The notes under the pieces: generated by a model
Seen by the model: the letters and a program-made list of their open reading frames with translations, nothing else
The model's database searches: none
What the model was told of the DNA's origin: nothing
In this document: positions 1 through 64,000 of the stretch, piece after piece
Numbering within the stretch: position 1 is the stretch's first letter
How the letters are laid out: each line of letters opens with the position of its first letter
Program-made: the position numbers and the translations under genes
DNA from: an uncultured bacterium
GTDB lineage: Bacteria; Bacillota_I; Bacilli_A; RF39; UBA660
DNA: 64,000 nt
Assembly (NCBI GenBank): GCA_949293285.1
Contig: CASFCU010000017.1
Location: forward strand, 2,432 to 66,431
Direction: 5' to 3'

Positions 1-472
1 ATCTGATTGATTGCCGGTATCACTTTTCTTTCAAATAAACAAATATCAGCAAGTCTATCAGGATAAAAATTACTTACACCAATTGCTTTAATTTTACCTT
101 TTTCATATAACTCCTCTAGAGCATGATATGCCCCATAATAATCGGCAAATGGCTGATGTAACAACACTAAATCAAGATAATCAACTTGTAACTTTTTCAT
201 GGATTCTAAAACAGAATTCTTACACTTCTCATAGCCATAATTATCGATCCAAACTTTTGTTGTAATAAACAATTCCTCTCTTGGTACCCCTGACTTTTTA
301 ACAGCACGACCAACAGCATTCTCATTGAAATAACTCTGTGCAGTATCTATTAATCGATACCCAGCTGTAATAGCATCTAATACACATTTTTCACATTCAT
401 CATCAGGTATTTGATATACACCATATTCTATCATTGGCATTTTTTACCATTATTTAAAATCACATATTTCAT
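1..472 (-). CDS. Aldo/keto reductase family oxidoreductase; its 3' end lies outside the window. An apparent 1-nt frameshift in an A6 tract (440-445) separates the first 11 codons (MKYVILNNGKK) from the body (MPMIEYGVYQIPDDE...).
   Basis: The minus-strand translation from ATG 440 gives MPMIEYGVYQIPDDECEKCVLDAITAGYRLIDTAQSYFNE, an AKR N-terminal region. The upstream frame from ATG 472 gives MKYVILNNGKK, a canonical AKR start, with a GGTGA RBS. Adding one A would fuse the two. Confidence 0.6.
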
Positions 473-491
473 ATCATCACCATCTCTTCAC

Positions 492-1244
492 TTATAACGC
501 ACCTTGACCACCATCAACAGAGTAGATAGACCCACTGATATAACTTGCCTCTTCACTAGCTAAAAACATTGCAACATTTGCTACCTCTTCTGGTGTTCCA
601 AAACGACCAAAAGGAATGGTACTTGCAACGCTTTCTTCATGTTTTTTGGCATCTTCTAAAGAAAGATTCGTTACATTCCAAATATCAGTTCTAATAGCTC
701 CTGGCGCTATGGCATTCACTCTGACACCAAAACTTGCCAATTCTAATGCCCAAACTCTAGTAAAATTTTCCACTGCCGCTTTAGCACCAACATACATAGA
801 TAAATTAGGAGAACGATGCGTTGCACCTACACTAGATAAATTAATAATACTACCCTTTGATTGAATAATAAAAGGTAATGACTGAATTGTCATATCGACA
901 ACTGCTCTAACATCTAGATTAAAAGCCTTGTCATAATCTGTAATAGTCATCTCTTTTAAAGGTTGAACAGGACACCATCCGGCATTATTTACCAATATGT
1001 CAAATTGCTCATGAAACTTCTCTTTAATAAAATCTACTACTCGTTTAATATCTTCTGATTTTGTAATATCTCCCGTAACATAAAACATCTTATCATGATT
1101 TGACGCCAATTCTTTCAAAACAGTCTCACGTCTTCCCACAATAACGACATTGGCTCCCTCTTTTATAAACCTCTCTGCAATTGCTTTCCCAATTCCAGAA
1201 CCCCCACCAGTTACTACCGCAACTTTACCTTCTAATTTTCCCAT
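492..1244 (-). CDS. SDR family NAD(P)-dependent oxidoreductase (FabG-like short-chain dehydrogenase)
   Basis: N-terminal TGGGSGIGKAIA Rossmann motif; 250 aa; AAGGAGG RBS upstream of the ATG; divergent from the LysR gene. Confidence 0.85.
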   Translation of the reverse strand: MGKLEGKVAVVTGGGSGIGKAIAERFIKEGANVVIVGRRETVLKELASNHDKMFYVTGDITKSEDIKRVVDFIKEKFHEQFDILVNNAGWCPVQPLKEMTITDYDKAFNLDVRAVVDMTIQSLPFIIQSKGSIINLSSVGATHRSPNLSMYVGAKAAVENFTRVWALELASFGVRVNAIAPGAIRTDIWNVTNLSLEDAKKHEESVASTIPFGRFGTPEEVANVAMFLASEEASYISGSIYSVDGGQGAL

Positions 1245-1348
1245 TTTCTTCCTCCTTCTAAAAACATTATACTAACTTGCTCATTGACAAGGAATAATAA
1301 ATTAGTTACAATAGTATCAACTAAAAGTTTATATGAAAGGATGATATT

Positions 1349-2239
1349 TTGTATAAAGATGAACTAAAAACCTTTATTATTGTAGCAGAAACTAAAAGCT
1401 TTACAAAAGCAAGTGAAATCTTATTTATCTCTTCTACTGCTATTATGAAACAAATGAATAAATTAGAAAATGACTTAAACATGAAATTACTTGCTAGAAC
1501 AAATCATGGTATTAGTCTAACCAAAGAGGGAGAAAAAATTTATAAAGAAGCAAAATATATCATTGAATACTCTAACAAAATTATAAATTCTATACAAAAA
1601 GAACGAAAAAAAGAATATATCATCAATATTGGAACTTCTCTAACCTGTTCTTGTAAACCAATAATGATACTATGGAGCAAAAAAGCAAAAGACCACCCAG
1701 AATTCAAAACAAAAATTATTTCCTTCGATAAGAATCATACTCAAACTTTATTGACCTTAAAATCTGAAGAAACCAAACTAGATTTCATTGTATCAGCCTG
1801 TGACTCTAAAAATTGGTTAAAAAAGGTTAATTTTTATAAACTAGGAGAGACATCTTACTCAATTGCAGTCCCTATAAATCATAAACTTGCAAATAAAAAT
1901 CTAATTACGTTTCATGACTTAAACAAAGAATCAGTAATGACCATTACCGAAGGAGATAGTCCTATTAGTAACAAACTATATCAAGCCATAAAAGAAAATT
2001 GTCCCAACACTACAATCATTAATTGTCCATTTTTCTATGATATCGATGTGTTTAATACAGCCCATGAAAACGGATATTTACTAGTAATGCTAAATACTTG
2101 GAAAGATATTCATCCCGCTTTTAAAACAATTCCACTAGATTTTAAAGACAAAATTAGCTATGGAATCATCTATGCAAGAAAGCCAAATAACAAAGTAAAA
2201 GAATTTCTTAACATCATTACAGAAAAAAAAGGAAATTAA
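1349..2239 (+). CDS. LysR family transcriptional regulator
   Basis: N-terminal HTH (FIIVAETKSFTKASEILFISSTAIMKQMNKLE) and a C-terminal substrate-binding-like domain; divergently arranged to the SDR gene, as is typical for LysR regulators. Confidence 0.8.
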   Translation: MYKDELKTFIIVAETKSFTKASEILFISSTAIMKQMNKLENDLNMKLLARTNHGISLTKEGEKIYKEAKYIIEYSNKIINSIQKERKKEYIINIGTSLTCSCKPIMILWSKKAKDHPEFKTKIISFDKNHTQTLLTLKSEETKLDFIVSACDSKNWLKKVNFYKLGETSYSIAVPINHKLANKNLITFHDLNKESVMTITEGDSPISNKLYQAIKENCPNTTIINCPFFYDIDVFNTAHENGYLLVMLNTWKDIHPAFKTIPLDFKDKISYGIIYARKPNNKVKEFLNIITEKKGN

Positions 2240-2270
2240 TATTTCTTTTTTTCACGTACTATAAATAAAC

Positions 2271-2297
2271 TAAAAAAAGTGCATAACTATATGCACT
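2271..2297 (-). terminator. Rho-independent terminator (hairpin AGTGCATA-actat-TATGCACT, A/T run) between the convergent lysR and aldehyde dehydrogenase genes
   Basis: A perfect 8-bp inverted repeat at 2278-2297, followed on the minus strand by a T7 run (forward A-run 2272-2278). Confidence 0.55.
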
Positions 2298-2317
2298 AAA
2301 TAATATCAAAATTTTAA

Positions 2318-3757
2318 TTACTTCAAAACATTCTTTAAAATGATAGTTTTCGTACGTGACATTTCTTTTAAAGTAGACATTACGCCTTCATTTCCGATAC
2401 CACTATATTTCCATCCACCAAAAGGCATCTCAAAAGAACGGAAGAAAGAAGCACCATTAATTACTACTCCTCCACACTCTAATCTCATAGCAATTTTCAT
2501 AGCATTATTCATATCTTTTGAAATAATACAACCACATAATCCAAAAGAAGACTGATTTGCTATAGCAATAGCCTCATTAATATCATTAAATTCAATAATA
2601 GAAACTACTGGTCCAAAAATTTCCATATCTTTGGCAACTGGCATATCACGAGTAACACCAGTCAAAATAGTAGGAGTATAAAAAGCACCATTTCTTATTC
2701 CACCAAGCTCAATCTTAGCACCTAAACGAACCATATCGTTTACTTGATTTTCAACATTGATAGCAGCCGCTTCACTAATCAAACAACCAAGTTGAACAGT
2801 AGGATCACTTGGCATTCCTAACTTTATTTTAGAAATTCTCTCTTTTAATTTTGCAACATATTGATCGAATACTGCACTGTGAATCAAAAATCTTTTACTA
2901 GCACAGCAAACTTGTCCAGTATTATAAAATCTACCCCAAATTGTCTCTTCCACAGCCAAATCAATATCACCATCTTGATCTAAAATAAAAGCATCATTTC
3001 CACCAAGTTCTAACATCACATGAGTCAAGTTATTACTACAAGTTTTCATAGTCTCTACTCCAGAAGAAGTAGCACCAGTTAAACTTACCAAACTAACGGA
3101 AGGATTAGCAGCTAAAGCCTGGGCAGCAAGCCCTCCTGTACCATTTATAACATTGATAACACCAGCTGGAACTCCCGCTTGTAAAAGAAGTTCTACATAA
3201 CGAATAAGAGTCAATGGATTATGTGGAGATGGTTTCAAAATAACCGAATTTCCCATTAACAAAGCACTTGGTACTTTTTGACAAAACAAATCACTAGGAA
3301 AATTAAATGGAATAATAGCAACTACTACTCCTAAAGGAGCTTGCACTGTATATTGTATTGTATTTTCATTTCCCTTTTCTTGTCCATTAGGAATTAAATT
3401 ACCATATTCATGTTTTGCCATTTCACAAAAAGCTGGAACTCCCACACTAACATTTGCCACTTCAGCAATAGCTTCAGTAATTGGTTTCCCTGTCTCACAA
3501 GAAAGTAAATTTGCTAACTCTTCTTTATTTTCCTCAACTAAATGAACAAATTTCATTAAAATACTAGCTCTCTCATAAAGAGGCTTTGCTTCCCAATCTT
3601 TTTGAGCTTTTAAAGCAGCCGATACAGCAAGATCACAGTCTTCCTTCGTACTCTCAGGTACAGTATCTATAAGCTCTGCCGTTGCTGGATTAATAATTCT
3701 AATAACTTCACCACTAGAAGAATCTAGCCATTGATTTCCAATTAAGTTTTTTGCCAT
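2318..3757 (-). CDS. NAD-dependent aldehyde dehydrogenase family protein
   Basis: 479 aa; ELGGNDAFIL and catalytic Cys context GQVCCASKRF; the glycine-rich NAD-binding region. Confidence 0.9.
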   Translation of the reverse strand: MAKNLIGNQWLDSSSGEVIRIINPATAELIDTVPESTKEDCDLAVSAALKAQKDWEAKPLYERASILMKFVHLVEENKEELANLLSCETGKPITEAIAEVANVSVGVPAFCEMAKHEYGNLIPNGQEKGNENTIQYTVQAPLGVVVAIIPFNFPSDLFCQKVPSALLMGNSVILKPSPHNPLTLIRYVELLLQAGVPAGVINVINGTGGLAAQALAANPSVSLVSLTGATSSGVETMKTCSNNLTHVMLELGGNDAFILDQDGDIDLAVEETIWGRFYNTGQVCCASKRFLIHSAVFDQYVAKLKERISKIKLGMPSDPTVQLGCLISEAAAINVENQVNDMVRLGAKIELGGIRNGAFYTPTILTGVTRDMPVAKDMEIFGPVVSIIEFNDINEAIAIANQSSFGLCGCIISKDMNNAMKIAMRLECGGVVINGASFFRSFEMPFGGWKYSGIGNEGVMSTLKEMSRTKTIILKNVLK

Positions 3758-3759
3758 AA

Positions 3760-4929
3760 TTACTCACCAAACCCTGTAAATGATAAAGAAAGTCCACCGA
3801 CAGTATTAGCACTATGTTCATTTGAACCATACTCACCAAAAGTAAATACCATTAAAAATTCCTTACCACCAGTTTCCTTAATAACTTCAGGATATATTCT
3901 TGACTCCTCATTAGCAAGTTGTAACCCTAATCTTCTTCCACCACAATGTACTAAAAAATAAGATTGAACTTCTCCCTCTATTTTCTCATTCAACATACGA
4001 ATCACATCTGGATTTGCTTGAATAACAGATTCTGGACTTCCCTCCAATTGAATAACAGCAGTATTTAAAGCTAAATTAGCTCCAATATTCATAGACAAAT
4101 CGTCGTTTGCAAACATAGGATGTCGAACAGCTACCACATTACCAATTGGATCTTTAACTCCCAATGGTGCAAAAATAGTTTCAGCAAGCAACTGAGAACC
4201 CATAAGACTATCAATACTCTTACCTGTCCATTCAGAATATTTCTTAACAGCTGGAACTCCATCAATTTCTGCTAACGTTCTAACACCAGAAAGTTTAGTA
4301 ATAATACCAACATGATTAGTTTCTTTATAGCCACCAGCATAAATATTTTTCATCTCATTGTCCGCAAAGAAGATAGCAATTGCACAACCATCACAGAAAA
4401 CTTTGTCTTTACAAATAATACTCCATTTTCCTTCTACTGTGTTATCAGCAGCACTTCCACCAAATACTGGAATATTACCAATAACATCCTGAACACCCTT
4501 CATATATTCTTCTTCTTCAGCGGGACTTGCTGTCATAAAAAAGTAATCTGGCTCTTTATCTTGGCCTTTTACTTGACTCATTGCTTCTTTAGCTATTCTT
4601 CTTCCAATCTCTCTTGCTGACTCACTAGAAGTTTTTTCACTACCTGCAACAACTACTTCTAAATCACCAGAAAAAGTCATCATTCCCGAATAACCAGTTT
4701 CCTTATTCAAATAACCATCCTGCGTACAAATAGCAGCACTAGAAGTACATCCAATAACAGGAGCACTCATAACACTACTAACACCTCTTAAAAGTTCACT
4801 TTGATTAAGAACAACAGAAGTAAATAATAATCCAACCTTTGCTCCTCCACCATTTGCCATACGTGCAGTTTCAACACCAGAATCAAAAGAACTAGCATTT
4901 TCACTATAACCAACTTTAGTCTTTACCAT
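3760..4929 (-). CDS. FIST domain-containing protein (FIST-N and FIST-C sensor-like domains)
   Basis: 389 aa with a FIST-like architecture and composition; a 2-nt gap to the downstream aldehyde dehydrogenase gene suggests an operon. Confidence 0.5.
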   Translation of the reverse strand: MVKTKVGYSENASSFDSGVETARMANGGGAKVGLLFTSVVLNQSELLRGVSSVMSAPVIGCTSSAAICTQDGYLNKETGYSGMMTFSGDLEVVVAGSEKTSSESAREIGRRIAKEAMSQVKGQDKEPDYFFMTASPAEEEEYMKGVQDVIGNIPVFGGSAADNTVEGKWSIICKDKVFCDGCAIAIFFADNEMKNIYAGGYKETNHVGIITKLSGVRTLAEIDGVPAVKKYSEWTGKSIDSLMGSQLLAETIFAPLGVKDPIGNVVAVRHPMFANDDLSMNIGANLALNTAVIQLEGSPESVIQANPDVIRMLNEKIEGEVQSYFLVHCGGRRLGLQLANEESRIYPEVIKETGGKEFLMVFTFGEYGSNEHSANTVGGLSLSFTGFGE

Positions 4930-5055
4930 AAAACAAAAACTTCATTTTATTACATCTTAAATTAATGTAATAAATCTACTCCTCCTTATTTTAACTATAA
5001 AGCAAAAATAAAAGACAGTCAACAACAGTCAACAGAACATTTAGCATCTTTACGT

Positions 5056-5080
5056 AAAAAAAGCAAACTAAATGTTTGCT
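5056..5080 (-). terminator. Rho-independent terminator downstream of the ftsEX-M23 peptidase operon
   Basis: AGCAAAC-taaat-GTTTGCT hairpin at 5063-5080, followed on the minus strand by a T7 run. Confidence 0.55.
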
Positions 5081-5084
5081 AATA

Positions 5085-6290
5085 TTATCTAGAATTCCAA
5101 GAATTATAAGTACCTGTAGGGAAATAAATCAAACCACGTGGTCCTTTATAACCATTCTTTAATAACTGTGTCCCATACGCAATAAAACTATTCAAATCAT
5201 AACAATTTGGATCATCAAAATTGTTTAATCGACACGGAAAAATTTCCAAATGCAAATGCACTCCAAAGGAATAACCAGTATCACCCATATATCCTAAGTA
5301 TTGATCACTAGTAACATAATCACCGATACTTATCCCAGGTGCATAAGAACTCAAATGGGCATAAAGAGAAGTATACCAAGTATCATTAGTAGCAACATAA
5401 TGCTCCAGTGCAATAACAAGAGCACCATAACGATCAATATATTTAGCTACAACTTTACCATCTGCAACAGGATAAATTCTCTCATTCTCTCGGTTATAAC
5501 TTCCTACATCAACAGCTCTATGCGTATAACTACTACTATAATAAGCCTCCTGAGTAATATACCCAGTTCTAGTAGGTCTTCTAAAAACAGAAACACTTCC
5601 AGCAACTGCACAATCTACTCCTATAACATCATTACTTTCACAACCCAAATCTTTATAACTCTTAACCAATTTTTCATAAGTTGCAATCTGCTCGGAAGTA
5701 GTTACTCCAAAATTATTAAGACTTTCTTTCTTTTCACCTAATTGTTGAACTTTATTAGATAATTCACTTTCCTTTTTATTAATCTCTATTTTTCTTTTTT
5801 CAATTTCTTTTTCTCTATCCTCATTATCTTTAATAATTTGTTCCATTTCATCAATCGTTCGATTATTATAATCAATAAGTTCCTTTACAACTGCTGTTCT
5901 ATAAATTAAATCAGAAGTAGAATCTGCCTTAAACACATATTCTAAATATACATTTTCTCCACTAGATAACTGCATATACTCGATTATCTGTTTTGATTGC
6001 ATTAATTTATCTTTAATTTTACCATTATAATCTTCAATCTCACGATTAAGTTCTTTTACCTCTTCAATAAGTGCAACCATCTCACTTTGTAAATTAGCAA
6101 TTTGTTTATTAGCGGCCGTAATCTCAGATTGTGTTAAATTTAAAGCATCTTGATTTTCTTGTGCTTGACGCTTATAATCAGCTAATTTCTGCTCATATTC
6201 ACCTAAAGTAATAGCCATTCCTTCGATTGGGGTATAAATTTGAACTACTATCACTAAAAGTACTAAAAAAGAAACAATCTTTCTCATCAT
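5085..6290 (-). CDS. Coiled-coil M23 family peptidoglycan endopeptidase (FtsEX-associated, EnvC/PcsB-like)
   Basis: 401 aa: signal/TM, a long coiled coil (residues ~30-200, rich in E/K/Q heptads), and a C-terminal M23 domain with HLHLEIF (HxH); overlaps the ftsX stop by 4 nt. Confidence 0.85.
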   Translation of the reverse strand: MMRKIVSFLVLLVIVVQIYTPIEGMAITLGEYEQKLADYKRQAQENQDALNLTQSEITAANKQIANLQSEMVALIEEVKELNREIEDYNGKIKDKLMQSKQIIEYMQLSSGENVYLEYVFKADSTSDLIYRTAVVKELIDYNNRTIDEMEQIIKDNEDREKEIEKRKIEINKKESELSNKVQQLGEKKESLNNFGVTTSEQIATYEKLVKSYKDLGCESNDVIGVDCAVAGSVSVFRRPTRTGYITQEAYYSSSYTHRAVDVGSYNRENERIYPVADGKVVAKYIDRYGALVIALEHYVATNDTWYTSLYAHLSSYAPGISIGDYVTSDQYLGYMGDTGYSFGVHLHLEIFPCRLNNFDDPNCYDLNSFIAYGTQLLKNGYKGPRGLIYFPTGTYNSWNSR

Positions 6291-7192
6291 ATCTTTAAAT
6301 ACTTCCTTACCGCTCTTCCACTACCAATCATACCGACAATTACCCCAATAACGATCACTACTAATGAAACAAAATATACAAAAGGTTGTGGGCTAAGCAA
6401 TTGAATAAAAGAAGAAAACAAATGTCCATCATCCAGAGTATTATAAAATGCAGTATAACCATATATAGTAACTATCACAGGAAGAATAGATCCAAGAAGT
6501 CCAATAATAAACCCTTCAATGATAAATGGATTTTTAATAGTCCAGTTACTAGCACCAACTACACGCATAATCGATATCTCTCTTCTTCTTGAAAAAATAG
6601 TCAATTTAATAGTATTAACAATTAAAAATACTGTAACAATAATCAATATAATAACAACAACAAATGCAACCTTTTCTACTAAATCGAAAGTAGAAACCAT
6701 TTGTTCAACCATTCCCTCACCATAATTTACAACCTGAACTACCGGAAGATTTTCAATCTCTGTTGCAGTTTCATTAATCCTATTAATATCCTCTACCTTA
6801 ATCATATAACTATAATGAAAAATTTCTTCCTCATTATCGATTAAAGACCCGACAGAATTCCAAAATTCATCCTCTTCCAAAAGCATTTCTTTTCTTTCTT
6901 CAGGATTTTTTACCTCCCAATCAGGAAGAACATTCTCCATAGAAGAAAGTGTTGCTTCAAAATCTGAAATTTCTTCACTAGTAACACCTAAGTTCAAAAA
7001 AACAACCATTGTCACATCACTTTCAATCTCTTTAGAAAAATTCTTTACATTAAATGACATAACTAGTGCAATAGCAACAATCAAAAGTGTAATACTAATA
7101 CATGAAATAGAAGCTATAGACAAAGAAAAATTTCTATAAACACTCTTAAAAGCATCACGTATTCCACACTTAATCATTCTAAATAGCTTCAT
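6287..7192 (-). CDS. ftsX: Cell division ABC transporter permease FtsX
   Basis: FtsX-family topology and motifs; the true start is MKLFRMIKCG (ATG 7192), preceded by an AGGAAGGGAAG RBS. The ORF-track extension MRKGSTI is unlikely. Confidence 0.85.
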   Translation of the reverse strand: MKLFRMIKCGIRDAFKSVYRNFSLSIASISCISITLLIVAIALVMSFNVKNFSKEIESDVTMVVFLNLGVTSEEISDFEATLSSMENVLPDWEVKNPEERKEMLLEEDEFWNSVGSLIDNEEEIFHYSYMIKVEDINRINETATEIENLPVVQVVNYGEGMVEQMVSTFDLVEKVAFVVVIILIIVTVFLIVNTIKLTIFSRRREISIMRVVGASNWTIKNPFIIEGFIIGLLGSILPVIVTIYGYTAFYNTLDDGHLFSSFIQLLSPQPFVYFVSLVVIVIGVIVGMIGSGRAVRKYLKI

Positions 7193-7889
7193 TATCGTAC
7201 TTCCCTTCCTCATAATCTTCCATAACTCTACCAGCTTTAAGAGCCACTACTCTCTTTTTAAACTTATTGACAATATCTCTATCATGTGTTGCCATAATAA
7301 CAGTAGTCCCCATAGTTTTATTAATATCATCCAAAACATTCACGATTTCTTCACTCATCAAAGGATCTAAATTACCAGTCGGCTCATCACAAATCAAAAG
7401 CTTTGGATTATTTACAATTGCTCTTGCAATAGCAACACGTTGCTGTTCTCCACCAGAAAGCTCATCGGGATAATTTCTAGCTTTTCCCTTAAGACCAACT
7501 AATTCTAAAGCCTTTAAAGTTTTTATTCTAATATCACTACTCTTTTCTCCAATTGCTTCAAGTGCAAAAGCAACATTTTCATAAACTGTAAGTTTTGGTA
7601 ATAATCTATAATCTTGAAACACAATTCCTAATCTTCTTCTAAGCTTATAAACCTTACTATTTCTTAGCTTAGCAACATTCTTACCACCAATAATAATTTC
7701 TCCCATCGTTGGTCTTTCTTCTCTATAAAGCATCTTTATAAGCGTAGACTTACCACTACCAGAACCTCCAATAATAAAAACAAATTCCCCTTTCTTTATT
7801 TTTAAATCTAAATCATAAATAGCTGTAACACCATTTTTATACTTTTTATGAACACCCTTTAAAGTAATTAATTCCACTAACTTTTTCAC
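7179..7889 (-). CDS. ftsE: Cell division ATP-binding protein FtsE
   Basis: Walker A GGSGSGKST, ABC signature LSGGEQQRV, Walker B LLICDEPTGNLD; 236 aa immediately upstream of ftsX. Confidence 0.9.
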   Translation of the reverse strand: MKKLVELITLKGVHKKYKNGVTAIYDLDLKIKKGEFVFIIGGSGSGKSTLIKMLYREERPTMGEIIIGGKNVAKLRNSKVYKLRRRLGIVFQDYRLLPKLTVYENVAFALEAIGEKSSDIRIKTLKALELVGLKGKARNYPDELSGGEQQRVAIARAIVNNPKLLICDEPTGNLDPLMSEEIVNVLDDINKTMGTTVIMATHDRDIVNKFKKRVVALKAGRVMEDYEEGKYDNEAI

Positions 7890-7934
7890 CTCTTATCCTA
7901 TAAAATATATTATAACATATTAAGACATATTTTG

Positions 7935-8810
7935 CTAACTATTATGTCCTCCCATCACTTCATAAGAATCCGTAACAATAAAAAAGGCATTATGATCAAT
8001 CATCTTAATTTTCTTAGTAACTTTATAATATAAATCATTTGGTACCGCTACCATCAAAATCGATCTATCATCATCATTTTTACCACTTTTTACATCAAAA
8101 ACAGTAGCACCACTTCTCAAATCTTTTAAAATATAATCCTTAATATCTTTTTCTCTATCTGTAATAATATAAAATGACTTATGAGAAGAAATACCCAACA
8201 TAACTTTATCAATAACATGACTACTTACATAAAGTAAAATAATAGCACAAAGTACACTAGTTATTCCGAAACAGTATCCTCCCACCAAAACAATAATAAA
8301 ATTAATAATAAAATTTGATTTACTGATAGATATTCTAAATTTTTCATACAAAATTTGATTAATCAAAGTAATACCACCTTGACTTAAATCTACTTTACAA
8401 GTAAGTCCAGCCACCCATCCGGTGATTGCCCCCGCAAAAATAGAAGCAATAATAATATCGTTAGAACTAACATGTACATAAGAATTAATTCCTTCCGTCA
8501 AATCGACAAATAATGGATAAACAAAAGTAGCAACAAGTGCACTAGATGCTTTTTTTACACCAACAGTAAGATAGCCTAATATTAAAATAGCAATAGAAAA
8601 ATACAGAATAAAAGTAGATGGACTAATAGAGAAAAGCTTCTCAACAATAATAGACAAACCGTTAGTTCCCCCAGCTACTATTTTCAAAGGTCTTAAAAAT
8701 AAATTATAATTAATAGAAGAAACAAACATAGTAACAATAAGAACAGAATACTTATAACCCCATTTTTCTTTCTTCATTTTTTTCCATATTTTTTTTAATT
8801 TATCATTCAC
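7935..8810 (-). CDS. YitT family membrane protein (DUF161 + DUF2179)
   Basis: Paralog of the adjacent gene with the same multi-TM topology plus a C-terminal DUF2179-like region; probable GTG start at 8810 (GAGGTG RBS). The ORF-track start at 8831 lacks an RBS. Confidence 0.7.
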   Translation of the reverse strand: MNDKLKKIWKKMKKEKWGYKYSVLIVTMFVSSINYNLFLRPLKIVAGGTNGLSIIVEKLFSISPSTFILYFSIAILILGYLTVGVKKASSALVATFVYPLFVDLTEGINSYVHVSSNDIIIASIFAGAITGWVAGLTCKVDLSQGGITLINQILYEKFRISISKSNFIINFIIVLVGGYCFGITSVLCAIILLYVSSHVIDKVMLGISSHKSFYIITDREKDIKDYILKDLRSGATVFDVKSGKNDDDRSILMVAVPNDLYYKVTKKIKMIDHNAFFIVTDSYEVMGGHNS

Positions 8811-9675
8811 CGCCAAACACCTCATATGCATCAGTTACAACGAAAAAAGCATCTTTATCAATTTTATGAATTCCTTCTTTTAACTTAAAATATTCACGAG
8901 TAGGAACAACACAAAACAAAACTTTTTGATTTTCTTTTGAAAAACCACCAACTGCATTAAAAATTGTAATTCCATGCCCTAAATTAACTAAGACAAAATT
9001 TCTCACTTCACTTACTCTATCAGTAACAATATAAAACGCCTTAGACTTACTAATTCCAAGAAGTACTTTATCTGTTAATACACTCATAATGTAAAGAACT
9101 ACTACGGCATACATAAACTTGGTAATTCCAAAAATAAAAATACTAATTCCAACAATAAGGCCATCAGATATAAACATACATTTACCTAAACTAATTTTAA
9201 AATATTTATGAAGAATTTGATTAATAATATCTGTTCCTCCAGTCGTAAAACCAGCCTTATAAACCAAGCCTAAACCGAAACCAGAAAGTACTCCACCAAA
9301 AATAGCCGATAAAAAAATATCTGTACTCTCAAAAGAAAAATAAACAGTTAGAATCTCCGTAATCTTCAAAAAAAGCGGTAAAAGAAGAGAACCTAAAACA
9401 GAACCGACAGTTTTCTCTTTTCCAAGAAAAAGCAAACTAACAAACAAAAGGGCAACGGAAACACAAAGTACGAACATGGAAGGATCAATTCCGAACAAAT
9501 AATTAAAAATAATAGATAACCCACTCACACCACCAAATACAAGACTATTAGGTAACAAGAAAAAATTAAATGATATAGAAAACAAGGAAATTCCTAATAT
9601 AAATTCTAATATTCTAATAATATTATATTTTTCAAGAAATCTTTTTATCTTCTTCCTACGAGTTTTATCCTTCAT
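8803..9675 (-). CDS. YitT family membrane protein (DUF161 + DUF2179); positional equivalent of B. subtilis yvjA next to prfB
   Basis: GGVSGLSIIFNYLFGIDPSMF motif; 290 aa; overlaps the prfB stop by 11 nt. Confidence 0.75.
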   Translation of the reverse strand: MKDKTRRKKIKRFLEKYNIIRILEFILGISLFSISFNFFLLPNSLVFGGVSGLSIIFNYLFGIDPSMFVLCVSVALLFVSLLFLGKEKTVGSVLGSLLLPLFLKITEILTVYFSFESTDIFLSAIFGGVLSGFGLGLVYKAGFTTGGTDIINQILHKYFKISLGKCMFISDGLIVGISIFIFGITKFMYAVVVLYIMSVLTDKVLLGISKSKAFYIVTDRVSEVRNFVLVNLGHGITIFNAVGGFSKENQKVLFCVVPTREYFKLKEGIHKIDKDAFFVVTDAYEVFGGE

Positions 9676-10772
9676 ACTTATCCTCCTTTAATTTTTTTTC
9701 AATAAAATCATTAATATCACCATCTAACACTTTTGAAACATTACTTGTTTCATAAAGAGTACGATGATCTTTCACCATCGAATAAGGATGCATAACATAA
9801 CTTCTGATTTGAGAACCAAACTCTATATTTTTTTGTTCCCCCTTAATCTTACTTAACTCATCATTTTTTTTCTCAATTTCTAATAACTTCAATTTGCTTT
9901 TTAACATCTTCAAAGCTTGTTCTTTATTCTGAATTTGGCTTCTTTCATTTTGACAAGTAACGACAATTTTTGTAGGCAAATGCGTTATTCTAACGGCTGA
10001 ATCAGTAGTATTTACTCCCTGACCACCACACCCACTAGAACGGTAAACATCAATCTTCAAATCTTTATCATTAATCTCGATATTAGCAATATCCTCACTA
10101 AATTCTGGTGTTACAAGAACAGAAGCAAAAGAAGTATGCCTTTTATTATTGGCATCAAAAGGAGAAAGTCTAACAAGTCTATGAATTCCCTTCTCACACT
10201 TCAAATAACCATAAGCGTAATCCCCTTTAACAAGAATAGACACGCTTTTGATTCCAACTTCATCCCCATCCTGATAATCTAAGAGTACATATTTATAACC
10301 ATTTTTATCACACCATCTAGTATACATTCGATAAAGCATAAAAGCCCAATCACATGCTTCCGTACCACCAGCACCAGAATGCACCTCTAATACACAATTA
10401 TTCTTATCATATTCTCCATTTAAAAGAAGTAAAATCTCTAATTTTTCAAGCCTATCTGTTATATTTTTACATTCTTCCTCAATAAACAGAACAGTATCCA
10501 CATCACTCTCATCCATGGATAACACTACTTTTTTCAAATCATCAATATCAAAAGCTAAATCATCAACATCCTTAATAATAGACTTTAAAGAATTTAACTT
10601 TTCTATAACTTCACTACTTCTCTTAGAATTATCCCAGAAATTAGGAGAAGACATTTCTTTTTCTAAAAAAGAAATTTCCTCTTTTTTTCTATCTATGTCA
10701 AAGTAACCTCCATAAATCATTAATCTTATGATAACTATCATCAATATTTCTTCTTAACTCATAAACTTCCAT
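9665..10772 (-). CDS. prfB: Peptide chain release factor 2, expressed through a programmed +1 ribosomal frameshift at CTT TGA C (10703..10697)
   Basis: Frame 0 reads ATG(10772) MEVYELRRNIDDSYHKINDLWRLL, then in-frame TGA (10700-10698). The +1 frame continues DIDRKKEEISFLEKEMSSPNFWDN...; GGAGG lies 3 nt upstream of CTT; SPF and GGQ motifs are present. The ORF-track N-terminus MMIVIIRLMIYGGYF is a frame artifact. Confidence 0.9.
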
Positions 10773-10827
10773 AGCAAAGACCTCCATTATTCAACAATTA
10801 TAACATAAAAAAAGACTTAAATTAAGC

Positions 10828-10938
10828 CCTTTAATCTAATTTACTTCAATTTTACTATCCAAATGTTGAAACAAATGGTCCTCTATCTTATTCATAATAA
10901 TTTTTTCAATCTTTCTAGCACCATAAACTTCATAATCA
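10828..10938. repeat. 111-bp direct repeat copy 1 (a displaced duplicate of the 3' end of the ClpC-like gene); identical to 14854..14964
   Basis: An exact 111/111 match to 14854-14964; encodes ...DYEVYGARKIEKIIMNKIEDHLFQHLDSKIEVN* on the minus strand but is attached to no gene here. Confidence 0.9.
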
Positions 10939-11043
10939 AATTCTCTCGAGTTTTGTAGCTTGAAAACAAAAAAATAAGCTTTTCATATTTTACATACTAC
11001 AAAAATCGAGTTATATCATATTCCATTATGATTAGTAAATTAT

Positions 11044-11071
11044 AAAAAATAGTTCTAACAAAAGAACTATT
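11044..11071 (-). terminator. Rho-independent terminator after the ABC permease gene
   Basis: AATAGTTCT-aacaaa-AGAACTATT hairpin followed on the minus strand by a T6 run. Confidence 0.55.
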
Positions 11072-11087
11072 TTAGTATCATTAATGA

Positions 11088-13568
11088 TTATATATTGTCG
11101 TTTCTAATAGTTTCAATAATATTTGACTTTTTTAATTTACGAGAAGCAAAATATATTGAAATAAATACAATAGCAAAAACACCAATAATTGACGCAATTA
11201 AATATTTATATGGATATGCAACTACATCATCACTAGAACTCAAGGTAAACATTACAATGAAGATCAGGACATTAGCAAATACTTGCCCTAAAAACAAAGA
11301 GTCAAAACCGAGAACTAATCCTTCATAGAACAACATTCTATTAAATGATTTATTAGATAGACCAACACTCTTTAAAACAGAAAAATCTCTCTTTCTTAAA
11401 TCAATACTAGTATTAATTGTATTAATGACATTAGTAACTGCAATCAATACAATAAATCCCAAAAAAGCATATATACCAGTTTTGATACCGAAAATCATTT
11501 TATAGTATTCTTCATATTCGATTAAAGTATTAGTATAGTTACTAACTTCTATATTATTATTTTCAAGTTCTTTGATTTTATTATCCAGTACTTTATATTT
11601 TTCAGAATCTATTTTAACAAAATAATCAGATGGATAATTAATATAGTTAGAAGTAGATTTCCTATATGCATCAAATTCTTCTTCAGACATAACTATCATT
11701 CCCATTAAACTATTATCATCGATAAAATATAAATTATCAAGGGTATAAATTGGATTATTTAAATCATATTTATATATATAGTGATCTCCATTAGAAGTAA
11801 AATTAGGATTTTCAATTCTTTCTACATCGTAAACATTTATCTCTTTAATTTCATCTTTCCACATCGGTATCTTTTTTTCAATATCACCACTTTCATTTCT
11901 TTCATAATAATTTTTTGGAACAAAAATAACATCATCATCAACATTATATTTTTTCTTTAAATCACTATAATTCTTCTGATCATAAGAAGATATCCATATA
12001 TCATCATAATTTAATGAAAATATTTCCCTACTTTTTATATATTCATCTTCAAAATAATCAACTTCGTAAGGAATATCACCATAACTTAAACGGGTAACTA
12101 AATATTTATCTACTTCTTGATATGATAAAATCTCTTTAACTATTTTTTTGCCTTTAAAAGTATCTTCAACATAAACGCTGATTGGATATTCATCAGGTTT
12201 ATACTTTTCTAATTCACCAAAAGTTATATTGATAAACTCACCAATTACCATAAATAGAATAATACTTATTATTAAAGATATTTTAGCACTACGATATTTC
12301 TTTTTATTTCTTACAATATTATTTTGAGCTAAAACTGCTTCTTCCCCAAAGATATTTAAAAACCTTTTATTTTTCTTGTATTTTTTCTTTTTCAACTCTA
12401 TATCATTATTTAATCTAATAACTTCTAAAGGTGATACACTACTAGATTTAAAAGCTGGTATCAATGCTGATAAGAAAATCATAATAATTGAGAAAAATAA
12501 AGATACAAGGGCATAAGATGGATAAATTACAACTCTAAAATCAGCATTAGGAATATAATTAGTAATTATTTTAGAAGCAATAAAAGCCAAAATAAAACTA
12601 AATATAACACCAAGTGGAATAGCAATTATAGATATGATAAAAGCTTCATATATAACACTTAAAAAGATATTTTTTTTAGATGAGCCAAGGCTTCTAAATA
12701 TACCAAAAATCTTTTTTCTTTCAGATACTGATATTGCAAAGGCATTATAAATTGCAAGAGATGAAAATAAAGCTAAAACTCCTAAAATTATAACGATCCA
12801 AGTTCTTATAGTCTTTACAAATGTATCATTACCAATACCAAAAAGCATTAGATAAGGAGTATTGATATAAACATCTTCATACTTATTATCACTAGATGCT
12901 AAAATTCCTTGAAGATGGGGTAAACCTATTTCTTCAGCAATTTTATATGTTTCTTCATAAGTATTTTTCATATTATTAAAATAAATATAATATTTTCCAT
13001 CATTTTTCACTTCTGATTTAGTATAAAAAATACCAGAATAACTATTATAACTACTATTGTGCATATAATGATCAAACTTAGACTCATTATAAATACCAAC
13101 AACAGTATAGATAACTTCATCCCCACTAAAAGTATCACCAATTTTTACATTTTGCCATTTAGCAAAATCAAACTCAATTATAATTTCATTATTATTAGCA
13201 GGGAGTTTACCATCTGTTAAAACAAAGTTATCAGCATAATCAAAAGAAGCACTTTTAATAAAATATTCTTCATCATTTTTTTCATCATATATATTTTCAA
13301 CATTTTCAATTATAATAAAATGATTTACTTTAGAATTATTTTGAAGTTTTTCTTTTAAAGAGTCATAACCTTTTTCATTGTTAATAATAACATGATGGTC
13401 ACCAATATAATTAATCACACTTTGAAGACGATTATCACGAATACTCGAAAAGATAATTCCAACAACAAAGAGAAGAGATACTGCTAAAAATGTTCCAATG
13501 ATTGTCACTATTGTACGGGTCTTATTTTTCAATAGGTTGCGTAAGGTAAATTTATTTAGAATCTTCAT
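11088..13568 (-). CDS. ABC transporter permease, FtsX/MacB/BceB-like, with two FtsX domains and two large extracellular domains
   Basis: 826 aa: an N-terminal TM, a large extracellular domain and a 4-TM FtsX domain, then a second extracellular domain and second FtsX domain; the C-terminus resembles BceB-type peptide-antibiotic resistance permeases. Confidence 0.8.
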   Translation of the reverse strand: MKILNKFTLRNLLKNKTRTIVTIIGTFLAVSLLFVVGIIFSSIRDNRLQSVINYIGDHHVIINNEKGYDSLKEKLQNNSKVNHFIIIENVENIYDEKNDEEYFIKSASFDYADNFVLTDGKLPANNNEIIIEFDFAKWQNVKIGDTFSGDEVIYTVVGIYNESKFDHYMHNSSYNSYSGIFYTKSEVKNDGKYYIYFNNMKNTYEETYKIAEEIGLPHLQGILASSDNKYEDVYINTPYLMLFGIGNDTFVKTIRTWIVIILGVLALFSSLAIYNAFAISVSERKKIFGIFRSLGSSKKNIFLSVIYEAFIISIIAIPLGVIFSFILAFIASKIITNYIPNADFRVVIYPSYALVSLFFSIIMIFLSALIPAFKSSSVSPLEVIRLNNDIELKKKKYKKNKRFLNIFGEEAVLAQNNIVRNKKKYRSAKISLIISIILFMVIGEFINITFGELEKYKPDEYPISVYVEDTFKGKKIVKEILSYQEVDKYLVTRLSYGDIPYEVDYFEDEYIKSREIFSLNYDDIWISSYDQKNYSDLKKKYNVDDDVIFVPKNYYERNESGDIEKKIPMWKDEIKEINVYDVERIENPNFTSNGDHYIYKYDLNNPIYTLDNLYFIDDNSLMGMIVMSEEEFDAYRKSTSNYINYPSDYFVKIDSEKYKVLDNKIKELENNNIEVSNYTNTLIEYEEYYKMIFGIKTGIYAFLGFIVLIAVTNVINTINTSIDLRKRDFSVLKSVGLSNKSFNRMLFYEGLVLGFDSLFLGQVFANVLIFIVMFTLSSSDDVVAYPYKYLIASIIGVFAIVFISIYFASRKLKKSNIIETIRNDNI

Positions 13569-14352
13569 GATTTACCTCACAAGTATCCGATTTTACTTTT
13601 TCAACAATTTCTGTGGATTGTTGAATAGGTGTAATAACCGCTTGAACAGCTTGTTCATTAGTACTTGTTAATGGTACTTCTTTTTTTATATCACTAACTA
13701 TTTTACCATCACTTACAGTTATTATCCTTTTAGCTTGGCTAGCAATATCCAAATCATGTGTAACCATAATAACAGTTTGTTTATACTTTTCATTTAATAA
13801 TTTTAATAAATCTATTATTTCTTTAGAGTTAGCAGAATCAAGATTTCCAGTTGGTTCATCTGCTAAAACAAGTGCTGGATGATTAATTAAAGCACGGGCA
13901 ATTGCAACACGCTGTTGTGTACCACCAGATAACTGATTAGGTAAGTAATTAAGATATTCTCCTAATTTTAAAATATCTATAAGTTCCTTTTTAAAATTTT
14001 CATCAACTTTTCCTTTGTCTAATAAAACAGGTAATTCAATATTTTCTTCAACATTTAAAATAGGAATTAAATTATAGAATTGATAGACTAATCCAACATC
14101 TTTTCTTCGATATTTAGATAATTCTTTATCTTTTAAATTATAAATATTTTTATCTCTAACAATTATACTTCCACTAGTGGGAGAATCAACTCCTCCAATT
14201 AAATGTAATAAAGTACTTTTACCACTTCCACTTGCTCCAATAATTGAAACAAATTCTCCTTCTTCAATCGAAAAAGACACATTATCAAGTGCTTTAGTTA
14301 AGGACATATCTTTACCATATTCTTTAACTAAATTTTCAACTCTCAATACCAT
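13552..14352 (-). CDS. ABC transporter ATP-binding protein (BceA/MacB-type ATPase partner of the permease)
   Basis: Walker A GASGSGKST, signature LSGGTQQRVAIARAL, Walker B LVLADEPTGNLD; overlaps the permease start; a C-terminal ~40-aa extension. Confidence 0.85.
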   Translation of the reverse strand: MVLRVENLVKEYGKDMSLTKALDNVSFSIEEGEFVSIIGASGSGKSTLLHLIGGVDSPTSGSIIVRDKNIYNLKDKELSKYRRKDVGLVYQFYNLIPILNVEENIELPVLLDKGKVDENFKKELIDILKLGEYLNYLPNQLSGGTQQRVAIARALINHPALVLADEPTGNLDSANSKEIIDLLKLLNEKYKQTVIMVTHDLDIASQAKRIITVSDGKIVSDIKKEVPLTSTNEQAVQAVITPIQQSTEIVEKVKSDTCEVNHEDSK

Positions 14353-14441
14353 AAAATCACCTCTATTATAAGATATTATAACATTTTTTTATCAAAAAAA
14401 ACATTTCACTAGTCATTTGTTTTTATAAATAAAAGGGGCTG

Positions 14442-14554
14442 TTACGAGATTAAATGATTAATTTCAAATGGTTCTTCAATCACTTCTCCTGCAACTGATA
14501 ATATAGCTATTGTGCTTTTCCTTTTGAAATATCAATCCCAACTCCATACTTCAT
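14442..14554 (-). pseudogene. Truncated N-terminal fragment of an IS110-family (DEDD) transposase with an internal frameshift
   Basis: The minus strand reads AGGAAGGAAAAGGAAA RBS, then ATG: MKYGVGIDISKGK, a frameshift, then STIAILSVAGEVIEEPFEINHLIS*. The GIDxSK ... VA.L...GE motif is characteristic of IS110/IS1111 N-termini, and the rest of the gene is absent. Confidence 0.4.
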
Positions 14555-14756
14555 TTTCCTTTTCCTTCCTATTCTTTAAATTACGGTTGGTACCAACTCT
14601 TCTACATATCCTCATTTTAGCTCTTTACACGAGAACTATTTCAATCTCAACTTGCTTAAACGAATATATTATGTGAAGATTGGACAACACTTTTTGTAAC
14701 GAAAACTTTATCTCTAAAAGACGCACGTTATCCGATCACTTCACCATAATAAAAAG

Positions 14757-14800
14757 AAGTGTAATAATTAATCACATTTCTGTAATTAGTTATTACACTT
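14757..14800 (-). terminator. Strong terminator-like hairpin (19-bp near-perfect inverted repeat with a 4-nt loop) downstream of the ClpC-like gene
   Basis: AGTGTAATAATTAATCACA-tttc-TGTAATTAGTTATTACACT (2 mismatches), followed on the minus strand by CTTCTTTTTATTAT. Confidence 0.5.
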
Positions 14801-14853
14801 TTATAGTACCAAAAGAGACTGATACAAAATCAATCACTAATTTTGAGACAGAT

Positions 14854-14964
14854 CCTTTAATCTAATTTACTTCAATTTTACTATCCAAATGTTGAAACAA
14901 ATGGTCCTCTATCTTATTCATAATAATTTTTTCAATCTTTCTAGCACCATAAACTTCATAATCA
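14854..14964. repeat. 111-bp direct repeat copy 2 (the in-situ 3' end of the ClpC-like gene, including its stop codon)
   Basis: An exact match to 10828-10938; spans the last 33 codons, the stop (14862-14864) and 8 nt of 3' UTR. Confidence 0.9.
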
Positions 14965-17132
14965 GATTCTTTGATTACATCATCAATATCAGAAGAATGA
15001 TACTGATAATCAACATGTATTTTATGAATAATTTTATCAAAAGAATTCATCACAATTCTTTTAATATCATCATAACTAAACTTATTAAAAATAATTACTT
15101 TTTCTATTCTATTAATAAATTCCGAAGAAAAATAATTTTTAATACCAGACATTAAAGACTCCTCACTATCTTTTTCAAACCCAATATTCTTTTTATTACA
15201 TCCAGCATTAGAAGTCATAATAATAATATTATTATCAAAACGAAAAACATTTCCAGAAGAATCTTTAATCTTTCCTTCATCAAGAATTTGTAAAAACAAA
15301 TTTAAAACATCAGGATGAGCTTTCTCTACCTCATCAAGCAAAATAACAGAATGCGGTTTATCTTTTATTTCTTCTAGAACACTACTCTTATCTTGATAGC
15401 CAACGTATCCAGGAGGTGAGCCAATAATTTTACTAACAGAATGCTCTTCCTTATACTCACTCATATCCAGTCTAATAATATTTTCTTCTCCAAACATAAA
15501 CTTATTATATTCTTTAGCTAAAAAGGTTTTTCCAACACCAGTTGGACCAACAAAAAGAAAAGAAACTGGCTTTTTATCATATTTAATGCCTAAAGTTATT
15601 TTACGTGTATAATCACAAATTGCAGTTATTGCTTTATCTTGACCAATAATAGTTTTTTTTAAGAAATCTTTTAAATCAGTAATAACCGAAGAAGAAGGAA
15701 CTAACTCATAAACTGGAATATTACTTTTTATTTTAATCACTTCTGCTACCATCTGTTTAGTAACTTCCTTTCTTTTTGTATTCCTCATAATTTTTACATC
15801 CATCTTGTTAATACAACTTTCTAACTTTAACTCTTCTTCTCTTAAATAGACTGCCTCATTAAACTTATTATTTATAATAGCCTCATTCTTTAAATCCTTA
15901 ATTGTTTTAAGTAAATTTTTATAATATATATTTTTTTTAGTCATTTTATCTTCTAAAATAGAAACTTTAGAACAAACTTCATCCAGTACATCAATAGATT
16001 TATCCGGTTGTTTTCTATTATACAAATACTTATTAGATAAAGTAATAATTAATTTCAAAACATCATCATTAATAATAACATTATGATAATCTTCATAAAT
16101 GGATTTTAACCGAGCTAAAATATGATATACTTTTTCTTCATCAGGTTCCGTAATCATAACGGTCTGAAAACGTCTAGATAAAGCTTTATCATCTTCAATA
16201 AATTTTTTATATTCAACAGTAGTAGTAGCTCCTATAATATTTATTTTTCCACGTGCCAAGGATGGTTTCAAAATATTAGAAGCATCAATAGCCCCTTCAG
16301 CACCACCGGCACCAACTAAAGTATGAATTTCATCTATAAAGATAATCACATCATTAGACTCCTCAACCTCTTTTAACATTTTAGTAACCCGCTCTTCAAA
16401 TTCTCCACGATATTTTGTCCCAGAGACTAAACTAGCCATAGATATAGAAATCACTCTCTTATTAAGTAGTTTCGAAGGAACCTCTCCATTCACAATTTTT
16501 CTACTAAGTTCTTCTACAATAGCAGTCTTTCCAACACCAGCATCTCCAATCAATAACGGATTATTTTTAGTTCTTCTACAAAGGATCTCAATAATTCTTA
16601 AAACCTCATCCTCACGATTAATAACAGGATCAAGTTCTCCATCGATAGCTTTTTTATTTAAATTTACACCAAACTCATCAACTAATAATTTATTCTTTAA
16701 TTTCTTACTTTTCCTATTTTGATTAATCTCCTCGTAAAGTAAATCAATATCTACTCCCATACTAAGAAGAACTCTGATAGCAACCCCTTCTCCTTCTTCT
16801 ACAAGAGCTAAAAATAAACTCTCTAAACTAACCTCCTTCAAATTTTTTTCTTTACTAACAATGATAGAATTTTCAATAATTTTTTTTAATAATGGAGTAT
16901 AAATAAACCATTCATTTTCTTTTGAACCAATCCCAACTACATTTATAATTTCTTCTCTAAAAGAAGAATAATCAACACCAAATTCCTTAAGTTTATTGCT
17001 GATAATATTATCTTTTTTCAAAAGTGAAAGAACAAAATGTTCAGTTCCAATATAAGGATGCTTCAAAAGTACCATTTCCTTTTTTGCACCAAGTAATATC
17101 TTTCTTACTTCTTCATTAAACTTTGAGAACAT
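14862..17132 (-). CDS. ATP-dependent Clp protease ATP-binding subunit, ClpC/ClpE-like (two AAA+ modules, N-terminal Clp_N repeats)
   Basis: Walker A motifs GDAGVGKT and GPTGVGKT; Clp_N repeats; the true start MFSKFNEE is at ATG 17132, preceded by AAAGGAGA; ~756 aa. Confidence 0.85.
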   Translation of the reverse strand: MFSKFNEEVRKILLGAKKEMVLLKHPYIGTEHFVLSLLKKDNIISNKLKEFGVDYSSFREEIINVVGIGSKENEWFIYTPLLKKIIENSIIVSKEKNLKEVSLESLFLALVEEGEGVAIRVLLSMGVDIDLLYEEINQNRKSKKLKNKLLVDEFGVNLNKKAIDGELDPVINREDEVLRIIEILCRRTKNNPLLIGDAGVGKTAIVEELSRKIVNGEVPSKLLNKRVISISMASLVSGTKYRGEFEERVTKMLKEVEESNDVIIFIDEIHTLVGAGGAEGAIDASNILKPSLARGKINIIGATTTVEYKKFIEDDKALSRRFQTVMITEPDEEKVYHILARLKSIYEDYHNVIINDDVLKLIITLSNKYLYNRKQPDKSIDVLDEVCSKVSILEDKMTKKNIYYKNLLKTIKDLKNEAIINNKFNEAVYLREEELKLESCINKMDVKIMRNTKRKEVTKQMVAEVIKIKSNIPVYELVPSSSVITDLKDFLKKTIIGQDKAITAICDYTRKITLGIKYDKKPVSFLFVGPTGVGKTFLAKEYNKFMFGEENIIRLDMSEYKEEHSVSKIIGSPPGYVGYQDKSSVLEEIKDKPHSVILLDEVEKAHPDVLNLFLQILDEGKIKDSSGNVFRFDNNIIIMTSNAGCNKKNIGFEKDSEESLMSGIKNYFSSEFINRIEKVIIFNKFSYDDIKRIVMNSFDKIIHKIHVDYQYHSSDIDDVIKESDYEVYGARKIEKIIMNKIEDHLFQHLDSKIEVN

Positions 17133-17356
17133 AAAATCTCCTTTCATAATATATCTTATGTATATATTGAATTCTATTCTCAAAATCTATACAAGAAAAA
17201 ATTTAAAATAAAAATTTTTTAAATATAAACAATCATCTTGTAATTTTAACAAAAATACCAAGATGTTTTTTACATACTTGGTATTTTAGCACTCTTTTCT
17301 CTATTCTTTTATAAGCTAAAATTTCCTATAAAATAAAAAAGAAGTTTCCTTCTTTT

Positions 17357-18769
17357 TTACATAAGTGTCATTATTGTAAAAATAATCAATAATACAACTA
17401 CTAATTCTAAGAATAATTTTCCAATAGCTTTTAACCATTTTCCATAAGGAATATGTAAATAAGATAAAGTAGCTATTAATACTACACTAGTAGGTGCAAC
17501 TAACATTGCAACACCATACATTGCTTGCCAAATTACAGAAAGAACTGTAATATCACCAACTTCTAACCCAGTATATAAAATATTTACTACATAAGGTAAA
17601 ACTCCAGTTGCTGCATAATACAACTCAACAGAGAAAATACTTGAAACAAAGGCCACAAGACTCATTGTAAAAACATTAATACCTTGAGTAAGCTTCAACA
17701 AAGGATTAAAAATTGTAAGTAAAGTAGGAATATAAGTAACAGCTACTAATACTACATATAATAAAACTACTAATACAGCTGGTTTCAAAGCTCTTTTAGC
17801 CCCATCTATAAAATTGGTAATATAATCCGTAAATTTCATTTTATAGACAAAAGAAATTAACCAACTTGCTAAAAGCAATATTACAGACGCTTCTACTAAA
17901 GTCCAATATCCAAATGCACTTTCTTCTAAAAGCCCAAAAAGAGCTTCAAATATAGGAAATTCAAATATTTTAAAATCAAGCACAGACTTAAGAGCCTCTT
18001 CAAACCAAGTAATTTCAAATAAACTCCAAGATATAAATGCTAAAATTAAAATGACAAACACTATATCCATAATAACTACAATTGGCCAACTCTTTTCCTT
18101 CTTTGAACGAACAGCCTCTGGAATATAACTTCCCTCTACTAACTTCTTAGTATCCCTATGCTTTTTAGAATAAGTAATAACATTAAATATTAATAATGCC
18201 AAAGCAATAAGCAATAATAAAACCTTAACCAAAACGTCAGCATCTGGTGATGAGCCAATAACAATATCAATACCATAAGTATTATTAATTGAAAATACGG
18301 AACCTATCAAACCTATAGCTACACTTCCTGCCGTAACCATTGCTGCAGTTATCTTATCATATCCCATTGCCAAAATCACTGCTATAACAAAAGGAAACAT
18401 AAATAATAGAGGTAATGATAATCCTGCCATAGAAGACAATACAGCAAAAATTACCATAACAATAGTCATAAACAACCATTCACGCTCTATAAATCCTTTT
18501 ACTATCTTGTCTATCAAACTTCGATAAGCCGGAATCTTATGTAGAATACCATAAAATCCACCTACAATTAGCACATATATACCAATATGACTAAAATATT
18601 GGACAGCAATACCTACATAACTCATCACTTCAAATACTCCAATCTGTTGTCTTGCTTCCTCAACAAATCCAGCAGAAGAAGAAAAATAAGAGACTGGAAA
18701 TAACCATGTCAATAATACTGCAATTGCAATAGTTATCATAATAACCTTAAACAAATTATGTTTTTTCAT
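17357..18769 (-). CDS. YfcC family (putative C4-dicarboxylate anaerobic carrier-like) integral membrane transporter
   Basis: 470 aa with ~12 TM helices; resembles E. coli YfcC-type proteins across the conserved Gly-rich TM segments; a terminator hairpin lies immediately after the stop (17333-17356). Confidence 0.55.
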   Translation of the reverse strand: MKKHNLFKVIMITIAIAVLLTWLFPVSYFSSSAGFVEEARQQIGVFEVMSYVGIAVQYFSHIGIYVLIVGGFYGILHKIPAYRSLIDKIVKGFIEREWLFMTIVMVIFAVLSSMAGLSLPLLFMFPFVIAVILAMGYDKITAAMVTAGSVAIGLIGSVFSINNTYGIDIVIGSSPDADVLVKVLLLLIALALLIFNVITYSKKHRDTKKLVEGSYIPEAVRSKKEKSWPIVVIMDIVFVILILAFISWSLFEITWFEEALKSVLDFKIFEFPIFEALFGLLEESAFGYWTLVEASVILLLASWLISFVYKMKFTDYITNFIDGAKRALKPAVLVVLLYVVLVAVTYIPTLLTIFNPLLKLTQGINVFTMSLVAFVSSIFSVELYYAATGVLPYVVNILYTGLEVGDITVLSVIWQAMYGVAMLVAPTSVVLIATLSYLHIPYGKWLKAIGKLFLELVVVLLIIFTIMTLM

Positions 18770-18856
18770 TTTTATCCTCCTCGTAGTTAATTATACAACA
18801 TCACACAAAATAATTACAATAATTATAAATAAATTTCATAAAACATACACATATAT

Positions 18857-19447
18857 TTATTTTACAGCAACTACTTTAGTCTTAAATATTAAATCATGAA
18901 GTCCTCTAGTATCTTTTCTGAACATGATCATTAATGCTGAAATAAATACCAAAATACTTTGAATAGTCTCGACAACCAAAACGGTATAACTATACATATC
19001 AGCCTGAATCAATTGAAGGATAATCAAAGAAATTATACTAGCAATAACACCATAAATAAAAAGAGCTCTAAATATAAATGTACCATGACTAGGATTCTTT
19101 TCATCCAAACTTTCAACTTTTATATGCATTAATTTTTTACCTATCGTTTGACCATTCTTATAATAAGCATAAGTAGCAAAATAAGCTACCGTAATTAATA
19201 AATTAATTACTGTAACAATCATATTTTCTTTAGACATTGTATAATTAGCCTTACCATATTCCACTAAATACTCATGACTATCAATTTCTCCATTAAGATA
19301 AGCATTAGAAACTTCATTACTTTTCTTTAATGCCTCATCATAAGAATTACTAACAGGTATAAAGAAAGTAATACAACTAACAACAACAATTACTATAAAA
19401 AAATCAATCAAATAAGATATTAATCTTTGCAAAAAATATGCTTTCAT
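18857..19447 (-). CDS. RDD family membrane protein
   Basis: N-terminal RLISYLIDFFIVIVV (the R..ID motif of the RDD domain); 196 aa; 3-4 TM helices; overlaps the dusB stop. Confidence 0.55.
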   Translation of the reverse strand: MKAYFLQRLISYLIDFFIVIVVVSCITFFIPVSNSYDEALKKSNEVSNAYLNGEIDSHEYLVEYGKANYTMSKENMIVTVINLLITVAYFATYAYYKNGQTIGKKLMHIKVESLDEKNPSHGTFIFRALFIYGVIASIISLIILQLIQADMYSYTVLVVETIQSILVFISALMIMFRKDTRGLHDLIFKTKVVAVK

Positions 19448-20433
19448 GAATCATTCTCCTTCATATATTCTCCATAATCTTCTAATATTCTAATTATATC
19501 ATTTATATTCTTAGTAAGAAATATTTTATTCTTAATTTCATTAGAACTTTTCATTCCTCGTAAATACCAAGCAATATGACTTCTAATCTCTAAAACAGCG
19601 GTTTTCTCATCTTTAAACTCTCTTAAGTACTGAAGATGTTTAAGACACATATCGACTTTTTCTATATTTTTAGGTTTTTCTATAACAATTCCATTTTCAA
19701 GATATTCATAAATTTCTTTAATCAACCAAGGATTTCCCAATACGCCTCTACCAATCATAACCGCATCACAAGAAGTCTCTTCTATCATTCTTTTGGCATC
19801 ATATATACTAAGAATATCACCATTTCCAATAACAGGAATACGAACACTTTTTTTAATCTCTCTTATAATATTCCAATCAGCCTTACCAGTATAACCCTGA
19901 CTCCTAGTACGAGGATGAACACAGATAGCACTAGCCCCAGATTTTTCACAAAGTTTTGCAACAGAAACAGCATTAATACTATTCTGATCCCAACCACTCC
20001 TAATTTTAACCGTAACAGGAACAGAAACCGCATCCACGACCGCTTCAACAATTTCTTTTATCTTTTCAGGATCCCTAAGAAGGGCCGATCCTGATTTTGC
20101 TCTTACTGCTACTTTTGGAACAGGACATCCCATATTGATATCTATGAATGCAATTCGATATAATTCCGTTAACATTTTTGCAGCCTTAGCCATCACCTTA
20201 GGTTCACAACCAAATATCTGAACAGCAACAGGAATATCAAGAGAATCAATACCATTTAACATTTCTAACGTCTTTTTATTATGTCTAACAACTGCTTCAG
20301 CACTAATAAGTTCAGTTACTGCATATCCAACTTTCATTTCTTGACAAATTTTCATATAAGATGGATTAGATATTCCCGCCATAGGAGCTAAAACAACTCT
20401 ATTCTCAATTTCAACATTACCTATTTCCCACAT
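19444..20433 (-). CDS. dusB: tRNA-dihydrouridine synthase B
   Basis: VVLAPMAGISNPSYMKICQE FMN-binding TIM-barrel motif; conserved Cys in GCPVPKV; 329 aa. Confidence 0.9.
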   Translation of the reverse strand: MWEIGNVEIENRVVLAPMAGISNPSYMKICQEMKVGYAVTELISAEAVVRHNKKTLEMLNGIDSLDIPVAVQIFGCEPKVMAKAAKMLTELYRIAFIDINMGCPVPKVAVRAKSGSALLRDPEKIKEIVEAVVDAVSVPVTVKIRSGWDQNSINAVSVAKLCEKSGASAICVHPRTRSQGYTGKADWNIIREIKKSVRIPVIGNGDILSIYDAKRMIEETSCDAVMIGRGVLGNPWLIKEIYEYLENGIVIEKPKNIEKVDMCLKHLQYLREFKDEKTAVLEIRSHIAWYLRGMKSSNEIKNKIFLTKNINDIIRILEDYGEYMKENDS

Positions 20434-20452
20434 AAATCACCAATAAAACATC

Positions 20453-20638
20453 CTATTTATCTAATTTATATATCTTGGTAACACCATATTTTAACGTATT
20501 ATCTGGAACAAAATCATCACCATCAATATATTTAATATCCTCATGAGTAGTACAACTACTTAATAAAACAATAGAAGAAGTAAGTAAAAAAAGTACTACC
20601 CCCTTCTTTAATTTAATATTTTTAACCCCACTCATCAT
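20453..20638 (-). CDS. Small putative lipoprotein (lipobox LLSSC)
   Basis: MMSGVKNIKLKKGVVLFLLTSSIVLLSSCTTHED...; AGGAAGG RBS 5 nt upstream of ATG 20638. The longer ORF-track version lacks an RBS. Confidence 0.45.
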   Translation of the reverse strand: MMSGVKNIKLKKGVVLFLLTSSIVLLSSCTTHEDIKYIDGDDFVPDNTLKYGVTKIYKLDK

Positions 20639-20827
20639 AAACACCTTCCTAACACCATAATTATAACATACTTGAAAAGAGAAAAAGAAGAAAGCTAAAG
20701 TATTTCCCATAATATCACACATTTCTTTCATATTGGATACTTTATGGTAAAACATCTCAATCATAGCAAGATAATAAATTTTATTTCTACAAAGTAAAAA
20801 GCCCGATAAATGGGCTTCTTAAAAAAC

Positions 20828-22792
20828 TTATTTCTCTGAAGAATCTTCTTTCAACTTTTCTGAAAGTTCTTCTTTGCTCATCTTAGAATATCTTTTAATA
20901 CCTTTTTCTTTAGCCTTTTCTCTAAGTTCTGCTAAATTATCAGTCAATTCTTCCTCTTCTGGCATTCTACCATTCTTTACAAGATATTCAATTTGTTCTT
21001 TTGTTAGAGTTTCATATTCTAATAGAGTTTCTGCAATAAGCTTAACCAAATCACTATTTTCACTAAGAATCTTCTTTGCATTTTCATAACACTCATTAAT
21101 AATCTTACGCATCTCTAAATCAATCTCATGAGCTACTTCATTAGAAAAATTCCTACTTTTATTATAATCTCTTCCTAAAAATACTCCACCTTCTTGTTGC
21201 TCTAATTGAACAGGACCTAAATCACTCATTCCATATTCCGTAACCATAGCTCTTGCAATCTTAGTAGCCTTTTCAAAATCATTGTGTGCTCCAGTCGTAA
21301 TCTCATTAAAATTCAATTCTTCAGAAACACGTCCACCTAACAATCCTGTAATCTGCTCAATTAACTCTTTTCTTGTAGAAGTATATCTTTCTTCCTTAGG
21401 AATCATCATTGCATATCCACCAGCATAACTTCTAGGAATAATAGTAACCTTTTGAACATCATTGGCATCATTTAGTTTAATTCCTAAAACAACATGACCT
21501 GCCTCATGAAAAGCCACCATCCTTCTTTCAGATTCTGTATATTTTTTACTCTTTTTAGCAGGACCCATAAGCACCCTATCAGTAGCTTCATCTACTTCTT
21601 TCATAGTAATTTGTTCTTTATTAGATCTTACAGCAAGTAAAGCCGCTTCATTAAGTAAATTTTCAAGATCGGCACCACTAAATCCCGGAGTTCTTTTAGC
21701 AATATTCTTTAAAGATACACTTGGTGATAAAATTTTATTTCTAGCATGAACCTCTAATATTTCCTCTCTTCCTTTTACATCAGGCAAATTAACTGTAACT
21801 TGTCTATCGAATCTTCCTGGTCTAAGAAGAGCAGGATCCAAAACATCTGCACGGTTAGTAGCAGCAATAATAATAATTCCTTCATTTGCACCAAAACCAT
21901 CCATTTCTGTCAACAATTGATTAAGTGTTTGCTCTCTTTCATCATGTCCACCACCAAGCCCTGTTCCACGTTGACGACCAACAGCATCAATTTCATCAAT
22001 AAAAATCAAACATGGAGCATTATGTTTTGCTTGTTTAAACATGTCTCTAACACGACTAGCACCTACTCCGACAAAAAGTTCCACAAAATCAGAACCACTT
22101 ATATAATAAAATGGTACATTAGCTTCCCCAGCTACAGCTTTAGCAAGTAAAGTCTTACCTGTTCCAGGTGGCCCAACTAATAAAACACCTTTAGGTATTC
22201 TTGCTCCCAATTTTTGAAATCTCTTAGGATTCTTCAAGAAATCTATTAATTCTTTCACTTCTTCTTTTTCTTCTTTAAGACCAGCTACATCTTTAAATGT
22301 AACTTTATTTTTTTCTGTATTAAGTCTAGCTTTACTTTTTCCAAAATCCATAGATTTTCCAGCACTACTCATTTGCTTAGAGAAAAACCAAAAACCAAGT
22401 CCAACCAACAAAACAATTGGTAAAATATTAACCAAAATAAACAAAAGTGGACTAGAACCCGGATCTGATTCAGTATTTATCTTATAATTTAAATCACTAT
22501 CAATAGACACTATCTGTGAAATAATAGAATCAGTTAAAGGTGCTCTCACATAAAAAGTCTCATTTTCTTCATAATCTTTTAATCTACCTTTTATATTATA
22601 AGTCCCTTCACTAGAATGAGGCGTTATCACTACTTCCTCAACATTTCCTTCTTGGATTTCTAATAAAAATTTATCATAAGTTAAATTATTAACTTTTGCT
22701 CCTCCAATAGATAATACATAATACATACTAAGTGCTATCACAATTAATAATAAATATGGTAGCATCCCTCTTTTTACATTTTTTCTATTCAT
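20828..22792 (-). CDS. ftsH: ATP-dependent zinc metalloprotease FtsH
   Basis: Walker [12 protein letters not shown] region, and the HEAGH zinc-binding motif (HEAGHVVLG); two N-terminal TM helices; 654 aa. Confidence 0.95.
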
Positions 22793-22805
22793 ATTACTCC
22801 TCCAT

Positions 22806-24131
22806 TTAACTATATTTAATTATTATATCATACTTTTCATTTTTTAGCTTTGTAAATTTAGATTTTTTTAGGCCTGGTATCCATATTATTCTATCCTTAG
22901 AATCAACTACTATTGGCCATTTATCTCTTTCCTTAACAGGTACTTTAGAATCAATAAAAATATCCTTAACTTTTTTGTACCCATTTATCTTTTTTAAAAA
23001 CATTTTATCACCAAATTTTCTCGTCCTAACATACAACGGAAAAGAAACTTCATTAGTATCAATTCTACAAATATTATTATCATTGCCGTCTATATCATCA
23101 ACAACTTCCAATTTATGACCATTAGGCAAAGTAGCAAACTGAATCAACTCAATTTCATAATTTACCACTTCTTTTATCTCTTTAGAAAAATCAAGTTCAT
23201 CATAAGATTTACATACTTCTATATTATGTGGAAGACACACTCTAGCATTTGCTCTTTTAGACTTTAATAAATCCATTATTAACTTAACATGTTTATCGTT
23301 AATAATCATTAAATCATCTTTATAAATCTCTTCTAAAATAAAATAAATAATCTTTTTTTGTATCAACGGACTCAACTCTTTATAAAGACCAATTTTTATC
23401 TTATTATTTTTATAAACTTTTTCTATAGACCTTCTAATCTCATAATTTATAAATTCATCATACGCATCGAGCATTTCACTAAACTTAATAAATTTCTCAT
23501 GAACCCTTGCATCCTCTTCTTTAAGAAATGGAAGAATATTCATTCTATATCTGTTTCTAGTATACTTATCCTTAAAATTAGATTTATCTACAACATACGG
23601 TATCTTATTTTTTGAATTATACTCCAAAATTTCTTCTTTGGTAACAAATATCAAAGGCCTCACTGTTTTAAAACTACCATTATCTAAAATTTTATTAAAA
23701 CCACTGTATCCTTTTAAAGTAGATCCACGAACAATACGCATCAAAATGGTCTCAATCAAATCATCTCCATGATGAGCAGTCATTAAATAATTAGCATCAT
23801 ATTTCTTAACCAAATCATTAAAAAAACGATATCTTATTTTTCTTGCTTGATTATGAAAATTATCATCCCCATATCTTTCAATAGTCATAGATTCAAAAAT
23901 AATATGTCTTTGTTCACAATACTCCATAAGAAACTGTTTCTCTTCAATACTTTCACGTCTAACATTATGATTAACATGAGCACATACAATATTGAAATTC
24001 AACTTCTCTTTAAGTTTAAGTAATATGCTAAATAAACACATAGAATCTGGTCCACCAGAATTTCCTAAAACTATAGTATCATTATTTTTAATTTTAACTT
24101 CATTTATTAAAAAATCAATTACACTTTTCAA
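22806..24131 (-). CDS. tilS: tRNA(Ile)-lysidine synthetase
   Basis: PP-loop SGGPDSMCL; 441 aa with a C-terminal domain; adjacent to ftsH as in many Firmicutes (hprT is absent between them). Confidence 0.9.
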   Translation of the reverse strand: MKSVIDFLINEVKIKNNDTIVLGNSGGPDSMCLFSILLKLKEKLNFNIVCAHVNHNVRRESIEEKQFLMEYCEQRHIIFESMTIERYGDDNFHNQARKIRYRFFNDLVKKYDANYLMTAHHGDDLIETILMRIVRGSTLKGYSGFNKILDNGSFKTVRPLIFVTKEEILEYNSKNKIPYVVDKSNFKDKYTRNRYRMNILPFLKEEDARVHEKFIKFSEMLDAYDEFINYEIRRSIEKVYKNNKIKIGLYKELSPLIQKKIIYFILEEIYKDDLMIINDKHVKLIMDLLKSKRANARVCLPHNIEVCKSYDELDFSKEIKEVVNYEIELIQFATLPNGHKLEVVDDIDGNDNNICRIDTNEVSFPLYVRTRKFGDKMFLKKINGYKKVKDIFIDSKVPVKERDKWPIVVDSKDRIIWIPGLKKSKFTKLKNEKYDIIIKYS

Positions 24132-24209
24132 AAACAGTCACCATATATATTCTATAAAAAAGTAAAGATATTAGCAAGAAAAAGAAGAGGTTATTTCTTC
24201 TTTTTTTAA

Positions 24210-24524
24210 TTATTCATCTTTTGGTATCTTAATGATATACTCACCCTCTTTTGAATATAAAAATTTTTCCCTTAAATATCTTGCAACATACTCCGGATCT
24301 TTAAGCTTTTCTACATCTAATGATAATTCTTGTTCTTTTTCTTTCAAAGAAGTAAGTTCCTGACTAAGTATCGTTTTCTCCTTATATTTATTCACAATAT
24401 CTAATGATACATTAACTATAAATTCGAAAAAATAAACGATAAAAGCACAACTAGCAACACCAAAAAACAAAACCCTTAAAGCCTTCTTTTTTGGTTTAGC
24501 CTTAGTCATTACCTTCTTTGCCAT
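24210..24524 (-). CDS. divIC: Septum formation initiator family protein (DivIC/FtsB-like)
   Basis: A single TM followed by a coiled coil; C-terminal EYVARYLREKFLYSKEGEYIIKIP, typical of FtsB/DivIC; start MAKKVMTK with an AGGTGA RBS. Confidence 0.7.
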   Translation of the reverse strand: MAKKVMTKAKPKKKALRVLFFGVASCAFIVYFFEFIVNVSLDIVNKYKEKTILSQELTSLKEKEQELSLDVEKLKDPEYVARYLREKFLYSKEGEYIIKIPKDE

Positions 24525-24748
24525 AAGAATTATCACCTACTTCCTCGATTATATTTTAACACTCAAAGTCGAACTTTCAAATAATATCGAACAACAAAAT
24601 AAAACTATTTACGACAATTTTACACAGAAAAAGATAAAATATGAATCAAAAAAACATTATTTGTAACATATAAAACAAAAAAACATCACTCAAAAGTTTT
24701 TCTATCTTACAATCTTTATTTGCAAAAAAAAGATACATTTCTGTACCT

Positions 24749-24970
24749 CTATTTTGCATATGGTAATAAACCAATGATTCTTGCTCTTTTAACCTGTTCT
24801 GCTATATGTCTTTGATGTTTAGCACAATTACCTGTAACACGTCTAGGTAAAATCTTACCTCTTTCATTTACGTATTTTTTTAAAGTTTCAACATCTTTAT
24901 AATCAACGGTCTTATCCTTTGATGTACACATATAACATACTTTTTTCTTTTTTCTAAAAAATTCTGCCAT
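24749..24970 (-). CDS. rpsR: 30S ribosomal protein S18
   Basis: [50 protein letters not shown]. Confidence 0.95.
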
Positions 24971-24987
24971 TAAAATCTTCTCCCTTC

Positions 24988-25476
24988 TTAATAGAACGGT
25001 AACTCATCTGGATCTATTTCGATATTAGTACCAGCATCCCACACAGTAGCACCTTGTTCACTTTGTGGAGCATCATTAGAAAAATCATTTGGAGTAACAT
25101 GATCATAACTATTATTATCAAAATTATTATTAGAAATATCATCACTTTTTCTATCAAGGAATTGAATAGAATCTGCAATTACATAAGTAGACCACACTGT
25201 ATTTCCGTCTTTTCCAGTATAATTATCAACTTGTATTCTACCATCAACTGCAATTTGATTACCTTTCTTTTGAAATTTAGCTATATTCTCAGCTTGTTTT
25301 CTCCAAGCAACAATACTAATAAAATCAGCAGTATTTCTTCCATCTTGATTACTAGAAGAAAAACTTCTATCTACAGCAATAGTAAATCTAGAACGAGCCA
25401 CACTTCCATTACTTGTATTAACATACTCACAAGTTGGATCTTTTACAAGTCTTCCAACTAAACATACTTTATTCAT
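24988..25476 (-). CDS. ssb: Single-stranded DNA-binding protein
   Basis: OB-fold N-terminus [14 protein letters not shown]...; an acidic C-terminal tail ending DPDELPFY; lies between rpsF and rpsR. Confidence 0.9.
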
Positions 25477-25491
25477 GAATTACCTCTTTTC

Positions 25492-25782
25492 TTATCCTTC
25501 CACTTTTACAACTAAGTGACGAATAATGTTTTCATTAATTAAAGCAACACGATCAAATTCTTTAACAGCATTTGCATCTTTAGCCTCAATCAAAAAATAG
25601 AAATAATAACCTGTCTTATACTTTTTAATTTCATATGCTAACTCTCTTTGTCCCATTTCTTTAGCTTCTGTTACAGTAGCTTTTTGCTCCTCTAACATAG
25701 ACTTCATAGAATCAAATACAGTTTTAATAGCTCCCTCTTCTAAATCAGGCTTTACAATAAACATAATTTCATACTTTCTCAT
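25492..25782 (-). CDS. rpsF: 30S ribosomal protein S6
   Basis: MRKYEIMFIVKPDLEEG; start ATG 25782 with a GGGAGGTG RBS. The ORF-track upstream extension is rejected. Confidence 0.9.
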   Translation of the reverse strand: MRKYEIMFIVKPDLEEGAIKTVFDSMKSMLEEQKATVTEAKEMGQRELAYEIKKYKTGYYFYFLIEAKDANAVKEFDRVALINENIIRHLVVKVEG

Positions 25783-25931
25783 TATTACACCTCCCTTTGG
25801 ACATATGGCCAAAATACTTTGGCAAGGAGTATCAAAATACTCGTAAGTAGTATATCAATTACAATCAATTTTGTCTACTATTTTTTTATAATTTAACAAA
25901 CATTTATCAAAACAAAAAAAGGAAATTTCCA

Positions 25932-26666
25932 TCATTTCCTTACGTAAATTTTCACATCAGAATCAACCCGAGAAGCAGCTTCAATAAAAGAAGAAAATAA
26001 TCTCTTAGAAGCATCATCAAAATCATACATTCTTTCTGGATGCCATTGAACACCAAAATTAAAATCATTAAATGGGTATTCAACAGCTTCCACTAAACCA
26101 TCCTCACTATAACCAACAATTTTATACAGATGACTAGAAGAAACATTCTTCTTATGAAAACTATTCACTTTCAAAGTATCCATTTTAAAAATAGAATAAA
26201 GCTTACTATCTTTATCAATTGTCACAAAATGAACAAGTTCACCGGATTCAACATTATGGTTAATACCATTAGAATCATTCTTATTAATCTCGATATCTCT
26301 TCCATAGTTAGCCATCTCTTGCATACCAAGACAAATTCCCAATATAGGAATATTATTTTTAATTGCATAATCCAAAATAAAGAAGTCATAGTTAGCCATT
26401 TTAAAACCACCAGGCATAACAATACCAGAACACAAATTCAATTGCTGTATCAACATAGATTTATCATAATCAGTTAACTCAGGCATATCTCTAATTTTTG
26501 TCATTCCATAATCAATTCCTTGTGGAGGAAGAATCAAAAAAGGATTGCCACCAGCTGCAAGAATAACACTTCTATATTCATCATTTACTACAAGTCTATG
26601 TGTATCACCAGGATACTCTATCCTACAAACAATTCCAATCAAAGGTTTCACTATTAACACCCCCAT
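25932..26666 (-). CDS. Gamma-glutamyl-gamma-aminobutyrate hydrolase family / class I glutamine amidotransferase-like protein (peptidase C26)
   Basis: GICLGMQ nucleophile-elbow Cys and a His/Glu triad context (HPE); 244 aa. Confidence 0.7.
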   Translation of the reverse strand: MGVLIVKPLIGIVCRIEYPGDTHRLVVNDEYRSVILAAGGNPFLILPPQGIDYGMTKIRDMPELTDYDKSMLIQQLNLCSGIVMPGGFKMANYDFFILDYAIKNNIPILGICLGMQEMANYGRDIEINKNDSNGINHNVESGELVHFVTIDKDSKLYSIFKMDTLKVNSFHKKNVSSSHLYKIVGYSEDGLVEAVEYPFNDFNFGVQWHPERMYDFDDASKRLFSSFIEAASRVDSDVKIYVRK

Positions 26667-26688
26667 GTAAGAAAATTATCTAATATGG

Positions 26689-27786
26689 CTACACATTAAA
26701 CCTGAAATAACATATATCCCCATCCTGCATCAAATAATCTTTACCCTCTAACCTAACTTTACCTGCTTCTTTCACTTTAAGTTCACTTCCATAAGTAACT
26801 AAATCTTCATAAGACATCACTTCAGCCTTTATAAAACCTTTTTCAAAATCAGTATGAATAATCCCAGCACATTCTTTAGCATTCATTCCCTTTTTATAAG
26901 TCCAAGCTCTAACTTCATCAGATCCAGCAGTAAAATAAGTTTCTAATCCAAGCAAATCATAGGTAGCCTTAATCAATAAATCCAAACCGCTTTCTTGAAT
27001 TCCTATAGTATCTAACATTTCTTTTTTCTCTTCCACTGACAAATCACTTAAATCAGACTCTAACTTTGCACAAACTTTAACTATCTTTGCCTCTTCACAT
27101 GCTGCATATTCTATTACTTTTTGCACATAATCATTATCAAAGTTCAATTCACTCTCTAAAACATTAGCTAAATAAATAATAGGCTTAGAAGTCAATAAAT
27201 TAAAACTTTTTAAATACAACTTTTCATCTTTAGAAAAATCGACTCTTCTAAGAGCAACACCTTTTTCTAAAGATGCTTTTGCTTTTTTTAAAATTTCATA
27301 CTCAAAAAGAGCCTCTTTATCTCTATTCGTCTCTGCTTTCTTTTTTATTTTATCTATTCTGCTATTAATAATCTCTAAATCAGCAAGAGATAACTCTAAA
27401 TTAATTATTTCAATATCTCTAATAGGATCTACACCAGTTTCTACATGAATAATATGACTATCATCAAAACAACGCACAACTTCGACAATAGCATCAACCT
27501 CTCTTATATGAGACAAAAACTTATTTCCAAGTCCTTCACCATCAGAAGCTCCCTTAACAAGACCAGCAATATCGGTAAACTCATAAGCTGTAGGAATCAC
27601 TCTTTCAGGTTTATATATTTCTGCTAAATGCTCTAATCGTTGATCAGGAACAACAACAACTCCAACATTCGGCTCTATAGTAGCAAATGGATAATTTGCT
27701 GCCAAAATATTTTTCTTTGTTATTGCATTAAATAAAGTAGATTTACCAACATTAGGCAATCCTACAATTCCCGCCTTAAGACTCAC
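26689..27786 (-). CDS. ychF: Redox-regulated (ribosome-binding) ATPase YchF
   Basis: GIVGLPNVGKSTLFNAIT G1 motif plus a TGS-like C-terminal domain; 365 aa. Confidence 0.95.
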   Translation of the reverse strand: MSLKAGIVGLPNVGKSTLFNAITKKNILAANYPFATIEPNVGVVVVPDQRLEHLAEIYKPERVIPTAYEFTDIAGLVKGASDGEGLGNKFLSHIREVDAIVEVVRCFDDSHIIHVETGVDPIRDIEIINLELSLADLEIINSRIDKIKKKAETNRDKEALFEYEILKKAKASLEKGVALRRVDFSKDEKLYLKSFNLLTSKPIIYLANVLESELNFDNDYVQKVIEYAACEEAKIVKVCAKLESDLSDLSVEEKKEMLDTIGIQESGLDLLIKATYDLLGLETYFTAGSDEVRAWTYKKGMNAKECAGIIHTDFEKGFIKAEVMSYEDLVTYGSELKVKEAGKVRLEGKDYLMQDGDICYFRFNV

Positions 27787-27798
27787 AAAAATCCCCCC

Positions 27799-29403
27799 TT
27801 ACAAACTTGGATAGACTGAAGGTCCTACCGGAAGACCAACAATATACATAAATACAACAATTAAAATCCAAGTAATACTTATTATTAAACAATAAGGTGA
27901 AACAAAAGACAAGGCCTTTTTAATGGTAATCGGTTGATTATCCTTATTATATATATTTAAATACCCTAAATAAATAACAAAATACGCAAGAAGTGGTGTA
28001 AATCCTTTAGCCATAGAATCTCCTGCTCTAAATATAAATTGGGCAAATTGTGGTGATAAATTTGCCTGCATCATAAGTGGAACCACTACAGGAGCTAAAA
28101 TAGTCCATTTAGCAGACTGAGTAGTAATAAAGAAACTACAAAGAGCAATTAATATAATTATAGTTACCACAAGAGGAAGTCCAGTAAAAGATATATTTTT
28201 AATCAAATTGGCAATCGATGCAACTACTATAGTACCAATATTTGTTTTCTTAAACACCGCTATAAACTGAGCAGCAAAGAAGATAAGAACTACTAAATAA
28301 CCAACATCTTTTAAATAAGCTGACGATTTTTCTATTAACTCCTTATCATTTTTAATCGACTTAGCACCAATTGCATAAGCAATACCAGTAACTAAAAACA
28401 AAAGAGATATTAAGAAGGTAAAACCATCTTGAAAATAAGAGTTTTCACCAAACAACTGATTAATATAAGCACTTTCACTCATATCAAGAAGAAGTCCAGA
28501 ACCTGGTAAATTAGGTATAATCATATACATAAAAATAACAATCATAACCATAAATGCTATAAATGCATTTTTTAAACCTCGTTTTTCCCTAGTTTCAACC
28601 TCTAATCTTTTCTGTTCCTCCATCTCGACTGTTTCTAACTTAATTTCCCTAGTTTCTGTACTAAAATCTTCATCATTACTCTTATACTTACCAATTTTTT
28701 TAACAACAATCTCTTCTATTACAAAAGTACCAACAATAGACACTACGATTGAAGAAATAATAATAGCAATTAAATTAGACAACATACTAACATGAAAAGT
28801 AGAGTCTATCAAATGTGCAGCTTGTGTAGTAATAGGAACTAAATTAATCTCTGTAGAACCTGCAAAAAAAGTTGCTCCATAACCAAATGCCACACCACAA
28901 AAACTAGCAGTAATTCCTAACAATGGATTTCTACCATTTGCAAGAAATATAAGAGCTGACAAAGGAATTAAGACAACATATCCAACTTCATTGATAATAC
29001 TAGATAAAGTTGCAATAAAAATCAAAATAAAAGTTATCGTTTTATTATTAATTCCAAGCGTTCCTCTTTTTATAAACGTATCGATAAAACCAGTAGCATG
29101 AGCAACAGATAAACCAATAAGAGCTATTAAAAGAGTACTAAGTGGAGTAAAAGAAACGAAATTTCTAGCAGCTTCACTTATAATAAATTTAAATCCCTCA
29201 AAATTAAACAATCCTTCTACAGCAATTAAAGTATTTTCAAGCTCCATTGTAGAAGAATTAATTCTAGAATAAGTCACTTGTAACTCTAATAAAGATAAAA
29301 CAGAACTTATCACCATAACACCCAATGTTAACAATATAAATGTAGTAATTGGATGAAATGTAATTTTCTTTAACCGTGTCTTTTTCTTTTTCATTGCACA
29401 CAC
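27799..29403 (-). CDS. AbgT family (p-aminobenzoyl-glutamate transporter-like) membrane transporter
   Basis: 534 aa polytopic membrane protein; N-terminal and Gly-rich TM blocks resemble the AbgT/MtrF family. Confidence 0.55.
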   Translation of the reverse strand: MCAMKKKKTRLKKITFHPITTFILLTLGVMVISSVLSLLELQVTYSRINSSTMELENTLIAVEGLFNFEGFKFIISEAARNFVSFTPLSTLLIALIGLSVAHATGFIDTFIKRGTLGINNKTITFILIFIATLSSIINEVGYVVLIPLSALIFLANGRNPLLGITASFCGVAFGYGATFFAGSTEINLVPITTQAAHLIDSTFHVSMLSNLIAIIISSIVVSIVGTFVIEEIVVKKIGKYKSNDEDFSTETREIKLETVEMEEQKRLEVETREKRGLKNAFIAFMVMIVIFMYMIIPNLPGSGLLLDMSESAYINQLFGENSYFQDGFTFLISLLFLVTGIAYAIGAKSIKNDKELIEKSSAYLKDVGYLVVLIFFAAQFIAVFKKTNIGTIVVASIANLIKNISFTGLPLVVTIIILIALCSFFITTQSAKWTILAPVVVPLMMQANLSPQFAQFIFRAGDSMAKGFTPLLAYFVIYLGYLNIYNKDNQPITIKKALSFVSPYCLIISITWILIVVFMYIVGLPVGPSVYPSL

Positions 29404-29601
29404 CTACTTAACAATCTTTTTCATTTTTTTATTAAATTCTATTCTAGGCATCATGATTAATCTACCACAATTGATACATTTAATCTTTATATCTGCACCA
29501 ATCCTTACAATTTCCCATTCATTAGAACCGCAAGGATGCCCTTTTTTCATGGTAACAATACTACCTATATCATACTTTTTATCATTCATAATATCACTCA
29601 T
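29404..29601 (-). CDS. DUF951 family protein (B. subtilis YyzM-like), conserved downstream of parB
   Basis: DIGSIVTMKKGHPCGSNEWEIVRIGADIKIKCINCGRLIMMPRIEFNKKMKK matches the DUF951 signature (HPCGS ... C..CG). Confidence 0.8.
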   Translation of the reverse strand: MSDIMNDKKYDIGSIVTMKKGHPCGSNEWEIVRIGADIKIKCINCGRLIMMPRIEFNKKMKKIVK

Positions 29602-30484
29602 TAATATTCAATATCTCCAATATTCTATTCAAATCATTAATATTGCTAAAGGAAATATTTATCTTATTATTATTAATTTTTACTTTTGTCCCTAATTTTT
29701 CACACAAGATATTTTCTATATAAGAATATTCTGTTGTTGCTTTTTTCTTAATCTTATGAATTTTCTCTATAGAATCATCTTTAGAAACATTTTCTAGATC
29801 CCTTACATTTAAATTTTCATCGATAATTTTATTTGCTAATGCAACAATTTCATCCTTATTTTCCATCTTACTAAGTACCCTTGCATGACTCATAGATATT
29901 TTATTGTCAATAATCATATCCTTTACTTCTTCTGGCAAACTTAAAAGTCCTAACATATTGGTAATATGACTTCTGCTTTTTCCAAGTCTTTTTGCAAGTT
30001 CATCTTGAGTAATCTTCATACTATCTATTAAACTTCGATAAGCCATTGCTTCTTCTATAGAATTCAAATTCTCTCTTTGTAAATTTTCAAGAAGAGCAAT
30101 TTCCATCATTTCTTGATCAGAAAAATTTCTCACTATAGCAGGAATCTTACTAAGTCCTGCCATCATAGATGCCTTAACACGACGTTCTCCTGCTATAATT
30201 TCATATCCTTTAACAGAACTTTTCTTTACAATAATAGGCTGAAAAACTCCGTGTTCTTTTATCGAATTTGCAAGTTCTTGTAACTTTTCTTCATCAAAAA
30301 CTTTTCTAGGTTGATATGGATTCGTCCTTAACTGATCCAAATCCAACTCTACTATCTCATCCTTCGGAGTAGAATCAATTATTTTTTCTTCTATACTATC
30401 AAAATCAATTTGTTCATTATTAAACAATTCTTCTAACCCTTTTCCAAGAGCTCTTCTTTTATAATTGTTGTCCATTTCTCTCAA
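29594..30484 (-). CDS. parB: Chromosome partitioning protein ParB/Spo0J
   Basis: ParB box GERRVKAS and an HTH; KGLGRGLEELF-like N-terminus; 296 aa downstream of parA. Confidence 0.9.
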   Translation of the reverse strand: MREMDNNYKRRALGKGLEELFNNEQIDFDSIEEKIIDSTPKDEIVELDLDQLRTNPYQPRKVFDEEKLQELANSIKEHGVFQPIIVKKSSVKGYEIIAGERRVKASMMAGLSKIPAIVRNFSDQEMMEIALLENLQRENLNSIEEAMAYRSLIDSMKITQDELAKRLGKSRSHITNMLGLLSLPEEVKDMIIDNKISMSHARVLSKMENKDEIVALANKIIDENLNVRDLENVSKDDSIEKIHKIKKKATTEYSYIENILCEKLGTKVKINNNKINISFSNINDLNRILEILNINE

Positions 30485-31250
30485 TCACTTCCTTTGCTAA
30501 ATTTAAATATGCATCAGTTGCTCGACATTTCGGATCATATGCAATAATCGGTTTACCATGTGAAGGACACTCAGCTAACCTAACCAATCTAGGTATAATT
30601 GTATTATAAACCCTTTCTTTAAAATATTTTCTAATTTCTTCTACTACTTCAAAACCCAAATTTGCCCTGGAATCGAGCATAGTAAGAAGAACACCTTCAA
30701 TATCTAAATTAGGATTCAATTGCTTTTGAGCCATCATAATAGTATTCAAAAGTTGCATAATTCCTTCTAAAGCTAGAAATTCACATTGTACAGGAATAAT
30801 AACAGAATTAGAAGCAGTCAATGCATTAATCGTTATAATACTAAGTGAGGGAGGGCAATCTACTATAATAAAATCATACTCATCACGTATTGGATCTATC
30901 TTATTTTTTAATTGTGCTCCCTTAACAAAATTAGGTTCTTCTTTACTTCTTTCAAAAAACTCTGTATCAAGTCCACTAAGATTAACAGTTGCTGGAAGTA
31001 AATCTAAACGTTTATACTTAGTATGAATAATAGCATCTTTTACATCACACCTTCCGATTAAAACATCATAAATAGTCTTATCGATATCTCCCTTATTCAT
31101 TCCTATACCAGTCGTCGTATTTCCTTGTGGATCAAGATCAAGTAATAATACTTTCTTTCCTAAATATGCTAAAGATGCTGAAAGATTTATACTTGTTGTA
31201 GTTTTACCAACCCCACCTTTTTGATTAACCAACGAAATCATCTTTCCCAT
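30459..31250 (-). CDS. parA: Chromosome partitioning ATPase ParA/Soj
   Basis: Deviant Walker A NQKGGVGKTTTSINL; 263 aa. Confidence 0.95.
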   Translation of the reverse strand: MGKMISLVNQKGGVGKTTTSINLSASLAYLGKKVLLLDLDPQGNTTTGIGMNKGDIDKTIYDVLIGRCDVKDAIIHTKYKRLDLLPATVNLSGLDTEFFERSKEEPNFVKGAQLKNKIDPIRDEYDFIIVDCPPSLSIITINALTASNSVIIPVQCEFLALEGIMQLLNTIMMAQKQLNPNLDIEGVLLTMLDSRANLGFEVVEEIRKYFKERVYNTIIPRLVRLAECPSHGKPIIAYDPKCRATDAYLNLAKEVIERNGQQL

Positions 31251-31721
31251 CTAACATCACCTTTTCTATCAATCTCGTATTTCTATTTTATCAAACATTA
31301 ACCAATTAATAAATCCTTTTTAAAAAAAAGATAATTATAAATAGCTCTCTTTTAAAAATAAGCCATAAAAATCCTAGAGAATTCTTATCATATTTAACAA
31401 ATTACGACATTTAAAGTTTTATAATCTAAAATAAGTGAAAATAGATAATAGTTCCATGAAAACTTAAAAAACAGCTAACTCTTTATCGATATTTAAATCA
31501 TCTCACGAAACTCCATACTCACTCTACTTCTATAAAAAATACTTTCTACAATAAACCTAATGTTAATATTTATCAATAGATTCAGAAACAATAATACTAT
31601 CCAACATTTTACTAGCAGCTTCTCATTTTCCATCACAAGATATCAAATAAAAAGTAAACACATCATCTAGTGTCTACTTTTATTGACAAATCATATAAAT
31701 TATCTTTTTATCAATATCAAA

Positions 31722-33077
31722 TTAAATATTCTTGTCGACCTTTATTGTAATCTGATAAGTATTAACAGAATCATTTTCTTCCACTAAAACCTTATATCCT
31801 TTACTTTCTATATTCTTAATAGTAGACTTTATATCATTTATAACTGGAGAAACATCCTTTTTATCTGGATTCTCAAAAGCACTAAAATTAAATGATGGAA
31901 TAGATTTAGAACTAGCTAAATTACTATTAGATTGTTCTCCTTGAGAAGAAGCTGAACTAAAAAAAGAATTAAAATCATTCGTATTCTGATTTGATGTTAA
32001 AAAAGAAGAATTGTTATTATTGTTATTATTGTCAGTAATATTTGAAGATAATGGATTGTTAGAACCAAAACCACCAAAAGAATTACTAATCAAACTTGGA
32101 GAATCACCACTACTAAACGAAGAACTCAAATTAGAACTATGATCTTCCATACCATTAGATGGAACAAACTTAAAATTATTAGTATCAGTAACACTAGTAT
32201 CCCTCATTAAATCTTTAACATCCACAGTAGGAGTTTTAGGACCATTAATATCTACTGCACTCTCTCTAATTTTATTAATATCAACAGCTGTTGGATTAAA
32301 CATACTAGAATTTTCTCTAGCTCCCATTTGTTCACCAGTAGAAGGTGATAAATTACTACTAGTTGGTAAAGAATTTTGCTTCTCTTCCTCTTTAAAAGGC
32401 GGTGAAAAAGAAATAGGTTGTTGCACTAATCCATTACCACCAGTTACTTGTGAAGTATCATTTTGTCCTTGTCTATCATTCATTTCTCTAATTTCCTTAT
32501 CTAATTCTCTAACAGTCATTTTATTAGTAATGACTTTATCTAACATTCTTATTTGATCATTTTTATTTGTTAAATTCAATAAACTTCTTGCATGACGCTC
32601 TGATATTTTTTCTTTCAAAAGAGCATCCTGAACTTCATCTGGTAACGCAAGAAGTCTAAGTTTATTAGAAACAACAGATTGCGTCTTTCCCATAGTAGAT
32701 GCTAATTGTTCTTGAGTCATTCCCGGTTCTAACTCTAATATTTTTTGATAGGTTCTAGCTTCCTCAATAGGAGTCAAATCTCTTCTTTGAAGATTCTCGA
32801 TAAGCGCTACTTTCGAACTTTCCTGATCATCTAAATTCTTAACAATTGCAGGAATTTTCGTAAGACCTGCCATAGTAGACGCCTTATATCTCCTTTCTCC
32901 TGCTATAATTTCATACTTATTCTCAACCTTTCTTACAATAATTGGCTGAATAACACCATGTTCTTTAATTGAAATTGCTAACTCTTTTAAAGCCTGATCA
33001 TCAAAAACTTCTCTAGGTTGAAATCTATTTGGTATAATATCATCCAAATATAAATATACAATCTCATTGTTTTCCAT
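31722..33077 (-). CDS. noc: Noc-like ParB-family nucleoid occlusion/partition paralog with a ~250-aa disordered S/N-rich C-terminal extension
   Basis: A ParB N-terminal domain (PNRFQPR ... GERRYKAS) with an HTH, lying between rsmG and parA (the noc position); residues ~200-400 are low complexity (S, N, T, G, poly-N NNNNNNN), followed by a short C-terminal folded segment; RBS AGAGGGTG. Confidence 0.8.
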   Translation of the reverse strand: MENNEIVYLYLDDIIPNRFQPREVFDDQALKELAISIKEHGVIQPIIVRKVENKYEIIAGERRYKASTMAGLTKIPAIVKNLDDQESSKVALIENLQRRDLTPIEEARTYQKILELEPGMTQEQLASTMGKTQSVVSNKLRLLALPDEVQDALLKEKISERHARSLLNLTNKNDQIRMLDKVITNKMTVRELDKEIREMNDRQGQNDTSQVTGGNGLVQQPISFSPPFKEEEKQNSLPTSSNLSPSTGEQMGARENSSMFNPTAVDINKIRESAVDINGPKTPTVDVKDLMRDTSVTDTNNFKFVPSNGMEDHSSNLSSSFSSGDSPSLISNSFGGFGSNNPLSSNITDNNNNNNNSSFLTSNQNTNDFNSFFSSASSQGEQSNSNLASSKSIPSFNFSAFENPDKKDVSPVINDIKSTIKNIESKGYKVLVEENDSVNTYQITIKVDKNI

Positions 33078-33140
33078 CGAAACACCCTCTATCCTTTTGT
33101 ATTATCATCTATTATACATTATAAAATAAAAAATCCATTT

Positions 33141-33845
33141 TTACAATGGATTTCTTTTGATTTTATCAATACTTCTAGGAAATTTCTTAATAGTATGTCC
33201 CTTTTTCTTCATACAAACCAGAGTTCTAATGCTATTCTCCACTGGCAAACTAAACCTTTTAATTTCTTCTATATCAAGTGATAAATTAGATAAAATACGA
33301 TTTATAGTACTAAGTTCACTATCACAATTAGCTTTCATGAAAACAAACTTACCACCAATTTTTAAAGATCTTACCGAAATTTCAGATAAAACACTAAGAC
33401 TAGCTACGGCTCTTGCAGTAATAACATCAAAAACCTCTTCATTCTTTCTAGAAAAATCTTCCATCCGCCAATGAACAGCTTCAATATTTTGCAATTTTAA
33501 CTTTCGAATCACATCATTTAAATAAATTACTCTTTTATTCAAAGAATCCACTAAAACAATTTTTATATGCGGAAAAAATATTTTTAAAACGATACCTGGA
33601 AAACCAGCCCCACTCCCTACATCACATAAAGTAATATTTTGATTAAAATCAATAACTTTAATCAATGTTAAACTATCATAAAAATGCTTTAAATAAACAT
33701 CTTCTTCAGAAACAATAGTAGTTAAATTAATCTTCTCGTTCCATTCCAACAATAACTGATAAAAATAATCTAATTTTTCTAATATCTCTTTAGAGACTTT
33801 AATTCCTAATTTTTCAACTTCTAATACAAACTCTTCTTTATTCAT
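33141..33845 (-). CDS. rsmG: 16S rRNA (guanine527-N7)-methyltransferase RsmG (GidB)
   Basis: SAM motif DVGSGAGFPGIVLKI; 234 aa; overlaps the mnmG stop. Confidence 0.9.
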   Translation of the reverse strand: MNKEEFVLEVEKLGIKVSKEILEKLDYFYQLLLEWNEKINLTTIVSEEDVYLKHFYDSLTLIKVIDFNQNITLCDVGSGAGFPGIVLKIFFPHIKIVLVDSLNKRVIYLNDVIRKLKLQNIEAVHWRMEDFSRKNEEVFDVITARAVASLSVLSEISVRSLKIGGKFVFMKANCDSELSTINRILSNLSLDIEEIKRFSLPVENSIRTLVCMKKKGHTIKKFPRSIDKIKRNPL

Positions 33846-35697
33846 AATGATTCCTCTTAAGATACAAAAGTAACATCGAAATATCAGAAGGATTTACTCC
33901 ACTAATACGAAGTGCTTGTCCTATAGAAATAGGCCTTATCTCCTTAAGCTTTTGAACAGCTTCCTTAGCAAGATTTGAAACTTTATCATAATCAATACAA
34001 TCATTGATTTTGATTTTCTCATATTCTAACATCTTAGAGACCTCTTTATTAGCTTTAGCAATATATCCATCATATTTAATATTAATTACCACTTGTTCTA
34101 TAACATCAATATCAAAATCCTCTTCTACATATCTTTTAATATTATCATATTTTATTTCCGGTCTTTTCAATAAATCATATAAACTAATACCATCATAAAG
34201 ATGAGCACTATCCAAACTAGAAAGATAACGATTTACTTCTTCTGTTGGATTCAACTTCACATTTTTAAGAATATGATTTAATCTTTCTATATTCCTCAAC
34301 TTTTCTTGAAATAAACAATAAATATCATCGTGAACAAGGCCTACTTCTTTTCCATATTTCATCAATCTAATATCAGCATTATCATGCCTTAAAAGTAGTC
34401 TATACTCTGCTCTTGAAGTAAGAAGTCTATAAGGATCTATTACTCCTTTAGTAACTAGATCATCAATTAAAACTCCAATATAAGCCTCATTTCTACCGAG
34501 TATAATTGGTTCCAGACCATCTAATTTTCTAGAAGCATTAATTCCTGCAATAATTCCTTGCCCTGCCGCTTCTTCATAACCACTAGTACCATTAATTTGC
34601 CCTGCAGTATACAAATTTTCAACTAATTTCGTCTCAAGAGATGGCTTCAATTGCTTAGAATCAATAGCATCATATTCTATAGCATAAGCATATTTGACAA
34701 TTTCAGCCTTTTCAAGACCCGGAAGACTATGAACCATCTGTTCCTGAACATCATGTGGCATACTCGTAGAAAATCCTTGAATATAAATATCATCATAATA
34801 AATGCTCTCTGGCTCTAAAAAAATCTGATGCCTATCTTTATCAGCAAATTTTACTATTTTATCTTCTATAGATGGACAATAGCGTGGACCCACTCCCTCC
34901 ACATAACCACCATACATACTAGATTTATTTAAATTTTTTCTTATAATATCATGTGTCTTTTCAGTAGTATAGATTAAATAACAAGGAATCTGTTTATCAA
35001 CATCATAAGAAGATTGATTAAAAAAAGAAAAATGATACATCTCTTCATCTCCTGGCTGAATCACAGCACGAGAATAATCAATACTATCCTTCTTAATTCT
35101 AGGAGGTGTCCCCGTTTTTAATCTTTTCATTGTAAAACCTAACTTTTTCAATGAATCACTCAAATATAAAGATGGTTTCTCACCATGAGGACCACTAGAA
35201 ATCTTATGAGATCCACATAAAATAGTACCTTTCAAATAGGTTCCCGTCGTAATAATCACCGTTGATGAAAAAATTTTTTGACCATTTTCAAGAACTATCC
35301 CTTTAATTTTTCCATCTTCCACCAATAAATCGGCTACCATAGATTCAAGAATATCTAAATTCTCTTCTTTTTCTAGAGTATTCAACATTTCTTTTTGATA
35401 AACAACCTTATCTGCTTGTGCTCTTAAAGCTCTAACAGCAGGACCCTTTTTGGTATTAAGCATCTTCATTTGCAGAAAACTTTTATCTATATTTTTTCCC
35501 ATTTCTCCACCAAGAGCATCTATTTCTCTAACAATAATCCCCTTTGCAGGTCCTCCAATCGATGGATTACATGGCATATCTGCTATATTTTCTTTATTAC
35601 CAGTAACAAGTAACGTCTTCTTTTTCAACCTACTAGTAGCAAGGCATGCTTCACAACCAGCATGTCCTCCTCCCACAACGATAACATCATAATTCAT
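33838..35697 (-). CDS. mnmG: tRNA uridine 5-carboxymethylaminomethyl modification enzyme MnmG (GidA)
   Basis: FAD motif DVIVVGGGHAGCEA; 619 aa. Confidence 0.95.
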   Translation of the reverse strand: MNYDVIVVGGGHAGCEACLATSRLKKKTLLVTGNKENIADMPCNPSIGGPAKGIIVREIDALGGEMGKNIDKSFLQMKMLNTKKGPAVRALRAQADKVVYQKEMLNTLEKEENLDILESMVADLLVEDGKIKGIVLENGQKIFSSTVIITTGTYLKGTILCGSHKISSGPHGEKPSLYLSDSLKKLGFTMKRLKTGTPPRIKKDSIDYSRAVIQPGDEEMYHFSFFNQSSYDVDKQIPCYLIYTTEKTHDIIRKNLNKSSMYGGYVEGVGPRYCPSIEDKIVKFADKDRHQIFLEPESIYYDDIYIQGFSTSMPHDVQEQMVHSLPGLEKAEIVKYAYAIEYDAIDSKQLKPSLETKLVENLYTAGQINGTSGYEEAAGQGIIAGINASRKLDGLEPIILGRNEAYIGVLIDDLVTKGVIDPYRLLTSRAEYRLLLRHDNADIRLMKYGKEVGLVHDDIYCLFQEKLRNIERLNHILKNVKLNPTEEVNRYLSSLDSAHLYDGISLYDLLKRPEIKYDNIKRYVEEDFDIDVIEQVVINIKYDGYIAKANKEVSKMLEYEKIKINDCIDYDKVSNLAKEAVQKLKEIRPISIGQALRISGVNPSDISMLLLYLKRNHYE

Positions 35698-35779
35698 AAT
35701 ATCACTTCCAACAAATCTACTGTATTATATAATAAATAAATTTAAAAAAAAAGAGAAAATTACCTTTTCAAAGTTTATT

Positions 35780-36133
35780 TTACTTTTTCCCTCTCAACTC
35801 AACCATGATAACAATAATTAAATAAACAATAAATAAAGCAATATTCCAAACAATTAAATCTTTAGTAACACTTGGTCTTATAATATAATTAAGTACGATT
35901 ACAGCTAATGCATATAACAAACTACTAGATAACATATCTTCAATCGTTTTATTTTTCATACTAGGTACAACAATGGATAAAAATATCAATAACTCAGAAA
36001 AAACGAAAACTCCAAATGAAATTAACTGATTAATCGTTTTTTCAAAATTACCAAGTCCAAAAAATAATAAACAAGTAAGAAGAACTACCAAAATAAACAC
36101 CATAGTTTTAACAAAATAATTTTCTTTTTTCAC
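35780..36133 (-). CDS. Hypothetical small integral membrane protein (4 predicted TM helices)
   Basis: 117 aa; hydrophobic segments only; inserted between mnmE and mnmG, where most Firmicutes have none. Confidence 0.4.
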   Translation of the reverse strand: MKKENYFVKTMVFILVVLLTCLLFFGLGNFEKTINQLISFGVFVFSELLIFLSIVVPSMKNKTIEDMLSSSLLYALAVIVLNYIIRPSVTKDLIVWNIALFIVYLIIVIMVELRGKK

Positions 36134-36210
36134 AGCTATTTACACTCTCCTATTATAACTTAATTTTAACATTGTAATAAAATCAATGTCAATAAAACGA
36201 AAAAACAAAG

Positions 36211-37566
36211 TTATTTCCCTAAACAAAATTGGCTGAATAACTGATCAATAAGCTCATCACTATAGTTTTCACCTAAAATTTCACCTAATTTTGTCCACAT
36301 ACGATTAATATCGATTGCTATCATATCAACAGGAACATTCAAATCGATTCCTCTTTTTACCTCTTCTAAAATAGCCAAAGATTCCTTAGCTAAAGTAATT
36401 TGTCTAGTGTTAGTAAAGATATCATAATTATTATTTTCTAGTTCTTCTAAATGAAATAACTCAATAATTTTATTTTTCAAAGATTCAATTCCATCAACAC
36501 TAACAGTATCAGTGTATATTACATTTTTTAGTGAGGATAAATCAACATCTATCTTTTTCTCTAAATCACACTTATTAATAACTGTAATATACTTTTTATT
36601 TTTAATCATATCCATAAGACTTTTCTCTTCAGAAGTTAACCTTTCATTATAATTTAAAACAAGTAATACCAAATCTGCCTTATCCAACTGCTGAATACTC
36701 TTTTCTACCCCAACCTTTTCCACAACATCCGAAGTATCCCTAATTCCAGCAGTATCAATAAAATTAAGGGCAACACCATTTAAAGTAATGCTTCCTTCTA
36801 CGATATCACGAGTAGTCCCCGCTATATCGGTAACAATAGCCTTATCCTCACCTAATAACTTATTTAAAATACTACTTTTACCAACATTAGGTTTACCAAC
36901 AATAGCAATAGAAATACCATCTTTTATAATCTGTCTAGATAAAGACTCCTGAACAATCAACTCCAGAGATTTTTTCATACTAGCCACTCTATCATGAATA
37001 GTACTAATCGTGACATCAACCGCATCTTCGTATTCTGGATAATCTATATTAACCTCAATATTAGCAAGTAACTCTAATAATTCTTGTCTAAATTTCCTAA
37101 TAATACTAGAAAGTCTCCCTTCCAGTTGATTCACAGAAACTTCCCTAGCTTTCTCTGTCTTAGAATTAATAATATCCATCACTGCTTCTGCCTTAATCAA
37201 ATCTATTCTTCCATTCAAATATGCTCTTTTAGTAAATTCTCCAGCAAGAGCAAGACGAGCTCCCAAAAGAACCATAACCTCTAAAATTTTATTTGTAGGT
37301 GCAATTCCTCCATGACAATTAATTTCTACTATATCCTCAGTAGTATAAGTCTTAGGAGCTCTCATCACAGATACTAAAACCTCATCTATAACATTGTTTT
37401 CATAAACAATATGACCATAATTTATAGTATGAGATAAAACCTTAGTTAAATCCTTCCCTTTAAAACAAGAATTAACAAGTTCAATACAGCCCTTACCACT
37501 CAATCTAACGATAGAAATAGCACCTTTTCCCAGTGCTGTCGAAATTGCAACTATAATATCATTCAT
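36211..37566 (-). CDS. mnmE: tRNA modification GTPase MnmE (TrmE)
   Basis: G-domain GKPNVGKSSILN and DTAG; C-terminal CLGK motif; start MNDIIVAISTA at ATG 37566 with a GGAGTGG RBS. Confidence 0.9.
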   Translation of the reverse strand: MNDIIVAISTALGKGAISIVRLSGKGCIELVNSCFKGKDLTKVLSHTINYGHIVYENNVIDEVLVSVMRAPKTYTTEDIVEINCHGGIAPTNKILEVMVLLGARLALAGEFTKRAYLNGRIDLIKAEAVMDIINSKTEKAREVSVNQLEGRLSSIIRKFRQELLELLANIEVNIDYPEYEDAVDVTISTIHDRVASMKKSLELIVQESLSRQIIKDGISIAIVGKPNVGKSSILNKLLGEDKAIVTDIAGTTRDIVEGSITLNGVALNFIDTAGIRDTSDVVEKVGVEKSIQQLDKADLVLLVLNYNERLTSEEKSLMDMIKNKKYITVINKCDLEKKIDVDLSSLKNVIYTDTVSVDGIESLKNKIIELFHLEELENNNYDIFTNTRQITLAKESLAILEEVKRGIDLNVPVDMIAIDINRMWTKLGEILGENYSDELIDQLFSQFCLGK

Positions 37567-37948
37567 ACAAACCACTCCATCAAACAAATATATTAGAAAA
37601 AAAATAAGTAAGTCAATTTCTTCTTGGTCAGCTTTCTAAATTACTACTTCAAAATCCAAATATCCATACTTCTTTTCAATCTTAGCATCCGATGTCACTA
37701 CAGCTTTGTTCATTTTTTCTTTTCTACATCCATTTTATCATATATTTACTTAATCCTTCAAAGGTAATAGATGAATTAAGATTAAAAGTTTTATCATAAT
37801 ATCTCCTACAAAGATAACACACTGCTATCGAATACTGAAATACTCTACCTTTTCATTCCAATATCCACATAAAATATATTTCTAACTAGTTGGATAATAA
37901 TTATTTATTTTTATATACTTTTTTCATCAATAAAAAGAAAAAGAGTAA

Positions 37949-38560
37949 CTACTCTTCTTTCGGTTTAATAACCACATACCTATTTGGTTCTTCACCATAA
38001 CTCTCTGTATAAACATCCTTACGATCAGTCAAAATATTATGAACGATCCTTCTTTCATAAGAATTCATAGGATCAAGTTTTACTTCAATTTTAGATTTTG
38101 CTACGTCCCTAGCAACCTTTTCTGCCATTTTTTCGATATTTTTTTGCTGCTTCAACTTATATTCTCCAACATCAAGATTAAATTTATAAAAGAATCCAAC
38201 TTCGTTATAAACTGCTTGTCTAACAACAGTACCTAAAGCGGCTAGATTTTTTCCCTCTTTTCCAATTAATAAACGATTATTATCACTATAAAGAGTAATA
38301 TTTAACACATCATCTCTCTTCTTAGACTCTATTTTTACATCAAAACCCATATCTTTAGTTAATTTTAAGAGAAACTCCTTTATATAATTATCTAAATCCG
38401 ACTTTTTAATCACTTCCACTACTACCTTTTTTGCCTTGAATATCCCATTTTTTTGTTCACTACTATCAAAAAAGAAATCACTCTTCGTCCCACCTAACTC
38501 ACAACAAGCCTTATTCAGTGCATCTTCTTCACTTTTTCCTTCAAAAATATACTTCTCCAT
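37949..38560 (-). CDS. jag: Jag/KhpB RNA-binding protein (KH + R3H domains)
   Basis: 203 aa; a KH-like central region and an R3H C-terminal domain; conserved position downstream of yidC. Confidence 0.8.
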   Translation of the reverse strand: MEKYIFEGKSEEDALNKACCELGGTKSDFFFDSSEQKNGIFKAKKVVVEVIKKSDLDNYIKEFLLKLTKDMGFDVKIESKKRDDVLNITLYSDNNRLLIGKEGKNLAALGTVVRQAVYNEVGFFYKFNLDVGEYKLKQQKNIEKMAEKVARDVAKSKIEVKLDPMNSYERRIVHNILTDRKDVYTESYGEEPNRYVVIKPKEE

Positions 38561-38562
38561 AC

Positions 38563-39480
38563 TTATACCTTCTCTCTTTTAACAATTAAATTTTGACCTA
38601 CGGTAAACAAATTTGTTGTTATCCAATAAATATTAAGAGCCGAAGACATAAATATAGACATAACCATAATCATAACAAACATAACTTTATTAGCAGATTT
38701 CACCTGCTGATTATCAGGATTACTTGCCGAATTCAATTTTAATGAAAAATAAGTAGATAACCCAACGACAATTGTAATGATAATATAAATATAAGAACCA
38801 TTAGTAATTCCTACAAGTGGTGTTGTTCCAAGTTGAAAGCCTAAAAAGTTTTCTTCAAAAATGGCCGGTACCCTATTAATTGCTTCTAAAAAAGCAATAA
38901 ATAAAGGAAGTTGTATTAACGCATAAAGGCATCCAGAAATAGGATTAATCTGATATTTTTTATAAATAAATGCCATCTCTTGTGATTTTCTCATCATAGA
39001 ATCATTATCTGTCTTATTTGCATATTTCTTCTCCAATTTATCTAGTTCAGGCTTTGCTTTCTTCATAAGTTCAGATTGAATTGCTGTTTTTCTAGTAATA
39101 GGATAAGCAACTAATCTGATTAACAAACTAGTAATAATAAGTGCTAATCCATTACTTTTAACAAAGCTACCTATTGTTAAAATAACCCAAGCAAGAGGTT
39201 TAATAAATACACTAGTCCAAATTCCCTCATAACCACCACTGGTAATTGAAAATTCTGAACAAAGAGGTAACGATTCTAAATCTACTCCATTCTCTATATA
39301 AATATTAATCGTCTCTTCATCTTCTGGTTTACATAATATATTCTCAGTCAAACTCTGACCCGTAGTAGGATTGGTTACTGCCTTATTATCCGAATCTTTC
39401 AACTGCTTTGTACAACCAACAGAAACAAACAACAATAACAGCAATAAAACAATCAATTTATTTTTATTTTTTTTCTTCAT
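38563..39480 (-). CDS. yidC: Membrane protein insertase YidC/SpoIIIJ/OxaA (lipoprotein form)
   Basis: Lipobox LLFVSVGCTK; YidC TM core; 305 aa. Confidence 0.9.
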   Translation of the reverse strand: MKKKNKNKLIVLLLLLLFVSVGCTKQLKDSDNKAVTNPTTGQSLTENILCKPEDEETINIYIENGVDLESLPLCSEFSITSGGYEGIWTSVFIKPLAWVILTIGSFVKSNGLALIITSLLIRLVAYPITRKTAIQSELMKKAKPELDKLEKKYANKTDNDSMMRKSQEMAFIYKKYQINPISGCLYALIQLPLFIAFLEAINRVPAIFEENFLGFQLGTTPLVGITNGSYIYIIITIVVGLSTYFSLKLNSASNPDNQQVKSANKVMFVMIMVMSIFMSSALNIYWITTNLFTVGQNLIVKREKV

Positions 39481-39829
39481 CTATAATCTCCTTTGTAAAA
39501 CCATTACTTATTTTATTAATTAGATAAATATAATCTTTATCCTTTTCATCAAAATCTAAATGAATATAACCATTCCTTATTATTATAATATAATCAAAGC
39601 CTTTTTGGTAGTTTTTTTTATATTTATCTATAATAAAACGAAGTTGCCTTTTATATTTATTTCGATGAACTGCATTTCCTAACTTCTTACTAACAGAAAT
39701 ACCAAATCTGTATATATCCAATTGATTTTCTTTAACATATACAACATAACTTCTATTCTTCACATATCTCCCATGATGAATAATATTAGAAAAATCACTA
39801 TTCTTTTTTACTGTATGATATCTATTCAT
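39464..39829 (-). CDS. rnpA: Ribonuclease P protein component
   Basis: FGISVSKKLGNAVHRNKYKRQLRFII, the RNR-like motif region; 121 aa. Confidence 0.9.
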   Translation of the reverse strand: MNRYHTVKKNSDFSNIIHHGRYVKNRSYVVYVKENQLDIYRFGISVSKKLGNAVHRNKYKRQLRFIIDKYKKNYQKGFDYIIIIRNGYIHLDFDEKDKDYIYLINKISNGFTKEIIDEEKK

Positions 39830-39883
39830 AAAAACTCCTCATATTAGATATAACAAAAAAGCCACTGAGTACAGTGGAATCCT

Positions 39884-40003
39884 TTATACTAATTTCTTAC
39901 GACCTTTTTTTCTTCTTTTATTTAAAACTTTTGTCTTAACTCGAGCAAAAAAACCGTGTTTCTTAGCTTTTTTTCTATTATTTGGTTGATAAGTTCTCTT
40001 CAC
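39884..40003 (-). CDS. rpmH: 50S ribosomal protein L34 (39 aa, GTG start); not present in the ORF track
   Basis: The minus strand reads GGAGGTGGAATT GTG: [39 protein letters not shown], the classic L34 signature, immediately upstream of rnpA. Confidence 0.8.
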
Positions 40004-40366
40004 AATTCCACCTCCAAACTAAAATCTACATTATTATAATAATCAAAAACCCGTTTTGTCAATTAAAATAATATCACTAAAATAAAAAGATAGCAACATA
40101 TATCACTAATAAAAAAGAAGATATAAAAAATTATCAACAAAATTAACAACACTGTTAATAACTCAAAATATAACTGTTAATAAAAAATTGTGGAAAATGT
40201 GGAAAAACTATTTTTTCATTATAAATAAACCATATTATTTATGGAAAACTTTGTTAATAATTTGTGGATATTTTTTTTTATTATTTTTTCCTTTTCTTTT
40301 TTCCACATTTAAGTTAAAATATCTTATAGATTTACGCAAGAACGTATCAGGGGAGGTGAGGAAGAA
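40004..40366. promoter_or_regulatory. oriC part 1: AT-rich region with DnaA-box-like 9-mers upstream of dnaA
   Basis: TTATCAACA (40131), tandem TGTGGAAAA TGTGGAAAA (40189-40206), TGTGGATAT (40263), TTTTCCACA (40299); each is within 1 mismatch of TTATCCACA/TGTGGATAA; the leading-strand gene orientation switches here. Confidence 0.7.
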
Positions 40367-41728
40367 GTGGATAATTCTCTTTTATGGTCCAAGATTTTGG
40401 AAAAAATTAAAGCAGAAATCAATTCTTTATCGTATCAAACCTGGTTTGAAGAAACAAAACTATATGATTTAAGTAAAGGTGTAGCAAAAATATTAGTGCC
40501 ATATGCACTACATAAAGATCATTTAGCAAATAACTATAAAAAACTTATTATTTCTTGTTTCATTGAAGAAATAGGAGAATCCGTAGAATTAGAATTTTTA
40601 ATACAAGAAGATTTAATAGAAGATGATAATGACACTCATGAAAAAATATTAGAAGAAAATATCTACAATAATAATACTTTTGAATCGAATCTTAATAAAA
40701 AATATACTTTTGAAAATTTTATTGTAGGAAACAGCAATAGATTTGCCCATGCTGCAGCATTAGCCGTTGCCGAAAAACCGGGAGAAACCTACAATCCATT
40801 ATTTATATATGGAAACAGTGGATTAGGAAAAACACACTTAATGCACGCAATAGGAAACTATATAGAAAAAAATAGCAACAAAAGAATTCTTTATGTAACA
40901 AGTGAAACTTTTGTCTCAGAATTCGTGGAAATAACAAAAAAACAAGAAAATAAAAGCAATTTTGAATACATAGACTTTTTCAAACAAAAATATAGAAATA
41001 TCGATGTATTAATCATTGATGATATCCAATTTCTAGCGGGAGCAACAGAATCTCAAAAAGAATTTTTCCACACCTTTAATAACTTATATGGTGAAAATAA
41101 ACAAATAATTATATCATCCGATAGATCACCAAACGATTTAAAAGTCTTTGAAGATAGACTAAGAACCAGATTTAGTTGGGGACTACCAGTAAATATATAC
41201 CCACCGGACTTTGAACTAAAAGTTGCCATTTTAAAAAAACGGATAGTAGGGGAACAAGTAACAAAAGAGATTCCAGAACAAGTAATTGAATACATGGCAT
41301 CAAATATAGGAACAGATATAAGACAACTAGAAGGCAGCGTAAATAGACTAATGGCATACTCTACCATGATGGGAGCAGAAATAGATTTAAATCTAGCAAT
41401 CGAAGCTTTAAAAGATTATGTAAATAAAGGATTCAGTGAAAAAAATGATGTAAGTAGAATTCAAAAAATAGTAGCAGATTATTTCAAAATATCAATCGAA
41501 GATTTAAAATCAAAAAAAAGAAACGCCGACATTGCGTTTCCAAGGCAAATAGCCATGTACCTATGCAGAAAATTAACCGACGAATCTTTTCCTAAAATAG
41601 GAATAGAATTTGGAGGAAAAGATCATTCTACAGTAATGCACTCTTGTGAAAAAATAGAACAAGAAATAAAAAACAATAAAAGTTTTGCAGAAACGATAGA
41701 TAAATTGGAAAAAGATATTCACAATTAA
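40367..41728 (+). CDS. dnaA: Chromosomal replication initiator protein DnaA
   Basis: GTG start with a GGGAGGTGAGG RBS; AAA+ Walker A GNSGLGKTHL; C-terminal DNA-binding domain; 453 aa. Confidence 0.95.
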   Translation: MDNSLLWSKILEKIKAEINSLSYQTWFEETKLYDLSKGVAKILVPYALHKDHLANNYKKLIISCFIEEIGESVELEFLIQEDLIEDDNDTHEKILEENIYNNNTFESNLNKKYTFENFIVGNSNRFAHAAALAVAEKPGETYNPLFIYGNSGLGKTHLMHAIGNYIEKNSNKRILYVTSETFVSEFVEITKKQENKSNFEYIDFFKQKYRNIDVLIIDDIQFLAGATESQKEFFHTFNNLYGENKQIIISSDRSPNDLKVFEDRLRTRFSWGLPVNIYPPDFELKVAILKKRIVGEQVTKEIPEQVIEYMASNIGTDIRQLEGSVNRLMAYSTMMGAEIDLNLAIEALKDYVNKGFSEKNDVSRIQKIVADYFKISIEDLKSKKRNADIAFPRQIAMYLCRKLTDESFPKIGIEFGGKDHSTVMHSCEKIEQEIKNNKSFAETIDKLEKDIHN

Positions 41729-41855
41729 CATCATATCAACAACTTATCAACAAGAAAAAATAAAAAATACGTTTAAAAATAAAGGAAATTGAAACTTATC
41801 AACAATATCCACAGCAATAATATAAAAATAACTATAAGAAAGAAGGAATAATATT
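41729..41855. promoter_or_regulatory. oriC part 2: DnaA-box cluster and AT-rich unwinding region between dnaA and dnaN
   Basis: ATATCAACA (41734), TTATCAACA (41744), and tandem TTATCAACA ATATCCACA (41796-41813), plus the A/T-rich 41755-41790. Confidence 0.7.
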
Positions 41856-42986
41856 ATGAAATTAAAAATTAAAAGAGAATTACTATTAGAAAATTTAAAC
41901 AAAGTATCAAAGGCAATTTCTACAAAAAACTTAATACCAACACTATCTGGTATCAAATTTGATTTAACCAAAGAAGGACTTACTTTAACAGCATCAAACA
42001 ATGACATCACTATTCAAAAATTTATCAAAATAAAAGAAGATAACATGGACATTCAAAAAGAAGGAATAATAATTATTCAAGGAAAAGAAATTCTTGACAT
42101 AGTAAGAATAATAGGAGAAGAAGAAATCAACATAGAAGTAATAGATGAACTAAAAGTCCTAATATACACGGATGATGAAAAAATTAAATATGACTTAAAT
42201 GTAATAAATAAAAATGAATACCCAAATGTGAATCTTGAAAAAAGTGACAATCATGTTGTTTTAAAATCTGACGAATTATTAAATATTGTAAAAGAAACTG
42301 CTTTTGCAACATCTACAGACGAATCAAGACCAGTCTTAACAGGAATCAATTTTAAAATTAATGGTGATCTATTAGAATGTAGTGCAACAGATTCTTATAG
42401 ATTAGCAAAAAAAGAAATTAGACTTAATAAACCAGTGGAAGAAATATATAATATTATAATTCCTGGAAAGAATTTAATAGAATTTAGTAGAATAATTGAT
42501 GATAGAGAAGGGGAAATCAATATTCATATTTTCAACAATAAAATATTATTTGAAGAAGATAATTTATTATTTCAATCTAGATTAATCAATGGAAATTATC
42601 CTAACACTTCGAAATTAATACCAGAAGAATCTATTTTGAAAATTACTGCTAGATTATCACAATTATATAATGTAATAGAACAAGCAAGTATTCTTACGAC
42701 AGATAAAGAAAAAAATATCGTTTCTCTATCAACAAATGGAAATTTATTAACTGTTAAATCAGTATCAAATGAAAAAGGAAAAGCAGAAATGAAAATGAAT
42801 ATAGAGAAAAATAATACTGAAGAAATTACTATAGCATTTAGTGCAAAATACATGATGGAAGCTTTAAATGCTCTAACTACAGAAAATGTCGAAATGTCAT
42901 TTGTAGGAGAAATAAAACCAATAACAATAAAGAATACAACAGACGATGGTTTAATACAATTAGTAGTACCAATAAGAACCTATTAA
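41856..42986 (+). CDS. dnaN: DNA polymerase III beta sliding clamp
   Basis: 376 aa; three-domain clamp; MKLKIKRELLLENLNKVSKAIS. Confidence 0.95.
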   Translation: MKLKIKRELLLENLNKVSKAISTKNLIPTLSGIKFDLTKEGLTLTASNNDITIQKFIKIKEDNMDIQKEGIIIIQGKEILDIVRIIGEEEINIEVIDELKVLIYTDDEKIKYDLNVINKNEYPNVNLEKSDNHVVLKSDELLNIVKETAFATSTDESRPVLTGINFKINGDLLECSATDSYRLAKKEIRLNKPVEEIYNIIIPGKNLIEFSRIIDDREGEINIHIFNNKILFEEDNLLFQSRLINGNYPNTSKLIPEESILKITARLSQLYNVIEQASILTTDKEKNIVSLSTNGNLLTVKSVSNEKGKAEMKMNIEKNNTEEITIAFSAKYMMEALNALTTENVEMSFVGEIKPITIKNTTDDGLIQLVVPIRTY

Positions 42987-43066
42987 AAAAAGCAAAAAAA
43001 GACAAAATATGACAAATATCTATGTTAATATATCATCCATAATTTTCAAAGGGGGATATATTATAT

Positions 43067-43525
43067 ATGGAAAATTATGAAATAAATGAAGAGACTTATG
43101 CAGTAATATCTGAATATTTTGGACAAACCAAAATTATTGAGAAAGATAGTGAATGGATCATCGAAAGTCAGGCTTATAAGATTATGGATGAAAGCTGTCA
43201 ATATTATGGAAGTAGTTATAAAGGAAGATTAACAGCCTCCAAAAAAATGTTAGAATGTAGCTATAAATTACCAATCGTGGTAGAAGAAAGCAGTTGTCTG
43301 ATATTTTTTCCTACAAAATCTTCACTAGTAGATGATTGTTGTTGGATTAATTTAAACAGTATAAAAAAAGTGGAAAAAGATGGCAAAAACACTAAAATTA
43401 TCTTTAATAATGACAAAGAAATCGTATTGGAAATATCAAAATTATCAATCGATAATCAAATCTATAGATCTACTAAGTTAGAATCATTAATTAAAAAGAG
43501 AATAAATGCAAAAAAAAGGATATAA
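43067..43525 (+). CDS. comK: ComK family competence transcription factor homolog
   Basis: YEINEETYAVIS...SCQYYGSSYKGR...KLPIVVEESSCLIFFPTKSS...CCWINL...SIDNQIYRSTKL aligns block-for-block with B. subtilis ComK (SCRFFGSSYAGR, KPPIMVDPSNQIFLFPTLSS, CGWI, NQVYRTAWL); 152 aa. Confidence 0.75.
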   Translation: MENYEINEETYAVISEYFGQTKIIEKDSEWIIESQAYKIMDESCQYYGSSYKGRLTASKKMLECSYKLPIVVEESSCLIFFPTKSSLVDDCCWINLNSIKKVEKDGKNTKIIFNNDKEIVLEISKLSIDNQIYRSTKLESLIKKRINAKKRI

Positions 43526-43604
43526 CTCCTTTTTTTCTTTGTTTAAAGGCTTATTTTATGATATAATCATATTGTATGTATGGGAATACTTATATTAGGT
43601 TAAG

Positions 43605-46671
<3,067 letters not shown>

Positions 46672-46680
46672 GAGGTTAAT

Positions 46681-49122
46681 ATGGATAGGTTAGAACAAAA
46701 TAATATAGTAAAAGAGGTTCAAACATCATTTTTGGAATATTCAATGAGCGTTATTGTAGCACGTGCTTTACCTGATTTAAGAGATGGATTAAAACCAGTA
46801 CATAGACGTATATTATATTCAATGTTTGAGTCAGGATATACGCCAGATAAACAACATCGTAAATGTGCCAGAATAGTCGGAGATGTTATGGGAAAATATC
46901 ATCCACACGGGGATTCTAGCATATATGAAGCAATGGTAAGAATGGCACAAGATTTTAGCTATCGTTACATGTTAGTAGATGGACATGGTAACTTTGGTAA
47001 CATGGATGGTGATGGTGCTGCTGCTATGCGTTATACCGAAGCTAGGCTTTCTAAAATCAGTTTGGAACTTTTGAGAGATTTAAATAAAGATACGGTAAAT
47101 TTTATTTCTAATTTTGATGAAACAGAAAAAGAACCAGAAGTAATACCAAGTAGATTCCCAAATATATTGGTAAATGGTACTATGGGAATTGCTGTGGGAA
47201 TGGCAACCAATATTCCACCTCATAATTTAGGAGAAGTAATAGATGGCTGCATTGCATATATTGATAACAATGAAATAACACCATTAGAACTTATGAATTA
47301 TATAAAGGGACCGGATTTTCCAACTGGTGCAATCATATTAGGAAATAGTGGTATCAGAAAGGCTTATGAAACAGGAAGAGGAACTATTACTATTCGATGC
47401 AAAGCCAACATAGAAGAGACTAATAATAAACACCGTATAGTAATAACAGAAATTCCCTATGGTATAAATACACTGGAATTAAAAAATAGAATTGCAGAAT
47501 TGGTAAGAGATAAAGTATTAGAGGGAATTGCAGATTATCATGAAGAAACGAATATAGAAAATGGTGTAAAAATAGTAGTCACTCTAAAAAAAGAAGCTAA
47601 TCCGAATGTCGTATTGAATAATCTTTATAAACACACTGCATTACAATCAACTTTTGGAATAATATTTCTTATGTTAGACAAAGGTGTACCAAAAACCTTA
47701 AATATAAAAGAAATCATAAGTAAATACGTAGAATATCAACGAGAAGTAATAACAAGGAGAACTAATTTTGATTTAAAAAAGGCCGAAGCACGAGCACATA
47801 TTTTAGAAGGATATAAAATTGCCTTAGATAATTTAGATGCAGTAATAAATATAATTAGAAATGCAGAAACAGATTTAATTGCAAAAGAAAAGCTAATGAG
47901 TAATTTTAATTTAAGTGAAGCACAAACAGACGCAATATTAGAATTAAAATTACGTAGACTAACTGGATTGGAAAGAGATAAAATAGAACAGGATCTAGAA
48001 GAAACATTAAATCTAATCAATGAATTAAAATCAATCTTAGCAAGTGAAGAAAAAATAGATGAGATAATAAAGAAAGAAATGACTGAAATTAAAGAAAAAT
48101 ATTCTGATGATAGAAGAACAACTATAGATATGTCAGCTATTGATTATATTGAAGATGAATCACTAATACCAGTAGAGGATATCATCATAGCACTTACTAA
48201 TAAAGGATATATTAAAAGAGTTCCAAACGAGACGTTCAAAACTCAAAATAGGGGAGGAGTTGGTATCAAAGGAATGTCTACTAATGAAGAAGATTTTCCA
48301 GAGAAATTGATATCGATGAAAACTCATGATTATTTATTAATGTTCAGTAATTTTGGTAAGGTATATAGAATGAAAGGATATGAGATTCCAGAATTTAGCA
48401 GACAATCCAAAGGACTGCCAATAGTAAATTTAATACCTTTAGAAAAAAACGAAAGAATAACGTCAGTAGTAACCGTAGATTCATCAGATAATGAAATTAA
48501 CAAATACTTAGTTTTCGTAACAAAATTTGGTTTAATTAAGAGAACAAATATGCAAGAGTTTGACAGTATAAGGAATAATGGAAAAAAAGCAATCGTTTTA
48601 AAGGAAAATGATCAATTGATTTCAGTAAGAAAAACTACAGGAAAAAATGAAATCATCATTGGAGCAAGTAATGGTAGAGTTGTAAGATTTTATGAAAACG
48701 AAGTAAGAGTTATGGGAAGAGGAAGTTGTGGCGTAAAAGGAATCGATATTAATGATAATGAGTTTGTAGTAGGAGCAGAAATAATTTCCCAAGATGAACA
48801 AGTTTTGATTGTAACTGAAAATGGATATGGAAAGAAAACTCCAATCGAAGAATACAGATTGACGCATAGAGGAAGTAAGGGTGTAAAAACATTAAATGTA
48901 ACAGAAAAGAATGGTAATATTGTATCTTTAAAAACTGTTTTGGGAGATGAAGATTTAATTATTATAACAGATACAGGAATGACAATACGAATTTCAATAA
49001 CACAAATTTCCACTTTAAGTAGAAATACTCAAGGGGTTCGATTAATTACATTGAAAAATAATCAAAAAGTTTCAACAATAGCAACAATTGATAAACTGAT
49101 GGAAGAAGAATTGAATGAATAA
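46681..49122 (+). CDS. gyrA: DNA gyrase subunit A
   Basis: Active-site region AMRYTEARL with the Tyr; a QRDR-like [17 protein letters not shown]; a C-terminal beta-pinwheel; 813 aa. Confidence 0.95.
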
Positions 49123-49153
49123 TTCTAATTCTTCTTTTTTTTGTGGAAAAAGA

Positions 49154-49169
49154 TGTTTCACGTGAAACA
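49154..49169. promoter_or_regulatory. parS: parS centromere-like site (TGTTTCACGTGAAACA, a perfect 16-bp palindrome; 16/16 to consensus tGTTNCACGTGAAACa)
   Basis: Lies within a 20-bp perfect palindrome GATGTTTCACGTGAAACATC, 32 nt after the gyrA stop; embedded in a 57-bp repeat shared with 49840-49888. Confidence 0.8.
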
Positions 49170-49256
49170 TCTAATACTAGAAACGGAGTAAAAGTTTTAA
49201 AATTTAAAATTTAGTAAAGAAAAATTTACAAACCCTAGGATATTTCTATAAAAAAG

Positions 49257-49285
49257 TTGAAATCTTTTTTCACATATAGTAAAAT
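49257..49285 (+). promoter_or_regulatory. Sigma-A type promoter of the SRP RNA gene (TTGAAA -17- TAAAAT)
   Basis: The -35 TTGAAA lies at 49257-49262; a 17-nt spacer; the -10 TAAAAT lies at 49280-49285; a predicted TSS ~49292 coincides with the 5' end of the SRP RNA terminal helix. Confidence 0.65.
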
Positions 49286-49291
49286 CTTGTT

Positions 49292-49372
49292 GATGCAATA
49301 GATACAGCGGAACCAGGTCAGGATTGGAAAATAGCAGCCTTAACGTATATAGTGTCTATGTGCATCATTTTT
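49292..49372 (+). ncRNA. ffs: Small (4.5S-like) signal recognition particle RNA
   Basis: The domain IV consensus is present: ACAGCGGAACCAGGTCAGGATTGGAAAATAGCAGCC (cf. CCAGGUCAGGUCCGGAAGGAAGCAGCC, including the GGAA tetraloop). The 5' GATGCAATAGATAC pairs with the 3' GTGTCTATGTGCATC, which is followed by a T8 run. Confidence 0.8.
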
Positions 49373-49387
49373 TTTGGAGTTGATTGT

Positions 49388-49822
49388 ATGAAAGATGATT
49401 CATATTATATGAATATAGCTTATAGAGAAGCCTTAAAGGCTTTGAAAAAAAATGAAATACCAGTAGGTGCAATAATTGTCTCTAATATTGATGGGAAAAT
49501 TATATCTAAAGGTCATAATTTAAGAGATAGCAAATACATAGTTACAAAACATGCTGAAATCATTGCAATTGAAAAAGCAAATAAGAAAAGGAAAAATTGG
49601 CGATTAAATGATTGTACATTATATACAACATTAAAGCCTTGTGATATGTGCATGTCTGTAATTTTTAGTTGTAAAATACCTAGAGTGATATATTCAGCAA
49701 ATTCAACTTGCTTAAATAATGCAAATAATTGTAGAATATCACAGATAGAAAATAACGAGTTGATTTTAAAAAGTTCATCAATAATTCAAAAAGCATTTGT
49801 TAATATTAGAAATCAAAAATAA
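49388..49822 (+). CDS. tadA: tRNA-specific adenosine deaminase TadA (CDA fold)
   Basis: HAE and PCxxC zinc-binding motifs (KHAEIIAIE ... LKPCDMCMSVI); start ATG 49388 after a GGAG RBS. The ORF-track N-terminal extension overlaps the ffs terminator. Confidence 0.85.
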   Translation: MKDDSYYMNIAYREALKALKKNEIPVGAIIVSNIDGKIISKGHNLRDSKYIVTKHAEIIAIEKANKKRKNWRLNDCTLYTTLKPCDMCMSVIFSCKIPRVIYSANSTCLNNANNCRISQIENNELILKSSSIIQKAFVNIRNQK

Positions 49823-49851
49823 AGAGATAGATCATTATCTGTGGAAAAAGA

Positions 49852-49867
49852 AGTTTCACGTGAAACA
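49852..49867. promoter_or_regulatory. parS: parS centromere-like site, second copy (AGTTTCACGTGAAACA; 15/16 to consensus)
   Basis: Lies 30 nt after the tadA stop, inside the second copy of the 57-bp repeat (tgtggaaaaagaaGTTTCACGTGAAACatagataaaaagaaacggagta). Confidence 0.75.
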
Positions 49868-49905
49868 TAGATAAAAAGAAACGGAGTAGATATTTCCCAA
49901 AAGAG

Positions 49906-49925
49906 AATATTTCCTGGGAAATATT
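49906..49925. promoter_or_regulatory. Noc-binding-site-like palindrome AATATTTCC-TG-GGAAATATT (core ATTTCCTGGGAAAT, 13/14 to NBS ATTTCCCGGGAAAT); may double as the tadA terminator
   Basis: A 9-bp inverted repeat with a 2-nt centre, followed by TTTTAATT; a half-site ATATTTCCC also lies at 49890-49898. Confidence 0.45.
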
Positions 49926-50102
49926 TTTAATTAAAACAGAGAAGATAAAAGATAAATAAGCAAAGATTGTGGAAAAAATATTAGCAACAGAATATTTGGA
50001 AAAATATTGATAAAGAAAAATAAATGTAAATAAATATGTTCATAAAATTTAAGAAATATAAAAAATGTGTTATAATACTAGAGAAAAGTGAAAGGAGGGA
50101 AT

Positions 50103-51635
50103 ATGGGGTATCAAGCATTATATAGAAAGTATAGACCTAAAAATTTTAATGAAATTTCTGGTCAGAATGTAACAATTAAAATATTAAAAAATGCAGTAAA
50201 AAATAAAAAAATAGCACATGCATATCTATTCTATGGTCCAAGAGGAACTGGAAAAACTTCAATTGCAAAAATATTTGCAAGAGCAGTAAATTGTACAAAT
50301 GAAGAAAATGGAATACAGTGTGAAAGATGTGAAAGTTGTATATCTTCAAAACAAAAAGAATGTGTTGATATTATTGAAATAGATGCAGCATCTAACAATG
50401 GAGTAGATGAGATAAGAGAATTAAAAAACAAAGTATCCTTTGTTCCTAGTGAACTAAAATATAAAGTATATATTATTGATGAGGTGCATATGCTTTCAAT
50501 TGGCGCTTTTAATGCATTGTTAAAAACATTAGAAGAACCTCCTGAACATATAATATTTATATTAGCCACTACCGAATTACATAAGGTACCAGTAACAATA
50601 GTTTCTAGATGTCAAACTCTTGAATTTAGAAAAATAAGTGATACTGACATGAAAGATAGACTTTTAGAAATAGCTAAAAATGAGAATATTAAAATAGATG
50701 ATCAATCAGTTATGGAAATCGTTAAATATTCTAATGGTGGATTAAGAGATGCCATCGGATTATTAGAAAAAGCAAATTCATATTCGGAAGGAAATATAGA
50801 CATTAATGTAATTAAAGAAATATCGGGCAATCTTTCAACGATGAAATTAAAAGAATTCTTAAATCTATTTGAAGAAAAGAATATTGAGCAAATTATAAAA
50901 AAAATAAATGAATATTATAATAGTGGAGTAGATTTAATAAAATTAACTAATGAACTAGTTGAATTTCAACGAAATAAAATTATCAATGAAAGAAAATACG
51001 ATTCGTACGAATGTTCTATCATAAAACAACTTGATGAGCTAACAGACACTATGAAAAAATCAGAAAATCCAAAAATAATATTTGAAATCACAATACTAAA
51101 TATGTTAAATGACCCGAAAAATACAGATAAGGAACCAATTAAAGAAGAAGTAGAAACAAAAGTATTAACAGAAGAACCTAAGAACTCAACTAAAAATGAC
51201 AATGAAGAATTAAAAAAAATACGAGTTGGTAATACGCTTTCCGACCCTCAAAAAAATATTATTTCTTACATTAGAAATAACTGGAATGAACTCAAAAACT
51301 TAGCTTTTGATAGTAATTATGGAAATCTAGCAAGATTATTAAGTTCAGATATACTACCAGTTGCTGCAAGTCAAACTAACATAATATTGATATCAAAACT
51401 TAACGGCATAGCAGAACAAATAAACAATGATTTGTATAAAGTAGAAAAAATATTTGAAATAGTATTTAAAAAACAATATAAGGTAATATGTATTTCAGAG
51501 AAAGAATGGAATGAATACATAGAAATATATAAAAGAAATAAAAACACTTTTAAATATGTAGAAGAAAAAGAGGTTTATAAAAAACAAGAATTAACGTTAA
51601 AAGATAAAGTAAAAGAACTATTTGAAATTTTATAA
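50103..51635 (+). CDS. dnaX: DNA polymerase III subunit tau/gamma
   Basis: YRPKNFNEISGQN...GPRGTGKTSIAKIFARAVNC; Zn module CERCESC; SRC motif VSRCQ; a promoter with an extended -10 TGTTATAAT at 50067-50076 and an AAAGGAGGG RBS. Confidence 0.9.
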   Translation: MGYQALYRKYRPKNFNEISGQNVTIKILKNAVKNKKIAHAYLFYGPRGTGKTSIAKIFARAVNCTNEENGIQCERCESCISSKQKECVDIIEIDAASNNGVDEIRELKNKVSFVPSELKYKVYIIDEVHMLSIGAFNALLKTLEEPPEHIIFILATTELHKVPVTIVSRCQTLEFRKISDTDMKDRLLEIAKNENIKIDDQSVMEIVKYSNGGLRDAIGLLEKANSYSEGNIDINVIKEISGNLSTMKLKEFLNLFEEKNIEQIIKKINEYYNSGVDLIKLTNELVEFQRNKIINERKYDSYECSIIKQLDELTDTMKKSENPKIIFEITILNMLNDPKNTDKEPIKEEVETKVLTEEPKNSTKNDNEELKKIRVGNTLSDPQKNIISYIRNNWNELKNLAFDSNYGNLARLLSSDILPVAASQTNIILISKLNGIAEQINNDLYKVEKIFEIVFKKQYKVICISEKEWNEYIEIYKRNKNTFKYVEEKEVYKKQELTLKDKVKELFEIL

Positions 51636-51653
51636 AGAAAGAAGGAAAATAAT

Positions 51654-51950
51654 ATGAATATGCAAGCACTTATGAAACAAGCACAGAATTTACAAAAGGA
51701 TATGTTAAAAATTCAAGAGGAAATAGAAAACACAGAATTTGAAGGAGAAAATTCTTTAGTTAAAGTAAAAGTAAATGGTAAAAAAGAAATATTATCAATA
51801 ACAATTGATAAAAATGCATCATTGTCCAATGAGGACTTAGAAATGTTAGAAGATATGATAATGGTTTCTATAAATAATGCATTCAAGAAAGTTGATACAC
51901 TAAGAGAACAAAAAATGTCAAAATTTGGTAATATTCCAGGGATGTTCTAA
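51654..51950 (+). CDS. ybaB: YbaB/EbfC family nucleoid-associated protein
   Basis: MNMQALMKQAQNLQKDMLKIQEE; 98 aa; conserved between dnaX and recR. Confidence 0.9.
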   Translation: MNMQALMKQAQNLQKDMLKIQEEIENTEFEGENSLVKVKVNGKKEILSITIDKNASLSNEDLEMLEDMIMVSINNAFKKVDTLREQKMSKFGNIPGMF

Positions 51951-52546
51951 TGTATCCTGAAAGTCTAAAAAATTTAATAGAAAGTTTCAAACTTTTGCCT
52001 GGAATAGGAGAAAAAACAGCAGAAAGACTTGCATTCTACTTAATAAATGAAGATGTGGAAAAAACGGACTTTTTTGCAGAATCTATTAAAAATGCCAAAG
52101 AAAAAATAAAAAGATGCTCTATATGTAACAGTATAACCGATAAAGATATTTGTGATATATGCAGCAATGATCTAAGGGAAAAAAATGTATTGTGTGTAGT
52201 AGAAGACCCAAAAAGCATTTTCTTATTTGAAAAAGTAGGAACATATCATGGAGAATATCATGTTATTGATGGTTTAATATCACCTTTAGATGGTGTTGAT
52301 CCTGACGATATTGGACTTGAAAAATTAATAAAAAGAATTCAGAAAAATAAATATAAAGAAATAATAATAGCAGTAAAGCCAAGCATTGAAGGAGAAACAA
52401 CTGCTTTATATATCAAGAAAATTATGGAAGGAATGAACATAAAAGTAACGAGAATAGCAAGCGGTATTCCAATCGGTACAGATATCGAGTATATTGATAC
52501 AATGACATTGGAAAGGGCTCTTAACGATAGGAAAGAAATAGAATAA
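51950..52546 (+). CDS. recR: Recombination protein RecR
   Basis: HhH at the N-terminus, C4 zinc finger CSICNSITDKDICDIC, a Toprim domain; 198 aa. Confidence 0.95.
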   Translation: MYPESLKNLIESFKLLPGIGEKTAERLAFYLINEDVEKTDFFAESIKNAKEKIKRCSICNSITDKDICDICSNDLREKNVLCVVEDPKSIFLFEKVGTYHGEYHVIDGLISPLDGVDPDDIGLEKLIKRIQKNKYKEIIIAVKPSIEGETTALYIKKIMEGMNIKVTRIASGIPIGTDIEYIDTMTLERALNDRKEIE

Positions 52547-52584
52547 AGTTCTTCTTTTTTTCATACTCTTTAACGAGGTGAACT

Positions 52585-52770
52585 ATGAAAAAAGCACTTT
52601 ATCTATTAAAAAAAATAATTTTTGCAGTCTTACTTTTATACACGTATAACTTAATAGGAGTATCTTTTAACCTAATAATCCCAATTAACTATATCACAGT
52701 ATCTATTGTTACTATACTTGATTTACCAGGATTTGCATTATTGATAGTTATATTAAAATTATTTTACTAA
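52585..52770 (+). CDS. bofA: BofA-like pro-sigma-K processing inhibitor family small membrane protein
   Basis: GVSFNLIIPINYITVSIVTILDLPGFALLIVI parallels B. subtilis BofA GIHVPINLVTTAISGFLGIPGIAALVVI; same position after recR as in B. subtilis; RBS GAGGTG. Confidence 0.6.
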   Translation: MKKALYLLKKIIFAVLLLYTYNLIGVSFNLIIPINYITVSIVTILDLPGFALLIVILKLFY

Positions 52771-52780
52771 GAGAGGTTAT

Positions 52781-53638
52781 ATGAAAGAAGAAACATTACA
52801 ATTAAACAATTTTGACTCAATATTAGAAAAACAAATAAAAAAAAATCAAATAAATCATGCTTACCTAATCGAAACCAATGATTCAAAGAGAATAGAAATA
52901 GCATACAAACTAATTCAAAAAATATTAAGTTTTGAAAATAAAATAACCATTGAAGATTTACAAAGAAATTCTGATTTGCAAATAATAAAAACAGAATCAC
53001 AGACAATAAAAAAAGAAGAAATAACAGAATTAAAAAATAAATTCAAAACTAAATCAACACATAATTCTCAAAGAATTTATATAATAGAAGAAGCAGAAAA
53101 ACTTAATAATTCATCGGCAAACACATTACTAAAATTTCTAGAAGAACCAGAGGAAAATATCATAGCAATATTGATTACAAACAACAGAAATATTGTAATT
53201 AACACTATTGTATCTAGATGCCAAATAATAAGATATTTTATACCCGAAGGTATAAATAGTAACTATAAAGAAGAATATATTGAAAATCTATTCTCATTTA
53301 TAATGATGTTAGAAGAAAAAAAAGAAAAGACCATTGCTTATTCAAATAAATTTTTAATAAAAGAACTATCAGACAGGACAAGTTTTGCCAAATTTTTAAA
53401 CGATATACTCTATGTGTACAACGATATATTACATCATAAAATAGGAATAAAACCGGATTACTTTTTCCAATATGAAACAAACATAGCAAAAATAGCGGAC
53501 TGTAATGAAATTGTAGACATAAAAAATAAAATAAATTCGATTAATTTATGTATTAATAGGTTAAAATATAATCCTAATATTAAATTACTTTTTGATAAAC
53601 TAATAATACTTATGAGTGGAGTTGATGTAGATGTATGA
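52781..53638 (+). CDS. holB: DNA polymerase III subunit delta prime
   Basis: NHAYLIE (degenerate P-loop as in delta prime), LLKFLEEP, SRC motif VSRCQ; 285 aa. Confidence 0.8.
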   Translation: MKEETLQLNNFDSILEKQIKKNQINHAYLIETNDSKRIEIAYKLIQKILSFENKITIEDLQRNSDLQIIKTESQTIKKEEITELKNKFKTKSTHNSQRIYIIEEAEKLNNSSANTLLKFLEEPEENIIAILITNNRNIVINTIVSRCQIIRYFIPEGINSNYKEEYIENLFSFIMMLEEKKEKTIAYSNKFLIKELSDRTSFAKFLNDILYVYNDILHHKIGIKPDYFFQYETNIAKIADCNEIVDIKNKINSINLCINRLKYNPNIKLLFDKLIILMSGVDVDV

Positions 53639-54431
53639 AGTAGTAGGTGTAAGTCTTATAAATTCTAACAGAATATATTACTTTTCCCCAAATAATATTT
53701 TCTTCCAAAAAAATGATAAAGTTGTAGTTGAAACTGAAAGAGGATTTCAATTGGGAATCATCAAAACAGAAACATTAAAATTATCTTCTGAAAAGCTTTC
53801 ATTACCATTAAAACCAATATTAAGATTAGCAACAGAAGAAGATAAAAAAAAACAAATTGAAAATGAAAAACTAGCAAAGGAAGCTTTAGAAAACGCAAAG
53901 AAAATAGCAAAGAAAATGGAATTAAACATGAAATTTTTGGACTCTAATTTCACCTTGGACAGAAATCAACTAATATTTACTTTTCTTGCTGATGAAAGAG
54001 TGGATTTTAGAGAACTAGCAAAAAAATTGGCTAGCATATATAAAACAAGAATAGAACTTAGGCAAATAGGCGTAAGAGACAAAGCAAAAGAAATTGGTGG
54101 CATTGGTCCTTGTGGTAGATTTCTATGTTGTAACACCTTCTTGAATGATTTCAACAGCGTATCTATAAATATGGCAAAAAATCAGTATCTTTCATTAAAT
54201 CCCACAAAAATTAACGGAATATGTGGTAGATTATTATGTTGTTTGAAATATGAAGATGAACAGTATACAGAAATGAAACAGAAATTTCCGGCAATTGGAA
54301 CCAGAATAAAGATAGATGGAAAAGAAGGAAAAGTAATTTCCCATAACCTATTAAAAAATACATTTATTGTAGAGCAAATGGATAAGACAACAATAGAAAT
54401 AGAGAATAAAAAGTATGAAAGTAATCAATGA
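53631..54431 (+). CDS. ricT: PSP1 domain protein YaaT/RicT (stage 0 sporulation/RNase Y regulator family)
   Basis: PSP1 C-terminal Cys clusters CGRFLCCNTF and CGRLLCCLKYE; 266 aa; follows holB as in B. subtilis. Confidence 0.8.
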   Translation: MYEVVGVSLINSNRIYYFSPNNIFFQKNDKVVVETERGFQLGIIKTETLKLSSEKLSLPLKPILRLATEEDKKKQIENEKLAKEALENAKKIAKKMELNMKFLDSNFTLDRNQLIFTFLADERVDFRELAKKLASIYKTRIELRQIGVRDKAKEIGGIGPCGRFLCCNTFLNDFNSVSINMAKNQYLSLNPTKINGICGRLLCCLKYEDEQYTEMKQKFPAIGTRIKIDGKEGKVISHNLLKNTFIVEQMDKTTIEIENKKYESNQ

Positions 54432-55143
54432 TTTGTTAGATTATAACGGAATGAAAATAGTACAAGATAATGACTTTTTCAATTTCTCACTCGATTCTGT
54501 ATTATTGCCGAATTTTGTAACAATAACCAAAAAAACAAAAAAAATATTAGATCTCGGAACTGGAAATGCTCCGATTCCTATGATACTATCTACTAGAACT
54601 AACGCCGAGATATATGGAATAGAAATACAAAAAGAGATATATCAACTGGCAAAAGAATCATTAGCAATAAATGGATTAGAAAAAAGAATTAATCTTATAA
54701 ACGATGATATGAAAAATCTAAAAAACTATTTTCCATTTAACTCTTTCGACTTAATTTTATCCAATCCACCTTATTTTAAATTGAATGAAAAATCAAATAA
54801 GAACGATATCCCACAAAAAACGATTGCACGTCATGAAGAAAAAATAACATTAAAAGAAATTATCGAGCTAGCAAAAAAGTTTTTAGATAACAACGGAAGA
54901 TTTGCACTAATTCACAGGACAGACAGATTAATAGAAATAATAGAATTATTAAGAAAAAATAATATAGAACCGAAAAAAATTCAGCTTATATATCCCAAAA
55001 ATAATACTGAATCAAACATGGTGCTAATAGAAGGAAGAAAAAATGGTAACTCAGGATTAAAAATATTACCTCCAATTATAGTTCATAATGAAAATGGTGA
55101 ATATACTCAAACAATAAAAAAAATATTTAGTTCAAAGGAGTAA
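54415..55143 (+). CDS. tRNA1(Val) (adenine37-N6)-methyltransferase-like SAM-dependent methyltransferase (YabB/TrmN6 family)
   Basis: NPPY catalytic motif (LILSNPPYF) and a GxGxG SAM motif LDLGTGNAPI; 242 aa. Confidence 0.75.
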   Translation: MKVINDLLDYNGMKIVQDNDFFNFSLDSVLLPNFVTITKKTKKILDLGTGNAPIPMILSTRTNAEIYGIEIQKEIYQLAKESLAINGLEKRINLINDDMKNLKNYFPFNSFDLILSNPPYFKLNEKSNKNDIPQKTIARHEEKITLKEIIELAKKFLDNNGRFALIHRTDRLIEIIELLRKNNIEPKKIQLIYPKNNTESNMVLIEGRKNGNSGLKILPPIIVHNENGEYTQTIKKIFSSKE

Positions 55144-55147
55144 AAAT

Positions 55148-55708
55148 ATGAAATTAATAGTAGGCCTAGGAAATCCAGGAAAAGAATTTGCAAATACAAG
55201 ACATAATATGGGATATATATTTCTCGATAAATTTGCATTATCATTGAAAATAGAATTCAAAAAAGAAAAATTTAATGGCCTTTATGCAGAAACTACAATA
55301 AATAATGAGAAAATAATATTACTAAAACCATTATCATATATGAATTTATCAGGAGAAGTTGTAAAAAAATATAAAGAATTTTTCAAAATAGACATAGACA
55401 ATATATTGATAATTAGTGATGATTTAGACATGGAATTTGGAAGAATTAGATTAAAACCATATGGATCTAGTGGTGGTCACAATGGATTAAAAAATATAGA
55501 ACTAAATTTACAAACACAAAATTTTAAAAGAATAAAAATTGGAATATCAAAGGATAAAAATATAGATACAAAAGATTATGTACTAGGAAAATTCTCAAAA
55601 GAAGAAGAGAAAATAATTAATGATATATCTCAAACAATGATCAATATTTTACATGATTTTGTATTTTTAAATTATGATAAATTAATGAGTAAATATAACA
55701 AAAAGTAA
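55148..55708 (+). CDS. pth: Peptidyl-tRNA hydrolase
   Basis: MKLIVGLGNPGKEFANTRHNMGY with the catalytic His; 186 aa. Confidence 0.95.
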   Translation: MKLIVGLGNPGKEFANTRHNMGYIFLDKFALSLKIEFKKEKFNGLYAETTINNEKIILLKPLSYMNLSGEVVKKYKEFFKIDIDNILIISDDLDMEFGRIRLKPYGSSGGHNGLKNIELNLQTQNFKRIKIGISKDKNIDTKDYVLGKFSKEEEKIINDISQTMINILHDFVFLNYDKLMSKYNKK

Positions 55709-55718
55709 CGGTGATAGC

Positions 55719-58700
55719 ATGAACTTATTAAATGACATAGTAAAAATTAATCATTCTAAAATAACTGGATTGGTCGGATTAAACGACGAATTCTTTTCGT
55801 TGTATATAAATAAATTATATAATGAACAAGATAAAAATATTTTAATAGTGACATCAACTTTATATGAGGCAAACTTAATAAATAACTATTTATCCACTTA
55901 TTCTAATAACACTTATTTATTCCCAATGGATGACTTTCTAACAAGTGAATCAATTGCAATAAGTCCAGATTTAAAAGTAACAAGATTAGAAACGATAAAT
56001 AAGACTATAAAAAATAATAAAAAAATAGTAGTAACTCATTTAAATGGATACCTTAGATATTTGCCATCAAAATCAATTTACGAAAAATCAATTTTAGAAA
56101 TCAGAAAACAAGAGGAATACAAAAGAGAAAAACTAATAGAAAATCTAACAAATATAGGTTATGAAAGAGCAACTATAGTAACTAAAACAGGAGAAATGGG
56201 AATACGAGGATTTATCTTAGATGTCTTTCCAATCGAATATGAACATCCGGTGCGAATAGAATTTTTTGGAGATGAAATTGATTCCATAAGAATATTTGAT
56301 GAAGATACTCAAAAAACAATCCAAGAAATAGAAAGCGTATCTATCTATCCATACACAGAATTTTTAATTACCAAAACAGATATCACTCTTGATAAGGAAA
56401 AAGATAACCAAAAATATTTGAAACAGATCTTAAACGAAAATGTAGCATCTATATATAATTATTTAGACGAACCAATAACTGTTTTTAAGAACTATAATCA
56501 AATAAAAATGAGTTACGAACAACAATTAGAGCAAATCTTTGAATACAAAACTGATAAAGATTCCTTTTTTAAAGGAAATTATATGTTTGATTTAAATGAA
56601 ATACCACAGAACAAAATTATATATTATAATACCATAGATAATTTGATTGAAGATTTATCAAAAAATGACATAATAGATTTTCAAGTAAAAGAAATTGGAA
56701 ATTTCCAAGAAAATATAGAAATAATAAATAAATACATAGATGAAAATATATATATGAACAAAACCATCATCATAGCACTTAAAGATTACCAAATTAAAAG
56801 TTTCACAAAATTTATTAATCATAACTACATAATTACGGACTATAAAAATATCTTGGATAATCAAGTAAATATAATTAATTTTCCAATGAATAAAGGATTT
56901 ATCTACAAAAATTATATCATACTAACGGAATCAGAATTATTTTCTAAACATATAAATAAATCAAAATATAGAACGAACTTCAAATACTCTTCAAAAATTA
57001 AGAATATAAACAATTTGGAGAAAGGAGACTATGTTGTTCACAGTCTTCATGGAATAGGAATATATAACGGAATAAAAACGTTGAAACAGTCTGGTTTGTT
57101 AAAAGACTATCTAGAAATATTGTATCAAGGAAAAGATAAACTTTATATTCCGGTAGAAAAAATAGATTTAATAAGTAAATATACTGGAAAAGAAGGAATG
57201 TCTCCTAAAATAAATAAATTAGGTGGAACCGAATGGCAAAAAACAAAACTAAGAGTAAAAAATAAAGTAAAAGATATAGCAGAAAAACTGTTAAAATTAT
57301 ATGCTAAAAGAGAAATGAAAAAAGGATTTCAATTTAGTAAAGATAATGAACTACAAATAATGTTTGAAGAAGAATTTCCATATTCACCAACAAAAGATCA
57401 ATTATATGTAACAAAACAAATCAAAGATGATATGGAGTCTTCAGTTCCAATGGATAGATTACTATGTGGAGACGTTGGCTATGGAAAAACAGAAGTAGCA
57501 TTTAGAGCCATATTTAAAGCAGTAAATGATGGAAAACAAGTACTATATTTATGCCCTACAACGATACTTTCAAATCAACAGTATGAAAACGCTATCCAAA
57601 GATTTAAAAATTTTCCAGTAAATATAGCACTTTTAAACAGATTTACTACAGTAAAAGAAACAAAAAGTATTATTCAAGGAATACAGGATGGAAAAATAGA
57701 CGTTCTATTTGGAACACATAGATTATTGAGCAATGATATAAAGCCATCTAATCTTGGTCTTTTAGTTATTGATGAAGAACAAAGATTTGGTGTAGTTCAC
57801 AAAGAGAAAATAAAAGAATACAAAGAAAATGTCGATGTATTAACATTAACAGCTACACCAATACCAAGAACTTTGCAAATGTCAATGACAGGTCTTAGAA
57901 GTCTTTCACTAATAGAAACTCCACCTATAGATAGGTATCCAGTACAAACCTATGTAATGGAGGAAAACATTCATGTAATAAAAGATGCTATATACAAAGA
58001 ATTAGCAAGAAATGGACAAATATTTATTTTATATAACCGTGTTGAAAAAATAGAAAACAAAAAAATGGAATTAGAAAAATTACTACCAGAAGCAAAAATA
58101 ATAGAAGCACATGGGCAAATGAATAAAATAGAATTAGAAAATCGAATGATTGACTTTATAAATCATAAATACGATATACTATTATGTACTACCATAATAG
58201 AAACAGGAATCGATATTCCTAATGTTAACACCTTAATAATATATGATGCAGATTGTTTTGGACTTAGTCAATTATACCAAATCAGAGGAAGAGTAGGCAG
58301 AAGCAATAAAATAGCATATGCATATTTAATGTATAACAAAAACAAAATGTTAACAGAAACAGCCGTAAAAAGATTGAATGTCATAAAAGAATTCACAGAA
58401 TTGGGAAGTGGTTTTAAAATTGCAACAAGAGACTTATCAATCAGAGGAGCAGGAGATATTCTTGGAAGTGAACAGGCTGGATTTATTGACAACATTGGTA
58501 TTGAACTTTATTTAAAAATACTAAATGAAGAAATTGCTAAATTAAAAGGGGAGAGCATAGAAGAACAAACAGAAACAGAAGAAAAACCACTTATCAATGT
58601 AGAAACTCATATATCGGATGATTATGTAGAAGACGCTAACTTAAAGATAGAAATTCATAAAAAAATTAATGAAATAGATTCTTATAACAAACTATTAACA

Positions 58701-59033
58701 ATAAAAAATGAATTAGAAGATAGATTCGGAAAACTAGATGAAAAAGTATTAATCTATATGTATGAAGAGTGGTTTGAAAAATTAGCAAAAAAATTGCAAA
58801 TTGAAAAAGTAAACCAAACAAAAAATTATATAGAATTGATATTTTCTCAAGAAATATCATCAAAAATTGATGGTGAAAAGTTATTCTTAGATGCTTTCAA
58901 TATCTCAAGAATGTTCAGATTTCAAATGAAAAATGATCATTTAATAGTAATACTAGATACGATTAAACTAGAAGAAAATTACATATATTTATTAACAAAA
59001 CTTCTAGATAAAATAGAATTTCAAAAAAAGTAA
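55719..59033 (+). CDS. mfd: Transcription-repair coupling factor Mfd
   Basis: 1104 aa; UvrB-homology N-terminus, an RNAP-interacting domain, a superfamily 2 helicase with GDVGYGKTEVA and DEEQRFG, a TRG motif. Confidence 0.95.
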   Translation: MNLLNDIVKINHSKITGLVGLNDEFFSLYINKLYNEQDKNILIVTSTLYEANLINNYLSTYSNNTYLFPMDDFLTSESIAISPDLKVTRLETINKTIKNNKKIVVTHLNGYLRYLPSKSIYEKSILEIRKQEEYKREKLIENLTNIGYERATIVTKTGEMGIRGFILDVFPIEYEHPVRIEFFGDEIDSIRIFDEDTQKTIQEIESVSIYPYTEFLITKTDITLDKEKDNQKYLKQILNENVASIYNYLDEPITVFKNYNQIKMSYEQQLEQIFEYKTDKDSFFKGNYMFDLNEIPQNKIIYYNTIDNLIEDLSKNDIIDFQVKEIGNFQENIEIINKYIDENIYMNKTIIIALKDYQIKSFTKFINHNYIITDYKNILDNQVNIINFPMNKGFIYKNYIILTESELFSKHINKSKYRTNFKYSSKIKNINNLEKGDYVVHSLHGIGIYNGIKTLKQSGLLKDYLEILYQGKDKLYIPVEKIDLISKYTGKEGMSPKINKLGGTEWQKTKLRVKNKVKDIAEKLLKLYAKREMKKGFQFSKDNELQIMFEEEFPYSPTKDQLYVTKQIKDDMESSVPMDRLLCGDVGYGKTEVAFRAIFKAVNDGKQVLYLCPTTILSNQQYENAIQRFKNFPVNIALLNRFTTVKETKSIIQGIQDGKIDVLFGTHRLLSNDIKPSNLGLLVIDEEQRFGVVHKEKIKEYKENVDVLTLTATPIPRTLQMSMTGLRSLSLIETPPIDRYPVQTYVMEENIHVIKDAIYKELARNGQIFILYNRVEKIENKKMELEKLLPEAKIIEAHGQMNKIELENRMIDFINHKYDILLCTTIIETGIDIPNVNTLIIYDADCFGLSQLYQIRGRVGRSNKIAYAYLMYNKNKMLTETAVKRLNVIKEFTELGSGFKIATRDLSIRGAGDILGSEQAGFIDNIGIELYLKILNEEIAKLKGESIEEQTETEEKPLINVETHISDDYVEDANLKIEIHKKINEIDSYNKLLTIKNELEDRFGKLDEKVLIYMYEEWFEKLAKKLQIEKVNQTKNYIELIFSQEISSKIDGEKLFLDAFNISRMFRFQMKNDHLIVILDTIKLEENYIYLLTKLLDKIEFQKK

Positions 59034-59095
59034 TTTCTTGACTACTAAAAAGAGATTTGTTAATATCATATATATGATAGAAAAAGGTGTTATCA

Positions 59096-59722
59096 ATGGA
59101 ATTAAATATAAATAAAATGTTTCAAGATAAAAACAAAGAAATATTTAGAAATAGTCTAATTCTTGAAATGGAAAGGAATTTAGAAGCATTAAAAAATACA
59201 ACAGATAATTGTGTTGCATTAGAAATAAACAAATTAATTATATTTTTAACAAATTATTTTGAAGAAACAAAAATTGAATATAGAAAAGAAGAACTTTTGG
59301 GGTTATTATATCGTGAAAAAACAAAGATAAATAACATAGTTAATAATAAAATAGAAGAAAAGAAAAATAGAATAAAGAAAGAGTTTCTAGAAAGAAATAT
59401 AGAAAAAGACATTATAGAAGAGGATTATCTAAATGAATATTACGAAGTTATCACGAAAGAAACAGAAAAATTAAATAATGATTTAGACCTACTGCTAAAA
59501 ACAGAAATATGCACGGAATTTTCAATAGAACTTATCAAAAAATACAAATTGAATAACAAAGAACAAGAAGAAAGAATTCATAGTAGAATAAATACGTTGT
59601 TTAAAGATACGATTATTCGAAGAATAAAAGAAGAAACTTTATTCAGAGATGAATCACTAAAAAACATGTGTACTGAGTCTTATAAAAAATATACGGAATT
59701 AAATAAACATACTACAGAATAA
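59096..59722 (+). CDS. Hypothetical coiled-coil protein (no recognisable domain)
   Basis: 209 aa; E/K/N-rich predicted helical protein; its own sigma-A-like promoter TTGACT-17-TAATAT at 59038-59066 and RBS AAAAAGGTG; a perfect 10-bp stem terminator at 59731-59762. Confidence 0.5.
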   Translation: MELNINKMFQDKNKEIFRNSLILEMERNLEALKNTTDNCVALEINKLIIFLTNYFEETKIEYRKEELLGLLYREKTKINNIVNNKIEEKKNRIKKEFLERNIEKDIIEEDYLNEYYEVITKETEKLNNDLDLLLKTEICTEFSIELIKKYKLNNKEQEERIHSRINTLFKDTIIRRIKEETLFRDESLKNMCTESYKKYTELNKHTTE

Positions 59723-59730
59723 GAAAACTT

Positions 59731-59762
59731 ACTGATAAAACAGTAAGTTTTTAATTTGGTAA
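59731..59762 (+). terminator. Rho-independent terminator (AAACTTACTG-ataaaa-CAGTAAGTTT + TTTTAATTT)
   Basis: A perfect 10-bp inverted repeat followed by a T-rich tract, immediately after the stop at 59722. Confidence 0.7.
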
Positions 59763-59878
59763 AAATTACCACAGGAAAACTACTAATAAAGATATTATAA
59801 TTTACTTAGAAGTAAATTTTATGTATAAAAAATAGTTAACTACAAAAACTAATGATGTAAATGAAATGGAGGACAAAA

Positions 59879-60406
59879 ATGGAAACAACTGGAGTAGTAA
59901 GAAGAATTGATGAACTTGGAAGAATAGTAATACCAAAAGAAATAAGACGACACCTAGGAATAAAAGACGGAGCCTCTTTAGAAATATATGTAGATAAAGA
60001 TGTAGTAGCATTAAAGAAATATTCAACTATGAGTAATTTAGTAGAAATGTCAAATATATATTCGGAAACCGTATATAGTACGATGAAAGCAGAAATGTTT
60101 ATAACGGATAGAGATAATATCATTTCTTGTCCTAATTTAAGAAAAAAAGAATACTTAAACAAGCAGATAAGTAAATACTTAGAAGAATGTATCACTAAAA
60201 GGAGTAAGGTAAAAGAAGACGAATCAAAAAAACTATATCTAACAGAAGATAAATTTATAGAATGTAAGTACATAATATCTCCAATCATTGCCAATGGAGA
60301 TGTAATTGGATTAGTTATATTAATAAATGATGGAGAGTTAAAAGATACGGATAAAAATGTTGTGGACATTGCTTCTAATTTTTTAGGAAAAAATGTTGAA
60401 GAATAA
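59879..60406 (+). CDS. spoVT: Stage V sporulation protein T (AbrB-type N-domain + GAF-like domain)
   Basis: METTGVVRRIDELGRIVIPKEIRRHLGIKDGASLEIYVDKD aligns with B. subtilis SpoVT MKATGIVRRIDDLGRVVIPKEIRRTLRIREGDPLEIFVDRD; C-terminal SPIIANGDVIGLVIL vs GPIVANGDPIGAVVI; start ATG 59879 with a TGGAGG RBS; follows mfd as in Bacillus. Confidence 0.85.
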   Translation: METTGVVRRIDELGRIVIPKEIRRHLGIKDGASLEIYVDKDVVALKKYSTMSNLVEMSNIYSETVYSTMKAEMFITDRDNIISCPNLRKKEYLNKQISKYLEECITKRSKVKEDESKKLYLTEDKFIECKYIISPIIANGDVIGLVILINDGELKDTDKNVVDIASNFLGKNVEE

Positions 60407-60429
60407 AAATTACTATGTTATAATTTCAC

Positions 60430-60665
60430 TATATTTTAAATGTAAAGAGGGAAAAGAGAGATAAATAATTCTATCACAAGAGAGTCTTGAAAGGTGGAAG
60501 AAGACATAGAAATTTATCAAAAATGGCTTCCTGAACAGACTAGCATGAATATAGTGATTTATTGCTAGTACGTAAAACGCGTTATGTTTCAAGTGCACAA
60601 ATTTAACATTTGTGAATTAAGGTGGTACCACGGTAAACTCGTCCTTTTTTGGATGGGTTTTTTAT
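60430..60665 (+). promoter_or_regulatory. T-box riboswitch leader (tRNA-sensing antitermination element), probably Met-specific, controlling dut-metG
   Basis: A promoter TTGAAG-17-TATAAT with an extended TG at 60394-60422. Stem I elements AGAGAG...TGAAAGG are present. The T-box sequence AATTAAGGTGGTACCACGG lies at 60615-60633 (cf. AATTAGGGTGGTACCGCGG). A terminator ACTCGTCC-TTTTTT-GGATGGGT + T-run lies at 60637-60663. AUG triplets in candidate specifier loops lie at 60523 and 60545. Confidence 0.75.
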
Positions 60666-60677
60666 TAGGAGGATTTT

Positions 60678-61166
60678 ATGGGAAGATATTTTGAGAAAAT
60701 TAGTTTTCAACAATTTCAAAAAGATATATCCAATGATAAAGAAGTATATAATCAATATCTTCTTCCAAAAAGAAGTACAAAAAAAAGTGCTGGATATGAT
60801 TTTTTTGCAATAGAAAACATTACGCTAAAACCTGGAGAAATAAAAAAAATTCCAACTGGTTATAAAGCAAATTTTGAAAGTGATGAAATGCTTTTATTAG
60901 TTATTAGAAGTAGCATGGGATTCAAGTATAACGTAAGATTAACAAACCAAATTGGTATAATAGATTGTGACTACTATAATAATATTAATAATGAAGGACA
61001 TATTCTAGTATCGTTGCAAAATGAAGGTAAGAAAGAAATTACCATAAAAGAAGGAGAGGCTTATGTTCAGGGAATATTTACAAAGTTTTTAATTTCTGAT
61101 AACGATTGTACCATTACAGAAAGAATTGGCGGGGTAGGAAGTACGAATAAACGAAAGGATGATTAA
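60678..61166 (+). CDS. dut: dUTP diphosphatase (trimeric dUTPase family)
   Basis: Motif III SAGYDF; RSSMGFKYNV; motif V-like RIGGVGSTNK; 162 aa; an AGGAGG RBS directly after the T-box terminator. Confidence 0.75.
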   Translation: MGRYFEKISFQQFQKDISNDKEVYNQYLLPKRSTKKSAGYDFFAIENITLKPGEIKKIPTGYKANFESDEMLLLVIRSSMGFKYNVRLTNQIGIIDCDYYNNINNEGHILVSLQNEGKKEITIKEGEAYVQGIFTKFLISDNDCTITERIGGVGSTNKRKDD

Positions 61167-61169
61167 ATT

Positions 61170-62720
61170 ATGGAAAAATATTATATATCTACAGCAATAG
61201 CATACACTTCAGCAAAACCACATATTGGAAATACTTATGAAATTGTTTTAGCAGATGCAATAGCAAGATACAAAAGACAAAAAGGATTTGATGTATATTT
61301 TCAAACTGGAACGGATGAGCATGGAGAGAAAATCCAACAAAAAGCGGAAGAAAAAGGAATAACTCCACAAGCTTACGTAGACCAAATAGCAAATGAAATT
61401 AAAAGAATATGGGATATCATGGATACTAGTTATGATAACTTTGTAAGAACTACAGATAAAAATCATAAAGAAAAAGTTCAGAAAATATTTAAAAAGTTAT
61501 ATGATCAAAACGATATATACAAAGGAAAATACGAAGGATTATATTGTACACCTTGTGAATCTTTTTTTACTGAAAGTCAACTAATAGATGGAAAATGCCC
61601 AGATTGTGGAAGGGAAGTACACAAAGCAAGTGAAGAAGCATACTTTTTTAGACTTTCAAAATATCAAGATAGACTATTGCAATATATTCAAAATCATCCA
61701 GAATTCATTCAACCAGAATCTAGAAAAAATGAAATGATAAATAATTTTCTAAAACCAGGACTACAAGATTTATGTGTTTCTAGGACATCATTCACTTGGG
61801 GAATTCCAGTTGATTTTGATCCAAAACATGTTATATATGTTTGGATAGATGCATTATCTAATTACATAACAAACATTGGTTACGACACTGAAAAACCTGA
61901 AGAAAAATTCAACAAATATTGGCCAGCAGATTTGCATTTGATTGGCAAAGATATCATCAGATTCCATACTATATATTGGCCAATATTATTGATGGCCTTG
62001 GATTTACCATTACCAAAACAAGTTTTTGGTCATCCATGGTTACTGTTTGGTCAAGATAAAATGAGTAAATCTAAAGGAAATATTATGTATGCAGATGACT
62101 TAGTAAACTATTTTGGAGTAGATGCCATAAGGTATTATGTTCTTCATGAAATTCCTTTTGCTAATGATGGATCTATTAGCTACGAATTAATCATTGATAG
62201 AGTTAACAGTGACTTGGCAAATGTATTAGGAAATCTGGTAAACAGAACAATTTCTATGGCAAACAAATATTTTGATGGTAAAGTAACAAATAAAAAAATA
62301 CCTACAAGCTACGATAGTGATCTAATTGAAAAAATAAACTCATTGGATAAAAAAGTAGCAGAAAAAATGGATAAACTTGAAATCGGGGCAGCACTGGATG
62401 AAATATTCGACTTATTGAGAAGAAGTAACAAATATATAGATGAAACTACACCATGGATTCTAGCTAAAAATCCTGAAGAAAAAGAAAAATTAGAAACAGT
62501 AATATACAACTTATTAGAATCCATAAGAGTAGCAGCTATAGAGTTAAAACCATTTTTACCATCCACTAGCCAAAAAATTCTTGAACAATTGAACACTAAC
62601 ATAGAAGAAGAAAGATTTTTAGAAAAACAAAAGTATGAAACCTCGATACCAGTTCCACTATTTCAAAGAATAGATAAAGAAAAAAAACTAAAAGAGATAG
62701 AAGAACTATCTAAAAAGTAA
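61170..62720 (+). CDS. metG: Methionine--tRNA ligase (short form lacking a C-terminal tRNA-binding domain)
   Basis: HIGH motif KPHIGNTYE; KMSKS motif DKMSKSKGN; zinc knuckle CPDCG; 516 aa. Confidence 0.95.
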   Translation: MEKYYISTAIAYTSAKPHIGNTYEIVLADAIARYKRQKGFDVYFQTGTDEHGEKIQQKAEEKGITPQAYVDQIANEIKRIWDIMDTSYDNFVRTTDKNHKEKVQKIFKKLYDQNDIYKGKYEGLYCTPCESFFTESQLIDGKCPDCGREVHKASEEAYFFRLSKYQDRLLQYIQNHPEFIQPESRKNEMINNFLKPGLQDLCVSRTSFTWGIPVDFDPKHVIYVWIDALSNYITNIGYDTEKPEEKFNKYWPADLHLIGKDIIRFHTIYWPILLMALDLPLPKQVFGHPWLLFGQDKMSKSKGNIMYADDLVNYFGVDAIRYYVLHEIPFANDGSISYELIIDRVNSDLANVLGNLVNRTISMANKYFDGKVTNKKIPTSYDSDLIEKINSLDKKVAEKMDKLEIGAALDEIFDLLRRSNKYIDETTPWILAKNPEEKEKLETVIYNLLESIRVAAIELKPFLPSTSQKILEQLNTNIEEERFLEKQKYETSIPVPLFQRIDKEKKLKEIEELSKK

Positions 62721-62840
62721 TAATGAATAAAAATGCAGATTACTATTGTAAAAAATATGAAATAAACTCAATAAAATCTACATTTTTATTATGCAGTATT
62801 ATAGAAAAAAGATTATAAAATGAATATTAGGAGTGAAAAT

Positions 62841-63593
62841 ATGTATATTGATACACATTGTCATTTATCAAAAGAAGACTATCAAGATATAGATAAAGTA
62901 ATTAACAATGCAAAAAAAGCAGATGTTAATAAAATCATCATCAGTGGATGTGATAAAAAAAGTATAAAAGAATCAATAGAAATAATAGAAAAATATTCCA
63001 ATGTATATTTATCTTTAGGATATCATCCAAGTGAAGCTGATCTCATAGAAGAAAAAGATCTAGACGAATTAAAGAAAATAATTAAAAATACAAATAAAAT
63101 AGTAGCATTAGGGGAAATCGGTTTAGACTATCACTGGAATAAACAAAATAAAGAAAAGCAAATTTGGTTATTCGAAAAAATGTTAGATATAGCAAGAGAA
63201 TTAAAATTACCTGTAGTAATTCATTCAAGAGATGCATTTCAAGACACCTATGATATATTAAAAAAGAGCCAATGTAAAGGAGTGATTCACTGCTTTAGTG
63301 GTAATATAGAAAATGCAAAAATGTATATATCCATAGGTTTTTCTCTAGGAATTGGTGGTGTATTAACATTTCAAAATTCAAAATTAAAAGATGTAATAAA
63401 AGACATAAGTATAGATAAAATAGTTTCTGAAACAGACAGTCCTTATCTTGCTCCGGTACCATATCGTGGAACAAAAAATGAACCAAAAAATATTCCAATC
63501 ATTGTAGAAGAAATTGCAAAACACAAAAAACTAAACATAGAAGAAGTAAGGTCGAAAATAGAACAGAATGTCAAAGAAATATTCAACATATAG
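62841..63593 (+). CDS. tatD: TatD family metal-dependent DNase/hydrolase (YabD-like)
   Basis: MYIDTHCHL N-terminal metal-binding His motif; an AGGAGTG RBS; follows metG as in B. subtilis. Confidence 0.9.
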   Translation: MYIDTHCHLSKEDYQDIDKVINNAKKADVNKIIISGCDKKSIKESIEIIEKYSNVYLSLGYHPSEADLIEEKDLDELKKIIKNTNKIVALGEIGLDYHWNKQNKEKQIWLFEKMLDIARELKLPVVIHSRDAFQDTYDILKKSQCKGVIHCFSGNIENAKMYISIGFSLGIGGVLTFQNSKLKDVIKDISIDKIVSETDSPYLAPVPYRGTKNEPKNIPIIVEEIAKHKKLNIEEVRSKIEQNVKEIFNI

Positions 63594-63650
63594 CAAAAAT
63601 TGACTAACAGTGTAATTTATGTTAATATTCTAGGTATAGAGGTGAGTGTT

Positions 63651-64000
63651 GTGAAACGAGTATTACCCATGTTAAGAAATGAAATATTAGTACTACTATA
63701 TGTCCTATTAATATTTCTAATTTTATTAAGAGTAGGAAAAATACAAAAAATAACTACTTACAACATATCTGGAGTTAGCTCATTAAAATCATCACACCTA
63801 ATAACAGAATATAAGGAAGAAACAATTCCAGAAGAGTTACATAAATATAGAATAACATCATATTATCCAGGAGATGAATGCAATAGTGGGTACTGTACAG
63901 GAACGGGACTTTGTACAGATGATTTCGAAATCAATGAGCATGGATGGTATACTTATAATGGAAAACTCGTGATAGCAGCAGCAACAACTTATCTTCAAAA
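63651..64000 (+). CDS. 3D (Asp-Asp-Asp) domain-containing protein, YabE-like (5' part; continues beyond the window)
   Basis: GTG start with a GAGGTG RBS; a signal/TM then a 3D-domain region KYRITSYYPGDECNSGYCTGTGLCTDDFEINEHGWYTY; positional equivalent of B. subtilis yabE after yabD. Confidence 0.6.
   Translation, partial: MKRVLPMLRNEILVLLYVLLIFLILLRVGKIQKITTYNISGVSSLKSSHLITEYKEETIPEELHKYRITSYYPGDECNSGYCTGTGLCTDDFEINEHGWYTYNGKLVIAAATTYLQ

What the first reader, a model, noticed from the sequence alone, without database searches (positions are those of the whole stretch)
10828..14964. ~3.9-kb accessory cassette (BceAB-like ABC transporter plus IS remnant) bounded by perfect 111-bp direct repeats that duplicate the 3' end of the ClpC-like gene
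Positions 10828-10938 and 14854-14964 are identical over 111 bp. Copy 2 is the genuine 3' end (33 codons, stop and 8 nt) of the ClpC-like gene. Copy 1 is an orphan fragment sitting in the prfB promoter region. Between them lie a two-gene ABC efflux/resistance module (ATPase 13552-14352, 826-aa double-FtsX permease 11088-13568) with its own terminators, and a ~500-bp leader. That leader carries a frameshifted IS110-type transposase N-terminal fragment (14442-14554), a 12-bp perfect palindrome GTTGGTACCAAC (14586-14597) and a 19-bp inverted repeat (14757-14800). Duplication of a target gene's 3' end at both borders is the classic footprint of a site-specifically integrated element that regenerates the interrupted gene. 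Here it is a degraded element that has kept only a peptide-antibiotic-type ABC transporter. BceAB-type transporters are normally paired with a BceRS two-component system, which is absent.
Basis: seen in the sequence. Interest (0 to 1): 0.6.

Follow-up and report, generated by a model that had tools for sequence, protein, structure and literature searches.

The report
ABC-transporter islet flanked by duplicated clpC end
A 3.9-kb piece of foreign DNA, carrying a two-gene ABC exporter and the dead left end of an IS110 insertion sequence, sits between clpC and prfB of an uncultured gut Bacilli species and is flanked by a duplicated 111-117-bp copy of the clpC 3' end; it is a real but fairly ordinary insertion, and how the duplication arose is unresolved.

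Summary
Positions 10828-10938 and 14854-14964 are identical, and the match runs to 117 nt with one mismatch. The arrangement recurs in four other metagenome samples of the same species, so it is not an assembly artefact. Six fetched loci from related genomes have clpC, a short terminator, the prfB promoter and prfB directly adjacent. The copy-1 side of the window keeps exactly that ancestral context, so the 3.9 kb is an insertion.

- No integrase is present.
- A homologous cassette found elsewhere carries no clpC-like sequence.
- No relative has anything inserted inside the clpC 3' end.
- The permease has eight predicted membrane helices and two extracellular domains. That is a tandem MacB/YtrF-type layout, not BceB, so the missing BceRS is not an anomaly.

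The leader is the left end of an IS110-family element truncated after codon 34, with no right end. Its palindrome and inverted repeat are stems of the element's bridge RNA. The same truncated remnant, 92% identical, lies after clpC in a different species, so it moved horizontally as a block.

The most likely origin of the duplication is RecA-type or illegitimate recombination: Campbell-type single crossover, or homology-facilitated illegitimate recombination. This step is inferred, not shown. Interest is low to moderate.

The parts
9665..10772 (-). prfB (release factor 2), with programmed +1 frameshift at CTT TGA C (10697-10703). This is the conserved downstream neighbour of clpC.
   Evidence: TIGR00020 prfB 498 bits; PCRF and RF-1 domains; start codon, Shine-Dalgarno sequence and frameshift located.
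10797..10832 (-). Native clpC terminator (AAAGGGCTTAATTTAAGTCTTTTTTT, 10807-10832) followed by the prfB extended -10 box TGTTATAAT (10797-10805). This is the ancestral clpC-prfB spacer.
   Evidence: L003, L005, L006, L007 and L008 show the same stop / short hairpin / T-run / TGnTATAAT / prfB layout; L001 has a longer, about 250-nt spacer. Fold; coordinates.
10828..10944 (-). Repeat copy 1 (R'). An orphan copy of the last 35 codons, the stop and 8 nt of clpC. Positions 10828-10938 match copy 2 perfectly. One substitution at 10939 turns Ser TCT into Phe TTT in this unconstrained copy.
   Evidence: The same T variant is present in L026, L028, L041 and L014.
10945..11010 (-). Imperfect palindrome of about 66 nt that abuts the upstream end of R'. 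It marks the right end of the foreign segment. Function unknown.
   Evidence: RNA fold -23.2 kcal/mol, z = -5.2, 0 of 200 shuffles fold as well. No homologue in L029 or L030, nor elsewhere in the window.
11044..11073 (-). Intrinsic-terminator-like hairpin (11-bp A+T-rich stem plus U-run) after the permease gene.
   Evidence: -10.9 kcal/mol, z = -3.1. Conserved in L030. Not detected by the G+C-biased scan.
11088..13568 (-). ABC permease, 826 aa. A tandem fusion of two MacB/FtsX-type halves. Predicted helices: TM1 at 20-38, TM2-4 at 256-370, TM5 at 430-448, TM6-8 at 697-808. Extracellular domains at 39-255 and 449-696.
   Evidence: Pfam FtsX twice, plus a weak MacB_PCD hit; hydropathy; PDB best hits YtrF 9o9x, 5xu1, MacB and LolF.
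13552..14352 (-). ABC ATPase, 266 aa, LolD/MacB-type nucleotide-binding domain. Overlaps the permease gene by 17 nt, so the two form an operon.
   Evidence: Pfam ABC_tran. Best NCBIfam hits are LolD and MacB, both below their cut-offs. Frameshifted in strain L026.
14356..14383 (-). Expression signals of the cassette: Shine-Dalgarno sequence AGAGGTGAT (14356-14364) and extended -10 box TGTTATAAT (14375-14383).
   Evidence: Read from the sequence. Conserved in L030 and L014. These are consensus matches only.
14412..14453 (-). 42-nt block (TTAATCTCGTAACAGCCCCTTTT + ATTTATAAAAACAAATGAC) fused to codon 34 of the transposase remnant. It is not an IS110 right end. The identical junction occurs in another species (L004, L015).
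   Evidence: Alignments. An nhmmer profile of seven right ends gives no hit here.
14445..14554 (-). IS110-family transposase remnant: codons 1-34 carrying a 1-nt deletion, then 3 further codons in the 42-nt block.
   Evidence: Translation. tblastn with the 401-aa full-length relative from L040, which has DEDD_Tnp_IS110 and Transposase_20 domains.
14555..14814 (-). IS110 left non-coding end encoding a bridge-RNA-like structure.
   Evidence: 80-92% identical to the left ends of full-length and deleted copies. Consensus fold: 68 pairs, 5 with compensatory changes. Guides track their own flanks: permutation p = 0.003 on the left and 0.006 on the right.
14815..14853 (-). 39-nt foreign spacer. It contains a second terminator-like hairpin whose T-run is the IS110 insertion point. 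This is the left end of the foreign segment.
   Evidence: No similarity to the clpC-prfB spacers of relatives.
14854..14970 (-). Repeat copy 2 (R): the functional 3' end of clpC (stop codon at 14862-14864) plus 8 nt.
14862..17132 (-). clpC-like double-AAA+ Clp ATPase, 756 aa from the likely start at 17132.
   Evidence: A protein at about 100% identity (P0027) occurs in an independent assembly.

Best explanation
The ancestral locus was clpC, a short terminator, the prfB promoter and prfB. About 3.9 kb of horizontally acquired DNA (window 10945-14853) was inserted in an ancestor of this species. In gene order, the inserted DNA consists of:
- a 39-nt spacer containing a foreign terminator;
- the left end of an IS110-family element, truncated after codon 34 and lacking a right end;
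- a promoter-bearing operon for a tandem MacB/YtrF-type ABC exporter, with its terminator;
- a 66-nt palindrome.

The insertion duplicated 117 bp of the target: the last 35 clpC codons, the stop and 8 nt. clpC therefore stays intact on one side. On the other side an orphan copy precedes the untouched native terminator and prfB promoter. One later C-to-T change hit the orphan copy.

The most likely way to obtain such a long target duplication without a site-specific recombinase is recombination. One route is single-crossover (Campbell-type) integration of a circular molecule carrying that 117-bp homology. The other is one homologous plus one illegitimate crossover (homology-facilitated illegitimate recombination), with the illegitimate joint at the base of the 66-nt hairpin.

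The IS110 piece is a dead passenger that travelled with neighbouring DNA. It did not make the repeats. The transporter most likely exports or confers tolerance to a peptide or other antimicrobial compound; the substrate is unknown.

Shown: the insertion, the duplication, the gene types, the identity of the IS110 remnant and its horizontal spread. Inferred: the recombination route and the transporter's role.
For: Repeat: 111/111 and 116/117 identical.

Reality of the structure:
- L026 is collinear over 13 kb at 99.5% and carries both copies.
- L028 runs from clpC into R'.
- L041 ends exactly at the distal end of R'.
- L027 plus L014 come from a further sample.

Empty site: L001, L003 and L005-L008 have clpC directly followed by prfB, within conserved RDD-DcuC-clpC-prfB-YitT-YitT synteny. 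The copy-1 side of the window reproduces the stop / hairpin / T-run / TGnTATAAT / prfB layout seen in L003 and L005-L008.

Foreign origin:
- Cassette homologues at 83-85% nucleotide identity lie in unrelated contexts. L030 sits beside sortase, SpaA, SSB and DUF3846 genes; L029 sits beside an unrelated IS110.
- Homology to L030 is limited to window 14433-11011.
- G+C is slightly lower than in the flanks.

No integrase: the ABC genes are the only two ORFs of 100 aa or more between the repeats.

IS110 remnant. No right end anywhere in the window. The same truncation junction occurs at 92% identity in L004, a species whose ClpC is only 71% identical.

Age: between-strain differences are spread evenly over flanks and cassette at about 0.3-0.5%. 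All strains share the R' substitution. This fits a single old insertion inherited vertically.

Transporter type.
Against: - No circular form, donor locus or same-species empty site was found, so the recombination route is untested.
- Where a circle carrying 117 bp of clpC would come from is not explained. Excision of an existing island by recombination between R and R' would produce one, but that only accounts for spread, not origin.
- The junctions show no clear microhomology beyond AGAAT.
- The 5-of-6 match beyond the perfect 111 nt could be chance (my estimate, p about 0.02), which leaves the exact size of the duplication uncertain.
- A decayed integrase-type island cannot be strictly excluded.
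- The substrate and role of the transporter rest on family analogy only.
- The ATPase is frameshifted in one strain (L026), so the cassette is dispensable at least there.
Confidence: 0.55

Rival explanations
1. First reader's model. A genomic island integrated by a tyrosine or serine integrase into the 3' end of clpC and carried its own copy of that 3' end (attP). The two repeats are attL and attR, and the integrase and most of the island have since been deleted.
For: Direct repeats that include a gene's 3' end and keep the gene intact are the classic footprint. A close cassette homologue (L030) lies in a region with mobile-element-type genes.
Against: - No integrase or fragment of one lies between the repeats.
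- L030 and L029 share only the ABC module and carry no clpC-like sequence.
- None of the fetched relatives has an insertion inside the clpC 3' end.
- 111-117 bp of perfect identity is long for an attachment-site core. It would also require the element's copy to be identical to this species' own allele.
Confidence: 0.12
2. Long target-site duplication made by a transposase that cuts the target with a widely staggered pair of nicks, as reported for IS1634/IS1549-type IS4-family elements. The transposase has since been lost.
For: The two copies are in direct orientation and immediately flank the foreign DNA. That IS1634-group elements produce target duplications of tens to hundreds of bp is recalled from the literature and was not checked here.
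Against: The ends of the 3.9-kb segment show no terminal inverted repeats: compare the sequences at 14853 and 10945. No DDE transposase gene is present. The only IS fragment is IS110-type, whose recombination centres on a short core sequence (PMC11208160).
Confidence: 0.05
3. An IS110 bridge recombinase inserted the cassette as cargo of an IS110-derived element, with the left end at 14814 and a right end near 10945.
For: An IS110 left end with an apparently complete bridge-RNA fold sits at one end of the segment and reads towards the cassette. A second species has the same remnant next to clpC. A superficially right-end-like string, CGATTTTTGTAG, occurs at about 11000.
Against: - A profile of seven true right ends finds nothing significant in the window, in the L014 head or in the L004 tail.
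- The left end begins 39 nt away from the repeat.
- The window's guide segments match its own left flank poorly (and inspection).
- The donor guide carries a mutation: CTAAAA where the relatives have CCAAAA.
- No IS110 transposase is encoded in the window.
Confidence: 0.04
4. The cassette is ancestral to the genus, and the relatives lost it by recombination between the two repeat copies, which would leave an apparently empty site.
For: Recombination between 111-bp direct repeats would regenerate exactly the arrangement seen in the relatives.
Against: - All six fetched loci from related genomes that cover the clpC-prfB spacer without another insertion lack the cassette.
- The repeats are 116/117 identical, whereas the clpC 3' ends of different species are only 65-82% identical at nucleotide level.
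- The nearest cassette homologues (83-85% nucleotide identity) sit in unrelated contexts.
- The IS remnant is 92% identical to a copy in a species whose ClpC is 71% identical.
Confidence: 0.04
5. Assembly artefact: a strain mixture or repeat collapse created a false duplication.
For: The source is evidently a metagenome-type assembly. Contigs of other samples break at the repeat and at the IS (L014, L041, L027). L027 carries a suspicious 25-nt tandem duplication inside R.
Against: Two independent assemblies (L026 and the window) traverse both copies with unique sequence on all four sides. L028 traverses copy 2 and enters copy 1. The fixed C/T difference between the copies is reproduced in every sample.
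Confidence: 0.02

Closest known systems
Campbell-type (single-crossover) integrants, and products of homology-facilitated illegitimate recombination
   Same: Foreign DNA is flanked by direct repeats that are a duplicated stretch of the recipient's own sequence. The length of about 100 bp is in the range usable by RecA. No dedicated recombinase is needed. The interrupted gene stays intact.
   Different: No circular form or donor was observed. The homology is short. Homology-facilitated illegitimate recombination is usually described with deletions rather than duplications of recipient DNA (PMC3240628 abstract; the rest is from my own knowledge).
Integrase-borne genomic islands or prophages inserted in the 3' end of a gene (tRNA, tmRNA or protein genes), with attL and attR regenerating the gene
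   Same: Direct repeats comprise the gene's 3' end, the gene is kept intact, and accessory cargo lies between them.
   Different: There is no integrase. Homologous cassettes elsewhere carry no attachment-site-like clpC segment. No other element uses this site. The repeat is perfectly identical to the host allele over 111 bp.
MacB / YtrF / LolCE-type (FtsX-fold, 'type VII') ABC transporters, here as a tandem-fused permease comparable to YbbP or ADOP-type duplicated permeases
   Same: Two FtsX domains, each preceded by a membrane helix and an extracellular domain of about 220-250 aa. A separate LolD/MacB-like ATPase is encoded upstream with overlapping genes.
   Different: All curated family scores are far below cut-off: ADOP 58 bits against 622, LolCE 48 against 362. 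No adaptor or membrane-fusion partner gene is present. The substrate is unknown.
BceAB-BceRS peptide-antibiotic sensing and detoxification modules
   Same: An ATPase gene followed by a large permease gene with two FtsX domains, in a Firmicute.
   Different: The topology is 8 predicted helices with two extracellular domains, whereas BceB has 10 helices and a single extracellular domain between TM7 and TM8 (from my own knowledge). BceB does not appear among the PDB sequence hits. No two-component system lies within about 10 kb (precomputed Pfam lists).
IS110-subgroup insertion sequences with a bridge RNA encoded in the left end (IS621 paradigm; Durrant et al. 2024, PMC11208160)
   Same: - DEDD N-terminus MKYGVGIDISKGKST.
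- A left end of about 260 nt with a 5' stem-loop and two internal loops.
- The 5'-side guide is the sense copy of the left flank, and the 3'-side guide is the reverse complement of the right flank.
- The donor loop contains the right-end terminus AGCAAGTT.
- A -35 box in the right end and a -10 box in the left end would join to form a promoter on circularisation.
   Different: The copy in the window is dead: the transposase is cut after codon 34 and frameshifted, there is no right end, and the donor guide is mutated. This family inserts in the T-run just after intrinsic-terminator hairpins rather than in REP elements.

Membership tests
Integrase-mediated island with att sites regenerating a gene's 3' end | Direct repeats at both borders that contain the 3' end of the target gene | tested here: met
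   111/111 identical (116/117 over the extended match), covering the last codons, the stop and 8 nt of clpC.
Integrase-mediated island with att sites regenerating a gene's 3' end | A tyrosine or serine site-specific recombinase gene, or a remnant of one, inside the element next to one att site | tested here: not met
   Only the two ABC genes are ORFs of 100 aa or more between the repeats. Six-frame translation of the leader shows only the IS110 (DEDD) N-terminal fragment.
Integrase-mediated island with att sites regenerating a gene's 3' end | Related elements elsewhere carry the attP-like copy of the target gene's end, or occupy the same site in other genomes | tested here: not met
   L030 and L029 share only window 14433-11011. 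No relative has an insertion within the clpC 3' end. Only two homologous contexts could be examined.
BceAB-type transporter | BceB topology: 10 membrane helices with one large extracellular domain between TM7 and TM8 | tested here: not met
   Hydropathy gives 8 helices with extracellular domains at 39-255 and 449-696. The reference BceB topology is from my own knowledge.
BceAB-type transporter | Genetic linkage to a BceRS-type two-component system | tested here: not met
   No HisKA or Response_reg family appears among the precomputed Pfam hits of genes within about 6-10 kb in L026 and L027. The rest of the genome was not examined.
MacB/FtsX-fold (type VII) ABC transporter, tandem-fused permease | FtsX C-terminal permease domain, present twice | tested here: met
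   PF02687, 101 bits, two stretches.
MacB/FtsX-fold (type VII) ABC transporter, tandem-fused permease | Extracellular (periplasmic-core-like) domain between the first and second helix of each half | tested here: inconclusive
   MacB_PCD scores 24.6 bits against a cut-off of 27, for the first half only. Loops of about 217 and 248 aa lie at the expected places. No structure was predicted.
MacB/FtsX-fold (type VII) ABC transporter, tandem-fused permease | Cognate LolD/MacB-type ATPase encoded adjacently | tested here: met
   Best NCBIfam hits are LolD (233 bits) and the MacB nucleotide-binding domain (210 bits), both below the equivalog cut-offs. The genes overlap by 17 nt.
IS110 family insertion sequence (IS110 subgroup) | DEDD_Tnp_IS110 N-terminal domain plus Transposase_20 C-terminal domain | tested here: not met
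   The window encodes only residues 1-37, with a frameshift. The full-length relative from L040 has both domains. The window copy is therefore a remnant, not an element.
IS110 family insertion sequence (IS110 subgroup) | Left end encoding a bridge RNA with target- and donor-binding loops whose guides match the flanks and the element ends | tested here: met
   Consensus fold of 11 left ends. Guide-to-flank permutation tests give p = 0.003 and 0.006. Guide orientation is as defined in PMC11208160. No Rfam family matched.
IS110 family insertion sequence (IS110 subgroup) | Right end terminating in the family's conserved ...CTATTGAYTTTTRTTAGCAAGTTT | tested here: not met
   An nhmmer profile of seven right ends gives no hit better than E = 2.8 anywhere in the window, and none in 10800-15000.
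Campbell-type integrant / homology-facilitated illegitimate recombination product | Flanking repeats are a duplicated stretch of the recipient's own sequence, and one copy keeps the ancestral downstream context | tested here: met
   The copy-1 side matches the layout of the relatives. The copy-2 side is continuous with the body of clpC.
Campbell-type integrant / homology-facilitated illegitimate recombination product | Existence of the circular or linear donor carrying one copy of the homology, and RecA dependence | not testable with these tools
   This needs reads or PCR across a 10945-R-14853 circle junction, or genetics.

The most novel reading that the evidence does not exclude
Both junctions of the foreign segment sit exactly at the base of a hairpin: the terminator at 14853/14854 and the 66-nt palindrome at 10944/10945. 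The same dead IS110 left end, whose bridge-RNA fold appears intact, accompanies insertions next to clpC in two species. The most novel reading not excluded is that a bridge recombinase supplied in trans, or another structure-directed activity, inserted a non-IS circle at hairpin bases and produced a duplication of about 117 bp. That would be a natural case of cargo mobilisation by an RNA-guided recombinase with an atypical outcome.
Probability: 0.05. Interest if true: 0.7.

Novelty: new member of a known kind. Interest (0 to 1): 0.25.

Why it matters
The finding shows how small-genome (about 1.3 Mb), uncultured gut Bacilli pick up accessory exporters. A self-contained ABC module moved between lineages together with a fragment of an IS. 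It landed in a spacer, clpC-prfB, that is repeatedly hit by mobile DNA in this group: IS110 and IS3-family elements as well as this cassette.

The 111-117-bp flanking repeats make the islet potentially excisable by ordinary recombination. They are also a caution against reading every gene-end duplication as an integrase footprint.

As a by-product, the related loci give a clean natural series of about 90%-identical IS110 copies. Their bridge-RNA guide loops differ and match their own insertion sites, which lie in the T-runs of terminators. This agrees with the published bridge-RNA model and does not extend it.

Tried and rejected
1. Miniature (MITE-like) IS110 derivative whose right end is ATTTATAAAAACAAATGAC. 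Rejected: true right ends end in ...TTAGCAAGTTT, and a right-end profile gives no hit in the window, L014 or L004.
2. Cargo-carrying IS110 with a right end in the 66-nt palindrome. Rejected on the same test.
3. The 97-nt head of L014 as the right end of a full-length IS110. No support. A 24-nt match to the secA-downstream region of L033 looks like A+T-rich chance. It stays unexplained.
4. A recombination breakpoint at R, suggested by the 3.7% divergence of clpC in L028. Rejected: the differences cluster in the first about 420 nt of clpC, far from R.
5. Rfam search of 10700-15000 at permissive thresholds: only two chance-level hits.
6. Leader DNA against the plasmid and phage collections: no match.
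7. Permease protein against plasmids: only homologues at about 30% identity. PADLOC: only generic ABC or AAA hits.
8. Viral-contig scans for the left end, the 66-nt palindrome, the 42-nt block and the permease: nothing.
9. Exact-protein look-ups of the window's own ClpC and permease: not on record. Near-identical proteins had to be found by homology search first.
10. Integron attC-like or Xer/dif-like reading of the 66-nt palindrome. By eye there are no core-site motifs and only an A+T-rich partial resemblance to a XerD arm. Not pursued.

Full report
**1. The observation**

The repeat is real. The repeat finder reports 10828-10944 and 14854-14970 as a two-copy family at 99% identity, spaced 4026 bp apart. 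A base-by-base comparison shows 111 consecutive identical bases (10828-10938 = 14854-14964), one mismatch (10939 A, 14965 G), and five more identical bases. Similarity is lost abruptly on both sides. All other repeats in the 8-kb region are 44 nt or shorter and 67-80% identical. There is no third copy in the window.

All genes of the region lie on the minus strand:
- a ClpA/B/C-type double-AAA+ ATPase (14862-17183 as listed; the probable start is the ATG at 17132 behind AAAGGAG);
- an ABC ATPase (13552-14352);
- an 826-aa permease with two FtsX domains (11088-13568);
- prfB.

prfB really starts at 10772 and contains the canonical CTT TGA C +1 frameshift at 10697-10703. Copy 2 is the last 33 codons, the stop and 8 nt of clpC. 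Copy 1 has no reading frame leading into it.

**2. It is not an assembly artefact**

Homology search with ClpC found near-identical proteins in other samples, and their contigs were fetched.
- L026 (ERZ28614154) is collinear with the window from 20000 to 7000 at 99.5% and contains both repeat copies with the same single mismatch.
- L028 (ERZ28614030) runs from clpC through copy 2, the leader and the cassette into copy 1.
- L041 (ERZ28613769) spans 14676 to 10828 and stops exactly at the distal end of copy 1. A graph assembler is expected to stop there when the sequence after a repeat branches.
- L027 and L014 (ERZ16268175) cover the two halves.

Differences among strains are about 0.3-0.5% and are spread evenly over the flanks and the cassette. 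The C/T difference between the two copies is the same in every sample. This fits one insertion in a common ancestor of the sampled strains, inherited vertically since.

**3. It is an insertion**

A scan of species-representative genomes with ClpC returned 13 loci, 12 of them from uncultured Bacilli or Bacillales; one record is a complete 1.31-Mb chromosome. In L001, L003 and L005-L008, clpC is followed directly by prfB. This lies within a conserved RDD-DcuC-clpC-prfB-YitT-YitT order.

In L003 and L005-L008 the spacer has a common layout: stop codon, short hairpin, T-run, an extended -10 box (TGnTATAAT), Shine-Dalgarno sequence, prfB. L001 has a longer spacer of about 250 nt. The copy-1 side of the window has exactly the common layout: TAG ATTAAAGGGCTTAATTTAAGTCTTTTTTT ATGTTATAAT ... 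GGAGG ... ATG, at 10772-10844.

So the ancestral sequence was clpC body, R, terminator, prfB. What was added is 10945-14853 plus one extra copy of R.

The alternative is that the cassette is ancestral and was lost everywhere else through recombination between the repeats. That reading is unparsimonious:
- the cassette is absent from all six fetched loci that cover the spacer without another insertion;
- the repeats are 116/117 identical, whereas clpC 3' ends of different species are only 65-82% identical at nucleotide level;
- the nearest cassette homologues lie elsewhere (next section).

**4. What was inserted**

(a) *The transporter.* ATPase and permease overlap by 17 nt. They have their own Shine-Dalgarno sequence and extended -10 box (14356-14383), and an A+T-rich hairpin plus U-run after the permease (11044-11073).

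The permease has predicted helices at 20-38, 256-370 (three), 430-448 and 697-808 (three), with loops of about 217 and 248 aa after the first and fifth helix. That amounts to two MacB-type halves fused in tandem. Supporting evidence:
- Pfam gives FtsX twice and a sub-threshold MacB_PCD hit.
- The best solved relatives by sequence are YtrF (9o9x), the pneumococcal 5xu1 permease, MacB and LolF. BceB is not among them.
- The ATPase is LolD/MacB-like.

This is therefore not a BceAB module, and the absence of a BceRS pair is not an anomaly (none lies within about 10 kb). Function is inferred only by analogy with MacB/YtrF-type exporters of Firmicutes: export of, or tolerance to, a peptide or other antimicrobial. 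The ATPase is frameshifted in strain L026, so the module is dispensable at least there.

(b) *Mobility of the cassette.* Permease homologues at 80-81% amino-acid identity lie in unrelated contexts:
- L030 sits in a region with sortase, SpaA, SSB, DUF3846 and HTH_36 genes.
- L029 sits beside an IS110 transposase only 27% identical to the one discussed here.

DNA homology to L030 (85%) covers window 14433-11011 only, that is promoter to terminator. Neither locus carries clpC-like sequence.

(c) *The leader is a dead IS110 left end.* Frame-shifted translation reads MKYGVGIDISKGK/STIAILSVAGEVIEEPFEINH. A metagenome scan with a 28-mer from the leader retrieved full-length relatives (L040 and L035, 401 aa) and deleted ones. 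The L040 protein has DEDD_Tnp_IS110 and Transposase_20 domains. Their left ends are 80-92% identical to window 14814-14454.

In this family the left end starts at TTTGGTACTATAAAAGTG. The right end finishes ...CTATTGAYTTTTRTTAGCAAGTTT. Insertions lie in the T-run just after terminator-like hairpins.

A consensus fold of eleven left ends gives the following (68 pairs, five with compensatory changes):
- a first internal loop, between GGATAACG and GTTATCC, holding two hypervariable segments;
- a second internal loop containing AAGCAAGTT (the right-end terminus) and CCAAAA (the complement of the left-end start).

The 5' variable segment repeats each copy's own left flank. The 3' segment is the reverse complement of its right flank. 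L035 matches 9 of 9 on both sides, and permutation tests give p = 0.003 and 0.006. [quoted passage not shown]

The window copy is dead:
- the transposase is cut after codon 34 and frameshifted;
- there is no right end anywhere in the window (nhmmer profile);
- there is no other IS110 transposase in the window;
- the donor guide is mutated (CTAAAA).

(d) *The remnant moved as a block.* L004 and L015 belong to a different species. Their ClpC is 71% identical to the window's, and their DNA is 92% identical to L002 and L003. They carry the same remnant, with the identical junction (codon 34 | TTAATCTCGTAACAGCCCCTTTT | ATTTATAAAAACAAATGAC), at 92% nucleotide identity. It sits directly in the T-run of their native clpC terminator, and the sequence then diverges from the window.

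The guides in L004 fit that native site well: AAAGTC-TTTTTTT-GTGATATAAT, as seen in L003. The window's guides fit the window's left flank poorly (and inspection). So the truncated remnant, together with the 42 nt to its right, was transferred horizontally. It is a passenger here, not the agent of insertion.

(e) *The two ends of the foreign segment.*
- Left end: a 39-nt spacer (14815-14853) with a second terminator-like hairpin, unrelated to the spacers of relatives.
- Right end: a 66-nt imperfect palindrome (10945-11010; -23.2 kcal/mol, z = -5.2), with no homologue in the fetched loci.

**5. How the duplication arose (inferred)**

Because of the repeat, the insert can be written as a circular permutation of R - spacer - IS remnant - cassette - palindrome, 4026 bp in all. 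That is precisely the product of a single crossover between the chromosome and a circle carrying 117 bp of clpC homology.

It is equally the product of one homologous and one illegitimate crossover of linear DNA. An example would be a fragment R'-terminator-prfB anchored in prfB and joined illegitimately at the foot of the palindrome, or the mirror image of that event.

Neither route needs a dedicated recombinase, which fits the absence of one. The single C-to-T change lies in the unconstrained copy and changes Ser to Phe there. It is shared by all strains, consistent with a 117-bp duplication followed by one mutation. Alternatively, the duplication was 111 bp and the extra 5-of-6 match is microhomology or chance (my estimate, p about 0.02).

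I could not find a circle, a donor, or a same-species empty site, so this step remains inference. I put about 0.55 on a recombination route, about 0.12 on a decayed integrase island, and 0.05 or less on each of a long target-site duplication by a lost transposase, IS110-mediated cargo insertion, ancestral presence, and artefact.

**6. Comparison with the known, and verdict**

- The islet works like a Campbell-type or illegitimately integrated segment. It is not a member of the integrase-island class: the repeats are there, but the recombinase, the attP copy and recurrent use of the site all fail (membership table).
- The transporter belongs to the MacB/FtsX-fold superfamily as a tandem-fused permease, and not to the BceAB family.
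- The leader is a remnant of an IS110-subgroup element with a typical bridge RNA.

Nothing here is categorically new. It is a new instance of known kinds, with one unresolved mechanistic detail. The clpC-prfB spacer is a recurrent landing site in this group: IS3-family in L002, IS110 in L004, and this islet.

Interest 0.25.

Noticed in passing
L031-L040, L016, L004 (left ends); window 14682-14733: IS110 copies about 80-92% identical to one another differ mainly in two short guide segments of the bridge-RNA target loop. Each copy's guides match its own insertion site, which is the T-run just after a terminator hairpin. This is a natural series of retargeted bridge RNAs.
   Followed up: partly
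L004:3653-4058 and L015:1132-1540: A different species (ClpC 71% identical) carries the identical truncated IS110 remnant and 42-nt junction block, 92% identical at nucleotide level, right after its own clpC terminator. The contigs end about 100 nt later, so what follows is unknown.
   Followed up: partly
L014:1-97: In sample ERZ16268175 the cassette contig starts with 97 nt that match neither the window nor any IS110 right end. It joins the window sequence at 14430. This is either a chimeric scaffold or a strain variant.
   Followed up: partly
L027:12180-12230 (corresponds to window ~14935-14960): A 25-nt tandem duplication (TTATGGTGCTAGAAAGATTGAAAAA) inside repeat copy 2 frameshifts clpC, giving a 738-aa product, in one sample. 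It may be real or an assembly error at the repeat.
   Followed up: no
L028:1-420 (window 17206-16785): The first about 420 nt of clpC and its upstream region are about 20% diverged from the window, while the rest of the contig differs by about 0.3%. This looks like a mosaic import from a distant lineage.
   Followed up: no
L002:12320-13705: An IS3-family element (ORFs of 115 and 274 aa) is inserted in the clpC-prfB spacer of a related species. It is flanked by a 17-nt direct duplication, ATATTAAGACTTTAATT, which is longer than the 3-4 bp usual for IS3 (usual size from my own knowledge).
   Followed up: no
L033 (oriented): 279-824: An ORF fuses the first about 50 residues of the IS110 transposase to the C-terminal part of SecA (zinc-binding CPCGSGKKYKNCCG tail). 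This is another truncation or rearrangement product of the same IS family.
   Followed up: no
L016:5733-6580 (and L017-L025): An internally deleted IS110 derivative (60-aa N-terminal and 57-aa C-terminal ORFs, with left and right ends kept) is fixed at one site in another gut Firmicute across many samples. An IS3-type inverted-repeat remnant follows its right end.
   Followed up: no
window 5085-7889: A bona fide division module lies 3 kb from the accessory cassette: FtsE-like ATPase at 7179-7889, FtsX with FtsX_ECD at 6287-7213, and a PcsB/M23 peptidase at 5085-6290. So the genome has both a housekeeping and an accessory FtsX-fold ABC system in the same neighbourhood. Annotation is taken from the Pfam list of the collinear locus L026.
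   Followed up: no
window 7935-9675: Two tandem YitT/DUF2179 paralogues, about 40% identical to each other, lie downstream of prfB. They are conserved in all relatives.
   Followed up: no
window 60436-60649 and 49287-49374: A T-box leader (101.7 bits) and a small SRP RNA (50.6 bits) both score above the Rfam gathering thresholds.
   Followed up: no
L026:6447-7246: The ABC ATPase of the cassette is split into 154-aa and 71-aa ORFs by a 1-nt indel in one strain, while the permease stays intact.
   Followed up: partly

What the first reader, a model, noticed from the sequence alone, without database searches (positions are those of the whole stretch)
31722..33077. Noc-position ParB paralog carries a ~250-residue serine/asparagine-rich disordered tail
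The gene between rsmG and parA (the canonical noc slot) encodes a normal ParB N-terminal and HTH core (PNRFQPR, GERRYKAS) of ~195 aa. It then continues for ~250 more residues of extreme low complexity: S, N, T, G and D dominate, with poly-N NNNNNNN and repeated SS/NN runs; DNA 31722-32480 includes aataataataataacaacaat. It ends in a ~35-aa segment (KGYKVLVEENDSVNTYQITIKVDKNI) that looks folded. Canonical Noc is ~280 aa and uses an N-terminal amphipathic helix for membrane binding; this protein lacks that helix and instead has a prion-like tail. Such a tail could mediate condensate formation or an alternative tethering mode. I am not aware of this architecture being described for Noc/ParB proteins.
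Basis: seen in the sequence. Interest (0 to 1): 0.65.

Follow-up and report, generated by a model that had tools for sequence, protein, structure and literature searches.

The report
Noc-like clamp with long disordered linker
The gene is a real relative of the cell-division safeguard Noc that has lost Noc's membrane-binding helix and instead has a roughly 200-residue floppy linker with short conserved motifs; the design is shared by hundreds of uncultured gut bacteria and I found no description of it.

Summary
The 451-aa ORF at 31722-33077(-) is real and sits in the rsmG–[noc]–parA–parB slot. Its core is Noc-type. It scores best against Noc structures and the Noc model, and it has Noc specificity residues (Q, K, R at three of four positions).

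The "tail" is not a tail. The last ~45 residues are the canonical Noc C-terminal domain, so the S/N-rich stretch is a ~205-aa insertion in the DBD–CTD linker (~15 aa in B. subtilis). The N-terminal membrane helix is absent, with stop codons 8-9 codons upstream of the start.

More than 240 homologue clusters in two clades of uncultured small-genome Bacilli ('Bacilli bacterium' and 'Acholeplasma sp.' MAGs) share this design. Spacer length and composition vary freely between them: N/S-rich, A/P-rich, or 19-aa tandem repeats. Four short motifs and the CTD are conserved. "Prion-like" is not a conserved property (Q+N is 22 per 80 aa here).

A 15/16 Noc-binding site lies 40 bp from a parS site upstream of dnaX. 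It is a perfect site in a sister strain. Low-GC relatives carry arrays of perfect NBS and parS there.

Best reading: an NBS-loading CTP clamp whose effector end moved into linker motifs. What the motifs bind is inferred, not shown. I rate it a new variant of a known kind.

The parts
31722..33077 (-). Whole ORF, 451 aa plus stop: Noc-lineage ParB-family protein
   Evidence: The identical protein is found on 8 contigs.
32787..33059 (-). ParB/Srx N-terminal (CTP-binding) domain, residues 7-97. PNRFQPR, GERRYK and ENLQRRDL are invariant in the family.
   Evidence: Pfam PF02195, E = 1.5e-35. Invariant columns in A2 and A4. AF2 pLDDT 73-90 with alignment A4.
32478..32780 (-). HTH DNA-binding domain, residues 100-200. 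Noc-type specificity residues Q133, K139 and R161, with A144 at the fourth position.
   Evidence: Pfam PF17762, E = 2.5e-32. Residue mapping, using Jalal 2020. Foldseek TM 0.90-0.91 and rmsd 1.6-1.7 A to the Noc DBD-NBS complex 6y93.
32301..32477 (-). Variable spacer 1 of the linker, residues 201-259. Polar, predicted disordered, not conserved.
   Evidence: pLDDT below 50. Column identity 0-40%.
32193..32300 (-). Conserved linker motif A, residues 260-295: NPTxVDINKIRExAxDIxGPxxPxVDVKDLMKDT
   Evidence: 90-100% conserved positions N261, P262, T263, D266, I267, R271, D276, I277. Retained in clade 2 as PSFMNISQIEKNAEDI..VDMDELLK. pLDDT 61-70, with short helices at 267-273 and 287-290.
32154..32174 (-). 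Conserved linker motif B, residues 302-308: FKFVPxF (F304 invariant)
   Evidence: The clade-2 counterparts KPGKFFNFF and GRFFSLFKK are a positional inference, not an alignment result.
31866..32153 (-). Low-complexity S/N/G/F-rich spacer 2, residues 309-404. It contains the poly-N run (32010-32030), the semi-conserved FxxFF motif (F369-F373, 31959-31973) and the NxASS motif.
   Evidence: Entropy 2.5-2.8 bits. TRF finds only a 9-bp x 2.6 repeat. Motif conservation. pLDDT below 50.
31725..31865 (-). Noc-type C-terminal (dimerisation) domain, residues 405-451: helix 410-425, strands 429-436 and 441-448
   Evidence: Matches TIGR04285 positions 213-255, E = 2.3e-4 on its own. pLDDT about 90. Conserved in both clades.
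33118..33146 (-). Promoter-like site (TTGTAA-17-TATAAT) upstream of the ORF. GGAGG-like RBS AGAGGGTG lies before the ATG.
   Evidence: consensus match only. Sequence.
31650..31681 (-). Terminator-like hairpin plus T-run downstream of the stop codon
   Evidence: consensus match only.
49908..49923 (.). Candidate Noc-binding site TATTTCCTGGGAAATA. It matches the B. subtilis NBS at 15 of 16 positions, and both specificity positions (A1 and C6) are intact in both half-sites.
   Evidence: Expectation from base composition is about 0.0009 per window. The site is a perfect NBS at the same position in the same-species contig L093. NBS sequence taken from Jalal 2020.
49852..49867 (.). parS-like site (15/16), 40 bp from the NBS-like site. 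It is preceded by the DnaA-box variant TTTTCCACA (49840-49848, minus strand).
49154..49169 (.). Perfect parS TGTTTCACGTGAAACA. It is part of a 61-nt repeat shared with the second parS and is preceded by TTTTCCACA (49142-49150, minus strand).
29594..30484 (-). The genuine chromosomal ParB (Spo0J), for contrast. It has the N-terminal LGKGL motif, ParB-type residues R/M/S/S and a weak ParB_C match below Pfam's cutoff.

Best explanation
[quoted passage not shown] It has been re-engineered in a lineage of uncultured, small-genome, low-GC Bacilli.

Shown:
- It keeps the CTP-binding ParB/Srx domain with all nucleotide motifs.
- It keeps an HTH domain with the Noc specificity residues Gln173, Lys179 and Arg201 (Caulobacter numbering).
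- It keeps the Noc-type C-terminal dimerisation domain and the rsmG-noc-parA-parB position.
- It lacks the N-terminal membrane-targeting helix.
- Its DBD-CTD linker is about 205 aa instead of about 15 aa.
- That linker is predicted disordered and is hypervariable in length and composition between relatives.
- The linker nevertheless carries short motifs conserved across two deeply split clades.

Inferred mechanism:
- The dimer loads at NBS sites. The one site in this window lies next to parS, near oriC.
- It binds CTP, closes into a sliding clamp and spreads, as Noc and ParB do.
- The long linkers act as flexible tethers and enlarge the clamp lumen.
- The embedded motifs are motif A, FKFVPxF and FxxFF. 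They supply the effector contact that canonical Noc makes with its N-terminal helix.
- That contact is either direct membrane contact through the aromatic motifs or binding of a cell-cycle or envelope partner protein.

The S/N-rich composition itself is spacer filler, not the functional feature.
For: Noc identity:
- TIGR04285 (Noc) scores 288 bits, against 244 bits for the window's own ParB on the same model.
- The best solved structures are Geobacillus and B. subtilis Noc at 207-208 bits, against 173 for B. subtilis ParB.
- The modelled DBD superposes on the Noc-NBS complex at TM 0.90.
- The specificity residues are Q/K/A/R here and in 118 of 137 clade-1 sequences (132 matched the residue pattern). 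The neighbouring ParB has R/M/S/S.
- Q173 and R201 switch specificity, and one Lys at position 179 or 184 suffices (Jalal 2020).
- The CTD matches Noc model positions 213-255.
- Synteny is conserved in relatives.

Linker:
- AF2 gives pLDDT below 50 for 207-260 and 296-400, but about 90 for the DBD and CTD.
- Linker length is 140-270 aa in clade 1.
- Clade 2 shows a ladder of total lengths in 19-aa steps, caused by tandem repeats.
- Composition differs between relatives even at equal genomic GC. The P0130 linker is 43% GC and A/P-rich in a 30% GC locus.

Conserved motifs:
- They are conserved within clade 1.
- They are collinear between the clades, which share 59% core identity. The tail alignment has E = 2e-9.

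Missing helix: every family member has only 14-18 residues before PNRFQPR, apart from one clade-2 sequence with 38.

DNA site:
- A 15/16 NBS lies at 49908. Its expectation is about 0.0009.
- The site is perfect in a sister strain.
- There are 21 perfect NBS in 126 kb of low-GC relatives' dnaX loci, against 0 in 443 kb of the other loci.
Against: - No biochemical activity can be tested here.
- The protein scores below NCBIfam's Noc cut-off (288 against 315 bits).
- Overall core identity to its own ParB (52%) is about the same as to Geobacillus Noc (53%). The Noc assignment therefore rests on specific residues, the CTD and synteny.
- Position 184 is Ala, not Lys. Clade 2 lacks both permissive lysines (Q/T/T-N/R). 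In the Caulobacter ParB scaffold that combination was non-functional.
- The linker motifs carry no net positive charge here, unlike typical bacterial membrane-targeting helices.
- Motif A has only moderate pLDDT (61-70), so there is no sign of a docked structure.
- Only one NBS was found in 64 kb.
- The NBS/parS arrays in relatives could not be tied to genomes that encode the long-linker protein.
Confidence: 0.55

Rival explanations
1. Neutral linker bloat. The protein is a Noc relic that still binds and spreads on DNA but has lost membrane tethering. The linker expanded by slippage and drift because the DBD-CTD connection tolerates any length. The region would have no function of its own.
For: - Spacer length and composition vary enormously. 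In clade 2, strains differ by whole 19-aa repeat units.
- No domain or family matches the linker.
- The linker is predicted disordered.
Against: - Four short islands are conserved at 90-100% within clade 1, while the flanking columns sit at 0-40%.
- The islands stay collinear in clade 2 at 59% core identity. That argues for purifying selection on linker content.
- No family member has reverted to a short linker. The minimum in clade 1 is 140 aa.
Confidence: 0.2
2. Prion-like or condensate-forming tail. The S/N-rich low-complexity region would drive phase separation of the nucleoprotein complex.
For: - Residues 310-395 are S/N/G-rich with interspersed Phe, a 'stickers and spacers' pattern.
- 51 of 129 clade-1 sequences reach at least 30 Q+N per 80 aa.
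- ParB complexes are discussed as condensates in the literature.
Against: - The window protein reaches only 22 Q+N per 80 aa.
- No clade-2 member (0 of 119) reaches the threshold.
- Relatives replace this composition with A/P-rich or acidic P/E/T/Y-repeat linkers while keeping the motifs. The composition is therefore not the conserved trait.
Confidence: 0.12
3. A second centromere-binding ParB that works with the adjacent ParA on parS.
For: - It lies directly upstream of parA.
- It is 52% identical to the neighbouring ParB core.
Against: - It carries Gln and Arg, rather than Arg and Gly/Ser, at the two specificity-switching positions.
- It has no N-terminal LG(K/R)GL ParA-activating peptide, which the neighbouring ParB does have.
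- No Pfam ParB_C match was reported for it. Its last ~45 aa match the Noc model's C-terminal positions instead.
- Clade 2 keeps this protein without any adjacent parA or parB.
Confidence: 0.05
4. Frameshift, assembly error or untranslated region.
For: None found.
Against: - The identical 451-aa protein occurs on 8 contigs from different assemblies.
- Same-species contigs are 99.6-99.7% identical.
- More than 240 homologue clusters keep the Noc CTD in frame after the variable region.
- In-frame motifs are conserved at the protein level.
Confidence: 0.01

Closest known systems
Noc of Bacillus subtilis / Geobacillus thermoleovorans (nucleoid occlusion protein; PDB 7nfu, 7ng0, 7ol9, 6y93)
   Same: - ParB/Srx CTP-binding domain.
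- HTH domain with Gln173, Lys179 and Arg201.
- Noc-type C-terminal domain.
- Gene position between rsmG and parA-parB.
- An NBS-like site on the chromosome.
   Different: - It has no N-terminal amphipathic membrane helix and no helix alpha2. Adams 2015 found that motif in all Noc homologues examined, and it is required for function.
- The DBD-CTD linker is about 205 aa instead of about 15 aa and carries conserved short motifs.
- Position 184 is Ala.
- It scores below the NCBIfam cut-off.
Chromosomal ParB / Spo0J
   Same: Same superfamily and fold. It is a CTP-gated sliding clamp with NTD, DBD, flexible linker and CTD. It is 52% identical in the core to the window's own ParB.
   Different: - It has the NBS-type rather than the parS-type specificity residues.
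- It lacks the ParA-activating N-terminal peptide.
- No ParB_C match was reported for it, whereas its last ~45 aa match the Noc model's C-terminal positions.
- Its linker is about ten times longer.
Staphylococcus aureus Noc (controls replication initiation; PMC5540599)
   Same: - It recognises the same NBS core.
- S. aureus and B. subtilis Noc do not cross-complement, which the authors attribute to species-specific contacts with replication or division factors. Linker motifs could provide contacts of that kind.
- Here the NBS-like site lies next to parS sites that are flanked by DnaA-box variants.
   Different: S. aureus Noc has the canonical short architecture with the N-terminal helix. No role in replication has been tested here.
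FtsZ C-terminal linker plus conserved C-terminal peptide (architectural analogy only; from general knowledge)
   Same: A disordered spacer of highly variable length and composition connects folded parts and presents short conserved partner-binding peptides.
   Different: It is an unrelated protein. This is an analogy, not homology, and was not tested here.

Membership tests
Noc (nucleoid occlusion protein, TIGR04285) | ParB/Srx N-terminal domain with CTP-binding motifs (PxxQPR, GERRxR/K, ENLQR) | tested here: met
   PF02195 E = 1.5e-35. The motifs are invariant in A2 and A4.
Noc (nucleoid occlusion protein, TIGR04285) | NBS specificity residues Q173, K179, K184, R201 (Jalal 2020) | tested here: met
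   Q133, K139, A144, R161, which is 3 of 4. One Lys at position 179 or 184 suffices according to the paper.
Noc (nucleoid occlusion protein, TIGR04285) | Highly conserved N-terminal amphipathic membrane-targeting helix (about aa 1-15), required for function (Adams 2015) | tested here: not met
   Only 15 residues precede PNRFQPR. In-frame stop codons lie 8-9 codons upstream of the ATG. Apart from one clade-2 sequence with 38, all family members have 14-18 residues there.
Noc (nucleoid occlusion protein, TIGR04285) | Noc-type C-terminal dimerisation domain | tested here: met
   Residues 407-449 match model positions 213-255, E = 2.3e-4. pLDDT is about 90. Dimerisation itself was not tested.
Noc (nucleoid occlusion protein, TIGR04285) | Whole-protein score above the curated NCBIfam cut-off (315 bits) | tested here: not met
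   288.1 bits. The shortfall is consistent with the missing N-terminus and the split by the insertion.
Noc (nucleoid occlusion protein, TIGR04285) | Gene between rsmG (gidB) and soj-spo0J | tested here: met
   The same order holds in relatives L006-L008, L101 and L102.
Noc (nucleoid occlusion protein, TIGR04285) | NBS sites on the chromosome, scattered over the origin-proximal part | tested here: inconclusive
   One 15/16 site in 64 kb, lying next to parS. The site is perfect in a sister strain. The genome-wide distribution is not available.
Noc (nucleoid occlusion protein, TIGR04285) | CTP-dependent recruitment of DNA to the membrane and inhibition of division over the nucleoid | not testable with these tools
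   Needs biochemistry and cell biology.
Chromosomal ParB (Spo0J) | parS specificity residues (R173, G201) and N-terminal ParA-activating peptide | tested here: not met
   It has Q and R at these positions, whereas the neighbouring ParB has R and S. There is no LG(K/R)GL peptide.
Prion-like (Q/N-rich) domain | At least 30 Q+N in 80 consecutive residues (criterion recalled from Michelitsch and Weissman) | tested here: not met
   The maximum is 22 per 80, at residues 307-386. 51 of 129 clade-1 sequences and 0 of 119 clade-2 sequences reach 30.

The most novel reading that the evidence does not exclude
Helix-less, long-linker Noc proteins define a distinct origin-organising module in small-genome gut Bacilli. 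In this reading:
- They load at composite NBS-parS (and DnaA-box) sites or arrays next to oriC, side by side with ParB.
- They use linker-embedded short motifs, not an N-terminal helix, to tether the origin region to the membrane or to a cell-cycle partner such as a divisome, segregation or replication-initiation factor.

In that case Noc's effector end would have been relocated, and its job shifted from chromosome-wide occlusion to origin anchoring or control.
Probability: 0.25. Interest if true: 0.8.

Novelty: new variant of a known kind. Interest (0 to 1): 0.6.

Why it matters
In the current model, Noc's function rests on an N-terminal membrane helix released by a CTP switch. This natural, widespread family keeps the clamp, the NBS-type reading head and the dimerisation domain. 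It drops that helix and gains a long disordered linker with conserved motifs. That makes three questions testable:
- Is membrane contact dispensable, relocated, or replaced by a protein partner?
- How does the length of the DBD-CTD linker (the clamp lumen) affect sliding clamps?
- What species-specific contacts do Noc proteins make?

The co-clustered NBS and parS sites near oriC in these lineages suggest that two CTP clamps are loaded side by side. I did not find this described, and it would bear on how small-genome bacteria couple replication, segregation and division. The family also falls below the curated Noc threshold, so it is annotated only as generic ParB.

Tried and rejected
1. A profile of motifs A and B (alignment A3) was searched against the 5.8-billion-protein collection to see whether the motifs occur in other proteins. 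Nothing scored, not even family members, so the search is uninformative.

2. A tail-only phmmer search (residues 255-451) against 1.84 billion representatives gave 13 hits. The 11 whose sequences I read or saw in the earlier hit list (8 read, 3 already listed) are the same kind of protein or fragments of it. The other two, of 60 and 76 aa, were not examined. No canonical-length Noc and no unrelated protein was found.

3. Pfam and NCBIfam scans of the tail alone found only the Noc CTD. The hits to AcrIIA4 (E = 0.015) and DSPc (E = 0.12) are noise.

4. The genome-contig scan found only one close relative (L001), because the peptide patterns were too specific.

5. I tried to link the NBS/parS arrays to genomes that encode the long-linker protein.
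   - The exact-match look-up of ribosomal protein L34 returned only the same species.
   - The 10-kb flanks around four more homologues (L101-L104) contain no NBS or parS.
   - The link is therefore shown only for the window species.

6. The idea that the S/N richness simply reflects the AT-rich genome is rejected as a full explanation. P0130 has an A/P-rich, 43% GC linker in a 30% GC locus.

7. The hydrophobic-moment scan gives FxxFF and motif A moderate amphipathicity (muH 0.49-0.56), comparable to the Noc helix. There is no cationic face, so direct membrane binding stays unproven.

8. Rfam and the small-ORF scan of the 470-bp gap between this gene and parA found nothing.

9. AF2 with the shallow alignment A2 modelled the NTD poorly. 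The more diverse A4 fixed that without raising confidence in the linker.
Full report
OBSERVATION

The ORF at 31722-33077 on the minus strand encodes 451 aa. It lies in a typical Bacilli origin region. The gene order is rpmH-rnpA-yidC-jag-mnmE-(117-aa ORF)-mnmG-rsmG-[this gene]-parA-parB-DUF951-abgT-ychF. dnaA starts at 40367 and the GC skew switches near 40 kb. Window GC is 28.5%.

Pfam finds ParB_N (residues 7-97) and HTH_ParB (residues 100-200) and nothing else.

Composition:
- Residues 201-451 are S 18% and N 14%.
- The linker proper, 201-405, is S 20%, N 15% and F 7%.
- The window's other long ORFs have N 6.7% and S 6.6%.

True low complexity (30-aa entropy 2.5-2.8 bits) is confined to about residues 310-395. 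Residues 201-310 are polar but of normal complexity. The poly-N run is at 32010-32030. At the DNA level there is only a 9-bp x 2.6 repeat.

An N-terminal extension is impossible. The in-frame upstream translation is ...NPL*KWIFYFIMYNR**YKRIEGVS-M, with no start codon after the stops. A promoter-like site (33146-33118) and a terminator-like hairpin (31681-31650) flank the gene (consensus matches only).

IT IS NOT AN ARTEFACT

The identical 451-aa protein is recorded on eight contigs from Logan, ENA and NCBI assemblies. Same-species contigs are 99.6-99.7% identical to the window. The best 120 homologue clusters are all 387-518 aa and align over the full length. A second search seeded with a distant member lists another 120 clusters of 353-775 aa, with the shortest flagged as partial. 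In all of these the C-terminal domain stays in frame after the variable region.

WHAT THE FOLDED PARTS ARE

The NCBIfam Noc model TIGR04285 gives 288 bits, below its cut-off of 315. Residues 6-208 align to model positions 2-203. The window's own ParB scores 244 bits on the same model.

The last 52 residues alone match model positions 213-255 with E = 2.3e-4. The 'folded C-terminal segment' is therefore the canonical Noc C-terminal domain. The S/N-rich stretch is an insertion at the DBD-CTD junction.

In B. subtilis Noc (283 aa) the DBD ends at about residue 228 and the CTD starts at about 244, a linker of about 15 aa (PMC12682051). Here the linker is about 205 aa.

The best solved-structure matches are Geobacillus and B. 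subtilis Noc (207-208 and 187 bits), ahead of B. subtilis ParB (173 bits). The modelled DBD superposes on the Noc DBD-NBS complex 6y93 at TM 0.90-0.91 and rmsd 1.6-1.7 A.

Jalal et al. 2020 showed that four positions (Caulobacter numbering 173, 179, 184, 201) set parS versus NBS specificity. ParB has R/T/A/G and Noc has Q/K/K/R. Q173 reads adenine 1 and R201 reads cytosine 6. One Lys at position 179 or 184 is sufficient.
- This protein has Q133, K139, A144 and R161.
- The neighbouring ParB has R/M/S/S.
- 118 of 137 clade-1 sequences (132 matched the residue pattern) have QKAR.

Overall identity does not discriminate. It is 52% to the window's own ParB core and 53% to Geobacillus Noc. The Noc assignment therefore rests on the specificity residues, the CTD and the synteny.

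The CTP motifs PNRFQPR, GERRYK and ENLQRxDLxPIEEA are invariant across the family.

WHAT IS MISSING

Adams et al. 2015 reported an extremely conserved N-terminal motif (about aa 1-15), predicted to be an amphipathic helix in all Noc homologues they examined. NocN-delta-10 was non-functional, and a heterologous amphipathic helix rescued it. Jalal et al. 2021 showed that CTP binding switches this helix to the membrane-active state.

This family has only 14-18 residues before PNRFQPR in 126 of 126 clade-1 sequences and 119 of 120 clade-2 sequences. A defining feature of Noc is therefore tested and not met. I treat the protein as Noc-derived, not as a canonical Noc.

ANATOMY OF THE LINKER

AlphaFold2 with a diverse alignment (A4) models three parts confidently: the NTD (pLDDT 73-90), the DBD (above 90) and the CTD (about 90; helix 410-425, strands 429-436 and 441-448). 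It leaves 207-260 and 296-400 below 50. Residues 261-295 reach 61-69, with short helices at 267-273 and 287-290 (similar).

A 127-sequence alignment shows conserved islands in a sea of unalignable spacer:
- Motif A: NPTxVDINKIRExAxDIxGPxxPxVDVKDLMKDT (residues 260-295).
- Motif B: FKFVPxF (residues 302-308, F304 invariant).
- A weaker NxFxxFF (residues 367-373).
- NNNxASS (about residues 384-391).
- The CTD.

Linker length in clade 1 ranges from 140 to 270 aa, and the pooled composition is N 21% and S 14%. Composition is not conserved, however:
- P0130 has an Ala/Pro-rich linker (43% GC) in a 30% GC locus.
- P0133 is Q/G/M/N-rich.
- P0110 is A/P/T/Q-rich.

A SECOND CLADE

A second clade (P0138 and relatives) comes from MAGs that NCBI names 'Acholeplasma sp.'. 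Contigs reach 1.16-1.31 Mb. It shares 59% core identity with the window protein, and its tail aligns collinearly from motif A to the CTD (E = 2e-9).

Its first spacer consists of 19-aa tandem repeats (YETPEVPMYEPYTEPVQET). These give a ladder of protein lengths between strains: 472, 491, 529, 548, 567, 586, 606, 625, 643, 662, 681 and 700 aa.

It keeps:
- PSFMNISQIEKNAEDI...VDMDELLK, which corresponds to motif A.
- KPGKFFNFF or GRFFSLFKK, which I equate with motif B by position.
- NQFDLNNFY, which corresponds to FxxFF.
- The CTD.

Its specificity residues are Q/T/(T,N,G)/R, so both permissive lysines are missing. Its gene follows rsmG without any adjacent parA or parB.

The pattern of hypervariable spacers with conserved short motifs is typical of a functional disordered tether. 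It argues against pure drift.

PRION-LIKE?

The maximum Q+N in any 80-aa window is 22 (residues 307-386), below the classical threshold of 30. In clade 1, 51 of 129 sequences reach the threshold. In clade 2, 0 of 119 do. Prion-like composition is thus a lineage-specific flavour of the spacer, not the conserved trait.

MEMBRANE-BINDING POTENTIAL

In 11-residue windows, FxxFF (muH 0.49) and motif A (muH 0.56) are as amphipathic as the Noc helix recalled from memory (muH 0.39). They carry no net positive charge here. The clade-2 GRFFSLFKK and KPGKFFNFF look more like classical targeting sequences. This is suggestive, not evidence.

DNA SITES

The 16-bp NBS is TATTTCCCGGGAAATA and parS is TGTTTCACGTGAAACA. 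They differ at positions 1 and 6.

The window has one NBS-like site, TATTTCCTGGGAAATA, at 49908-49923 (15/16). A1 and C6 are intact in both halves. It is the only match with up to 3 mismatches, and the expectation from base composition is about 0.0009.

It lies 40 bp from a 15/16 parS (49852), in the tadA-dnaX intergenic region. A perfect parS sits at 49154, after gyrA.

The two parS sites are embedded in a 61-nt repeat. Each is preceded by TTTTCCACA. This DnaA-box variant occurs 9 times in the window against 0.75 expected, and it is concentrated at oriC.

In the same-species contig L093 the NBS is perfect.

Loci fetched through DnaX homologues show the same feature at larger scale. The closest low-GC relatives carry arrays of perfect NBS interleaved with parS between gyrA and tadA-dnaX.
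- L013 has a 119-bp unit repeated 4.6 times, each unit holding one parS and one NBS.
- L055 has six perfect NBS. Four of them lie in NBS-parS modules, three of which have a perfect DnaA box (TTATCCACA) between the two sites.
- L017 has five NBS and six perfect parS.
- In total there are 21 perfect NBS in 126 kb of low-GC loci, against none in 443 kb of the other loci.

I could not show that these array-bearing genomes encode the long-linker protein. The regions are about 17 kb apart and flanks are limited to 10 kb. The link is direct only for the window species. The roughly 21-kb loci around the homologous genes contain no NBS or parS.

MECHANISM

Shown:
- Domain identities.
- Noc-type reading head.
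- Missing helix.
- Disordered, hypervariable linker with conserved motifs.
- An NBS next to parS near oriC.

Inferred from the established behaviour of ParB and Noc:
- The dimer nucleates at NBS, binds CTP, closes its N-gate and slides.
- DNA is held in the lumen delimited by the two linkers and the CTD dimer. With two linkers of about 205 residues, that lumen would be far larger than in canonical clamps.
- The linker motifs are the only conserved surface that could replace the lost effector helix.
- I think protein-partner binding (motif A) and/or weak membrane contact (the aromatic motifs) are the most likely roles.

Pang et al. 2017 found that B. subtilis and S. aureus Noc bind the same sites but do not cross-complement. 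They attributed this to species-specific contacts with replication or division factors. That fits the idea of lineage-specific interaction motifs.

COMPARISON AND NOVELTY

The protein works like Noc or ParB (a CTP clamp on specific sites) and descends from Noc. It fails two membership criteria: the N-terminal helix and the curated score. Its linker is also more than ten times longer and carries motifs.

Searches of the held literature found no description of Noc or ParB proteins with such linkers, or of Noc in Mollicutes-like lineages. [quoted passage not shown]

I rate it a new variant of a known kind, with interest 0.6. The architecture is real, widespread and unexpected to a Noc/ParB specialist. 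The function of the linker remains inferential.

Noticed in passing
window 49137-49976: A composite origin-proximal site cluster lies between gyrA and dnaX. Two copies of a 61-nt repeat each hold the DnaA-box variant TTTTCCACA abutting a parS site (49154 perfect, 49852 at 15/16). The second copy is followed 40 bp later by a 15/16 NBS (49908). A third TTTTCCACA is at 49968. TTTTCCACA occurs 9 times in the window against 0.75 expected, mostly at oriC (40189, 40198, 40299).
   Followed up: partly
L013 2793-3341; L055 100-1500; L017, L024, L014, L015, L016, L086: Low-GC relatives (fetched via DnaX) carry arrays of perfect NBS interleaved with parS upstream of tadA/dnaX. In L013 the array is a 119-bp tandem unit. 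In L055, three of the four NBS-parS modules have a perfect DnaA box (TTATCCACA) between the two sites. In total there are 21 perfect NBS in 126 kb, against 0 in 443 kb of the other loci. I am not aware of such co-clustering of NBS with parS having been described. Whether these genomes encode the long-linker Noc is unknown.
   Followed up: partly
L014 5041, L016 5066, L086 5054, L024 5140, L055 3247: An NBS (perfect in three of the five loci, one mismatch in L024 and L055) recurs inside the dnaX coding sequence, about 1.04-1.14 kb after the start, in five different relatives. The window's dnaX has no counterpart.
   Followed up: no
P0141, P0189, P0214 and about 100 related proteins (clade 2); locus L010 10001-11989: The linker of the 'Acholeplasma sp.' clade is built of 19-aa tandem repeats (YETPEVPMYEPYTEPVQET). 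Copy number differs between strains, giving a ladder of protein lengths from 472 to 700 aa in steps of 19.
   Followed up: partly
L010 and L104 (clade 2 loci): In clade 2 the Noc-like gene follows rsmG, but no parA or parB is adjacent. It may be the only ParB-family gene at the origin. Its specificity residues are Q/T/(T,N,G)/R, without the permissive lysines.
   Followed up: no
window 31251-31721: A 470-bp AT-rich non-coding gap separates this gene from parA. Relatives have only about 90-130 bp there (L006, L101, L102, L103). It has no Rfam match and no convincing ORF.
   Followed up: partly
window 35780-36133 (-): A 117-aa predicted membrane protein with no Pfam match is inserted between mnmE and mnmG. 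It is present in the same-species contig L091 and absent from relative L006. Relatives L101 and L102 instead carry a 1403-aa BcrAD_BadFG/DUF2229 gene there, plus a 438/439-aa N_methyl (pilin-like) gene between rsmG and the Noc-like gene.
   Followed up: no
window 43067-43525 (+): A ComK-family gene sits between dnaN and recF. The same arrangement holds in relatives of both clades (L006, L010, L104).
   Followed up: no
L009 1349-3575: In the relative encoding P0130, a DUF87 ATPase (584 aa) and a 134-aa ORF are inserted between rsmG and the Noc-like gene. The linker of P0130 is Ala/Pro-rich (43% GC) in a 30% GC locus.
   Followed up: no

Follow-up and report, generated by a model that had tools for sequence, protein, structure and literature searches.

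Composite repeat units near oriC with parS, a DnaA-box-type 9-mer and a Noc-type palindrome: a probable centromere region in an uncultured bacterium

The repeated modules on either side of tadA in this uncultured bacterium are probably the centromere region of its chromosome, built of repeat units, each with as many as three predicted protein-binding sites. The window, which is the whole 64,000-nucleotide (64-kb) stretch that was analysed, contains every element named in a preliminary description of this DNA; none of them is explained by chance, and genes for the proposed readers lie close by (Table 1). First, two parS sites match the 16-bp palindrome consensus TGTTNCACGTGAAACA, parS-1 at 16/16 positions as a perfect palindrome (22 bp with its flanks) and parS-2 at 15/16, as had been described. 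The consensus search on both strands gives four matches, corresponding to two sites, against 0.15 expected, a number reached by 0/100 shuffles, and no third parS is found in the 64-kb window even with three mismatches allowed. The sites lie to the right of the dnaA-linked origin within the 64 kb; their distances to the oriC box cluster, at which the gene strand changes, are 9.0 and 9.7 kb. Both are held by a direct repeat (49137-49197 and 49835-49895), which had been taken for near-identical modules of about 50-57 bp; the repeat is real, but it extends over 61 nt with 80% identity. Its mismatches are concentrated in the 8-9 nt following parS, i.e. between conserved blocks, and TGTGGAAAAAGA and AGAAACGGAGTA show no difference between the two copies. 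Module 1 does follow gyrA, but the gyrA-tadA spacer is not the empty DNA that it was thought to be: it carries the SRP RNA gene (ffs), with a promoter-like TTGAAA-17-TAAAAT (49257-49285) ahead of it, and module 1 thus lies between gyrA and ffs.

Table 1. Coordinates of the centromere-related features and their predicted readers in the 64-kb window.
Feature	Position	Strand	Remarks
ParB/Spo0J, 296 aa, predicted parS reader	29594..30484	-	TIGR00180, 209.6 bits
ParA/Soj ATPase, 263 aa	30459..31250	-	ParA-family matches; synteny rsmG-noc-parA-parB
Noc-like ParB paralogue, 451 aa, predicted NBS reader	31722..33077	-	TIGR04285, 288 bits
oriC DnaA-box cluster, upstream of dnaA	40131..40374		TTATCAACA, TGTGGAAAA x2, TGTGGATAT, TTTTCCACA, AGTGGATAA
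DnaA-box-type 9-mer TTTTCCACA	49142..49150	-	3 bp from parS-1; CCACA end distal
parS-1 TGTTTCACGTGAAACA	49154..49169		Exact match; no variant in any of the 10 strain contigs
Right-flank motif AGAAACGGAGTA, copy 1	49179..49190	+	From repeat comparison
SRP RNA gene (ffs)	49287..49374	+	Rfam RF00169, 50.6 bits; between module 1 and tadA
Complete unit of about 129 bp	49840..49967	+	Order: box, parS, right motif, half NBS, NBS, A-rich tail
DnaA-box-type 9-mer TTTTCCACA	49840..49848	-	3 bp from parS-2; 4 bp in some strains
parS-2 AGTTTCACGTGAAACA	49852..49867		15/16; same variant in all strains
Right-flank motif AGAAACGGAGTA, copy 2	49877..49888	+	AGAAACGAAG in other strains
Extra Noc half-site-like ATATTTCCC	49890..49898	+	Upstream of full palindrome; in every strain unit
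NBS palindrome AATATTTCCTGGGAAATATT	49906..49925		14-mer core 49909-49922, 13/14 to ATTTCCCGGGAAAT
Degenerate last unit	49968..50008	+	Third TGTGGAAAA (49968-49976), without parS

Second, each parS of the window is preceded by TGTGGAAAA with a gap of 3 bp. This 9-mer occurs nine times in the 64-kb window, where 1.07 copies are expected, and its positions include a tandem pair in oriC (40189-40206), 49142, 49840 and 49968. The DnaA-box-like word with which each module had been said to start is indeed the oriC 9-mer. Read as TTTTCCACA, the copies at 49142, 49840 and 49968 fit the DnaA box TTWTNCACA, and TTTTCCACA accounts for 3/6 boxes upstream of dnaA (40189, 40198 and 40299), being the commonest variant in the organism's own oriC. 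Three boxes fall within about 830 bp near the parS sites of the window, and up to 11 within about 2 kb in relatives.

Comparison of the modules with related genomes shows that the box-parS architecture recurs in 27 relatives, which are AT-rich uncultured Bacilli/'Tenericutes' with gyrA 59-75% identical. Genome contigs were scanned for TGTGGAWAAN{3,6}GTTTCACGTGAAAC, and parS sites forced by this search pattern were set apart from unforced ones. The syntenic gyrA-tadA-dnaX spacers of the relatives hold arrays of 1-11 parS, with up to 11 at 110-350 bp spacing or as 67-bp tandem repeats. An outward-facing 9-mer at no more than one mismatch from TTATCCACA lies within 18 nt of 41/85 unforced clade parS (48%), compared with an expected fraction of 0.011 from the local background and 3/85 in the inward-orientation control. 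In the negative control, unforced parS in other phyla, a box accompanies 5/114 sites (4%; Fisher p = 2e-13, a value that overstates independence since array units share ancestry by duplication). Over all 128 clade parS, an exact TTWTCCACA is present at 63 and one with at most one mismatch at 93, whereas random positions give 0.7% and 2.7%, respectively. The position matrix of these 93 elements reads T-T-W-T-C-C-A-C-A; position 2 is T in 92/93 and position 9 is A in 92/93. The box is offset from parS by 0-7 bp (mode 2-4) and never occurs on both sides of the same site. Its side varies by genome (66 right and 16 left, with a few inverted cases in L075), which disfavours models that require a fixed polarity to oriC. 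Because the pairing extends across the clade, the left flank, by which the repeat had been noted to exceed parS, is accounted for as a conserved DnaA-box-type partner that accompanies parS in the 27 genomes. One close relative (L114-L117) has kept parS and the Noc-binding site (NBS) and has lost a recognisable box; thus, the box is dispensable in at least one lineage.

It could be argued that only the 16-bp parS cores are functional and that the box-like word and AGAAACGGAGTA are passive remnants of one parS-containing segment that was recently duplicated in place. The two copies in the window are clearly duplicates, the array expands by tandem duplication, and one relative has lost the box. 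The right-flank motif is also confined to close relatives: three related species (L118, L120/121 and the strains) retain a related A(A/G)AACG(A/G)AG, which is absent further out. We nevertheless consider this explanation unlikely, since the box stays beside parS in 27 genomes with otherwise unalignable units, in a fixed orientation and at 0-7 bp, and at a frequency among unforced sites far above both the background and other phyla. The clustering of the window-repeat mismatches between conserved blocks also argues against passive flanks. In a comparison by eye with parS and NBS half-sites, the right flank AGAAACGGAGTA has GAAAC in common with that of parS, though at an unconvincing spacing, and it is assigned no function here.

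The 9-mer might also be a third ParB half-site (half-parS of the GTTCCAC/GTTTCAC type) that lengthens the landing pad for ParB, and not a DnaA box. TTTTCCAC is one position off the parS half-site TGTTCCAC, and ParB of P. aeruginosa, among others, is documented to bind half-parS heptamers (PMC7022226). However, the position matrix rules against this reading, which we regard as quite improbable: the half-site G position is T in 92/93 elements, and the base after CCAC is A in 92/93 but G in parS. In addition, A and T are equally frequent at position 3, and TTATCCACA, TTATCAACA, ATATCCACA and TTATTCACA, which are variants of the element, fit the DnaA-box consensus and the organism's oriC boxes; each of the first three is either present in the window's oriC or is its consensus. 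The variable spacing of 0-7 bp points to a separate protein.

The third element of the composite unit is the NBS. The 14-mer ATTTCCTGGGAAAT at 49909-49922 differs from ATTTCCCGGGAAAT by a central mismatch, in agreement with the B. subtilis-like palindrome described previously, and it is the only match to ATTTCCCGGGAAAT at up to one mismatch in 64 kb (0.00 expected). It lies 41 bp from parS-2. At the same position, strain contigs L001, L003, L006 and L008 and unit 2 of L002 carry a perfect ATTTCCCGGGAAAT (14/14, CCCGGG core). In close relatives, NBS and parS alternate in true tandem arrays (67-bp unit, 8.6 copies), and the NBS density in the array zones of relatives is 1.12 per kb compared with 0.12 per kb elsewhere in the loci (about 9-fold).

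The predicted readers of these sites are encoded in the window. The two ParB paralogues were placed 18 kb away; they are present, and the distance spans 16-20 kb. The Noc-like gene adjoins rsmG, as does noc of B. subtilis. The score of its product for TIGR04285 is under the 315 cut-off, and the N-terminal membrane-targeting helix of the B. subtilis Noc model was not found in it. Its alignment starts at MENNEIVYLYL, the first start codon after an upstream stop, so no longer N-terminus is possible; the start is presumably about 25 residues later than that of B. subtilis Noc. The protein thus differs from known Noc in having no N-terminal extension and in having a roughly 190-aa S/N-rich insert. 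The missing helix bears on the mode of action of Noc, not on the DNA site. Specificity residues were typed by the scheme of PMC7383237. ParB, which is encoded together with ParA, has R173, M179, S184 and S201, i.e. the parS type, and both R173 and S201 are permitted in parS-specific variants (PMC7383237). The paralogue has Q173, K179, A184 and R201 (GKTQ...NK...A...RHAR), which is the Noc/NBS type, where one lysine, K179 or K184, suffices for NBS specificity (PMC7383237). These residues support the proposal that the modules are candidate loading sites for Spo0J and Noc.

The two repeats noted previously are present, but they are units of a tandem array with variable copy number. The module after tadA belongs to a tandem repeat with a unit of 129 bp, which occurs once or at least twice among strains, probably because tandem duplication amplifies or loses the unit. 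In strain contig L002, TRF gives a period of 129 with 2.1 copies and 92% matches, and tandem units can also be read directly in L002, L006 and L008. In these three contigs, the junction AAAGATTGTGGAAAAAGAAAGTTTCAC... begins a full second unit, whereas in the window it leads into the degenerate last unit, which retains a decayed palindrome AATATTTGGAAAAATATT at 49991-50008. The strain contigs end 30-283 bp past tadA in 8/10 cases; that assemblies of these genomes from metagenomes break here repeatedly is explained if the centromere acts as a variable-number tandem repeat.

An explanation of the modules as RNA or transcription elements, either hairpins that terminate transcription behind gyrA and tadA or operators through which DnaA would act on the promoters of ffs and dnaX, is very improbable. 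The palindromes do give better hairpins than shuffled sequences (z = -2.4 to -3.2), and promoter-like sites follow the modules at 67 nt and about 125-200 nt downstream, but these z-scores reflect only the parS and NBS palindromes, in which the sequence itself and not the pairing alone is invariant across species and varies only at the known degenerate parS position. A search for a terminator-like site gave none, Rfam at E <= 1 gave the SRP RNA and no other family, and relatives stack up to 11 units in 2 kb without a matching number of promoters. Least probable of all is a selfish element, either a minisatellite or a miniature mobile element, in which a parS-like palindrome is present by chance, as might be suggested by the copy-number variation, the assembly breaks and one Terriglobus MAG with dispersed copies of a box-plus-parS repeat, since the window and 27/27 relatives have units only in the syntenic gyrA-tadA-dnaX spacers, not dispersed, and neither terminal inverted repeats nor target duplications are visible.

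Returning to the centromere reading, we infer the following arrangement from the sites and the encoded proteins. ParB/Spo0J dimers would load at the two parS (in the gyrA-ffs and tadA-dnaX intervals, 9-10 kb from oriC) and build the partition complex. DnaA domain IV would bind the TTTTCCACA 9-mer 3 bp from each parS, and the Noc paralogue would load at the ATTTCC(C/T)GGGAAAT palindrome 41 bp past parS-2. Units would be gained and lost by tandem duplication, so the array may evolve fast between species and yet retain parS, its DnaA-box partner and the NBS. Most likely, the box serves to keep DnaA at the centromere, which would be either an origin-proximal DnaA sink or a point that couples initiation to ParABS segregation. 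More tentatively, DnaA may have been built into the partition complex in these reduced-genome gut Bacilli, such that ParB and DnaA co-occupy every unit at a distance of a few base pairs and Noc uses largely the same array.

We compared this arrangement with known systems. The sopC centromere of the F plasmid likewise consists of head-to-tail repeats, each with one inverted-repeat site for a ParB-family protein; the array here is chromosomal and built on the canonical parS of chromosomes, and predicted sites for two other proteins are part of its units as well. In B. subtilis, parS are separate single sites, many of them within genes, whereas those of the window and its relatives are repeat units in dedicated non-coding spacers, typically paired with a DnaA box. 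The parS-ParB(Spo0J)-ParA(Soj) system of B. subtilis and other Firmicutes otherwise shares the consensus TGTTNCACGTGAAACA, the origin-proximal location, ParB R173 and parA-parB near noc and rsmG, with eight origin-proximal parS in B. subtilis (PMC3245932). DnaA-box clusters (DBCs) of B. subtilis and datA of E. coli likewise place several DnaA boxes outside, yet close to, oriC, and deletions of DBCs and spo0J are synergistic for over-initiation (PMC3245932). However, the known clusters are apart from parS, and the boxes here are tied to parS and spaced by whole repeat units. The parS region of Caulobacter crescentus has boxes to which DnaA binds (Mera et al. 2014, reviewed in PMC6399470), so an initiator recognition sequence likewise lies inside the centromere region, with initiation-segregation coupling as the proposed meaning according to that review. 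As far as the review's summary allows the comparison with this different phylum, the present case differs in having one box per parS at 0-7 bp and in fixed orientation over 27 genomes. The NBS of B. subtilis and S. aureus are the same palindrome ATTTCCCGGGAAAT, read by a Noc paralogue with Q173/K179/R201, and are distributed around the chromosome, with none close to the terminus (PMC7383237), whereas the sole NBS in the window lies beside parS and those of relatives alternate with it.

The parS/ParABS centromere, the NBS and DnaA boxes in a centromere region are already known, and the one-to-one pairing in repeat units appears to be new. Neither this pairing nor alternating parS/NBS arrays are described in the literature searched, the incomplete coverage of which makes this weak evidence of novelty. 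The arrays of the clade suggest that the control of replication, segregation and division has a common piece of DNA, as three recognition sequences stand in one unit with position and geometry conserved over many species. Links among initiation, segregation and division have been argued case by case, for example for Soj and DnaA in Bacillus, DnaA at parS in Caulobacter, and Noc and initiation in Staphylococcus. If DnaA is indeed built into the partition complex and Noc uses the same array, the initiation of replication, the segregation of origins and the control of the division site would be physically coupled by a single fast-evolving 'satellite' made of composite units, an architecture that is not known from any bacterial chromosome. 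The variable arrays also indicate that centromeres of bacterial chromosomes can act as variable-number tandem repeats. A DNA substrate of about 60-130 bp suits direct tests of cooperation or competition among purified ParB, DnaA and Noc. A universal box-parS pairing in bacteria was rejected: the scan matched many phyla, but the few unforced sites with a box there indicate that matches outside the clade are mostly one-offs or lineage-specific. Lineage-specific cases outside the clade are seen in Lachnospiraceae, upstream of parA, and in one Terriglobus MAG.

The two parS sites (parS-1 after gyrA and parS-2 after tadA) lie in a direct repeat of 61 nt with 80% identity, which confirms the proposal that two such sites in direct repeats surround tadA. 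The search predicts 0.15 parS matches, the observed count was reached in 0/100 shuffles, and there is no third parS in the 64 kb with up to three mismatches allowed. Differences between the repeat copies are concentrated in the 8–9 nt after parS, and neither TGTGGAAAAAGA on the left-hand side nor AGAAACGGAGTA on the right-hand side varies between them. The left flank, TGTGGAAAA-AGA-parS, is read as a putative DnaA box 3 bp from parS. TGTGGAAAA is the commonest box variant of the organism's own oriC and occurs in nine copies in the window versus 1.07 expected; the perfect TTATCCACA is absent from the entire window. A single sequence in the 64 kb, ATTTCCTGGGAAAT, matches the Noc-binding site (NBS) consensus with at most one mismatch (0.00 expected). 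Both this Noc-like palindrome and the DnaA-box word were found where the preliminary description had placed them. The gyrA–tadA spacer, which it had treated as empty, holds the SRP RNA gene ffs, to which a promoter-like TTGAAA-17-TAAAAT belongs. The window has a G+C content of 28% and includes a Firmicute-type origin region, in which genes as far as rnpA/rpmH are on the minus strand and the plus strand starts at dnaA; the dnaA–dnaN spacer holds three further DnaA-box-like 9-mers.

Features of the parS modules, the origin region and other parts of the window
Feature	Position	Strand	Remarks
parS-1	49154–49169		perfect match (16/16)
parS-2	49852–49867		15/16 match
61-nt direct repeat	49137–49197, 49835–49895		one parS in each copy
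Right flank AGAAACGGAGTA	49179–49190, 49877–49888		
Noc site ATTTCCTGGGAAAT	49909–49922		13/14 match to NBS consensus
TGTGGAAAA of next unit	49968		
Promoter-like element	49257–49285		belongs to ffs
SRP RNA gene ffs	49287–49374	+	bacterial small type; between module 1 (the repeat after gyrA) and tadA
DnaA-box-like 9-mers	40131–40374		n = 6; spacer upstream of dnaA
dnaA, dnaN, ComK-family ORF, recF, gyrB, gyrA, tadA, dnaX, ybaB, recR		+	gene order
Operon rsmG / Noc-like / parA / parB	29.6–33.8 kb		
Noc-like protein	31722–33077	-	451 aa
ComK-family ORF (PF06338)	43067–43525	+	152 aa; between dnaN and recF
117-nt repeat	10828–10944, 14854–14970		99% identity
773-aa ORF	14862–17183	-	
T-box leader (RF00230)	60436–60649	+	101.7 bits; upstream of ORFs at 60678–62720

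A scan for DnaA-box words adjoining the parS core, with each species represented by a single genome, returned 103 loci. Thirty of these come from 27 genomes labelled uncultured Tenericutes, Bacilli, Mollicutes or Erysipelotrichaceae, presumably RF39-like gut lineages, with a G+C content of 23–32%. They share the order recF-gyrB-gyrA-spacer-tadA-spacer-dnaX-ybaB-recR, and gyrA is 59–75% identical to that of the window. The spacers comprise 0.5–2 kb of non-coding DNA with 1–11 parS spaced about 110–350 bp, and units from different genomes cannot otherwise be aligned. The flanks of all 128 parS in this clade were read for a 9-mer of the type TTWTCCACA with its CCACA end away from parS. An exact match accompanies 63/128 sites and one within one mismatch 93/128, compared with 0.7 and 2.7%, respectively, of random positions in the same arrays. 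Among the 85 unforced sites, where the search pattern (box word plus parS core) did not require a box, 41 have an outward-facing 9-mer with at most one mismatch to TTATCCACA within 18 nt; a fraction of 0.011 is expected from the local background, the inverse orientation is seen at 3/85, and in no case does a box stand on both sides of parS. The box–parS offset is 0–7 bp, with a mode of 2–4. In the other-phylum loci of the same scan, 5/114 unforced parS have a box (Fisher p = 2e-13 versus the clade, although units inside an array are duplicates and p-values overstate independence). Since the box is rare at these parS, the pairing belongs to the clade and not to parS in general. The box is on the left in the window and in L099, L105 and L106 and on the right in most other genomes, which argues against models with a fixed polarity relative to oriC.

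The extended repeat and its box word had been left without explanation. The left flank is now accounted for, as the box partner of parS in 27 genomes. The right-flank motif shares GAAAC with the parS half-site; the strains and two related species (L118, L120/121) keep it in the form A(A/G)AACG(A/G)AG. Among the relatives compared, it is conserved neither in the species with a 67-bp unit nor further out, and the block could represent a site particular to this lineage or nothing more than slow decay.

One alternative is that the left-flank 9-mer is a ParB half-site, as TTTTCCAC differs by one base from the parS half-site TGTTCCAC and ParB is known to bind half-sites (PMC7022226). However, position 2 of the element is T in 92/93 and never G, the base that follows CCAC, a G in parS, is A in 92/93, and position 3 is A in 47 and T in 45 of the 93 elements. 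The minority variants TTATCAACA and ATATCCACA occur among the boxes in the window's oriC, TTATTCACA beside parS fits the TTWTNCACA consensus, and the variable spacing favours a separate protein over an extension of the ParB site. The half-site reading fits the clade data less well, and it was set aside on the alignment of the 93 elements and the spacing. The same data are fitted less well by passive duplication of the flanks and by an RNA, terminator or operator element. A mobile element likewise fits them less well.

We compared ten contigs of the same species that encode an identical tadA. Module 1 is unchanged in all ten, and the perfect palindrome ATTTCCCGGGAAAT is present in most strains. 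The strains are polymorphic at four points: the NBS centre, the tail, the right-flank motif, which has G or A, and the distance between box and parS, which is 3 or 4 bp. Box and parS core are free of polymorphism in all ten contigs. In L002, L006 and L008 a second full unit continues after tadA, and Tandem Repeats Finder gives the L002 array a period of 129, 2.1 copies and 92% matches. In the window, what comes after the TGTGGAAAA that starts the next unit is a decayed remnant lacking parS. Eight of the ten contigs end 30–283 bp after tadA, that is, within the array, and the window's own copy number (one unit and the remnant) could result from assembly collapse. Homologues of tadA in relatives are also mostly on short contigs. 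Proteins identical to TadA were found in metagenome contigs only (ENA, Logan); all records found are metagenome assemblies, thus the organism appears uncultured. The initial interpretation as a whole is supported, and it extends to the whole clade, where we read the modules as a composite centromere array that varies in copy number.

In the array zones of relatives, the density of sites with at most one mismatch to the NBS is 1.12 per kb; in the rest of these loci it is 0.12 per kb. In closer relatives (tadA 63–72% identical to the window), true tandem arrays alternate a perfect NBS with parS. One species (L114–L117, about 4440–5010) has a 67-bp unit of these two sites in 3 to 8.6 copies by sample, and a second (L120–L122, about 4520–4940) has an 82–97-bp unit consisting of NBS, AGTGGAAAA, the parS variant TGTTACACGTGAAACA and AAAAGAGAACGAAG. 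Several of these scaffolds contain N gaps inside the array. The 67-bp-unit species has no recognisable box; having lost it, this species shows that the box is not indispensable. Near-perfect or perfect NBS are also located at the recF/gyrB junction (L039 1230, L042 1958, L048 1245, L083 2170) and just after the dnaX-aligned region (L030 2044, L041 4243, L057 4065, L061 3437, L101 7848), and these fixed positions suggest a conserved NBS at gene ends. The encoded proteins appear to fit both kinds of site. The 296-aa ParB has the motif GKSR...NM...S...SHAR of the parS type, which always has R173 and tolerates S at 201, and the paralogue next to rsmG has GKTQ...NK...A...RHAR (Q173, K179, R201) of the Noc type, which requires no more than one lysine (PMC7383237). 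At 288 bits, this Noc-like protein falls slightly short of the NCBIfam Noc cut-off of 315. It lacks an N-terminal extension at the place of the B. subtilis Noc membrane-targeting helix, and has a serine/asparagine-rich low-complexity insert of roughly 190 aa followed by a Noc-like C-terminal domain (...YQITIKVDKNI).

In the proposed mechanism, ParB would load at parS and form a partition complex about 10 kb from oriC, DnaA would occupy the box beside parS and Noc would load at the NBS. The box most likely acts as a sink for DnaA at the centromere or as a coupling point. In Caulobacter, DnaA binds boxes in the parS region and is itself needed to start segregation (review PMC6399470); in B. subtilis, Spo0J and clusters of DnaA boxes near the origin restrain initiation in parallel (PMC3245932). 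With a gap of 2–4 bp, DnaA and ParB could plausibly be in direct contact or compete. Separately, parS, NBS and DnaA boxes are known; no description of the one-to-one box–parS pairing, the NBS interleaving or the tandem polymorphic layout was found in the literature searched in full text.

Outside the clade, the GC-rich Terriglobus sp. MAG CAXUHI01 has at least ten loci on eight contigs (L016, L019, L021, L022, L045, L064, L077, L091, L094, L110) with TGTGGAAAA followed by (T/G)ATGTTTCACGTGAAACAT. This box-plus-parS repeat is dispersed, whereas the usual parS are clustered at the origin. Six Lachnospiraceae and Butyricicoccaceae loci (L026, L028, L031, L046, L052, L070) have TGTGGATAAYCAGTGTTTCACGTGAAACAT in common. 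In the loci with visible context, it opens a cluster of about four parS upstream of parA, the rest of which have no box. Within the clade, the relatives L042, L083 and L093 have weak homologues of the ComK-family ORF at the same position. The second copy of the 117-nt repeat coincides with the 3' end of the 773-aa ORF; the first lies in a spacer and duplicates this gene end, from which it is detached. The window also contains a T-box leader.
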